Positions 1 through 64,000 of a DNA stretch of 64,000 nt are shown piece by piece. The first letter of the stretch is position 1. The number at the start of each line of letters is the position of its first letter. This DNA comes from Tubulanus polymorphus. Lineage: Eukaryota > Animalia > Nemertea. The stretch covers positions 62,001-126,000 of the forward strand of contig NC_134029.1 in the NCBI RefSeq assembly GCF_964204645.1, in the 5' to 3' direction. The notes beneath the pieces are model-generated. The model had not been told where the DNA came from. It searched no databases and was given only the letters and a program-made list of their open reading frames with translations. The translations under genes were made by a program, and so were the position numbers.

Positions 1-256
1 AACCAGTACCGGGTGAAGCTCCTAAAATGTATGGCAGACATTTTGATAATACGGATATGATAATGAGTATGGTATGTATTGATTAATACGGTGTATTGTG
101 TATGAATACGAGGAATACAGGTTTAATATATCGATATATCATTTTCAGATATCTCGTGAATCGATAGATGCTTTAAAGGATTATTTCCGAGATGAAATGT
201 CTAAAACTGACTGGCAACTGATCATGGAGCTGAAGAAAATATTCCAAATCATGTAG
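1..256 (+). CDS. 3' end of an unidentified protein-coding gene (exons <1-71 and 149-256)
   Basis: Frame from position 3 reads PVPGEAPKMYGRHFDNTDMIMSM to a GTATGT donor at 72. After TTTTCAG, 149-256 continues in phase 0 as ISRESIDALKDYFRDEMSKTDWQLIMELKKIFQIM*. Family not recognised. Confidence 0.7.
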
Positions 257-716
257 CAACTTCTCAGCATCGGCGAACTGTGGTTTATTTACTGAGAAAA
301 TCAGCATGTACACCAACCATATCACTATGGTAACGGTTAATCGGATAGTTAAAGGATGTTGCTACGGTGATGGTAATTAACAACAGATGTTGCTATGGAA
401 ACACGTGTAGTTTGTGCTTGAACTGTGATAAATGATTGAGTTAAACATGATATTCATGTGAAACATTGCGCACTTTAGAATTGAATTAGATACAGTTTGC
501 ATATTCATGTTTAAAGGAAAGTTTTAAATGAGAACGAAATGAAATTGACAGAAATAAATATAAAACGTGCTGAAATTATGAGAAAAACAATATTGATGTT
601 TATTTGTTATCTGTGATATACGATGTCTACTGTTAGTGCTTCTTTTTGTAAAAGATTCGTTATAGGCCAAGCGGTTTTATAGAATCGAATAAAATTAAAT
701 TTGCTTTAAATTCCTC

Positions 717-937
717 CTGTGGCACGTGAGTCTGCTGTTATTACCTCCGGAGCTGGCCGCCCGGAGCTAATAGATTCGCTGAGCAAAGAGTTCTACTAAA
801 AATGGCTTGAAAATCATTTACAAAATCAGATTCCCCTTAAATAAAGGTTTGACGTTGATGAAAATATTTATTCAAAACAAACAGGTTTTAGTTGATGTAT
901 GAAATTTGACTTATTCGTCATTCCTCACATGCCACAG
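717..937. mobile_element. Small MITE-like element with CTGTGGCA(C/T)GTGAG terminal inverted repeats
   Basis: ctgtggcacgtgag (717-730) is the near-perfect reverse complement of ctcacatgccacag (924-937). A similar element lies at 58882-59096. Confidence 0.5.
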
Positions 938-2272
938 TTGAACTGTATAAATAGAATACAAACTCCGTCTTCTCCACAAGTTACATAGAAATAGGTCGAT
1001 AGGCAAATTTACTCTTTTAAATGTGATTCGATTCTAGAAATATTGCCAGTTGAGTAGTTCCGGTGCTGTAATTAAGAGTTTGAGAATTTTCTCGATATCC
1101 GGCTCGCAAATCGGTAAATAGTTCGTCATCTACCCCCAGTCAAAAGTGTCTGGCATGCGAGTAATAAGATAGTTCACGTTTTTCACGCTATCGTTATACA
1201 TAGGGGCAGCACTAGACGGTCGAGACTGAGGCGGGCTAATATAGTTTCAATCGTCATTCAATTCAACGCCAATACTTATAAGTCATTTTCTTATACTTCA
1301 AAGTCACTTTTCAATAGAAATTATTCCAATTCATTTTATCCGATTTTAATTTTTGGTTAGAACGAAGGTACTATCAAAAATCTAACTGAAATTGGTTAAA
1401 TAAAAAGATGAATTAAAAAACTAATTACCGCTATCCATAGCAATAATATAATAAACCTTGCTCGGCCAAATTGATGATTTATATCGAATTGTTCCTTCTC
1501 TGTTTTAAAGAAATGTGTTCCAAAGTCGGATTTTATAAGATTAGTAGAAGTCACTCACCAAAAGTTTATCCGTTCCTGTCTGATTTCTTCCCTATTCCGC
1601 CGATTCCTCTGGCTTGAAATCAACAGTCGTGATTTTATGTGTGGTTAGTGTATCAGAATAGAAAGATAAACCAGAATTATTTCAGCGCTTTTTAATTGTT
1701 TTTTGCAGATGTTGATTTAATTTTTTCGTTTAAAGAAATTCATTCTCAAGTCGTAGTTTTCGGAAAATGGCTGGAAATCCGACTAATTCAAACGAATTTT
1801 TCTTGGTCCCAAAAGATCCGACTTGCGCAAGGTTTACGTGGACTTTCTGTTGCTTCGTGTTACAATAAATTAATATGCGTCCTGATTTAGAACGTGATTA
1901 TTGAATAAATGTTGAATGTGATATCGCTATAACTCCTGTAGAAGTTGAAGATGTTGCTTTATTTGAATGATAATGAATGTTCAGCAGTTTTCGTTTGCAA
2001 ATAACGGTAACGTTGTTCCAAATATGGTATGCGTGCGTCACTTTGACGTCATCGCATCCTCGATGAGTTTATAGAACAGGTGTTGTTCCTGTTTAAGTGC
2101 CATTAGGGTATTCGAATGAACTCAACACGTGTTGCATCCTAAACACACACATCTATAAAACTTGCTCAAATCCATTTATTTTACATAAATATACAATTTC
2201 TTCAACAAACAAAATAAATTTTTAACAACATTTATTTGATACAGTTGTCATTTTATGTAAAGCCAAAAATAT

Positions 2273-4284
2273 TCAAGTTTTAGAAGATTTTGTAGTTTTT
2301 GTGGCACTCGAAGATGGATGGTTAGTAGTTGATTGGTCAGATTTTGAACCAGTCGTCCCTGATTGGTGAGCCTTTGAATCAGGCATCGCTGATTGGTTTA
2401 ACTTCGAACCAGGCGTCGCTGATTGGTGAGCCTTTGAACCAGGCATCGCTGATTGGTGAGCCTTTGAACCAGGCATCGCTGATTGGTTTAACTTCGAACC
2501 AGGTGTCGCTGATTGGTGAGCCTTTGAACCAGGCGTCGCTGATTGGTTTAACTTCGCACCAGGCGTCGCTGATTGGTGAGCCTTTGAACCAGGCGTCGCT
2601 GATTGGTTGGACTTTGAACCAGGTGTCGCTGATTGGTCATCTTTTGAACCAGGCGTCGCTGATTGGTTAGATTTTGAACCCGGCATCGCTGATTGGTTAG
2701 ATTTTGAACCCGGCATCGCTGGTTTGGTGGACTTGTTTTGGTGAGTTGAACCACTCAATGTTGGTTTTTTTGAGTGGTTTTCGCTTCCTGATTTGGTGAG
2801 TGCTTTACCAATGGCAGATACTAAACTAGGTATTGGTTGGTCAGCGGGTTTCTGTGATTGTTTGCCAGATGCTGATGATGCAGGAATGAATGATTTGAGG
2901 AGTGGAGGTAAAGGTGGTGGAGGATGACCGTGTGAGGTCGACCACTGTTCTCTGTATCCTGGTTTAGCTCGATGTTCTCTTTTCCTTTTCTCCATTCGTT
3001 TGTGATGTAACCACCACCAAAAACTATGCTCTGTAAATACATCAAAATGGAACGGGTCACAATATAATGAGTGATCGAGAGATCACGATTAGGACTGGAA
3101 ATTTCTTTGGCAGAACCACCATCTGGGCTTTGCCATGATGGCAATCTTAAAGTTGCCTTTGACATGTTGGCAATCTTGGCATCGTCTTTGTCACGACGGT
3201 TTTCGTGGCACTGCATGAGAAGCACTTCTACCTAGCACTTATTTGACATATGAGATCTACTATTTAATGCACACGGTACTAGTGGTACTATCAGGACCAT
3301 TAATATTTGCATTAACAATCCTCATTCTTAGCCATATCACTGGTTTGACCACAATCTAGGCGGCTATTGCTATTGTCATTACAACTGTCTTGGCATTCCA
3401 ACAAGCTCGGTATCGTCTCACTATTTCCTGGCATCAAGCATTATCTCGCCACTGCTACTGGCACTGGTTTGACATGTACCACAATATACGCATTGTCAGA
3501 AGCAGTATCACTATGTTTTGTCCTGGAATTAGCTTTCCAGTATTACTACTATATCATTGCGTTACGCGTACTCACTATTCTTGGCATCTCGGTATTAAGG
3601 ACGGTTGTCGTAACGACCATTCCATTGAGCCATCATCATTATTATTATCATTATTATAAGCATTATGAAATAGAATGAAAATAACACTTACTAAAATCTT
3701 GATGATCGTGATGCTTAAGCCATGTTTCATATCGTTTATCAATTTGTTTCCCGTTAGGATAAACGATTCTTTTATCGGTATCCAATTTTATAGAAATGTC
3801 CACATCCGCGGAGTACTCGTACAGTGCCCCACCTTTACCCCTGGTTTCCCAGGTAATAGTCGTCTCATAGTTGAAAGGGTCGTCCTTCTGTTTCTGCACA
3901 GTTTTAATGTCATACGTGATCACAGGAAGGAGAACTATTAATTAGAAATACACAAAACTTCAGGAGAATCAGTCACAGACACAGTGTGTCGGGTTCGTGT
4001 ACATCGACGACATTTCCATTAGTTCTAAAATTAACCAGTTCAAATTCCTGATATTTATGAGAATCTAAGAACAACAGCTGATGAGGTGATAAAAACTAAG
4101 CATGGCTTATTTTTTAATTACGGCATACATTTTTAAATGATTTTAAAATTGATAGGAATTTATAACGGGTCGCTAGCATCTACAGATGCTACCCGTTCAC
4201 TTCTATAGCGGTATAGTATGGACGACACTTACCTGCGGTTAAAACATAAGCGTAAATCAATAAATTCCAATTCTGTTTTTGCAT
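2273..4284 (-). CDS. Secreted ~350-aa protein with C-terminal 10-aa tandem repeats (exons 4284-4233, 3934-3692, 3030-2273)
   Basis: MQKQNWNLLIYAYVLTA|VLLPVIT signal-like N-terminus. Both introns are GT-AG and phase 1. The frame stays open through KHSFWWWLHHKR and ~13 x SKxxQSA(T/M)PG to a stop at 2273. Confidence 0.75.
2330..2725. repeat. 30-bp coding minisatellite (~13 copies)
   Basis: Unit tttgaaccaggcgtcgctgattggtgagcc and variants; in frame within the secreted protein. Confidence 0.95.
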
Positions 4285-4909
4285 CTGATAAAATGTACAC
4301 AGATAATCATAAAACTGTAAAACGTCCCGTGAAGTTTTGTACAAACCATAGTATTCCAACTATAGCTGACTTTGTTGAACTACTAATGAAAGCAGTTCTT
4401 CCTTCCACCAGTGTACGTTATAAAGTACAAGTTTGTATATATATAGGATTGTCAGGGAAGAAAGAATGATCCATCATTTATATCAGTTCATTTATGCCGA
4501 AGCCGGTTATAGACATTACTGCCACTTGTGGTTGTATAGGAATACATTACCAATACTTCCAGCTGGCGCAATGTTTAGAAATATGATAAACCCACACAAT
4601 TTTAAACTGATAATCATATCGCGAATGATCGGCAATAATCATTTGTGCTATTGAAATGCGAATCATTAAAATCGATCTGTGTCATATCTTGAATTTCTAA
4701 AACTGATATCTAAATTACAAAGGAGGAGGGAGCTTTGAGTATGAGTTATATTTGTACTGACGTCAAGGTGTTATACAATATAAGTGTAAATGAGTTGTGC
4801 AAAAATGGTCCTTCAAGTTACTGTAAAAAAAGCTTTTGACTTTTTTCTTCAGTTCGTAAGGATAAGGGTTCGAACCAAGTCGTGAAGACGCCTTTTCACC
4901 CAGCCATCG

Positions 4910-4997
4910 AGCTCATCGATTTAAGACATTGGACGAGCTCATCGACTTAAGACATTGGACAAGGTCATCGACTTAAGTCATTGGACAAGGTCATCGA
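4910..4997. repeat. 26-bp tandem repeat (~3.4 copies)
   Basis: g(c/g)tcatcgacttaagacattggac(g/a)a repeated. Confidence 0.85.
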
Positions 4998-5199
4998 AGG
5001 TGAACAGCATGACGTGTATGGTGCTATCTGACTTGAGCGTTTGTTTAAAACCTCCCCACGAGTTGAAAAATTAGAAACAAAGATCGTTGTATTTGCAAGA
5101 TTGAAATAATTTTTCTTATAAACAGTAAAATAGAATAAGAATGCAAATAAAACTAAACTTCATGCAATGATTTCGAAGTTGACTTTGACAACGAGTTAG

Positions 5200-8100
5200 T
5201 TATGTAATGGTCGGTGATGTAGTTGATCTTTGGTTGATTTTAGAAGTGAAAAGAACGACTATGACATCATAGATGAGTTCCAGAAACTCAAATATAGCGA
5301 TAAGTGACATTCCTAACCACAATCCTAGAGCACCACCAACATCAGACATCATTGCATCAAACTGGAAATATATCATAACATACACAATTAGAATCGCCGC
5401 CTTTTCTACGTGGAAAATGGATGGAAGATATCAATATGAAGCTGCAGGTCCCGCATCCCTTCATCGTGTCCCAAACATCTTATCAGCAAGCTTTCAAAAA
5501 CTGATCTTCCAATCCGGAACGCTTGAAGTGGTGCAGTTTTCAGACCTGGGTGGATAGAATACTTACTGTATATTGATAATACTCTTCAATTAACTGGTAA
5601 TTGATATCCTCAAAATAGAAATCCACCTTGACGTAATTCCTGCGACTGTCTTCCAGATCTGTGGCATTGCTGAAAATATTGAGTACGCAACGTGTATTCA
5701 GTAGTCATACAGTTATAAACAGTTAACAAATACTACTTACTAATCGTCTAATTCCATCATCTCCTAAAAATAAAACACATTTGACATTCATTTAGAAACA
5801 TCAGGAATATGAATTAATTCTTGCTGTTATTGGAGTTGATCAAGTAAGTACCTGTTCAGTAACTGTGTTTGGCCACTCCGCTGATGTCACTGTTAAACCA
5901 TATGATGTTTGCCTGGAAAGAAAGGGGAAACCTTGCTATACATATCTAGTTATTTGAGTTGAGGAAGTGATTGAAGAATGAGTCCAGATTAAATGTAGAA
6001 GTGGACTTATATCTATTTGTAAATCGTAAGATTGGCAATAGAGATAGAAAACCGAGTCACTGAACAAGGTGCTGTTGAATGTGAGGTTTCGACACTCACA
6101 CGCATTCTAACTTGCAATAGTTGCATGGTTTATCTGTTCCGCTGTTCACTGCATTCACCACGTCCTCCCTGCATTGATCTGCAAAATTAAGTGTACCTTG
6201 AATTTACTTTGTTTTTTTTCATTGTAGGCCTATCCGATTCTTTTCGGGTCGCAGTATTTAGACCCCCAACGAATAAATGAGACCCCCAACCAGTATGGGA
6301 GCATGGGAATCCCAACTTACCCGTAGAATCTGTCATCAGACATCCGGGAATTTCCTGTTTATTGATGACGTCAGCAAAGATGCCCAATGAACTATTGAAC
6401 ACATAATACACATAGAAACAGCGGCAAGTTTTAACGATCTGTATTTGTACACACGTCTCCATGCAACCCTGTAACAACAATCAAAACGGTTTATGGGAAG
6501 GGGGGCTCACGTGACCCTGTAACAATCGACACGGTTTATGGTAACTATTTGGTAACAAGGATTAAATACCTTGTACGAATAACTGGCTCCGTACAGTTCA
6601 CTATATGCTGAATACAGTCGAGCATTTTGTTCCATATCTAGGTCACAATTCTCTGTTGATTTTCCGTCTATTCTTTTAATCACCTCCTGCGCATTAATCA
6701 TGTATTTTAATGAAATCATTGATTGTTAAATGGACGACGTAATGTGTATTCTAAGACGACTTATAGAAGTTACCTTTCTCATAGATATTTGTGTATGGTA
6801 TCCGGGTGACAGGTAAAGTCCATTCCACTGCGGAGTGGGCATCTCTCCTCGTTTACTGATATGAGCTCTTATTCCTGCACTTGATGATAATCCTGAATAA
6901 TATTCATTTTGTTCTATGTTTAGCGTTAACGTCAGACCTATAAATAGAAACTATACGTCATAACTAATCGATATTCAAATTAATCTGAATAAATTTGCAT
7001 ACGTTCCATCGTTCGTAGGTTAATTAGATCTGTGATTGGTCCATCCTTGCGGAATGTATACTATGGACCAATAGAAACCGAGATGACACGAAATGTGACA
7101 AACTGACAGGTGTTTTTGAGACTTACCCTGGATTGGTCTCCACACTTTCATCGCTTTATGTTCGGAGCCAATTAAACCAGAATTAAACGTGAAACAATTC
7201 CCAAATTCAGAGCTCAAAATATGACTGAAATAACTGGAAAAAATACGTAGCATACATTTATTTATAGGCACAGTGATGAGAGCCCTTAACCACGCAGGAA
7301 ACAATATTGCGCTGTTTAAGTACCGTGAAATATAGAAAATCGAAGCTAATTACGAGAGGACCTCTCTTACATTTAGCAGGTAGAGGGAGTGGGGAGAAGG
7401 GAGTGAAGAGGAGTGGGTATTAAAGAGTGGTAAATGGGTGGAACAATTTTTCATGTAATATCAATAACTCGGTACTTCATAAAAAATGGCGTCTTATGAA
7501 AATTGAAACCAATTGATTCTAAACAGGAATAAATTCTACCTTTTATTCAAACAATCAATTCTATAAGCAAATATACAATCGCTAATCATATCCTCGAACG
7601 TGTGACCGGCTTGAGCTTTTTCATCGGCTGCAATAGTCGACCAAACTCGTCTCAATTTGTCCGCATTTACAAGTTCAATTTGTTGCCGATTTTGCTACAA
7701 AAACGAATAAGAGTGTTTACAATATCTATGTAAATCACGAGGATGATCTGAAATTCATTCTAAAATGTTTTCTGACCATATCATTTTTCCATTCTCGTTG
7801 CTCATCCGATTTCCCATTCCCATTGTTCTTCTTATTAGGAGTTGATCCGAATTTATTTTTAAATTCAGTAAAATTTCCATTCAGATTTTTCAACTGAGAA
7901 ATTCTATTAGAAAATGAAAGAAAAAACAATAAATCAGATGGAAAGATGATATAGATGATACATGAGACAATTCTTTACCAAAAATCGGTAATTATGGGGC
8001 AAAAAACTTAATGCTCACGACCCTAATCCTGATCCTAAATGACCTGTGCGCCTAACCCTAACCCTAGCAGGACTCGAACCTGCAATCCCCAGAATGCCAG

Positions 8101-8753
8101 CCGACGACGCTAACCACTAGACCATTGACCAGTAGTGCTTGGTTGGTATGTGTGTCTGGTCAGTCTGGTGACCAGTCAGGTGTGGCGACCAGTCAGGTGC
8201 GGTGACCAGTCAGGTGCGATGACCAGTCAGTTGCGGTGACGAGTCACGTGTGGTGGTCCATCATGCTGCAGTGGCCAGCCAGGTGTGGAGACTGGTGACG
8301 AGTCAGATGTGGCGACTGCTGGTCGTTGGCTGATGAAAATAAGACTGATTTTCTGATTTTTACTCACCGAATTCGATTGACGTTACAAACAGTTATTGCT
8401 GGGAAATCCATCACCATTTCATCAACAATTTCTAATTTAGTTAGAACTGGATTATTATTGTACGTTTTAATAACTTTATAGCACTGTCGAAAACACGCAC
8501 CTGCAAACATGAATATTCATTGATATCTCTCTCAAGCATCCAGCCAATCAGGGACATCCTGTTTTTACTTACCAGCAGATGCAATAGTTAGCAATGTCCA
8601 TAAAATCGTCCTTACTGGAGATATCGATTTTTCCGCTTTCCCGATACCATGACAATTCGTACATTGCGCCCAATTTCGGGCAACTGATTTTACAGTTGCC
8701 CTTTCTATATTCTGAGATTGTTTGTCCTGTTCTGCAGTATTATTATCTTTCAT
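5200..8753 (-). CDS. DEG/ENaC (amiloride-sensitive sodium channel / ASIC-like) subunit, 13 coding exons
   Basis: Family motifs in order across phase-compatible exons: TNCHG before TM1 (8753-8573), FPAITVCNVN (8500-8368), GHTFEDMISDCIF, FGNCFTFN, GLTLTLNIEQNEY, the Cys-rich thumb (CMETC..CRC, CNYCKLEC), SAEWP, VDFYFEDINY, and TM2 SDVGGALGLWLGMS (5361-5200). Includes a 23-nt micro-exon at 5763-5741. Confidence 0.93.
8005..8330 (-). mobile_element. Composite interspersed repeat: 17-bp minisatellite + tRNA-like core + (TTAGGG)n
   Basis: Minus strand reads TGGTCTAGTGG (A box) ... GCAGGTTCGAGTCCTGC (T-arm/B box), then TAGGGTTAGGGTTA. The core is identical to 35488-35560. Adjacent gtgaccagtcaggtg(c/t)g array. 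Confidence 0.8.
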
Positions 8754-9411
8754 AGTTTTATTATTTCTCTAAAAAGACACAAACGCAATTAAATCCGTTC
8801 CCGTAGCACGAAACCTGTGAAATGAATCATAGAAATGAATTTGATATTTAAAACACATTAGTCGCGACCTGTGCTTCATTAAGTGTTAAGTGCTTGTTCA
8901 ATATAATTCCATTTCTAAAATCAACTCAGATTTTAACACGTATCGGTTTTTAGATACAGGTTTTCTCATTGTCTGGTGTCAAATTTCCAACTTAGATATT
9001 TTTAATTCAAACATTTCCAGTTATTGTATGATGAATTAAGTGTTTAATGGAACGGGAAATGTCGGCAGTTATAGAAGAGTGCTCAGTTCCCGGGGGTGTG
9101 CACACAGTAACGGGGCGCACACCGGGGGCGCACACCGGGGCACACACCGGGGGCACTCCGTATACTAACAATACAATAACCAGAAATCAAACAACACAAA
9201 TTGATGGCGAACTTATTAAAATCTCTCTCGATGCTGGTCGGTGATCGAGCTGTGTTTGATTGTATTTACTTTACTCTTGACTCTGTTGGATGAAACATTA
9301 ATAGAATTCTATTATTTACTGGCGATCTGAGACACACACACAGAACAGAGACAAACGGCGCGGTCGCTGCAGGTCACTTCACTTCACTCTTAATTAGAAT
9401 TCAAAAACAAA

Positions 9412-10085
9412 ATGTCAAATCCCATCTGCACAGAAGAGGATACTGTAAGTACTGGCTAGTGGTTCAACTTTCACCTTCAAAGCGTCATTCGTCACCCGTG
9501 ACGTCATCAGTTAGGGTAAAAAATCAATCGATTAAAAGAAGCTCTTTATTTCAGAACTTCCGGTCAACCGATCGTATTCTACGCCCGGAAACACGTGACT
9601 CCGGCGAGCGACACTTACAGATATGCGGATTGATACAATTAATCTTGGGAACTATTTTATTCGCGTGTGGTTGTGTTATTTTCGCTATTAATTCAGATGG
9701 AGATGTTATTTTCGAGGAATATAATTTTCACGAATTTTGGGGCGCACCATTATTCATCATGGGTGGCGTCGCTTGCGTCAGCGCCAAATCGGGTACGGCC
9801 GGGGTTCGAATCCGAGTTTGTATATCGATGGTATTATCGATACTGGCGTCCTCTACCGGTGTAGCGTCGTTTATTTATGGAGTAGTAGCTGTGACGGTAT
9901 CGGACGGGAAACTAATCCACCAGTCTAATCCTGGTAATCTGCTATTGTGGAAGATTATCTACAGTTGTTTAATCTTGAGCTGTTGTTTATTGCTGATATC
10001 GGTTGTGACTGGTATTGTAGCTTTTATAACCGGTTTCATCTGGATGTCAACTGACCATCCGGTTAAACGTAAAAACCGTATCTAA
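9412..10085 (+). CDS. MS4A/CD20-like four-transmembrane protein (exons 9412-9444, 9555-10085; ~187 aa)
   Basis: MSNPICTEEDT|gtaagt ... tttcag|NFRS..., phase 0. Four hydrophobic helices. GLIQLILG and FWGAPLFIMGG match the CD20-family G.iQi..G and WGg..fi..G patterns. Confidence 0.75.
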
Positions 10086-10216
10086 AACTGGTCAACCTGA
10101 TCAATGTATCCAAACAAACTGGTCAACCTGGTTTAACCTGTTAAACTGGTCTAACCAATCTGCTTTAAGTCTTCAATCTAGTGAAACTGGTGAAATTGAG
10201 ACGTGTAAACCCAATT

Positions 10217-10653
10217 TGAAGTGGAATCATACTGAAGTGGAATCATACTGAAGTGGAATCCTCCTGAAGTGGAATCCTCCTGAAGTGGAATCATACTGAA
10301 GTGGAATCTTCCTGAAGTGGAATCATACTGAAGTGGAATCCTCCTGAAGTGGAATCATACTGAAGTGGAATCCTCCTGAAGTGGAATCTTCCTGAAGTGG
10401 AATCATACTGAAGTGGAATCATACTGAAGTGGAATCATACTGAAGTGGAATCATACTGAAGTGGAATCCTCCTGAAGTGGAATCATACTGAAGTCGAATC
10501 CTACTGAAGTGGAATCATACTGAAGTGGAATCTTCCTGAAGTGGAATCATACTGAAGTGGAATCCCCCTGAAGCGGAATCCTACAGGAAGTGGAATCCTC
10601 CTGAAGTGGAATCCTACAGGAAGTGGAATCCTACAGGAAGTGGAATCCTACTG
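10217..10653. repeat. 16-bp minisatellite (~27 copies)
   Basis: tgaagtggaatc(a/c)t(a/c)c repeated. Confidence 0.95.
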
Positions 10654-10933
10654 CGGCAATTTACAATGAAATACGAATGATTTTGCGAGGAGAAAAACTC
10701 GGTTTTTATTTCAAATCGAAACGAAAAAAAAACAAAACGAACTATAACACTTTTAAATCATCGTGTTAATTTAGTACTGCAGAACAGAGTATGATTTATT
10801 TCAATTTATGAATTTAATTGTAGCGATAAAAATAGTGAGATAAAACATTACATTTGACACCTACAAGTTTTAAGAAGATTTGTGTCATTTTACTCATTAT
10901 ACTTTTAAGACTCAGATTTAAGTCCTGACGAAT

Positions 10934-12058
10934 TTAATTGTACTGATACAAATAGTTAGATATGACATTAGACTCGACGCGTTTGAATTTCCAATACGTG
11001 TTATTAGTTACACTGTTTGTATTATGAGACAATTTATACATTTTACACAAACAATTCAATTTATCTACAATGTACGCCTCACATTGTATTTCGTCTTCAC
11101 AGTAATTCGCACAATGTATAATAGTTTTACAATGTGTCAGCTGTACAGAGTTGACAATTGCTCCAAGTGCAGCATCGGTGACCTTCAAGAACTTCATATC
11201 AACATCTCGATAATCTGTAATCAATAAATGCATTCAAAAATCACTGTTTTCATATGATTTGCATAAATTTGCATAAAATAATCAATTATACACGCACATG
11301 AAGGAGTGAAGTCTGATCCTAATCTCAGTTTACGAGTCAAACTGACAGCGAACTTTCTTGAAAGGCTTTTGAAAACATATCTGGTATAACCATCCACAAG
11401 TACAACTACCTTTTATGTAATTGATTAAAATATATCATTTATGTGGTCATATAAGTGTAATTTCACAATCATTGTAGTGATTTCGATCTTTAAAAGATTA
11501 AAACATTGAATACTTCAGATGATACAGAATTTATAAAGGAGAATCATGTATTAAACAGATAACTGCTGTATTTGGATTTTGTTACTGTATTTTAGCTATA
11601 TGTGTATACCTTTGTAAAGACGGAACCGTCATTTACTTTAGTGCTGAATTCAATATTACGCAGACGTCCTGGGCTACAGTTTGGTATCGTACCCGTACTA
11701 GCCCTGAAAATATAATCAAAACACCAATTAGTTTAGAATAAATACAAATATGTCTATTTAATGGCCAGTATTCATACTTGTTGATTGGTACTGATGAAAA
11801 CAGTTCGAATTCCGGACAATCCTGAGTCGATCCATTCACTACTGAGTATATAGCGCTGGATGTACCGTCATATGAACCAGAACCACAATACATCCTCACC
11901 AGAACTTCATCTAAATTATTATAGTCTATCACTCATAAAAACAAATATTACATATAAAAACTATGAAATTAAATTGTATGAGAAATTAACTTACTTGATC
12001 CGAAATGAAGCAAGAAAGAGAAAATTAAACAAAATATCCTGAATAATGTTCTGTTCAT
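10934..12058 (-). CDS. Secreted PAN/apple-domain protein, copy A (exons 12058-11995, 11910-11778, 11703-11610, 11409-11298, 11214-10934; 227 aa)
   Basis: Signal peptide MNRTLFRIFCLIFSFLLHFGS. All GT-AG introns are phase-compatible. The C-terminal HCANYCEDEIQCEAYIVDKLNCLCKMY has PAN/apple cysteine spacing. Confidence 0.8.
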
Positions 12059-12552
12059 TGTGAAAAAGTGCGAATATAGAGACTGGTTCTGCATTATTTC
12101 CCTTCTCTAGCTCAGTACCAGCTCGCTCTATAGGTTTATCGGGAACTGATAACAGCAGCCTTAAATTAATAATAAATGATCAAATACGATAACGGAAAAA
12201 TTGGACGTTTTGTTTCTAGTATAATTTGTTACAGTTATAAACCAGTATTCAGTGTCCATTGATCCTCATCCACAGTTTCATTTTTCTGGAGTAGATTGGT
12301 GACGTCACGTTGTACGCACTTCTTTGTAGACTCAAATTAAAGACTTGATGTAAGGTTCACACACACATTCATCGTCGTATTTTCTGCAAAAAGCTGAGGA
12401 AGCCAAAAAGAAGATTTGAAATCTTCGAACGTACTTCAACAAAAAATAAATGTTAAGAAGTCGGGGGCTGGTGCAAATGACAGTTATAAGTCCAAGTGGG
12501 CCTACTTTGAAATGTTATTCTTCTTGGAGCCGTATGCCCAGAACTTACTTAC

Positions 12553-12613
12553 TTGATCCAAATGGAAGCATTGAGAAAAATGCACAGAAATTCCACCACA
12601 GTTTTCTGTCAAT
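12553..12613 (-). pseudogene. Orphan duplicate of the signal-peptide exon of the PAN genes, start codon lost
   Basis: Reads (ATT)DRKLWWNFCAFFSMLPFGS|gtaagt, with the same length and donor as copy B exon 1 (MYRKLSWKFSLFFTLLQFGS). ATT replaces ATG and an in-frame TAA lies upstream. Confidence 0.7.
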
Positions 12614-12996
12614 CGTGTTTCTATTACAGACTGATTAGAGATTGATCACCCCAACACTCCCTTTCAATCTTACACACTGCCTGCCCAATGTTATAGTTTT
12701 TGTTGGTAATTCAGTTGACGCGAGAGAGTTGAATTTGTAAATAGTAAATAGAAATAAGGTTGTATAGATTTGAAATGGAAACGGATAACCACCTTTTTTA
12801 TTCTTCATGTATTCTTTGTCACAGTTACAGATCATAGCGAATCATTGACATCATATTTACATAATCTTTGAAAACATCATATTCACAACTCTACTCCTTA
12901 AAACCTAGAATTCCCGATCCACGGTTTTATTTTTCTACAGAAGATTTCTGAAATCGCGTCGTAAATCTATTCTAGAAATTACTTTTTAGATTCAAA

Positions 12997-14606
12997 TTAA
13001 TTGTACTGATACAAATAGTTAGATATGACATTAGACTCGACGCGTGAGAGTTTCCAATACGTGTTATTAGTTACACTGTTTGGATTACGAGACAATTTAT
13101 ACATTTTACACAAACAATTCAATTTATCTACAATGTACGCCTCACATTGTATTTCGTCTTCACAGTAATTCGCACAATGTATATCAGTTTTACAATGTGT
13201 CAGCTGTACAGAGTTGACAATTGCTCCAAGTGCAGCATCGGTGACCTTCATGAACTTCATATCAACATCTCGATAATCTGTAATCAATCAATGCATTCAA
13301 AAATCACTGTTTTCATATAATTTGCATAAATTTGCATAAATTAATCGATAATACACGCACATGAAGGAGTGAAGTCTGATCCTAATCTCAGTTTACGAGT
13401 CAAACTGACAGCGAACTTTCTTGAAACGCTGTTGAAAACATATTCAATACCATCCACAACAACAGCCACCTGTTTACAAATATACAGTCATTGGTAGAGA
13501 ATATCTATTTTGAAAATCAACATCATTTAATGTATGTCTTATACAGAAAAAAAAACTATTAATTATATATGGGATTTAGAGGCTCTTTATGAAATATTGC
13601 ATCAACTCATTTTAGCCGATTATTCATCATATAATGAAAAATATTCTTCTTATTGCAGTATTATTTATTATTGAGCCATTGTTTATTTTCATGCCAAATC
13701 TGCCATGAAATATTATGAAGTGTACCTTCGTGTAGTCGGAACCGTCATTAACTTTAGTGCTGAATTCAATATAGCGCATTCGTCCTGGGTTACAGTTCGG
13801 TATTGTACCCGTACTAGCCCTGAAAATATACAATCATAAATCTCGTTTCTTGTTAAATTTCAGACTATACAGCGTTATGCAATATTCAATTTAGCTGTAT
13901 CTACCTCCCCCACGACGATTATTGTGATCTAATCTTATTCTATTAAAGAGAATCATATGAAATATGCATAAGTGATAATTGCAATTAATAAATCAATGCG
14001 AACATGTTTTAAAGCTCGCGCAATCATTATCTGATAATGAATATATCATCAGCTATACGTGGTACAGTATAACGAGGCTACGTGATTATAGTCGCCTGCA
14101 CGTTTGGCCCGTGCCAAATTAGGCTCAGAACAACTGTTCACAAGGATAATAAATGGGCCGAATTGGCCCGGGCCCGATCCATGGTAATTTGACTCGTGCC
14201 CGATCCATGGTAATTTGACTCGAAGGACATAGGTGACTAAGGTTTGGTACCAATTGCTTTTGAGAATTACTAAGTTGTCTATACAACATGACATTACAAG
14301 TTAGCTTAAGTCGAGATACTGTTGCCACTGGCTGCAAATCTGACTGACAGACACTCGAGGGGACACCCACTTAAACTCACCAAGCCAAGATGCAAGACAA
14401 CCATCAGACAAAATAGTTTCACCCAGAAATTTATTGAACCCTGGAATAGTTTCCCAAGTCAAGTGGTAATGAGTGACACAATGGACTCATTCAAGTCGAG
14501 TCTCGACAACTAACTTGAGGGACCGTCTGTACACCCTGTAAACCGCGCACCCTAACAAAAGTACAGTCTTAATCGGTTTAAAGGCAAAAGCCTATGCAAC
14601 CGTATT

Positions 14607-14663
<57 letters not shown>

Positions 14664-15709
14664 TGATGACGATGACGATGATGACCGGCTGTGCTGGTTT
14701 GCCTAATGTGATTATTGCTCGGATATACGTGCAGGATTGCTAGAGTTAAAGATAAAGATCCAAATATGAGTGAACAAACTGGAGAACTATCAGTTGGTGA
14801 CAATTCAATTTAAAACAAACCATGATAGTGAATGAACCATTGAATATATTGTGAGAGACATGTGTGACAATTTCGATAGAGTTTGCTAAGAAAGCCCTGT
14901 ACATCATTGATAGGCGTTTGAATGTGAGAAAAGGCCGAGGTGCTGAGAGGAAACACATGGAAGATATCCTGCAGATATTATTGACTATCGATCCAGACTA
15001 GCTATTTGTCTTTAAGTCTCTAATTTGCTCTATGAAGCCCATTAAATTTGCTTCATATAACCGTCGTTCTGTTAAAAAGAACATAGAAGTTATCAAGCGA
15101 TTATGCAATGCAAATGATATAATTATACTGCAAGAACTGGCTTTCCGACCAAGAGCTGTCATTTCTTAGAAATATTGATTCTGATTTTGAAGCACTAGCA
15201 TTATAATTTCAGTAAAATTCTTTTCCAATACTTGTTTCTTGGCATCGATGAAAACAGTTCGAATTCGGGACAATCTTGAATCGATCCTTTCACTACTGAG
15301 TATATGGCTTGTCCTCCGTCGTACAAAGCGGAACCACAATACATCGTCACTATCACTTCATCTAAAGGTGAAATATTCACAAGTTACTGATTTACTACTA
15401 ACTTCAATTCCTACGTGAACAAATTTGTTAAACAAATATTTTACGTTGTTATTCGTAACGCTTTATTGATGTATAAAATACTACTCATATATGTATCTGA
15501 TTCAGTTTTCAATGTTACACACGATTATCTGCATTTTGATGAACGAAATATCAAATTACTTTCATACATTCACGAACAGATAGAAAGTAACATAAGGTTG
15601 AAATTTGAAAAAAAGAAACAAAACGATTATAAATTCGTTGTAACTTACTCGATCCAAATTGAAGTAAGGTAAAAAATAGAGAAAACTTCCATGACAGTTT
15701 TCTGTACAT
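12997..15709 (-). CDS. Secreted PAN/apple-domain protein, copy B (5 exons)
   Basis: Exon 1 15709-15649 (MYRKLSWKFSLFFTLLQFGS); exon 2 NEVIVTMYCGSALYDGGQAIYSVVKGSIQDCPEF; exon 3 ASTGTIPNCNPGRMRYIEFSTK; exons 4-5 nearly identical to copy A. Confidence 0.8.
14330..14685 (+). mobile_element. 5'-truncated CR1/L2-like LINE 3' end with (GATGAC)n tail
   Basis: SRGHPLKL..RQNSFTQKFIEPWNSFPSQVV....FKSSLD matches the CR1-clade ORF2 C-terminus (TRGH..KL / WN.LP..VV / FK..LD). A short 3' UTR and a microsatellite tail (14607-14685) follow. Confidence 0.85.
15032..15205 (+). mobile_element. Degenerate LINE ORF2 N-terminus (APE endonuclease fragment)
   Basis: MKPIKFASYNRRSVKKNIEVIKRLCNANDIIILQE, a frameshift, then WLSDQELSFLRNIDSDF. 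Matches APE motifs (SYN.r., DII.LQE.WL). Confidence 0.75.
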
Positions 15710-16856
15710 AGCGTTATTAACTGAACGATTGATGATATCACAGTACAATCTACCATCAGTGTATCCAATACAATACTCAATATTCCACACAAAAGCCAGT
15801 CTCCTTCCCGTTAGAAACCATCGATGGGTCCAATCAAAGAGCTACTACAATGTATGCGATCAATTGTTCATGACGAACGAACTGAGGCTTCGAGTAAAAC
15901 GTATCAAACGATCAAACTCGGTTTTCATTCGTTTTGATTTTTATTTCTAATATCGACAAAATTATTTTTATTTTGTAGAAACAACTAGATGGTAAATGTT
16001 CGATGTTTTATCTTAATTCGGTGAAAACACTGTCTCTCAAACTGAGTCATGTAATGTGTATAAAAGACAAGATAAATCTGTTGCATTAATAACATTTCGA
16101 ATAGAATGATTCATCAGGTAAAATCATTTAATACTCGAAATGTCAGTTTTAAATGGATTTTCAATCGTGGATTTTACTGTTCTTTTCGAATCAGATTTAT
16201 ATCAGTGATTTCTGGTGATTGAGTGACATTGATTTTAATTTACTGCCTCCTTCCTTCTCATCTTTCAACACTTTTACAATAACGAATAAATCCTAAAACA
16301 ATCTTGAAATCTCATCGATGAGATCAGAGATGTACTCTGGTAAATTAAGTGTCTAATTATTGATATGTCTTGATAGGAGAGCAATTTTTCATCGTCCTTT
16401 TTTTGTAAATGTGGGGCTCGAAACTTATTATTTGCATGTTGCTACATCATCAGACAAATGACAGTTTTTGTTATAGGTCGTTATTGATATATATTATTGA
16501 TATTTCCAACAAACGTCGGAATATTCGATAAAACAGATTAGACCGTTATACCATAGACAATAGAAAAACGGTTTTCCTATGCGCAGTAACAACAGCGGTT
16601 TAGTCGGTAACCAGACTGTGGTTTAGTCAGTAACCAGACTGTGGTTTAGTCAGTAACTGGATTACAATTAAAATCAAGCATATTGTTAATCACAATAAAA
16701 CAAATATATGCGAAAACATATGAAATAACATATATTTTATATAAAATTGATGAAATAATTTCAAAAATGATTGATAAGTTTGATTAGATATTAATACAAT
16801 ATTTCCAATTTACTTCATTACGTTTGCATCAGATGAACCTGGCTAATGGTATATGA

Positions 16857-18825
<1,969 letters not shown>

Positions 18826-19852
18826 TGTTACACAGTTATAAAATGATGTTCTTATTTCTAGTTTTATTGAATTACTTGTGATACATGAGTTTGACGTGCA
18901 ATGAAACTATTACTACTACTTCCTCTCATCGCTCTCATCAGGAGGTCCCACCTCCCTGCTCTCGTATAAGATTCTTATCGGTTTTTCGAGGAAACACGAA
19001 TCTCCTTCTCGTCACAGCAAAACGGGATACATTTCAACTCTTCATTAATATTCAATTAATATGTAATATTTGGTACTTTGATATTGGACCAATGCAATGA
19101 TATAGATAGAGGTTTCTATGCCGCTAGCGAGGGTCTGGTCGGGCATCTGATTATTTGAATGTTATGATATGGACTATAGTTTCTTGTTGGTCAGGGGAAT
19201 AAAATGTTCCACTTGTGTATATAGTTAATGTGACACGAAAGAGCTGTTTTATATCTCTGTTATCGGGTGCGTCGTTTGATAATGAAATACTGATGCTCGA
19301 GAAATGTGGGGTTCAAACCGGATAAAGTTGTTTATCTAACACGTTTTTATGTCGACATGGAACGTGGACAATGATTTTATTGAACACGTATCTAAAAAAT
19401 GAATTGAATTTATGAAAGAAAGTTTATTAAAATCTAAATCTATCACAACTGTAACAACGCTTTCAAGATTTATACTTTGTACATGATCAATAATTCATGC
19501 TTTATGAAAATATAGTATCTATTTATAAAGCGGAACACATACATTACTCAGTATACAAAACTACTGCAATTTCATCAATTCATTGCTTCATAAATGTATC
19601 ATCTACAAGAGTTACATTGCACGAAGGCCAATCAAGCAAAATTGGTGTCAGATCCGGAGTGTGGTATATTAACTTAGGAGAGAATAAAGACGTCTTACTA
19701 CAAGACATTATTACGTCATTATTCATCACCTTAAACATCTTTAAATCGTTATCTTTAATATGACGTAGACAAAACAATCTTACACGCAAATCTTTTCACC
19801 AATTACTTTTACGTCTTTCAACATCTTTTACATGATTTTACATCAATGTCAT

Positions 19853-21661
19853 TTATGCTAATGAGGTAAGGGAAGCAATCCATTCTCTATTTGTAGCTGA
19901 TAGATTTCCTGGTAGATTTGATGTATTTCTATTGTTTAACTGACGAATATGTTTCAGCCAGAACGGTGACATTATCAGAACACTTACACCGACTAGACTA
20001 GCCGTTAATTCAAACGAGTAAACGTAATTTCCGGTGACGTCATAAACCCAACCTGAAAATACATACATTCAAAATAATTAAATATTTATGATTTCTTTTC
20101 AAAGGTAAAAAGAAACTCTACCACTAGAGGGCGCTTACCGGCTAACGGAGCTCCAATCATGAAAGCGATACCAGCAGGAAACAACATATACTGTACAGAC
20201 ATATGAATATATTTTTCTTCAATGATTTCAGCAATAACTAGATGCGTGAGACCTGCAAATCCTGACATTCCAACTCCTATTAGTATCACTAGTATAACTG
20301 CTGCAGTGAAGCCTTTAAATAATGGAACTAAAGCCACAGTGACGCCTAACAAAATATTTACAGCTAAACAAAGAGTGAATGTATCAAAACGAGGATGCTG
20401 GGAGATCATACAAACCACAAACCGACCAATGAGACCACTAGCTCCCCAATAAGGCACCAGATACCTGGCATCTTCTAATTCTAGTTTACATAGATCCCTA
20501 AATCCGGAGACTATATGTACAAATATCACTGATACTGCTATATTGAGGAAAAACACCGAAATAGTGACACCTATAAAGTTTGGCTGTTTGAGTATTTCAA
20601 TATTCAGAATGTTTTTACATCCTGGAAACTTCACTCTTACATTGTCATCTTCTTTATCTTGTTCATCTTTTCGTGGCAGCAGAACATCTTTATTCGAACG
20701 CGGTTTGTTCCAATCGCGTAGAATTAAACTACAAGGAGCCATGTTTAAAGCTATAGCACCTATTATAAGTACTGCTCCACGCCAGGTGTAAGCTTCTATC
20801 GATTCATTAATGATCACTCCGAAAATGATCGTTCCTAAAGAAGCTGCTGAAACGACGAAAGCGTTCGCTGTTGATCTGTAACGACGGAATCTGATCATTA
20901 TGTAAGATAATATAGGTCCGATGTGAAATGTATAAGCCATACCTGAAAATCGAAGACAAACCTCGTGGTCAAGGAGGACAACAACCTACAGTGTTTGGAA
21001 ATTTGAATTCAAAGTTCTACCGTACCAGTAATGATCCACAGGATGTAGATCAGCCAAAGGGACTTAGAAAACGCTGAACAACAAACAGCAAAACTGTTTA
21101 CAACAGCAGAAATGAATAAACATCGCCTTAAACCAAATCTTTTGATCATCAAACCTCCGACTGGTGCTGAAAATGAATGGTTCATTAATGAATATAGGGA
21201 ATATAGGGTACTGCTGTAAAATAACACTAAAAATATAAACCCTACGTCGCCGTAACCCTAAACCCAGCTGCCTGGTAATCGTAACGGGCCATAACCCGAA
21301 CACGCTAACCACTAAACCGCGGACCAGGACTGAATGATTGGGTTTTGAAGTTTGTATGGTCAGTGATGTGACCAGTCGAGTGTGGTGGCTGGTAATAAAT
21401 CATTCTCTGATTTTAGTAAAGGGTTTTTCAGTATAGGATGTAGGAACTATACTTACCAAGCATTTGAGATGTCGAATAATTCGTAGTTCCCAACCAGGCC
21501 ACTATTCTATAACCTACATCGAAATAATCAACCCACTCGACTACTAGAATTCCAACCGTCAAATTGATACCTCCCATAATTATAAATATGCCAACAGCAG
21601 CGAGGACCAAACAGCATCCTTCAACTCGACCAGGCTCTTTAAAATCGCTTTCTGGATCCAT
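19853..21661 (-). CDS. SLC16/monocarboxylate transporter-like MFS protein, copy 1 (exons 21661-21457, 21166-21026, 20942-20139, 20052-19853)
   Basis: Phase-1 introns throughout. MCT-family motifs GILVVEWVDYF, APVGGLMIKRFG.R, F.RYRSTANAF, YTWRGAVLIIGAIALN, GAPLAGWVYDVTGNY. Confidence 0.88.
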
Positions 21662-22922
21662 CACGCGGTTGTATATGTTGTCTTGTATTTCCTCAGGTCC
21701 AACTAGATTAATCCTACATGGAAGTGTAAAGTCTATGAAATGCATGACCAAAGTTAGTCTGATAAAACACATAGTCTGATAAAACACTCAATTATGTGTC
21801 TACTGTTGTAGACAAATAAAAAATGCCCGCGCTAAAGTTCAGGAGATAGAGAGTAGATTCCGCTCAAGTCGGATCTTTTGGGGGACTGTGAATATTGGAT
21901 TGGGATTGTTTAAAATGGTGCAACAACCTAGTGAGTATACTGCCTGCCAGAGTAGGATGTTGCTTAACAGTAACAGATATCCAATAGACGAGAAGACATT
22001 TCCAGAAATTACTGGACGACGAAACATACCTGTATATATGTTCGATTTATTCACCATACTGACAACAAGACCAAGCCAACATATCACAAACTGCTTTAAC
22101 ATATATAAAAGAGAATTCATGCTTGAAATGGTATAAACTGATTACAGTTAAATCCAGATTATAGTATTACAGTATTCATACACACGCACACACACTCCAC
22201 ACACACGCGCACACACGCATTTTACAGGTTACGTGTCACAGATGTCCTGCCTACAGATCTACAGTGTTATACAGCAAAGATGGAGGCACTTTATTTGTAC
22301 TAACTTATTTGTACTTTATTTGTACTTTATTTGTATCGTGGGTCGAATGTATATGTGTGAACATGGTTCGAGTTGACTACTCCATCGTAGGTCTGGCCGC
22401 TTAACGTTTTGCGGCATTGTACGGTTAAAAGGGGTACATGTGGTATTTAGAACCCGTCGCACGTGTAGACTACGTGTATCAAAGAATTATCGAATTTATT
22501 AAATGTTTTCATTCGATGGTGGTCACATGTCTTCATTCACATTATTCCCGGTACGATCAAACATCCCTGTCCATTAGATACTATGGATACTGGCTACGAT
22601 CGTCGTCTCACGCAGCAGAATTGTGCTTGGTGAGTGGTGCTTGGTTCCAGCATTTGGGATCTCGATGAGGTGACCTCCTTAGGTTATCATGATCACATCA
22701 CCTGTATAAAGGTCACTGGTCCACGTCACTGTCAGTCTCTATCTTGCTGCGCCCTGATTTACTGAGCTTACTGTAGCGCAGTTACAAATATTGTCACTCA
22801 AGGAAACACCTCTGTATCTTTACTTGGATACATGTTGCATATACACACGTGTTGCAAGTGTTACAAGTTTTGTCCCTTTTTGCTATTGTCAGCAATTTGA
22901 CATCGATAATATTTGAACTTAC

Positions 22923-23633
22923 CAAACACCAACGACATTGCTGTACTGCTGGTTCCTAACCAGGAAATATCCTGTATCCAGTATTGAAATAATCAACCCA
23001 TTCTACAACTACTCTCTGTCACACATGCTCTTCGTGTGACGTTTTGTTCCGTATTTTCCTTAATCATCGGTTTATCTACCTTTATTATGCATCAATTTCT
23101 TCAGTAAGGAATTTGCATTCAGAAATAAACAACAATTTTTGCTAAAGTTGTTTTTGTTTTCATTTATCAGCAATAGTTTACTCGGCATACGATCGCGTAA
23201 TGCTTAAAAATCCGCTCCGCGGACGCTCGGAAACGTTACAGTGACGTCATCACCTGCTCAATAGCATAACGAAATACAGTAGGTGGCGCCACGTGACGGG
23301 TCACGAAAGCCGTTTTCACAGCATTACGCGAGCGTATGCTAGGCAAACAATCGCCGATAGATGAAAACACAAACAAATTTCTACCAATTCATGATTTATT
23401 TCTGAATGCAAATTCCTTACTGAACAAATTGATGCATAATATTCACGGATTAATTTATCATTAACGAAATTACGGACCAAAACGTCGCACGGAAAGCATG
23501 TGTGACAGACAAAGATCCCAGCGGTATAGTGAGACCCTCCCCCCGTAGCAGCCAGGACCAGACAACATCTTTCAAATCGACCGGGCTCTTTAAAATTACC
23601 CGTCACATCAGCACTTCCACTTCTATCCGTCAT
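22923..23633 (-). pseudogene. Disabled upstream duplicate of the MCT first coding exon
   Basis: MTDRSGSADVTGNFKEPGRFERCCLVLAATG..GGSHYTAGI is homologous to 28491-28260 and has the same donor. It carries a ~500-bp foldback insertion, a 15-nt deletion and a 1-nt deletion. Confidence 0.85.
23012..23511. mobile_element. Foldback/MITE with long imperfect TIRs, inserted into the MCT pseudo-exon
   Basis: Left end ctctgtcacacatgctcttcgtgtgacgttttg pairs with right end caaaacgtcgcacggaaagcatgtgtgacagac. Complementarity continues ~200 nt inward (e.g. ttcagtaaggaatttgcattcagaaataaa). Confidence 0.85.
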
Positions 23634-24783
23634 GCTGTCAGTATACGCGTGGCCGGTCGCTGAGTGCTCAAGAACATAGCGCGTTAACAATTCGTGTTAC
23701 GTACGAATACAAACCCAGTTTATTCAAGTGCTCTCCAATACTATGCGGGTATGTGCCGCGGCCGTTTCCATGTTTTAACGCACTCAGGTTGAGTACCGCT
23801 AGTTGACAGATATTTTTTCTAGTGATAGATAAACTGAACCGTCTGAAAATCAACTCAGGGTATGATACGTGGTATTGTGTAGCTCTTTCTGACGCGATGC
23901 TGTTTTACATTTGGATACTTCACGTTAAAAGTGGTGCTCATGTTTTGAGGACACCCTATAAGAGAACCATCAGCCACCGAAACTTAGTGATTTCAGGCCC
24001 GTGTCCATTGGAGTGACTTATAGACATAAAGAGGGCTTCATACGAAACATCATTACTCTATAATAATCTCCGGAAATAATCGTTCCTACGACTCGAAGCT
24101 ACTCAAATAATTATACGATAAAAATTTCACTTTATTCGAAACGAACTTATTTCATACATGTAATAGTTTTATATTCGAAAATATATAATAATTCATTTTA
24201 TATAAATCAATAAAAATACGAATTATTCAATATAATACATTTATACAATTAATCGATAACAATAAATTCAAATCGAGGATACGGAAGCCATACGCATAAA
24301 ATACATACATGGGTCGCATTTAAACAAAACTACCCGGTGAGGAATGTGAATAGTGATATTTAATGAGATGAATAAGACTCCGATGCGGTGAAGAGAAACG
24401 ATAGAGCAGCTATTGCCTGCTAAATAAATCACATTATCACAATGAACTGTAAGTATGAACAAAATTATAGTTACTCTCGAGATCTAGAACATATATTTTT
24501 GCCTTAAACTGATCGCATTCAATTTATAATAGACAGACCAGCTGGGAGGGGCAAAAAAACGATCACAGAATCGGAGAGCATTAAAACCCCACAAACCAGT
24601 AATACATACATGTGTTCAACAGTCGTGGCTTAAAGTGCAATAGTTGAATGGTTATTAGATTAATCAATATAAACCACTTCACGTCTTAAAGGAGATCATT
24701 ATGCTAATGAAGTTATAGAAGCCTCAGTGTGAAAAGGGCCATTATGTTAATGAGATTAACACAGCCTCGATGTAAGATGGTCA

Positions 24784-27700
24784 TTATGCTAATGAGGTAA
24801 GGGAAGCAATCCATTCTCTATTTGTAGCTGATAGATTTCCTGGCAGATCTGATGTATTTCTATTGTTTAACTGACGAATATGTTTCAGCCAGAACGGTGA
24901 CATTATCAGAACACTTACACCGACTAGACTAGCCGTTAATTCAAACGAGTAAACGTAATTTCCGGTGACGTCATAAACCCAACCTGAAAATACATACATT
25001 CAAAATGTTAATGAATTTATGATTTGTTTTCAAAGGTAAACAGAAACTCTACCACTAGAGGGCGCTTACCGGCTAACGGAGCTCCAATAAGGTAAGCGAT
25101 ACCAGCAGGAAACAACATATACTGTACAGACATATGAATGTATTTGTCTTCAATGATTTCAGCAATAACTAGATGCGTGAGACCTGCAAATCCTGACATT
25201 CCAACTCCTATTAGTATCACTAGTATAACTGCTGCAGTGAAGCCTTCAAATAATGGAACTAAAGCCACAGTGACGCCTAATAAAATATTTACAGCTAAAA
25301 ACATGGTGAATGCATCAAAACGAGGATGCTGGGTAATAAATGAGGTGGCAAACCGACCAATCATATTGCTCGTGCCTAAACAGGGCACCAGATACCTGGC
25401 ATCTTCTAATTCTAGTTTACATAGATCTCTAAATCCGGACACTATATGTACAAATATGATTGACACTGCTAGATATAAGAAGAATACAGCGCTAGTGACA
25501 CCTATAAAGTTTCGTCGAGTTAATACTTCAACATGTAAGAAGTTTCTACAACCAGAAGCTTCAGGTTTTTTCAAATATTCGCCATTCACTGAATCTTTCT
25601 GTTTATCTGCATTTTGTTCATCTTTTCGTGGCAACAGAACATCTTTATTCGAACGCGGTTTGTTCCAATCGCGTAGAATTAAACTACAAGGAGCCATGTT
25701 TAAAGCTATAGCACCTATTATAAGTACTGCTCCACGCCAGGTGTAAGCTTCTATCGATTTATTAATGATCACTCCGAAAATGATCGTTCCTAAAGAAGCT
25801 GCTGAAACGACGAAAGCGTTCGCTGTTGATCTGTAACGACGGAATCTGATCATTATGTAAGCGACGATTGGTCCAACATAGAAGGCCTGTGAGATTCCTG
25901 AAAATAGACAATAACTACAGCTATTACAAGGAACTGAGTCAACCTAGTATCAAGGTTTAATGCGTAGGTTTCCTGATTTCATTAGAATTCACGATCTTTC
26001 ACTGCAAAAGTGCATAAAGAAATTAGTTTAATGGAAAAACAACAGTACTTTAAGGGAGATGCTTCTCCGGCATTGACTTCATGCCTTTAACTATAATGAA
26101 GGTACAGTATTCGCTCGTAGCGAAAGCTCGTAATTTCTTATAAAATGTGTGAACGTACAATGTTTTTCACGAGAGAACTCAGCTCGACTCACCGGCAGTA
26201 ATCCATAGGATGAAGATTAGCCATAGATTCTTAGAAAACGCCGAACAACAAACAGCAAAACCATTTACAACAGCAGAAATTACTAAACATCGCCTTAAAC
26301 CAAATCTTTTGATCATCAAACCTCCGACAGGTGCTGAAAATAATAGTTTATTTTGATTAGTTAAATATGGCAGTGCTTTTTCACATGTTTCCAGTTTGAT
26401 TTGAAATTTTACAATAATTCCTCAAATCTGGAGCACACATAAAAACCTGAGTGTCGTAAATTATGTCACTGAGTAAATGCTATAATGATACATATTTGGA
26501 TAGGACGGGTTATTGTATGTATGACATTCTACGGTAAATAGGGAACGGTTTACAGCAGGTACGGTATCCACGAGGCGCAGGTACGGTATCCACGAGGCGC
26601 AGCACTAGTGTATAATTATCGGGTTTTTTTATTTGGTGCTCGTCACAGATGTCTCTCTTCACGCGAGTCTATACAATACATTCAACACACTGCAGTTGGA
26701 TCAAATCCATTATACTTCGTTCCACTTGCATAATATAATCTCATCTAAATCCATTTCCATCATCCATGATTTTACCTTACGCCTGGTGTGCGCAGTTTTC
26801 CTGTCAACTGAATACCCGGTACTTGGTTTTACGCGGAAGCGGGTTAGGCCCCTATCTGTCTGTAGGATCTACCTCTGGGTCCCAGGTTATTATCATGATC
26901 ACATCACCTGTATAAAGGTCACTGGTTCATCACGTCACTGTCCTCTCTCTTTCTCACTATTGATTGCTGCGCTCTGATTTACTGCGCTTCTGCAGTGCAG
27001 TTACAAATATTGAACGCCACTCAAGGAAACACATCTGTATACACGCTACATACACGTGTATAAATCATTTATAATAGTATTACAATTATAAAGGTACATT
27101 AATAATGTGACTAATGTCTATTTATTAATGGATGAGACCTGTTTTTCTTGGATATTTTGCTTACTTTTTGGGGTACATACCTCATTTATGTCTTTACACA
27201 ATGCCAAAAATCGCGGACAACAACTGAATATCCGATATATTTCCAGTTCTGTACCAATTAGATGGATTGGCAAAAAGACTCCTTAAGTCCAATTGAATGA
27301 GAGAGAAAATCCTCCATTTTGTGAAATTTCTTGAATTTTTACATTGTCACCATGCCTACGAAATGAAGTTATTTTTCTTGTGGGGTCTCAACAACTAAAT
27401 CAGGGTGGCGAAGGCATGGTAACAATGTTCAAATCCAAGAAATTTGACAAAATGGAGGATTTTCTCTCTCATTCAACTGGACTTAAGGAGTCTTTTTGTC
27501 AATCCATCTAATTGGTACAGAACTGGAAATATATCGGATATTCAGTTGTTGTCCGCGATTTTTGGCATTCTGTTAAGACATAAATGAGGTATGTACCCCA
27601 AAAAGTAAACAAAATATCCCAGAAAAACAGGTCTCATCAATTAATAAATAGACATTAATGTCTATTTATTAATGGATGAGACCTGTTTTTCTTGGATATT

Positions 27701-28491
27701 TTGCTTACTTTTTGGGGTACATACCTCATTTATGTCTTTACACAATGCCAAAAATCGCGGACAACAACTGAATATCCGATATATTTCCAGTTCTGTACCA
27801 ATTAGATGGATTGGCAAAAAGACTCCTTAAGTCCAATTGAATGAGAGAGAAAATCCTCCATTTTGTGAAATTTCTTGAATTTTTACATTGTCACCATGCC
27901 TACGAAATGAAGTTATTTTTCTTGTGGGGTCTCAACAACTAAATCAGGGTGGCGAAGGCATGGTAACAATGTTCAAATCCAAGAAATTTGACAAAATGGA
28001 GGATTTTCTCTCTCATTCAACTGGACTTAAGGAGTCTTTTTGTCAATCCATCTAATTGGTACAGAACTGGAAATATATCGGATATTCAGTTGTTGTCCGC
28101 GATTTTTGGCATTCTGTTAAGACATAAATGAGGTATGTACCCCAAAAAGTAAACAAAATATCCCAGAAAAACAGGTCTCATCAATTAATAAATAGACATT
28201 AGTTTTGTCCCCTTTTTTGCTATTGTCAGCAATTTGACATCGATGATATTTAAACTTACCAAATACTAACGACATTGCAGTACTGCTGGTTCCTAACCAA
28301 GAAATAATCCTGTATCCAGTATTAAAATAATCAACCCATTCTACAACTAGGATTCCGGTGGTATAGTGAGACCCTCCTAACGTTATGAATATCCCTGCAG
28401 CGGCCAGGACCAGACAACATCCTTCAACTTTACCGGGCTCTTTAAAATCACGGACCTCCGTCACATCAACACTTCCCTCCCTGTCAGTCAT
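24784..28491 (-). CDS. SLC16/MCT-like transporter, copy 2 (exons 28491-28260, 26333-26193, 25897-25070, 24983-24784)
   Basis: Same exon structure and phases as copy 1; last exon and much of exon 3 nearly identical to copy 1. Confidence 0.88.
27114..28199. mobile_element. Head-to-tail dimer of a 542-bp palindromic MITE with TA junctions (units 27114-27655, 27658-28199)
   Basis: TA-[ATGTCTATTTATTAAT...ATTAATAAATAGACAT]-TA-[same]-TA, with ~245-bp TIRs per unit. TA target duplication is typical of the Tc1/mariner superfamily. Confidence 0.92.
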
Positions 28492-28863
28492 GCTGACAGT
28501 GTCGAACAGACTTTATGGCGTGTACGTTATATATTGCTAACAACGCAACAATTCGTGTTGCAAATAAAAAGCCGGTTTATTATACCAGGGACCAGTACGT
28601 GCTCTACACCTGAAAGCGTATATCTGTCGTCAGCTGTGTCGTGTCTACAGGGTTCTTAAATAAAGGTTTCTAAATTGATTGCATTAAATATCGCAGAATC
28701 GACCTCAATTTATGATCAGCTACAAAATTAGAGGTCTGACTACCAAATATCAGAAAATCCAAAATTCGCAGATCAGCCACAAACATCAGCGAATCAGAAA
28801 CAAATGACATGGTTCACAACATTATTACTGCGGGTTAAACTTGTACCTCGTCCGTTTACTTAC

Positions 28864-29092
28864 CAAATATTAAAGCCATTCCTAAAGTACAAGTCACCAT
28901 TAATGATGCTGTACTTCTATAACCGATATTAAAATAAACGGCCCATTCAACCATTAGAATTCCAACCGTTAAATGTAACCCTCCTAATACTATAAATATC
29001 CCCGCAGCGGCCAGGACCAAACAGCATCCTTCAACTTTACCGGGCTCTTTAAAATCACCCGTCACATCAACACTTTCCTCCCTATCAGTCAT
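28864..29092 (-). CDS. Second intact alternative first coding exon of MCT copy 2
   Basis: MTDREESVDVTGDFKEPGKVEGCCLVLAAAGIFIVLGGLHLTVGILMVEWAVYF...ALIF, then G|gtaagt. Same phase-1 donor as 28491-28260. Confidence 0.75.
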
Positions 29093-29605
29093 GCTGTCAG
29101 TATAACCGCTAACAGCGGTGTGTATATATTCACTATAGAGTGTTATTGGGAAAAACAGTAAGCATTGTGACAATATAACGAATACAATCGTGCCGGTTTA
29201 TTTAAAAAACGTCTGTCTCGTCGTTCTAGTTTCTTGACGCCATGAAAACTTACGTTACAATAATATGAATTGATACCTCGTATGCTAAACCAGGGGCGGG
29301 TGACTACTTTTTGACAAAAAGTGTCAGTGAAAAGGCAGGAATTTAGTATTTGAAATTATATTACACATGTTTATATACAGGATGGTAGAATAAATAATTG
29401 ATATGTGATTATAAAATAATCATAAATTATCATGAAATTTGAATTTAGGCCAAGTTGACTTTGCCATGAATAATACTAGATTTCCGCGCGGGGCCCGGAT
29501 TATGAACCATTCAAACAAAGTATACTCAGGCCTACGCCGTGGCCTTCTACCTTTATGAACCCTTTCAAAACTCATCTTGTCTTGATTTTGCTCACCGGTA
29601 TCTTA

Positions 29606-29718
29606 CCTTCAGGACTGCTATTTTTCCATATGAATCTCCTGCTACGCCCGTGGGACTGCCCAGGTTTTCAACAGCACGAAAAAGCAAGTTCTTTTTCAGT
29701 TCAGTTGCCGTTTATATA
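29606..29718 (-). promoter_or_regulatory. Candidate TATA box and non-coding 5' exon of the MCT locus
   Basis: On the minus strand, TATATAAA (~29718-29711) is followed ~105 nt later by a GAAG|GTAAGA donor at 29606. Confidence 0.35.
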
Positions 29719-30294
29719 TTCCGGTAGATGGCGAATGAGTAGTTATCGCGTGGTTGACGTGACCTGATTGCGGTATGAATTACTTCCTTGTTTGTACAAG
29801 TTTTCAGTATACAATTTACGAGTACTATAGACACACATATATACATATATATATATATACTGTACTGACACACAGTACTGCGACCATACTCGCACAGTAG
29901 ATTGTGACATTCACCCAGAAATGGAAAGTAAATTCCTTTGATTTGACTAATTCCTTTGGTCCGGTAAGTGTAAATATCTACTAACTTTCCACATTTGCAG
30001 CACTCTTTAAGAGTTTGGTTTTTGAATTAAGCAGAAGTTTTAATTTCTATATCAATTACTAAATCATGAGTCATTTTCATTATATTAATCTTTCTGGGCG
30101 CTATCACTGTATATACATATAGCACATGAGAGTCTGTACGGTGGGGTTGACACGTGACAGTACAAACCACTGACCTCGTTTCAGATCGAAAACAATTTTT
30201 GTTTACAGATTTGTTCGTTTCTAGAAAGAGCACGCCTATAGAATGTTATATCTAATGAGTATTTTCTACGGTTTCCTGATGTTGATTCTCGATT

Positions 30295-30450
30295 GTCGAG
30301 TGGGACTAGAATCCGGTTCCATCATCAGCTCGTCGAGTGGGACTAGAATCCGGTTCCACAATCAGCTCGTCGAGTGGGACTAGAATCCGGTTCCATCATC
30401 AGCTCGTCGAGTGGGACTAGAATCCATCCAGTTCCACCACAATCAGCTCG
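30295..30450. repeat. ~37-bp tandem repeat (4 copies)
   Basis: gtcgagtgggactagaatccggttcca..atcagctc repeated. Confidence 0.9.
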
Positions 30451-30860
30451 GCAAAAATTAATGTTACCCGAAATTGTTTAAACACTGAAAACATAACTAA
30501 TTTAAACCCCGGGCCGAGTTTAAGCCAGCAGCAAGAACTGCTGGCTCCGGAGACCAAATGTATCAATATGAAACTTAGCGCCTAAGCCCTGTACCTGCGG
30601 TGAGGCCCTTGCACATATATATGTATATGGTACGTGACATTTCGACGGCTCTGATACTAACTGGAATCATGTAAATGTATATAATATCATTATATCAATA
30701 TATTTAACCTGCATTCATTCAATTCTCTGTGATCTAATAAAACCAGCCATAAATTACACCCTTCCATTATTTCACACATACACTCATATATTATATGTAT
30801 ATATTATTATTGGGAAATTTTCTGATGTTATGGAGTGTGTTTGTCTGGGTAAGTGTATGA

Positions 30861-31352
30861 TACTTTAGCTGGGTATGTCTAATACTATAGCTGGGTATGT
30901 CTGATATTATGGCTGGGTATGTCTGATATTATGGCTGGGTATGTCTGATATTATGGCTGGGTATGTCTGATATTATGGCTGGGTATGTCTGATATTATGG
31001 CTGGGTATGTCTGATATTATGGCTGGGTATGTCTGATATTATGGCTGGGTATGTCTGATATTATGGCTGGGTATGTCTGATATTATGGCTGGGTATGTCT
31101 GATATTATGACTGGGTATGTCTGATATTATGGCTGGGTATGTCTGATATTATGGCTGGGTATGTCTGATATTATAGCTGGGTATGTCTGATATTATGGCT
31201 GGGTATGTCTGATATTATGGCTGGGTATGTCTGATATAATGACTGGGTATGTCTGATATTATGGCTGGGTATGTCTGATATTATGGCTGGGTATGTCTGA
31301 TATTATAGCTGGGTATGTCTGATATTATGGCTGGGTATGTCTGATATTATGG
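30861..31352. repeat. 22-bp minisatellite (~22 copies)
   Basis: ggctgggtatgtctgatattat repeated. Confidence 0.95.
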
Positions 31353-31532
31353 AGTATATGAGATATGTCTTCTGGAATTTTTAGCACGTTAGACTGCGTA
31401 GATATGGTGTGAATGTTGATATAATTAGACTTTGAATAAAAACCGTGGGTTTTTCAGAAATTTGATAAATTCTGTTCTACGGTGAATCAATTCGACAAAT
31501 AGGACGCGTACAGCGCAAACCACGCGAGGCTA

Positions 31533-31672
31533 GGGCTCAGTTGCACAGTCGTGATTGTAGTCCAGAACTGGCCTCAAAAATATGAAGATTGGTCTTAGTT
31601 GTTAGATTAGCTGTAGAACTAATTCGGTCTAAAGACTGGTCTTAAATCTAAACCATGATTGTGCAACAGATC
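31533..31672. mobile_element. Short MITE-like element
   Basis: gctcagttgcacagtcgtgatt at the left is the imperfect inverse of aaccatgattgtgcaacagatc at the right. Confidence 0.45.
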
Positions 31673-31849
31673 GCATGAAAATGTTACAATTAAGTTTTTG
31701 GTGTAATTGCTAAACATCATGAGGTCAGCAATTCAAACTTAACCGTTTTCAGCTTAAACTTATTCACGAAACTGATGACAAATTCTATTACTGTCTAATT
31801 AGCTATTGCTATGTACGTATATACACATTTTACTAGATATGATTTTAAG

Positions 31850-32006
<157 letters not shown>

Positions 32007-32070
32007 GATTTAAAGTAATCAAGTCTATATTTAATTCACGCAGGTGACGTCTAATCTACAGTGAAATACA

Positions 32071-42019
<9,949 letters not shown>

Positions 42020-42377
42020 TAAACATTGTTGAACGCGTTACTAGGCGACTGACTGTATGACGTCATCAATCACGTGTAAGAACTGTAAATAAGAATGAGG
42101 AGTTTTAACTCTACTCAAAATACAGAGTTTTATTGTAAATAGATGCGCACGCATGCAGGTCGGATAAAGGGGTTGGAAGCGCATTAAAGGTGCTAATTTT
42201 ATAGAATGAAAATTTAATTAATTAGATTCTGAATTTAAAGAGATTTAACTGATGAATGATTTAAAGGCTGATATTATAAGCCACTTATAGATGATATATT
42301 TGAACCGAGATTATTATGTAAATTGAATTTTATATGTAGTATATTAATTATCATGAATAAAAGAAAATTCAATGTAT

Positions 42378-44278
42378 ATTGTATTGGCGTATTGTATGAT
42401 GGTGTATTGTATGATGGTGTATTGGTGTATTGTATGATGGTGTATTGGTGTATTGTATGATGGTGTATTGGTGTATTGTATGATGGTGTATTGGTGTATT
42501 GTATGATGGTGTATTGTATGATGGTGTATTGGTGTATTGTATGATGGTGTATTGTATGATGGTGTATTGGTGTATTGTATGATGGTGTATTGGTGTATTG
42601 TATGATGGTGTATTGTATGATGGTGTATTGGTGTATTGTATGATGGTGTATTGGTGTATTGTATGATGGTGTATTGGTGTATTGTATGATGGTGTATTGG
42701 TGTATTGTATGATGGTGTATTGTATGATGGTGTATTGGTGTATTGTATGATGGTGTATTGTATGATGGTGTATTGGTGTATTGTATGATGGTGTATTGGT
42801 GTATTGTATGATGGTGTATTGTATGATGGTGTATTGGTGTATTGTATGATGGTGTATTGGTGTATTGTATGATGGTGTATTGGTGTATTGTATGATGGTG
42901 TATTGTATGATGGTGTATTGGTGTATTGTATGATGGTGTATTGGTGTATTGTATGATGGTGTATTGTATGATGGTGTATTGGTGTATTGTATGATGGTGT
43001 ATTGGTGTATTGTATGATGGTGTATTGGTGTATTGTATGATGGTGTATTGGTGTATTGTATGATGGTGTATTGTATGATGGTGTATTGGTGTATTGTATG
43101 ATGGTGTATTGTATGATGGTGTATTGGTGTATTGTATGATGGTGTATTGGTGTATTGTATGATGGTGTATTGTATGATGGTGTATTGGTGTATTGTATGA
43201 TGGTGTATTGTATGATGGTGTATTGGTGTATTGTATGATGGTGTATTGGTGTATTGTATGATGGTGTATTGTATGATGGTGTATTGGTGTATTGTATGAT
43301 GGTGTATTGTATGATGGTGTATTGGTGTATTGTATGATGGTGTATTGGTGTATTGTATGATGGTGTATTGTATGATGGTGTATTGGTGTATTGTATGATG
43401 GTGTATTGTATGATGGTGTATTGTATGATGGTGTATTGGTGTATTGTATGATGGTGTATTGTATGATGGTGTATTGGTGTATTGTATGATGGTGTATTGG
43501 TGTATTGTATGATGGTGTATTGTATGATGGTGTATTGGTGTATTGTATGATGGTGTATTGGTGTATTGTATGATGGTGTATTGTATGATGGTGTATTGGT
43601 GTATTGTATGATGGTGTATTGTATGATGGTGTATTGGTGTATTGTATGATGGTGTATTGTATGATGGTGTATTGTATGATGGTGTATTGGTGTATTGTAT
43701 GATGGTGTATTGGTGTATTGTATGATGGTGTATTGGTGTATTGTATGATGGTGTATTGTATGATGGTGTATTGGTGTATTGTATGATGGTGTATTGGTGT
43801 ATTGTATGATGGTGTATTGGTGTATTGTATGATGGTGTATTGGTGTATTGTATGATGGTGTATTGTATGATGGTGTATTGGTGTATTGTATGATGGTGTA
43901 TTGTATGATGGTGTATTGGTGTATTGTATGATGGTGTATTGTATGATGGTGTATTGTATGATGGTGTATTGGTGTATTGTATGATGGTGTATTGGTGTAT
44001 TGTATGATGGTGTATTGGTGTATTGTATGATGGTGTATTGGTGTATTGTATGATGGTGTATTGGTGTATTGTATGATGGTGTATTGGTGTATTGTATGAT
44101 GGTGTATTGTATGATGGTGTATTGGTGTATTGTATGATGGTGTATTGGTGTATTGTATGATGGTGTATTGTATGATGGTGTATTGGTGTATTGTATGATG
44201 GTGTATTGGTGTATTGTATGATGGTGTATTGGTGTATTGTATGATGGTGTATTGGTGTATTGTATGATGGTGTATTGG
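42378..44278. repeat. 1.9-kb two-unit satellite (15-bp TGGTGTATTGTATGA with optional 8-bp TGGTGTAT)
   Basis: Near mutation-free, irregular mixture of 15- and 23-bp units between the convergent CYFIP and GALNT 3' ends. Confidence 0.97.
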
Positions 44279-44618
44279 AATAATTCAGTATAACTGTTAG
44301 ACATTGATAAACGGCACTGATTCTAAGGGAACGTGGAGGTGGAGGGGAGGAGGAGGAGGGGAGGAGGAGGAGGAGAGGAGGAGGAGAGGGAGGAGGAGGG
44401 GAGGGAGGAGGAGAGGGAGGGGGAGAGACACGAGCGGGTGAATTTAAGGGTGAACGATGAATTCGATGAACTGGTCGTACATGGATTAATAATAGATTGA
44501 GTCTCATCTCCAGCTATATTCATGAACTAACTCACGTTACTCCACAATAGACGTGATCTAAATACAAACCAGGTCCCCTGATCATCAAATCTGATTACAA
44601 TATCTACACTTACCAAAA

Positions 44619-44895
44619 ACTGTGGAACTGCACTGTGGAACTGGATACTGAACTGTGGAACTGAGTCTAGAACTGTGGAACTGAGTCCAGAACTGTGGAA
44701 CTAAGTCCAGAACTGTGGAACTGAGTCCAGAACTGTGGAACTAAGTCCAGAACTGTGGAACTGAGTCCAGAACTGTGGAACTGAGTCCAGAACTGTGGAA
44801 CTGAGTCTAGAACTGTGGAACTGAGTCCAGAACTGTGGAACTAAGTCCAGAACTGTGGAACTGAGTCCAGAACTGTGGAACTGAGTCCAGAACTG
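44619..44895. repeat. 20-bp minisatellite
   Basis: gaactgtggaactgagtcca repeated. Confidence 0.95.
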
Positions 44896-44946
44896 GTTCT
44901 AGCAGTCAATAATTAAGTAAATCCATTCTATGTAAACGTGTATTAT

Positions 44947-47900
44947 TTATTGATTACCCATTAATTTAGTATAAGTTGAGAATTTCCACAATTGATGATT
45001 TTGTCGATCAGAATTACATTTAGTTAAAAACAACGATTGATCATTCATATAATCTAAACACAGACCACTCTGTACGTGAACTATCCGACCATTCTACAAC
45101 AATAAACAATACAGCAATCAATATAAGTCGATTCTTAGATTATATACAAATTAGGTTCCAGATATATGCAAATAAGATTTCATTTAAGAAGCTACATATT
45201 TGGTCTAGTCGGTAGAGCATAAGGCTTTAAACCCGAGGGTCCGGGGTTCGAGTCCCATACCGATGGTCTACACTTTTTTTTACCTTACTTGCGCAGTTTT
45301 TTATTTAAGCTTGATATCGATTAAAAACTGTTTGCTGAGTTTAAGCTGAATGGCTGATTTTAAAATCCCTTGCCCCCTCCCCCTCCCTCCACAGACGGGT
45401 ATACAGTGATTATTTACCGGTTTATGGAGCCAGGTATCATTGACAATCCGACAGGGATATGATATAAGTCTTTGAATTCCGCCCTGGACGTGTCTGGCAA
45501 CACAACTATCAGCATCAACTTCTAAACGATTCGTCGGCGTTAAACTGAAAAACTAACCATACAAAATAACAGTTAGTGAGCGACCCCTAGTGAGAGGGCC
45601 CCTAAATAGTGCAGCCCCAAAAAGTGGGGCCCTTGTTAGTGCAACCCTAGTTCATAGACTAGTAACACTCCAGTTAGTATGCGAACCCTACTGAGTAACA
45701 CTACAGTTAGTATGCGACCCCTGGTGAGTAACACTACAGTTAGCATGCGACCCCTGGTGAGTAACACCCCAGTTAGTATGCGACCCCTGGTGAGTAACAC
45801 CCCAGTTAGTATGCGACCCCTGGTAACACCCCAGTTAGTATGCGACCCCTGGTGATTAACACCCCAGTTAGTATGCGACCCCTAGTGAGTCCCACCCCAG
45901 TTAGTATGCGACCCCTAGTGAGTAACACCCCAGTTAGTATGCGACCCCTAGTGAGTAACACTACAGTTAGTATGCGACCCCTAGTGAGTCCCACCCCAGT
46001 TAGTATGCGACCCCTAGTGAGTAACACCCCAGTTAGTACGCGACCCCTGGTGAGTAACACCCCAGTTAGTACGCGACCCCTACTGAGTAACACTACAGTA
46101 AGTATGTGACCCCTAGTGAGTAACAACCCAGTTAGTATGCGACCCCTGGTGATTAACACCCCAGTTAGTATGCGACCCCTAGTGAGTAACACTACAGTTA
46201 GTATGCGACCCCTAGTGAGTCCCACCCCAGTTAGTATGCGACCCCTAGTGAGTAACACCACAGTTAGTATGCGACCCCTAGTGAGTAACACTACAGTTAG
46301 TATGCGACCCCTAGTGAGTCCCACCCCAGTTAGTATGCGACCCCTAGTGAGTAACACCCCAGTTAGTACGCGACCCCTGGTGAGTAACACCCCAGTTAGT
46401 ACGCGACCCCTACTGAGTAACACTACAGTTAGTATGTGACCCCTAGTGAGTAACAACCCAGTTAGTATGCGACCCCTGGTGAGTAACACCCCAGTTAGTA
46501 TGCGACCCCTGGTGAGTAACACCCCAGTTAGTACGCGACCCCTACTGAGTAACACTACAGTTAGTATGTGACCCCTACTGAGTAACACTACAGTTAGTAT
46601 GCGACCCCTGGTGAGTAACACCCCAGTTAGTATGCGACCCCTGGTGAGTAACACCCCAGTTAGTACGCGACCCCTACTGAGTAACACTACAGTTAGTATG
46701 CGACCCCTAGTGAGCAACACCCGAGTTAGTATGCGATCCCTGATGAATAACACCCCAGTTAGTATGCGACCCCTGGTGAGTAACACCCCAGTTAGTATGC
46801 GACCCCTGGTGAGTAACACCCCAGTTAGTATGCGACCCCTGGTGAGTAACACCCCAGTTAGTATGCGACCCCTGGTAACACCCCAGTTAGTATGCGACCC
46901 CTGGTGATTAACACCCCAGTTAGTATGCGACCCCTAGTGAGTAACACTACAGTTAGTATGCGACCCCTAGTGAGTAACACCCCAGTTAGTATGCGACCCC
47001 TAGTGAGAGAGCCCGCTAATAATGCGATCCAGTGGGTTGACCCCCCAGTTACTGGTCTCTCTGACTGGGAGACCAGTAACAGTGGGATCCAGTCTGACTG
47101 AGTCTGGAGTGGACTAGTCGATTCTGTTATTACCCTATAATCTCCAAACTTAACACAATATTTACAATGTATTCAAATCATTACTTTATTCATAAATAAA
47201 TAGATATTTTACCTGGTTTCCTCCCTGCCCGTGACAGACCATTAGACTCATATGATCCTGGCGACCTTTCTTATCAACGCAATGATTCGTAAAACCATTT
47301 CGAATCTGAAAATGAAAAGTAAAATGATTGAGATTTGATACCAGTTGTACTATACCAGCTAAACCGCTTATATTTAGCACCAGTCCAGTGTAAGCTGATT
47401 ATGGATGAGGTGGAAAGGGATGAGAGGGAGGAGAGAGGAGAGGAGAGGAGTGAGGATGAGAGGGAGGTGACGGATGAGGGGAGGAGAGGAGGAGAGGAGG
47501 AGGAGGAGGAGGAGGAGAGGGGAGGAGAGGGAGGAGGGAGGCGAGGGAGGAGGGGAGGAGAGGGAGGAGGGAGGTGAAGGAGGAGAGGAAGGAGGTATGC
47601 TTACCTCGCCGTTCGCTTTGTTCTGAAATGAAGGTCGATACATCTCCGGGTAAATATTATCTAAATACCAACTAAAACTTTTACACTTCAATTGTTTTCG
47701 GAGAAGTTTTCTAGCTGTGACGTCACCGAAATTTTGGCCGCGAAGGTGACCCCGTTTTCTGTAGAATATCTCTTTATACTCATCGAGCCAAACCTCGGCG
47801 ATTCTCATACAGTTGCGCAGAAACGTAACGACGTTTCCATCCGGGAACTTATAGGGCTGCGAGTTGCGGAATATATGACCGACGTGTGAACAGGGAACGA

Positions 47901-50748
47901 TCTCTATAGAACCGCCACACATCCAAACCTTGAAAATCAGAAACATTTCACTTTATCGCTCTGCATTCATTCTACAGTTCCACAAACAGCAGCAGCAGCA
48001 ACAGCAGCAGCTACATTTTACCTTGAAAGATAATTCTAAATTCTCTCCACCCCAAATATCCAGTCCTGGATCATACATTCCCAGCTCCAGGAAATAGGAT
48101 TTGTCGATTGCGAACAATCCACCAGCCATTGTTGGGGATCTGTTGATGAAAATGTTTAGAATATATCAATTATGTATATACTGTAACATTTAAACCTCCG
48201 TAACAATCATAATTAAACGGTGACAGTGAGAACCAGTGATCAGTTCAATGGAGGCGAATTTTGTAGTAATTGGATGAATTAATTGACGGTTTGTTGTCAG
48301 AAGCTCGTGACTAAAAGTGGCAACGTATGACGTCTCTGATTTCAAATAACATCGTTAACATCAGTAGATAAACTACTTCTAATAATAATTCGAATTATTT
48401 TTGTTCGATTCTTCATAATCAGCTCTATCGTCTCTATATTCGTGTGCGTCGTTCATTCCACAAATAGTTCATCTTTATTCATAGTGAAAGTGACGTCATA
48501 GCTAAGGACATTCATTACGTTGGTGATTTATACAAATGATGATTTTTAGTTAGTAAATTGAATTAGAAACACAAATCAGGACTCGAGAATAGAGATGACT
48601 TCAGTAATGTAACGACTTATCCAAGTTTGACTGTTTATTTGGCTTATCACGAGCCGAGACGATTATGTGAATATCGTTGACCTGTTTGAATCGAAGGTGG
48701 GTCTCCTGGTAAAGCTAGATTACCCTTTTGGAGAATGATAAGCATTGAGCTGCTGTACTAAGCCTTACACTAAGAAGCCTGCACTTCAGCAGGGATCCGA
48801 AGTATTTTTTTACTATTTCATCAAAAATGCAGTTCTAAGCCGCGCCTCAGAATCAGAGAGACAGGAATTTAATTGTGAACGCATTCCACGCGTTACTAAC
48901 TGGTGACGGATGACGCAATAATCTGCGTGAAATTTCAGTTTATAGTTCCAGCTCACAATATGGCTCCGTTTTATTACCGGGAATAAAAGGATTCGAACCC
49001 GCTGACGAGAGTGGCGGGTTTATAGCTTATTAATGAATAGTTTAATCGAAAATAATTGTTTCATTAGGCTTCGTCAGTCTTCTATTAATTGATCGTCGAC
49101 TGTTATACGCTATCCACGAGGCACACGCTATTTCAGATATAACAACACTGACTAGAAGATAATATCAGTTTCAAATTTAGAAAAGAATGAGACTGGTTGA
49201 ACCATCTACAACCAGACGCCCTATAAACAAAAAAGAATTACGATCCTAAAAGAAATGAAGAAATACACCGTTATATACCGCTTACTGATTACTGTATTTC
49301 ATAGTAAGAAAACATATAACAATTTTTTGGAATTGCGATATCAACCTCGACAAATAATGAAGATTACACATCAGAATAAAAATTCAATCTTTGTATCGCC
49401 TCAATTCCTATTTCAAATATTCGCTGTTAAAGGTCACTGCACACAATGTTGTGTGTTCGCTGTATCCAATATTTACATGTAACAGTTAATTGAATCAATT
49501 AAAGAGAAAATAGTAGGAGTGACGGACTGCGCGTGCGTGGGATTCATTGTAAATATACAAGTGTCAAATAAGTAGATATGCAAATGAATTGCAAATTTAA
49601 ATGATATCCTTGACCTCAGGCAGTAAGATCAGTTCAAGATAAAAAAAAGATATGGGAGGAGTCCGTTACATCGAATACTTCGCTTAAGGAATTTAAAAAA
49701 GACAAGCGCCCGGTATGGGACTCGAACCCAGGACCCTCAGGTTAAAAGCCTGATGCTCTACCGACTGAGCTAACCGGGCTGCTGCTCCATTGTACTAATA
49801 ATCAGAATTTCGAAAAACCTGTCGACTTATGTAAATGAGATGCAAAAAAGATGTGAGGTAACTCACCTGATTGGGTAAGATTTATCGGGTCTGTTTTTGA
49901 GTACATCATGAGGTACATTGCCCCAACTGAACTGTAGAGTCCATTGAAACACACCTCGAGTGTTCTCATCTACAGCACCATAACTACAAAATACAAAACC
50001 TACATCTCTATACCGCGTAAGAATTTACCCCTGGCACGTGAGTCCTTGTGGGCTAGAATGAAACTATTGGGAAGTAAGGAGACCCTGGGAAGTGAGGTAG
50101 AGTGGTTATTCAACTATTAAGATATCGACGAAATCGCTATAAAAAATATCGGAAAACTTCACAGGAAATTATGTTTAAACAATTCTTCTGTAAGCTGAGT
50201 GTTTGCTGAATATTGATTTAATTTATGTAAACTATCAATAGATTTATCACAGAAAACTTACTCGTTGAGGGGATCTGGAGGAGTCCACGGGTAGTCTATA
50301 GGGAGTCTGGGGTATCTGGAGGAGTCCACAGGTAGTCTATAGGGAGTCTGGGGTGTCTGGAGGAGTCCACAGGTAGTCTATAGGGAGTCTGGGGTGTCTG
50401 GAGGAGTCCACAGGTAGTCTATAGGGAGTCTGGGGTGTCTGGAGGAGTCCAAAGGTAGTCTATAGGGAGTCTGGGGTATCTGGAGGAGTCTTAAGGAGTA
50501 GGGAGTCTGAATATGTGTGGGGAGTCCGATAGGAAAGGATTCTATCATACAATAATAAAAGAAGTTGCACTTTGATGGCAAATATCGGTCAGTAATATAC
50601 ATAGGAACTATAATGATAAAAGTTTAATATCAGATCATTTTAACGTTAGGTTTAGAATCAAAGCCTCCAGAATATTTCGGTAGATAATGTTGTAACTATT
50701 GGTCAGTGTGACACGTATAAACAGTGTTGATGTCAAACAGGTAAAAGT

Positions 50749-50843
<95 letters not shown>

Positions 50844-53800
50844 TCTAATCTCAGATCTGATATATATACATTCTCAAGGGGGTATTTAGTTGTTTACGGG
50901 CCACGGATTTTCTATAGAAACTCATTATAACATGAATAACGCGACAGACTAGAGCAGCGACGCTGGACGGATATCGAGGCTAGGGTTCAGTTTAGCCACT
51001 TTCCCTAACAGCTAATAACATACAAAATTGAAGGTTGGTGATTCCTTCAGTGGCGCCCCCTAGCTGGTAGATAGACGGATGATTACTCCATAGGCGCCCC
51101 CTACTGGTACTCACTCGAACGTTTCCATGTTTATATTATCGATAATAGGTGCCACTACGTGTTTCCGGTTCTGTCGTATCCGGTCTAACATCGGTTCTAA
51201 CCAACCAGTAGTGACCTCTATATGTGAGTCTAAGAACGTCAATGCCTCTCCTTTCGCAGATTGTACACCGATCATCCGGGCTCTTATTAACCCTTCTCGT
51301 TTTGGCAGACGTATTATCCGCACTTTAGGGAATCTTTCCACATATCTATCGAGCCGTTCTTTCAGAAAATCTGCAAAATGAATATGAGATTAATCATTTT
51401 GTTCGATGACACCAGGGGACAGCACAAGAAACCGATAATCGTTCTGAAATACACAATTATAACCGTTATTTTTGAATTCAAGAGTGAGATATATTCAGTT
51501 TGTTTTTTTTTTTTTAATTTGTTTTGCTTTAAATTGGTTGGGATTGTAGACAACCCAGCAGATCCTCGGCGTATACACTATATACGTGACGTCAGTTAGT
51601 CCACGAGACGATGTGTGTCCATTCAGTAATAAACTCTTAACAGAGAGACTGAGATAGATAGAGACAGCGAGGCTCTCATCTTACAACCGAGGAGAGGAGA
51701 TGGTAGAAGATATTTTATCCCATCATCCACGCGAACAGTCGAGTTATGAATCTGAACTGATCTATATAAATCCAACTATTGACAGCATTAATGTCACTGA
51801 ATTACAAACAGACAGGGAACGACGATATATAACAATTCATATCTCAATATCATCATTTCAATCAGTCTCTGTGTTGTACCGGGTATGGAAAGGTTACAGT
51901 TCCGCCTGATGATGGCAGTCTTTAACCGAAACATTGCTCGAAATAGAAACCAGAACTTTTCATATGTGAATCTGTTGTGGAATATTTCTCTTGTTATTCA
52001 CTGATATTGTGTGTATGTTCTCGATTTCTTTAAAGGTTACTCTGGTAAGCGATGATAATAAGAGTGAAACTCGATCGATTTATCGTAATTACGACGAACC
52101 CAATCACTATACGAACTTACACCTATCCAAATAGTAAATCGAATTGAGAATCAAAAATAACAGTGATTTCAGTGATTTGACGACTTTGACTATTGTAGCT
52201 ACACACGTACCAGACTGACTGAAATCGTCAATTAGTAAAACTTCCTCGACCAACTCTGGTGGAGATCTGTTGATTATACTGTGTATTGTACGTATTAAAG
52301 CTGACCAAGATTCCTCACAGAAACAAACTATTATACTAGTCTTAGGAAGCTTATTGTACGGGTATTTCTTCGTCTTACAACTGAAAAAAAAACGAGAAAA
52401 CATTGGCATGATATGAAATTTCTTTAGTTTAGAACTTCATTTCAAAGGAAAGATGGATCAGTTTAGGACATGAAAAAGGGCATCTGAGCATAGAAAAAAA
52501 ATACAAACGCCCGGTATGGGACTCGAACCCAGGACCCTCAGGTTAAAAGCCTGATGCTCTACCGACTGAGCTAACCGGGCTCACGAATGTGACAGTGGAT
52601 CAGTGAGAAGATTTTTTGGATGACGACGACGAGAACGAATTTTTTTGAATATTTCAATGTTTTCATGTATGTGATTGGAATTCAACGACTTAAAATTCAG
52701 CATTCCTCGTGGTCGATGAATCATTGCTGTTAGGGTTCCTCCGTGGGTTTTTTTTTTTGCTAAAACACGCGCTTTTAATATCTAAAAAGAATTCTGTACA
52801 TTTTGTACGATTTAAACGACTAAACTAGTTTTCGATCAGTATTTGTGCAATTACTGTGTTAATTGTGTTATTTGTGAGAGGGAGAGGGAGAGGGGGAGGG
52901 AGAGGGAGAGGGAGAGGGAGAGGGAGAGGGAGAGGGAGAGGGAGAGGGAGAGGGAGAGGGAGAGGGAGAGGGAGAGGGAGAGGGAGAGGGAGAGGGAGAG
53001 GGAGAGGGAGAGGGAGAGGGAGAGGGAGAGGGAGAGGGAGAGGGAGAGGGAGAGGGAGAGGGAGAGGGAGAGGGAGAGGGAGAGGGAGAGGGAGAGGGAG
53101 AGGGAGAGGGAGAGGGAGAGGGAGAGGGAGAGGGAGAGCCTGGAGAGCCTGGAGAGCCTGGAGAGCCTGGAGAGCCTGGAGAGGGAGAGGGAGAGCCTGG
53201 AGAGCCTGGAGAGGGAGAGCCTGGAGAGGGAGAGCCTGGAGAGGGAGAGCCTGGAGAGGGAGAGGGAGAGCCTGGAGAGCCTGGAGAGGGAGAGGGAGAG
53301 CCTGGAGAGCCTGGAGAGGGAGAGGGAGAGCCTGGAGAGGGAGAGGGAGAGCCTGGAGAGGGAGAGGGATGGAGGGAGAGGGAGAGGGATGGAGGGAGAG
53401 GGAGAGGGATGGAGGGAGAGGGATGGAGGGAGAGGAGGGGGTATACCATGCGTAGAATCCATGGTATAACAGTGATGATTAAAGCTGACTGGTGATTGGA
53501 TGAATCGAACAGACTGTCATCAACCAATCACAGTTCAGTAATGATAAAATGATCCGCATCAACTCGAGAGAATGAATCAGTTTTAGTAAGAAGAGATAGA
53601 GAGAGAGAGCAGACAGATTGAACTAGGAGTAAATATTAAACATGGTTTCGAGTTTAATAACAGCGGCAGTGTTAGCGATGTTACTGGTTGGAGGTATAGT
53701 TATAATCGAAGGTTCACCAGCAACAAAACGACAATTAATACATGAACAATTTCCTGATACTTTCTCACCGGCTCAAGGTAAGAGAAAAAGCGCAATACAG

Positions 53801-56800
53801 AATCGAGTTCCACTTGTGAGTTAACTGTCAACTCAGAATCCAGTTCCACAGTTGTGAGTTAGAGTTAACACTGAACTCAGGATCCAGTTCCACAGTTGTG
53901 AGTTGGAGTTTACTGTGAACTCAGGATCCAGTTTCACAGTTGTGAGTTAGATTTAACTGTGAACTCAGGATCTAGTTCCACAGTTGTGAGTTAGAGTTAA
54001 CTCTGAACTCAGGATCTAGTTCCACAGTTGTGAGTTAGAGTTAACTGTGAACTCAGGATCTAGTTCCAAAGTTGTGAGTTAGAGTTAACTGTGAACTCAG
54101 GATCCAGTTTCACAGTTCTTGGAGTAATCAGACTGATTACTCCAATCACGATAAGTTTACTCAGAACTGTGGTATTTGATGCAGCTTCTGGCTGTTGAAT
54201 ACACATTGTGTATCATCTCCTAAAACTCTGTTCTAAATGTCTATGTTTTCATCTTAGATTAACTTTTTTGTTCTAAGATATCAAAAAAAAACTTTTGAAT
54301 CTGTTGCTTTACGTGTATAGGCTGTTCTTTAGACACAATTCTACCCCAATTTTAAGCATTAGGTTCGTAGTGAAAAGTGGCCAGTTTCTAACCCCCCCTT
54401 CTCCCCCTCCTCCTCCTCTCCTCCTCCTCCTCCTCCTCCTCCCCTCCTCCACCCCTCCCTCTCTTCTCCACATAGATACGTGCGTTCTTCATAAACGATT
54501 CTGTCCTCAATAGATATAGAACTGACCATCCACAAACGCTTTATGCTCAGCCTCAGCTTTTTTCTGGTAAATGTATCCAGTTTTTGTAGATGGGTAGTTT
54601 TTCTAATTGTCTATTGATAGCGATGTTGATGGTTCTCTATTCGTCCATCTATATATCGTGTTACAATGAATACTAGTATATGTTGTATTATAGAAATGAA
54701 TACTAGTATATGTTGTATTATAGAAATGAATACTAGTATATGTTGTATTATAGAAAGTCGATGAAGTAATGAGAGATTTAGGTAGGTGAGGTTTTCCAGG
54801 AGATCGAGAAAAACGAAACGAACATAAACAGAGAATTGAATCACTATTTCAGCGAACAGTTTGACGTATATCAATAATTATCTATTAGATATTTATGCGT
54901 CATATAAAAGTCTTTTATTCCAGACACAAATCCGAATCGATCAATTACTGAATGAAATAGAATTAATAGATTTCTCAGAGTTCAGCGACCCGTTGAACCA
55001 GCGCCTCAGGCCGCAGCGACCCGTTGAACCAGCGCCTCAGGCCGGTTTTACAGACATTGAGAACTATAAGACGGAAGAGTCAGTGCTTTTACCTGGGAAT
55101 TAAATCAATTGATATTAGATTGTTTACTTTCCTCCGGGTAAACCGAACCCTTTTACATTGTGATACAATGTGATACAATCAAAATATAAACAGCAGAAAT
55201 TATTATCGAAATTCTGTTATTTCAATATTGGTAAATTATTTGTAACAAATTACGAGATAAATATTTCTAAACCCTAAACCTGACACACCCTGACAGACGA
55301 CCACGTGACACACCCTGACAGAGGACCGCACCTCATTAATCTATCGGACTAATTCATATTTATCCTAAAGATTTCAGACTGTTCGAGACTCGAATGAAAC
55401 TGTGTTTAACCTGACTTCACAGTTAACAAGCAGAGAATGTTTATCTACTATTCAATTATTTATCAGTTTCACGTTTTTTCCGATATTTTCTCTAAGACGG
55501 GATGGGACTGACTCACAGCGATACGAGGGCACACTGTGGAACTGTGGAACCGCGGAACCGTTGAACTGGGGAACTGGGGAACTGTGGAACCGCAGAACCG
55601 TGGAACTGGGGAACTGCGGAACCACGGAACCGCGGAACTGCGGAACCGCAAAACTGGGGAACTGTGGAACTGCAGAACTGGGGAACTGCGGAACCGCGGA
55701 ACTGCGGAACCGCAAAACTGGGGAACTGTGGAACCGGGGAACTGCGGAACTGGGGAACCGCGGAACTGCGGAACTGCCGAACTGGGGAACTGTGGAACTG
55801 GATCCAGAACTGTGGAACTGGAAAGCTGCTTTTTGTCTTCAGTCTGAATCCATCTCATGTAGAATCAATAATATTCATATTCTTGATATGATATGATTTG
55901 TTTTCTTAAGAAGTTAATTTCTGTACGAACAGCAGATAAAGAAGAGTCAGTATTGAGCGACTGAGAGGATTTATTACTGCCAACTCTTAACTCATTTATC
56001 ATATATAATCTAATTCCGTGACTGACAGAAAATTCACCCGTTTGAAAAATCGTCTATAAAAACAGTTTTTTATGTAAGGAATAATGACGTGTTTTATTAC
56101 GTTAGATCCAACATAGAAGACTCATTAGTGACGTCACGATTGTAACTTCCGCCTGTTGGTTATCAATCATGTAATAGTTAATTAAAAACTGACTTTTACG
56201 AGTGTGATGAAGCTGTCTGTCTCCCTCTCCCTCCCCCTCACTCCCTCTCACTCACCCACCCCCTCGTTTAAAGAAGTGGTAATTAATACCGCTAGGGGGC
56301 GTTAGTAGGATTGATTAAAAGTGGAAATACGTCAATAAAAGATGATTTGATATTGTTTTTAAAACAATGGATTTATGTAGCATATGTTTTCAGACAAGCT
56401 GAGAGTGTGTCCAATCGATATTATAAATCACCACTCATATCTCCTATCTGTACAACACTGTCATGTGTGACAGTATAGGACTGTGTCCGATACACAATTA
56501 CCTATTCACAGATAGGAGAGGAGGGAGAGGGGGGAAAGCGAGGGAGGGGGAGAGTGAGGGAGAGGGGAGGGGGATGAGAGAGGGAAGGGGAGAGTGAGTG
56601 AGGGAGGGAGGAAGGAGTGAGGAGGAAGGGAAGGAGAAAGAGGGAGGGAGAGGGGAGTGAGAGTGCTGTTGTAAATACTGATATTGACTATCATCTATTC
56701 ATTCTGTTTTCTCGCTTGTTTTGTTAATTATCAGCAGCAATTTTATTTCCATTTCCCTCGAGATGATTGCTGAATATTATCACATTAAAAACCATAAATC

Positions 56801-58283
56801 TTGCCTTTCTTTATTCGCTTAATTAGAATTTACGACATTTTTGAAATGCGTTATATAGAAAAAAATTGTACCCAATTGCTTTTAGTAGAAACCTCTTGAG
56901 AGGATTACTGTTAAGGGAAAGAGAGGGTGACAGTCTAGAGGGAGGCTACCTCTCTAGGGGGAGGCCACCTCTCTACAGGGAGTCTAACTCTCTTAGGGGG
57001 AGAGAGGTTGACAGTTTCTCCACAGGGACTGAATTCTATAAGGAGGGATGTGGTTAAGATAATAAGTGGAGGTAGATGTTGTTTTATTCTGTAACTGATG
57101 AAAGACAGCGCGGATCAGATCAGAGATTTATACAATAATCATAAATATCTAAATGGTTTCGGTGGTTTTTATTAACGAGATCTGATTATATATAATTACT
57201 CATAATAATCCACACTAACAGAACAATCTCCTTACTCTACAGACAACTAGTATCCACCAGTCATCCACATGTATGAGACAATCCACAGTTATCCACACTA
57301 ACAGAACAATCTCCTTACTCTACAGACAACTAGTATCCACCAGTTATCCACATGTATGAGACAATCCACAGTTATCCACATGTATGAGACAATCCACAGT
57401 TATCCACATGTATGAGACAATCCACAGTTATCCACATGTATGAGACAATCCACAGTTATCCACATGTATGAGACAATCCACAGTTATCCACACTAACAGA
57501 ACAATCTCCTTACTCTACAGACAACTAGTATCCACCAGTTATCCACATGTATGAGACAATCCACAGTTATCCACATGCAAGAGGCAGCTCGAATTCCGAT
57601 TCTGATCTTATACTATCTGTGTGACGAATACGTTTATGGGATTTTAGTCCCCGGGGCTAAAATAAACTCAATTTGATTGTAGATGATTGTATTCCTGGGA
57701 TCCATTCATCCCAGACACATTGCCACCCCAGCCTCTTATAATGATGATACTAGAATTAGTTTTAGGTAAAAAGATATAAATTTCTCAATCTTTTTTTTCG
57801 ATTTAGAGTATGATATAGTTGGGTGTAGTCCGTGTGAAATCCCTCGACTAAAATCTACTTTCACGATTCTGTGAAGCGTAATATTTCATAATAACATTCT
57901 GATGACAAAATTCACTGAGTGCAAGGGTAGAAATAATCGTCGAATCATCAGTTTATCATCAGTCTTATAGAGCTCCCGCGCAGTAGGCCTACAGTCAATA
58001 ACAGCTCAATGCGACCAGAACGCGTGTGGAACTAAGCCAACAAAAAAAAACGATTTAAACCGATTTGGAAATCTTCAAAACAACATTCATGAATAAAATG
58101 ATCTTTTGCCCCGGGATTTAGTAGAGTTTGCGGTAGCGTGTCAATGGACTTTAACTCAGACACTCGTGTTTGACTCCAGTTTAGGGTGCTTCCGAGAATA
58201 TGACGTTCTTAAGATAGTGAAAGGAGACACGATATAGAAATATTAGTCACAGTTTGAGGATTAGATAAATTCCAAAGAGCAGC

Positions 58284-58330
<47 letters not shown>

Positions 58331-61300
58331 AGCGATTCTAGCAGAAGATTCGAAATAGTTTACGTTCTGAAATATTTGGTTGCGGCTCTGAATATGATTT
58401 CCAGATGATGTATAGTCAGACACAGTGGACTGGTAACCAGGAGTGGCTATCACTGGAGGAAATATCGACACGGAATTATCACAATTTCATATGCAATAAT
58501 TATACATTCAGACAAATATGTTCGCTCGAAAAGAAAAGATTTCAAATTTACAAGATTCGAAAAGTTTAGATCTCAAATAAGGCAGAACATTACGAAAGTG
58601 CAAAACAGGAGGATTTCTAGTATTCCACTATATTGCTTTCAAAATCCTTGACTAAACGAAGACCCGCGCACTTCACTTTTAAGAGTGGATACATACTGTA
58701 AACATTGATTTAGAATATTCCAGAGCAGTGTGTACCCTTGTAGAGCGAGGAGACTCACTCTGTAAGTCTGAGAAGTTGAGTTTAAACCCGCTACTACGAA
58801 GTTAGTTCACGAATTTACCGCCGACGTTATATATAGAGGCAGCACTTAACGGTTGTAATATGATACAGATCGTAATTCCTACTGTGGCATGCGGGTAATC
58901 GAGATATCTCTTTCTAAGTCAAATTTCATACGTTATTCAACACGATGCAATTTAAAACGTATATTTAAAGCAGCAATCAAACTTTATTTAAGAAGAAACC
59001 GATTTTGAAATGAGGTTTAAGCCACTTTTTGTTGAGCTATTTCGTATTTAAGTATGGCGGTAAAGCGGTAGCGTAGTGATCACTCACATGCCACAGTTAG
59101 TATTCAATGTCAATTCAGTAAATTCAACAGTCTATGCTCGCGCCGGTTCGATATTCATGTCATAAGATCATACCTAGTTTTATTCTACCCAAACCCCTTC
59201 TATCATAGACTATTTTTTCGAAAGTAAATCTTATTTCTGAACTTGCTCTATCTATCTTATTATATTTTCTATGCACATTCCTCTTCATACAAAAAGTTCA
59301 TCTTTTTTCGTGTCTACACGAGAATTTTTAAATTCATTTCAATAAACAGCGTATATAGAAATCGATAATCAGAAATCAGACCCGCATTTATCAACGTTTT
59401 GGACCCGGTTTTAAACGAGTACGCCTGTACTTTGAAAAACCTATATTCATAGTTTTACGAGTGAAGAATTTCTTTTTTTTTAGTAGTAACTGAAAACAGT
59501 GAGAAAGAATTAGCTCCCCCTCCCCCTCCCCTCTCCCCTCTCCCCTCTCCCCTCTCCCCTCTCCCCTCTCCCCCTCCCCTCCCCTTTTCACCACGCCTGA
59601 CTGGTCACCACACTGACCAGACACACCAACAAACACGGTCAAATACTACTGGATTATGGTCTAGTGGTTAGCACGTCTGACTGGGATGTGGGAGGCGGCA
59701 GGATCGAGGCCCGCTAGGGTTAGGGTTAGTGCATCAGAGTTTTGTCAAAATGTCGGCAAAATGTCATCTTTTTTAATATATAGAGAGATAAAAGGGATTA
59801 GTCTTGGCGGCAGGCACCAGTGTCTCATGGTTTGTTGTCTTTTACAGACGCGCACGCCCCAAAAATCATCCTCGTGAATTCGAGTGTGCTGGAGTATATT
59901 AATGAATGAATTAATGAATGAATGAATGAATAAATGATTGAACATAAATAAGACAGGTTTTAGGCTCGGGTCCAGTTCCAGAACTCTAAAATCAGATCAT
60001 TTTCAATGTTTTAACTGAGAACTGTCTGAATCCGGCTCCTAAAGTTAGAGCTTTTCAGATTGTTTGATCTCTTGAGTCCTGAGACTAATCAAAACTCTCT
60101 TGGGAACTGGATGGGTCCCGGTTGCAAGTTCGCACTATATCACATGCGTTGTTAAGATTATTAATATATTCCTGAGAAGTCAAACGACTATGAGATATAA
60201 ATATAATACACGATATCGGAGTAATTCATACATCTCACATCGCTATGACATAACCCTCGATCATATTCTATAAATAATTGTGTCCTTGACAACAATAAAA
60301 CTCTAATCTCAGGTTTAACCAGATGAATTTCTCGTTTCAGCGTCTCATTTCCAAGACGATTCGCTATTAGCTGATACTGATGATATATTCGGAACGTCAC
60401 CCGGATTATCGGTGTACGATGAAAATATGTGGGGAAATTATCTAAAACCGGTCAGAGAAATAGAGAAACGTAGTGAGTATCAATAAAACCCCACATGCCA
60501 CAGATCACTTCAACGTCCCGTATAATATGATGTAAACTGTTATTTACAGGTAGGAAGAGGGGCGACGTGAACGCGCTGTTGGCTAAATTGATTTCGATGT
60601 CAGAAAATAGCCCTAGAGGGCGCGTCACCCGCTTCCGGTTTGGTACTGGGAAATAGATGATTAGTTCAGTGAAATGATGATAGATGGCGCTAGTAGTTGA
60701 TTCCACGGGATTTGATTGGTCGATCCAGTTACACAGTAGATGTCATTTAGTCCAGGTCCACTAATTGGAACCAATGGGAGTTTGGACTAGTCCTAAATCG
60801 AAGCAGTCTCACGGGCCAACCGACCCTCGCCCCACACATCACGACCTGTTTTTTCTAGAATGATCAGAACACAATAAATTCACAAAGTTTATTCTCTTCT
60901 CACTGAAGTAAAAACCAGGAATGAGAAAAACACCTGAAATTCCGCTGTAGTTATTTATATGAAAATACACCGAATTATATTTATTTTACTCTGATAATTG
61001 TTTGTGTATGATTTGTTTGTAATCCTGGATTGAGAAAAGGTTCCACAGTCGTGGGGCAGTGTGGAGAACAGACAGATGCTGCTCAGGTACAGCACAGGTG
61101 CAGCACAGGTACACAGGTACAGCACAGGTACAGCTCAGGTACAGCTCAGGTACAGCTCAGGTACAGCACAGGTACAGCACAGGTACAGCACAGGTACAGC
61201 CCAGGTACACAGGCGCAGCTGTAATACAGCTGTTCTGGTTTTAGTTTGTTATCATTTTGAATGATGTCGTGAATTATCACAGATAGATAAACAGAATTGC

Positions 61301-63062
61301 GACATCTGTATCCAGTTGCACAAGGGTCGATATCGTGATTAAACCCCATTCGGCTAGGTACGTGACGTAGCGAGTGCAAGCAAACTGAGGGACACGTGGT
61401 CCCGTCGGGAAATCGAGGGATTGGAAAGTTTTTTCTAGTCAGGGATCGAAAAACTAGAAAACTACTAAATAATACTACATGTATTTCTCTGAGCAAATTA
61501 TAAGATCTCTGAATGAAATAAAGATGGCGCTGATACTTACACGTCATGTCTGACGTCACGCAGGGATCTCTCGACGGATATCATATCACTAACGTATAAA
61601 TTAAAACGAGCCTCTTTCCAACCTTTATTTATGAGAGATTTAACTTCATCAGATTGTTTATCCTTATCAATACGAACCCCTCGACCATTCATACCCGGTG
61701 CTGTCTCATCACGTGGAAAGGTCACCACCTCATAATTATGAATCTGAAACGCAATAATTTGTTTATTTTGTAACAAATGTAGCGATGTGGACCATGTATC
61801 CCACTAGATACCAGTTATCCCGCTAGATGGCGAGCCAATCATTATGATAAAAATCTACCAACGACTAGATTTTGAGACTTAAATAAATCGTGGAAATTAT
61901 GGGTAGATTTCATCCTGGAGTCGTTGTCCTAATGCACACTGTTGCCACCTGTTGGATCCTAGCATGCCACAGTCGAATGGCCGGAGTCCCCCGTTAGTTT
62001 ACATATTGTTAACAGTTCTAAAAGTATTAAATCATTATCACATAAATGAATAGTAATAGTTATAGTATGATATATCGGGTGGGTAATCTGATATATCGGG
62101 TGGGTAAAGTGAAACAGATGTTCGATATATTCTGAGATTAGCAGTTATAACTATTCTTCAGTCTACAGCCTCCAGACTGAAGTGAGGGGCGTCCAGATGG
62201 TCTCGACACTGTCGAGAGAGAACGGCTCCAGATGGTACAACTACAGCACACATACACACGACTCCCCAATCAGAACGATCCCATTGTTTCTAGCATTTAC
62301 ATTGATTAACCTACAATTTACGTGATTTTAGGATAAAGGTCTCGCGCAGAAGGGCGCGAAATAGTTTTAAGAAAAACTAATGATAACTCGTGCGAACGAT
62401 TTTCTACCAAATATGGAAAATGTTGGCAAAGAAAGAGACGAAACCTTAGGTGATATCAGAGAATCATCCACGAGAGATTACCACGTCCATCGGATGTCTG
62501 GCGGGTCCAGACCTGGTGAATTATTGGAGATTAGTCAATGTTATTGTTACATGGACAGCGGGGCTAGGGTTTACAACGAGTAGTGAGATAGTGACAGATG
62601 AAGGCAGAATTCTAGCACCAGCATTTCACCGAAAATGATTAATTGAAATATTACTTGTTCATAAAATGGCACAATGTTGAGTTTAACATCTTTATCCGGT
62701 TCAACTTTATCCGGTTCAACTTTAACTGGAGCAACTGTAACTTTCTCATCTCCATCTCGGCTGCTGCTGATGTTGTGAACATTTTTCGGTATAAATTTCA
62801 GAGCTGCGTTACTGTCAATATTAATAATATTATCGCCCACACGGGGGCGCTGTTTAGGCGAACTATTGTTTTTCAATAATCTCTCGTTTATATTAAAAAT
62901 CCAGAAATCTTTTTTACTGCTTGAAATCATTTTCTGGTCCATTAAAATCAACAAAGCGATATCCGCTAAAAGCCAGAACAATGACGTCATAGTGACAATC
63001 GTGATTACTTTAGTGCGAGACATTGATCCAAACATCTTTCCTGAATTATTCGTTTGAGCCAT
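44947..63062 (-). CDS. GALNT: Polypeptide N-acetylgalactosaminyltransferase (ppGalNAc-T), 10 coding exons (63062-62655, 61743-61541, 52380-52211, 51370-51115, 49983-49867, 48139-48022, 47928-47605, ~47305-47213, 45552-45418, 45093-44947)
   Basis: Type II anchor. Catalytic-domain motifs [59 protein letters not shown] (DxH), [40 protein letters not shown]. Ricin-type lectin repeats ([13 protein letters not shown]). Paralogue number cannot be assigned. Confidence 0.95.
45194..45266 (+). pseudogene. tRNA-Lys(UUU)-derived pseudogene (anticodon now TTA)
   Basis: tggtctagtcggtagagcataaggctttaaacccgagggtccggggttcgagtcccataccg aligns to the intact copies, but the acceptor and anticodon stems are broken. 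Confidence 0.8.
45660..47007. repeat. 33-bp minisatellite (~40 copies) in a GALNT intron
   Basis: cagttagtatgcgacccct(g/a)gtgagtaacaccc repeated. Confidence 0.97.
49707..49779 (-). tRNA. tRNA-Lys(UUU)
   Basis: GCCCGGTTAGCTCAGTCGGTAGAGCATCAGGCTTTTAACCTGAGGGTCCTGGGTTCGAGTCCCATACCGGGCG: 73-nt cloverleaf, A/B boxes, downstream T6 terminator. Confidence 0.9.
50270..50490. repeat. 41-bp tandem repeat (~5 copies)
   Basis: ctggaggagtccacaggtagtctatagggagtctggggtgt repeated. Confidence 0.92.
50747..50842. repeat. (CAG)n microsatellite, intronic
   Basis: Directly visible. Confidence 0.97.
52508..52580 (-). tRNA. tRNA-Lys(UUU), identical to 49707-49779
   Basis: Same 73-nt sequence; poly-T terminator downstream; flanks unrelated. 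Confidence 0.9.
52876..53440. repeat. (GAGAGG)n purine microsatellite with interspersed GAGAGCCTG units
   Basis: Directly visible. Confidence 0.97.
53642..60656 (+). CDS. Nested antisense prohormone/neuropeptide-precursor-like gene (exons 53642-53777, 60341-60472, 60550-60656; 124 aa)
   Basis: [45 protein letters not shown]|[44 protein letters not shown]|[35 protein letters not shown]. Splice sites AAG|GTAAGA, CTCGTTTCAG|, A|GTGAGT and TTTACAG| are all phase 1. Confidence 0.65.
53830..54116. repeat. 44-bp tandem repeat (~6 copies)
   Basis: aactcaggatccagttccacagttgtgagttagagttaactgtg repeated. Confidence 0.93.
54514..55103 (+). CDS. Possible alternative 3' exons of the nested gene (54514-54566, 54800-54865, 54924-55103)
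   Basis: Phases 1/0/0 join exon 53642-53777 without a stop: [18 protein letters not shown]|[22 protein letters not shown]|[20 protein letters not shown]...LLPGN*. Donors are weaker (GTAAAT, GTATAT). Confidence 0.4.
55534..55822. repeat. Degenerate 8-bp repeat array (GGAACTGN/GGAACCGC)
   Basis: Directly visible; shares the actgtggaactggatc core with the arrays at 44619 and 53830. Confidence 0.9.
57208..57577. repeat. Compound minisatellite (28-bp unit plus ~55-bp variant)
   Basis: gttatccacatgtatgagacaatccaca alternates with gttatccacactaacagaacaatctccttactctacagacaactagtatccacca. Confidence 0.9.
58882..59096. mobile_element. MITE-like element related to 717-937
   Basis: ctgtggcatg ... catgccacag inverted termini; similar length and the same aattcct 5' flank. 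Confidence 0.5.
59590..59740 (+). mobile_element. Third, diverged copy of the tRNA-like/TTAGGG repeat
   Basis: cctgactggtcaccacactgaccagacaca ... atggtctagtggttagc ... gcaggatcgaggcccgctagggttagggtta. Confidence 0.75.
61084..61212. repeat. 11-bp minisatellite
   Basis: caggtacagc(a/t) repeated. Confidence 0.9.
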
Positions 63063-64000
63063 TATAGAAATATCAATCCAATTCCGGAAGTGGAGTTTAC
63101 AACACTTCCTGCACAGAGATCGGTGTAACAGCTGATGTTAATAACGCGAGATTAAGAATTAAAACCTTGTTTTGAAGGGATTAAAACCCATGCGCCGCTG
63201 GGATAACAACAGTTCACTCAGTGAATGTGATCGATTTTGATTATGTGGCAGTCAAACAGTAACGACACCCGGTGCCTCAGCAGCGCCAATCGGCTCGCTC
63301 GTTAGCTCGGCGTCTGTCACACATGTCACACTTCCTTTCTCTCTCTGTGCAATAATCAGTAGTTTCAATCACATATTGTGGTGGATTGATTCCTGTCAAA
63401 AGATACGAAATCACTGCTGAGGGTGGGGGTCTGATGTACTCTCCCGGGACATCAGACCCCCTACCTCAGCCGTTTCCAGTCCCCACATGGATAATGTATC
63501 TCTTGCTCCGAGCTGATCCAACGCGAGCACGACATCCCCCCCTCCCCACCAACCCGGTACCTCCAGTCCCCTCCCGTCAGCTTGCGGGGTTGGGCATCAA
63601 ACCCGAGTCGCGTGCGTGGACTCCCGTCCCCTGTACCCTGGTGGACCCCAGCCACTCCCACCCAAGTACGTGCGGGACTTGCGGCTTCGGTACATTTGTC
63701 TTAGTTGATGTGGCATCAGCGGGCAACACCTCAAAGGCCGTCCCCGTCGTGAGGTTAAATGAATAATCCAATAGGTTTAGTCTTGGGATTGGAACCAAGA
63801 TCCAATTGCGACTAAATTTAGTCTCAATAAAGCCTAAACACATTTCCCGAAATTTGAGTTCAAATGACGCGCGTTAAACAATACAGAGCGTAACCTATCG
63901 GTGAATCTAGGAACTAATCTAATGCTGGGTAGAATAGAAATCTGATCGACGAATGGATTTGGAATTAGGGATGTAATTAGCTATCTATAATGAGTATTTC

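Follow-up and report, generated by a model that had tools for sequence, protein, structure and literature searches.

Several described peptide precursors offer points of comparison for the gene analysed here. In phoronid PDF/cerebrin precursors, a signal peptide and a long spacer precede a dibasic site and a single helical peptide that runs straight into glycine, lysine and the stop codon, and the last peptide of the vertebrate CRH/urocortin precursors likewise ends directly in G-K-stop. DH31/calcitonin precursors are about 105-125 aa long with a peptide of about 30 residues near the C-terminus, and QRFP/26RFa precursors are small and carry one long C-terminal peptide with an N-terminal helix and F-R-F-G near its end. 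Bivalve AKH precursors (...WGT-G-K-R) have a G-T-G-K amidation site predicting a Thr-amide. How does the product of LOC141905717, a gene found within 64,000 nt of Tubulanus polymorphus DNA (the window), compare with these? The animal is a palaeonemertean.

The protein shares with the phoronid precursors the order of its parts, the single predicted helical peptide and the G-K-stop end, but it has no sequence similarity to their 17-18-residue peptides (...NLPD...). Membership of the PDF/cerebrin family was rejected, as Pfam Pigment_DH gave no match and the (L/Y)NLPD core is absent on inspection. DH31/calcitonin, the top match of the language-model search described below, is alike in precursor length and in the size and place of the peptide, and the T. 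polymorphus DH31 precursor also has P-A-T-K-(K)-R soon after its leader (APAATKKR). Is the gene a DH31 paralogue? The DH31 gene was located in the same genome with a 38-residue DH31 peptide query and ends in ...QGPGRKRR, whereas the present protein has neither the GP-G-basic end nor the DH31 core. Moreover, the DH31 peptide is split across two exons, whereas in LOC141905717 a single exon holds the whole peptide and the KR-S-RKR site is where the intron sits. With this difference in gene structure and no BLASTP alignment to the species' own DH31 exons, the paralogue idea was set aside. A leader of similar kind is found in the T. polymorphus DH44/ELH precursor (ending ...AIVEG/KP); DH44/ELH membership was rejected on inspection, which showed no similarity to nemertean DH44/ELH peptides. 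The G-T-G-K site is shared with bivalve AKH precursors, which makes a Thr-amide an ordinary product, but AKH itself is an 8-10-residue pGlu peptide placed right after the signal peptide, not a C-terminal peptide of 29 residues.

The gene model

A search with exon 3 alone retrieved the public 124-aa protein XP_074650807.1 ("uncharacterized protein LOC141905717", Tubulanus polymorphus), whose residues 91-124 match the exon at 100%. The spliced product is identical to this protein residue for residue, with the exons covering residues 1-45, 47-89 and 91-124 and the junctions falling in A and S. The gene is therefore already annotated in RefSeq, yet uncharacterized. The first-pass annotation had called it hidden, which holds for the list of open reading frames only, since the public annotation has exactly the same model. 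Its 124-aa, three-exon plus-strand structure with phase-1 introns throughout was confirmed as real, with coordinates, splice sites and piecewise translations all in agreement (Table 1).

Table 1. Coordinates of LOC141905717 and neighbouring features, in positions of the window
Feature	Position	Strand	Remarks
Promoter-like stretch	53494..53582	+	consensus resemblance only
Exon 1, CDS part	53642..53777	+	136 nt; ATG, leader, SPATKR, start of Gln-initial segment; donor CAAG/GTAAGA, phase 1
Predicted signal peptide, residues 1-24	53642..53713	+	hydrophobic run L5-I22, ...IIEG/SP; Kyte-Doolittle and low-confidence AlphaFold helix 3-23
SPATKR, residues 25-30	53714..53731	+	first dibasic site, KR 29-30
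Intron 1	53778..60340	+	6563 nt, phase 1, many tandem repeats
Exon 2	60341..60472	+	132 nt; acidic spacer to ...REIE-KR; phase 1 to phase 1
Intron 2	60473..60549	+	77 nt, phase 1, GTGAGT...TTACAG
Exon 3, CDS part	60550..60656	+	107 nt; (S)RKR, predicted peptide, G-K, stop
Predicted 29-residue mature peptide, residues 94-122	60561..60647	+	ends ...RFRFGT
Gly (amide donor), Lys (carboxypeptidase-removed), TAG	60648..60656	+	G123-K124-stop, predicted amidation site
AATAAA polyadenylation signal	60873..60878	+	217 nt past the stop; T-rich stretch after
GALNT coding exon 3, within ORF	52107..52409	-	Pfam Glycos_transf_2, E 8.6e-06; start of GT-A domain
GALNT coding exon 2, within ORF	61537..61776	-	assigned by position; no Pfam match

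Exon 1 translates into residues 1-45 of XP_074650807.1 and supplies the first base of codon 46; its ATG has A at -3 and G at +4, a good context, and is preceded by an in-frame TAA at 53630. The frame of exon 2 is open only over 60319 to 60486, the exon itself being bounded by the acceptor tttctcgtttcag and the donor GTA/GTGAGT, with its KR (residues 88-89) at 60466-60471. Exon 3 follows the acceptor ctgttatttacag and ends in TAG at 60654-60656. Both introns are GT/AG and interrupt the codons GCG (A) and AGT (S); all four splice sites are near consensus, and the CDS amounts to 375 nt (124 codons and a stop). Around the leader, secreted-protein genes typically have introns in phase 1.

Is the gene transcribed? 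The NCBI annotation pipeline keeps models without homology only where transcript or RNA-seq alignments support them. By this rule, the retention of LOC141905717, a model without protein homology, would point to transcript support. The protein collections hold no transcript-derived copy or fragment of XP_074650807.1, an exact look-up of contigs encoding it found none, and its 90% cluster is a singleton.

The precursor and its predicted processing

From its N-terminus, XP_074650807.1 presents a hydrophobic leader, KR, an acidic spacer of 57 residues (net charge -9), KR-S-RKR, a cationic peptide of 29 residues (net charge +3) and G-K-stop. There is no cysteine, and multibasic sites begin at 29, 88 and 91. 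This supports the prohormone-like layout seen at first pass, in which a predicted leader helix is followed by the acidic spacer, with three multibasic sites along the chain and G-K at its end. How unusual is it? Shuffling of residues 25-124 yields a terminal G-[KR] in 1.2% of cases; three or more multibasic sites occur in 24% of shuffles, so their count is not unusual. The hydrophobic run of the leader is long (18 residues, 5-22), with small residues ahead of S25, and cleavage is predicted after G24 or, alternatively, after G18. Instead of being cleaved off as a leader, this run could stay in place as a membrane anchor. As expected for a prohormone, most of the chain is disordered in the AlphaFold and Atlas models, which place helices at 3-23 and 96-108; both models are of low confidence (pLDDT ~52). 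An amphipathic N-terminal helix had been proposed for the peptide: a helix is indeed predicted at 96-108, but it is only moderately amphipathic, the 11-residue hydrophobic moment being 0.24-0.41 across residues 94-108.

The explanation that we tentatively prefer, and to which we give close to an even chance, is that the gene encodes a lineage-restricted secreted precursor of a ...RFRFGT-amide peptide. The leader would be cut off in the ER, with G24 as its most likely last residue, and prohormone convertases would then cleave at KR30, KR89 and RKR93, the last two sites (KR88-89 and RKR91-93) lying directly N-terminal of the predicted peptide. A carboxypeptidase would trim the basic residues, the last Lys included, and peptidylglycine alpha-amidating monooxygenase would turn Gly123 into the amide that caps Thr122. 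It had been cautioned earlier that the amide falls on Thr, and the encoded end is indeed RF-G-T-G-K. The expected products would be a cationic 29-residue peptide with a short N-terminal helix, a basic tail and the end ...RFRFGT-amide (calculated monoisotopic mass as the amide, 3190.715), together with the acidic, Gln-initial 57-residue spacer. The amidated peptide would most likely act as an intercellular signal, a neuropeptide or hormone, on a putative receptor.

What would this mean? If the peptide is made and signals, it would be a new neuropeptide in a phylum whose deep peptide survey missed it. Signalling would also make it a further candidate for the spiralian receptors without ligands, and the gene would illustrate how a lineage-restricted signalling peptide can be encoded within the intron of another gene. 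For now, LOC141905717 is an annotated uncharacterized orphan, of a kind common in invertebrate genomes.

Searches for relatives

Searched against 1.84 billion representative proteins, exon 3 found no relative; its sole match other than XP_074650807.1, a bacterial low-complexity repeat protein, was dismissed as chance. A word search with XP_074650807.1 returned only the protein itself, and one with exon 2 returned nothing. Protein and DNA searches of the animal's own genome gave no paralogue and no repeat copy, exon 3 being single copy; derivation of the exon from a repeat was ruled out, its DNA being unique in the genome. Pfam, run on the three exons and on XP_074650807.1, yielded only a sub-threshold DUF808 match on the leader. 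By these searches, the family appears to be restricted to the T. polymorphus lineage.

Has the precursor been described before under another name? The survey of nemertean proneuropeptides covers T. polymorphus, with at least 59 of its precursors among about 1,300 proneuropeptides listed, and the product of LOC141905717 is missing from this list (PMC8557429). Eleven short motifs of XP_074650807.1 were searched in the supplements of the same study, with no resembling entry. GTGK and FRFG occur there in unrelated families only (e.g. FSE, allatostatin A, prohormone 3 and AKH), and FGTG occurs once, in an elevenin (L11) precursor.

In a language-model look-alike search (Atlas), the nearest clusters are nearly all peptide-hormone precursors (DH31, NPFF, PDH, UTS2B, CCK, 26RFa and osteocrin), with a best score of 0.93. 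This is a lead only, since a score of 0.9 is also reached by 4-10% of shuffled proteins and the first-ranked family was flagged as probably wrong.

Alternative explanations

Could the peptide be a highly divergent QRFP/26RFa orthologue from a protostome, serving as ligand for the orphan QRFP-type receptors of lophotrochozoans? A resemblance to QRFP/26RFa had been suggested at first pass. It finds some echo in the single 29-residue peptide that follows RKR93 and ends the protein, with a helix and then ...FRFG, and in a 26RFa cluster at Atlas rank 20 (score 0.88), which, being below 0.9, is only a lead. QRFP-type receptors without a ligand exist in nemerteans and other lophotrochozoans (PMC8557429, PMC4062910), and no identified lophotrochozoan QRFP ligand was found in the literature. 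However, the RF of the peptide is not followed by Gly and a basic residue: R-F-G-T-G-K-stop is encoded, which does not predict an RF-amide, and the amide would be carried by Thr instead of Phe on a peptide of 29 rather than 25-26 residues. The 25-residue QRFP peptide conserves Leu4, Ala8, Lys18 and Gly20 (PMC4062910). Aligned with F120 as position 25, the peptide has L, L, G and V at these places (one of four, only Leu4 fitting), and with T122 as position 25 it has A, S, V and R (none of four). Pfam PF11109 (RFamide_26RFa) has no match on XP_074650807.1 (E up to 10) or in the whole genome, this chordate-built model being a weak test. The resemblance did not survive these comparisons, and we regard QRFP/26RFa orthology as very unlikely. 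It would be a long shot, too, that the Thr-amidated peptide is the first ligand of an orphan lophotrochozoan receptor, whether QRFP-type, kisspeptin-type or class-B 'PDF-like'. If true, the peptide would be too divergent for placement by sequence and would offer a palaeonemertean entry point for deorphanizing.

The gene may be real but young and lineage-specific, its prohormone-like features coincidental, and its product a small, largely disordered protein, secreted or membrane-anchored, that yields no bioactive peptide by processing or has little function. This we consider unlikely, though it deserves serious attention: the searches made found neither relative nor paralogue, the curated set of nemertean proneuropeptides does not include the protein, its multibasic count is ordinary, its hydrophobic run is long and its structure is modelled at low confidence. 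Introns of other genes amid tandem repeats, where this gene also lies, are a setting in which new genes often arise. Against coincidence stand the co-occurrence of leader, acidic spacer, basic Cys-free C-terminal peptide and terminal G-K (itself rare in shuffles), the hormone precursors that make up almost all of the nearest Atlas clusters, and exon DNA that is unique and not repeat-derived. Is the peptide then a weapon instead of a messenger? Amphibian skin antimicrobial precursors have the same layout, with a signal peptide, an acidic propiece, KR and a cationic amidated peptide. A host-defence (antimicrobial) or toxin precursor from epidermal or proboscis glands would fit a peptide of charge +3 (+4 with a free N-terminus once amidated) with a predicted N-terminal helix, neutralised by its acidic propiece, and fast-evolving defence genes are often without detectable relatives. 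Known nemertean peptide toxins are cysteine-rich, however, and this peptide has no Cys; defence peptide genes are usually clustered, and this one is single copy. The hydrophobic moment over the helix is also below our expectation for a lytic helix, and no antimicrobial or toxin family is among the nearest Atlas clusters. Nemertean mucus and proboscis do contain secreted peptide toxins, according to PMC6410017, and on balance we judge a defensive role improbable. A last reading is a non-functional locus, in which the first pass and the gene predictor would both have picked up chance open frames and splice-like sites. All of the exon frames are short, and at 40% G+C frames that stay open for 35-45 codons are no rarity, but the identical model stands independently in the public annotation, and near-consensus splice sites, an in-frame stop upstream, a start codon in good context, an AATAAA downstream and a coherent secretory layout make such an accident highly improbable.

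Genomic setting

The antisense nesting in a GALNT intron proposed at first pass was borne out: LOC141905717 lies in the intron of about 9 kb that separates coding exons 2 and 3 of GALNT. A second Glycos_transf_2 match of the host is found on the minus strand at 51111-51341, and the WGGEN... GALNT signature in minus-strand ORFs at 47374-48129. Coding exon 2 was placed between the exon for the N-terminal membrane anchor (ORF 62571-63062) and the GT-A exon. The promoter-like stretch of the nested gene includes an inverted CCAAT (ATTGG, 53494-53498), a CCAAT at 53524, a TATA-like ATAAAA (53544-53549) and an Inr-like TCAGTT (53577-53582). The setting of the gene is an intron of another gene amid tandem repeats.

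Gene model and public annotation

The plus strand of the GALNT locus carries a small gene of three exons, LOC141905717, at the positions proposed by the first-pass annotation (see the table). Splice sites and split codons agree: both introns are in phase 1, the interrupted codons are those for Ala and Ser, and the spliced message has 124 codons plus a stop. The two junctions, 53777^60341 and 60472^60550, correspond to 115777^122341 and 122472^122550 on the contig. The protein text quoted in that annotation corresponds to piecewise translations of the three exons. Around the start ATG, position -3 is A and position +4 is G; an in-frame TAA lies 12 bases 5′ of it, and AATAAA is found 217 nt 3′ of the stop. 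The region 5′ of the gene has a pair of CCAAT elements, one of them inverted, then a TATA-like ATAAAA and, ~33 nt beyond, an Inr-like TCAGTT; all of these are resemblances to consensus motifs and no more.

Is the gene new? The spliced model was searched exon by exon, and exon 3 alone (34 aa) was used as query against 1.84 billion representative proteins. One real match was returned, P0001, a public protein of 124 aa with 100% identity over residues 91-124. Exons 1 and 2 in translation make up its residues 1-45 and 47-89, and A and S occupy the two junctions; P0001 thus matches the spliced product at every position. Its source records give the name XP_074650807.1, on a 24.9-Mb contig of Tubulanus polymorphus, which makes the window palaeonemertean ribbon-worm DNA and not human. 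A gene described as hidden is so in the ORF track only: the exact model is already in the public annotation, with no function given. The NCBI pipeline retains models lacking protein homology only when transcript alignments support them, which would imply RNA support for this one.

Features of LOC141905717, its predicted precursor and the host gene
Feature	Position	Strand	Remarks
Exon 1	53642-53777, 136 nt	+	ATG start; ends at CAAG/GTAAGA
Exon 2	60341-60472, 132 nt	+	preceded by tttctcgtttcag; ends at GTA/GTGAGT
Exon 3	60550-60656, 107 nt	+	preceded by ctgttatttacag; TAG at end
Hydrophobic leader	residues 1-24		run 5-22; IIEG end, then SP
SPATKR	residues 25-30		
Gln-initial spacer	residues 31-87		net charge -9
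KR, S, RKR	residues 88-93		
Predicted peptide, 29 residues	residues 94-122		net charge +3
G, K, then stop	residues 123-124		
GALNT N-terminal membrane-anchor exon	within 62571-63062	-	ORF

The predicted precursor

The layout is prohormone-like, and the product would be secreted, cleaved and amidated to act as a signal. How much of this could arise by chance? Upon shuffling of residues 25-124, three or more multibasic sites appear in 24% of shuffles and a terminal G-[KR] in 1.2%; the prohormone signal therefore lies in the terminal G-K and in how the elements are ordered as a whole, not in the number of multibasic sites. Parallels for both features of the end occur in the supplements of the nemertean neuropeptidomics survey, where phoronid PDF/cerebrin precursors finish in ...IGK-stop and bivalve AKH precursors (...WGTGKR) are predicted to yield a Thr-amide. 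The leader is similar to that of the T. polymorphus DH44/ELH precursor (...AIVEG/KP). P0001 has no cysteine. The calculated monoisotopic mass is 3190.715 Da for the predicted 29-residue amide and 6465.996 Da for the 57-residue spacer in its pGlu form. A single-sequence AlphaFold model of low confidence (pLDDT 52) is helical at residues 3-23, 73-89 and 96-108 and disordered elsewhere, and the model from Atlas, a language-model look-alike search, is similar (pLDDT 0.53). The predicted helix at 96-108, in the part of the peptide for which an amphipathic helix had been proposed, shows only moderate amphipathicity (moment 0.24-0.41).

Relatives and look-alike families

Across all searches, no relative of P0001 was found. 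Pfam gave no domain match; the exon-3 search, the only exhaustive protein search, with a 34-residue query that detects fairly close relatives only, returned a bacterial low-complexity protein besides P0001; and a word search retrieved only P0001 with itself as query and nothing with exon 2. Its 90% cluster is a singleton, with no encoding contigs recorded. The 268-Mb T. polymorphus assembly, the one nemertean genome covered, contains no paralogue of the protein, and the exon DNA is unique in it. A survey of 13 nemertean transcriptomes reported at least 59 precursors from T. polymorphus (PMC8557429), and the protein-specific motifs tried occur in no file of that survey.

The Atlas neighbours of P0001 are peptide-hormone precursors nearly without exception. 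DH31 scores highest (0.93, 0.92), followed by NPFF (0.90) and then PDH, UTS2B, CCK, 26RFa and osteocrin, but by Atlas's own calibration the highest-scoring family is likely to be incorrect, and chance can produce a score of ~0.9 in 4-10% of cases, so the result is a class-level lead for peptide-hormone precursors and not an assignment to a family. The T. polymorphus DH31 gene was located with a 38-residue published DH31 peptide as query; it ends in ...QGPGRKRR and an intron splits its mature peptide. BLASTP of the DH31 exons against P0001 gave no alignment, and a DH31 paralogue is rejected. The two share P-A-T-K-R after the leader, a match too short to carry much weight. At the DH31 locus (L005, G000:C11:2808806-2811871) the match lies at 1501-1566 and the second half in ORF 1785-1901; the first half has 91% identity to the published transcript peptide, whereas the second reads ...LALQAATDWQGPGRKRR against the published ...LMALQAANSYDSPGRKRR, which could reflect a paralogue or an alternative exon.

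Competing interpretations

Could the small gene be a divergent QRFP orthologue? The first-pass annotation had combined an amidated-prohormone reading with a likeness to QRFP/26RFa; the prohormone-like layout holds, the QRFP likeness does not. [quoted passage not shown] In the small gene RF precedes G-T-G-K, and amidation would fall on Thr, as the earlier annotation had read it. Taking F120 as the end, only L4 of the four conserved positions fits, and taking T122, none; the Pfam 26RFa model PF11109, which is built from chordates and so gives a weak test, has no match in P0001 or in the whole T. polymorphus genome. On the other side, a single copy of the peptide at the C-terminus is common to both, and lophotrochozoan QRFP-type receptors, nemertean included, still lack a ligand (PMC4062910, PMC8557429), no later identification having been found in the literature. 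The QRFP link is a long shot.

Invertebrate genomes commonly contain orphan genes with a prohormone-like look. The reading we favour, tentatively and as about evenly balanced, is a lineage-restricted secreted precursor of a 29-residue Thr-amidated signalling peptide; the prohormone order and the Atlas lead are consistent with it. A young orphan gene with a coincidental prohormone look would share the absence of relatives and the common multibasic sites, to be set against the rarer G-K end; it is unlikely, though a serious contender. A precursor of a defence or toxin peptide, also secreted, seems distinctly improbable; the cationic peptide speaks for it, the lack of cysteine and the hormone precursors among the Atlas neighbours against it. 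That the model is a prediction artefact is very unlikely given coherent splice sites and the identical model in the public annotation.

Host gene and surrounding repeats

The minus-strand host is a GALNT-type glycosyltransferase, with Glycos_transf_2 (Pfam) matches at 52107-52409 and 51111-51341 and a GALNT signature in minus-strand ORFs at 47374-48129. The antisense nesting proposed earlier is borne out, the small gene lying in the ~9-kb intron that separates coding exon 2 from coding exon 3. This intron is rich in tandem repeats. Just 5′ of the small gene, a 560-bp GA-rich microsatellite (52876-53435; GAGAGG and variants, ~84 copies) stops ~60 bp short of the first CCAAT-like element, and a 44-bp tandem repeat (53818-54117; 6.8 copies, 91% matches) begins in intron 1, 41 nt past the exon-1 donor. 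Elsewhere in the window, a ~2-kb tandem array (42274-44507) yields minus-strand repeat ORFs of 676-712 aa and is extremely asymmetric between strands (a GC skew of 0.875 over 42001-44000); it is satellite-like and not a gene. Another array, at 45636-47101 within the GALNT gene, produces long repeat ORFs in either orientation. At 61552-61559, on the edge of the ORF containing GALNT coding exon 2, lies TGACGTCA, a perfect palindrome resembling a CRE.
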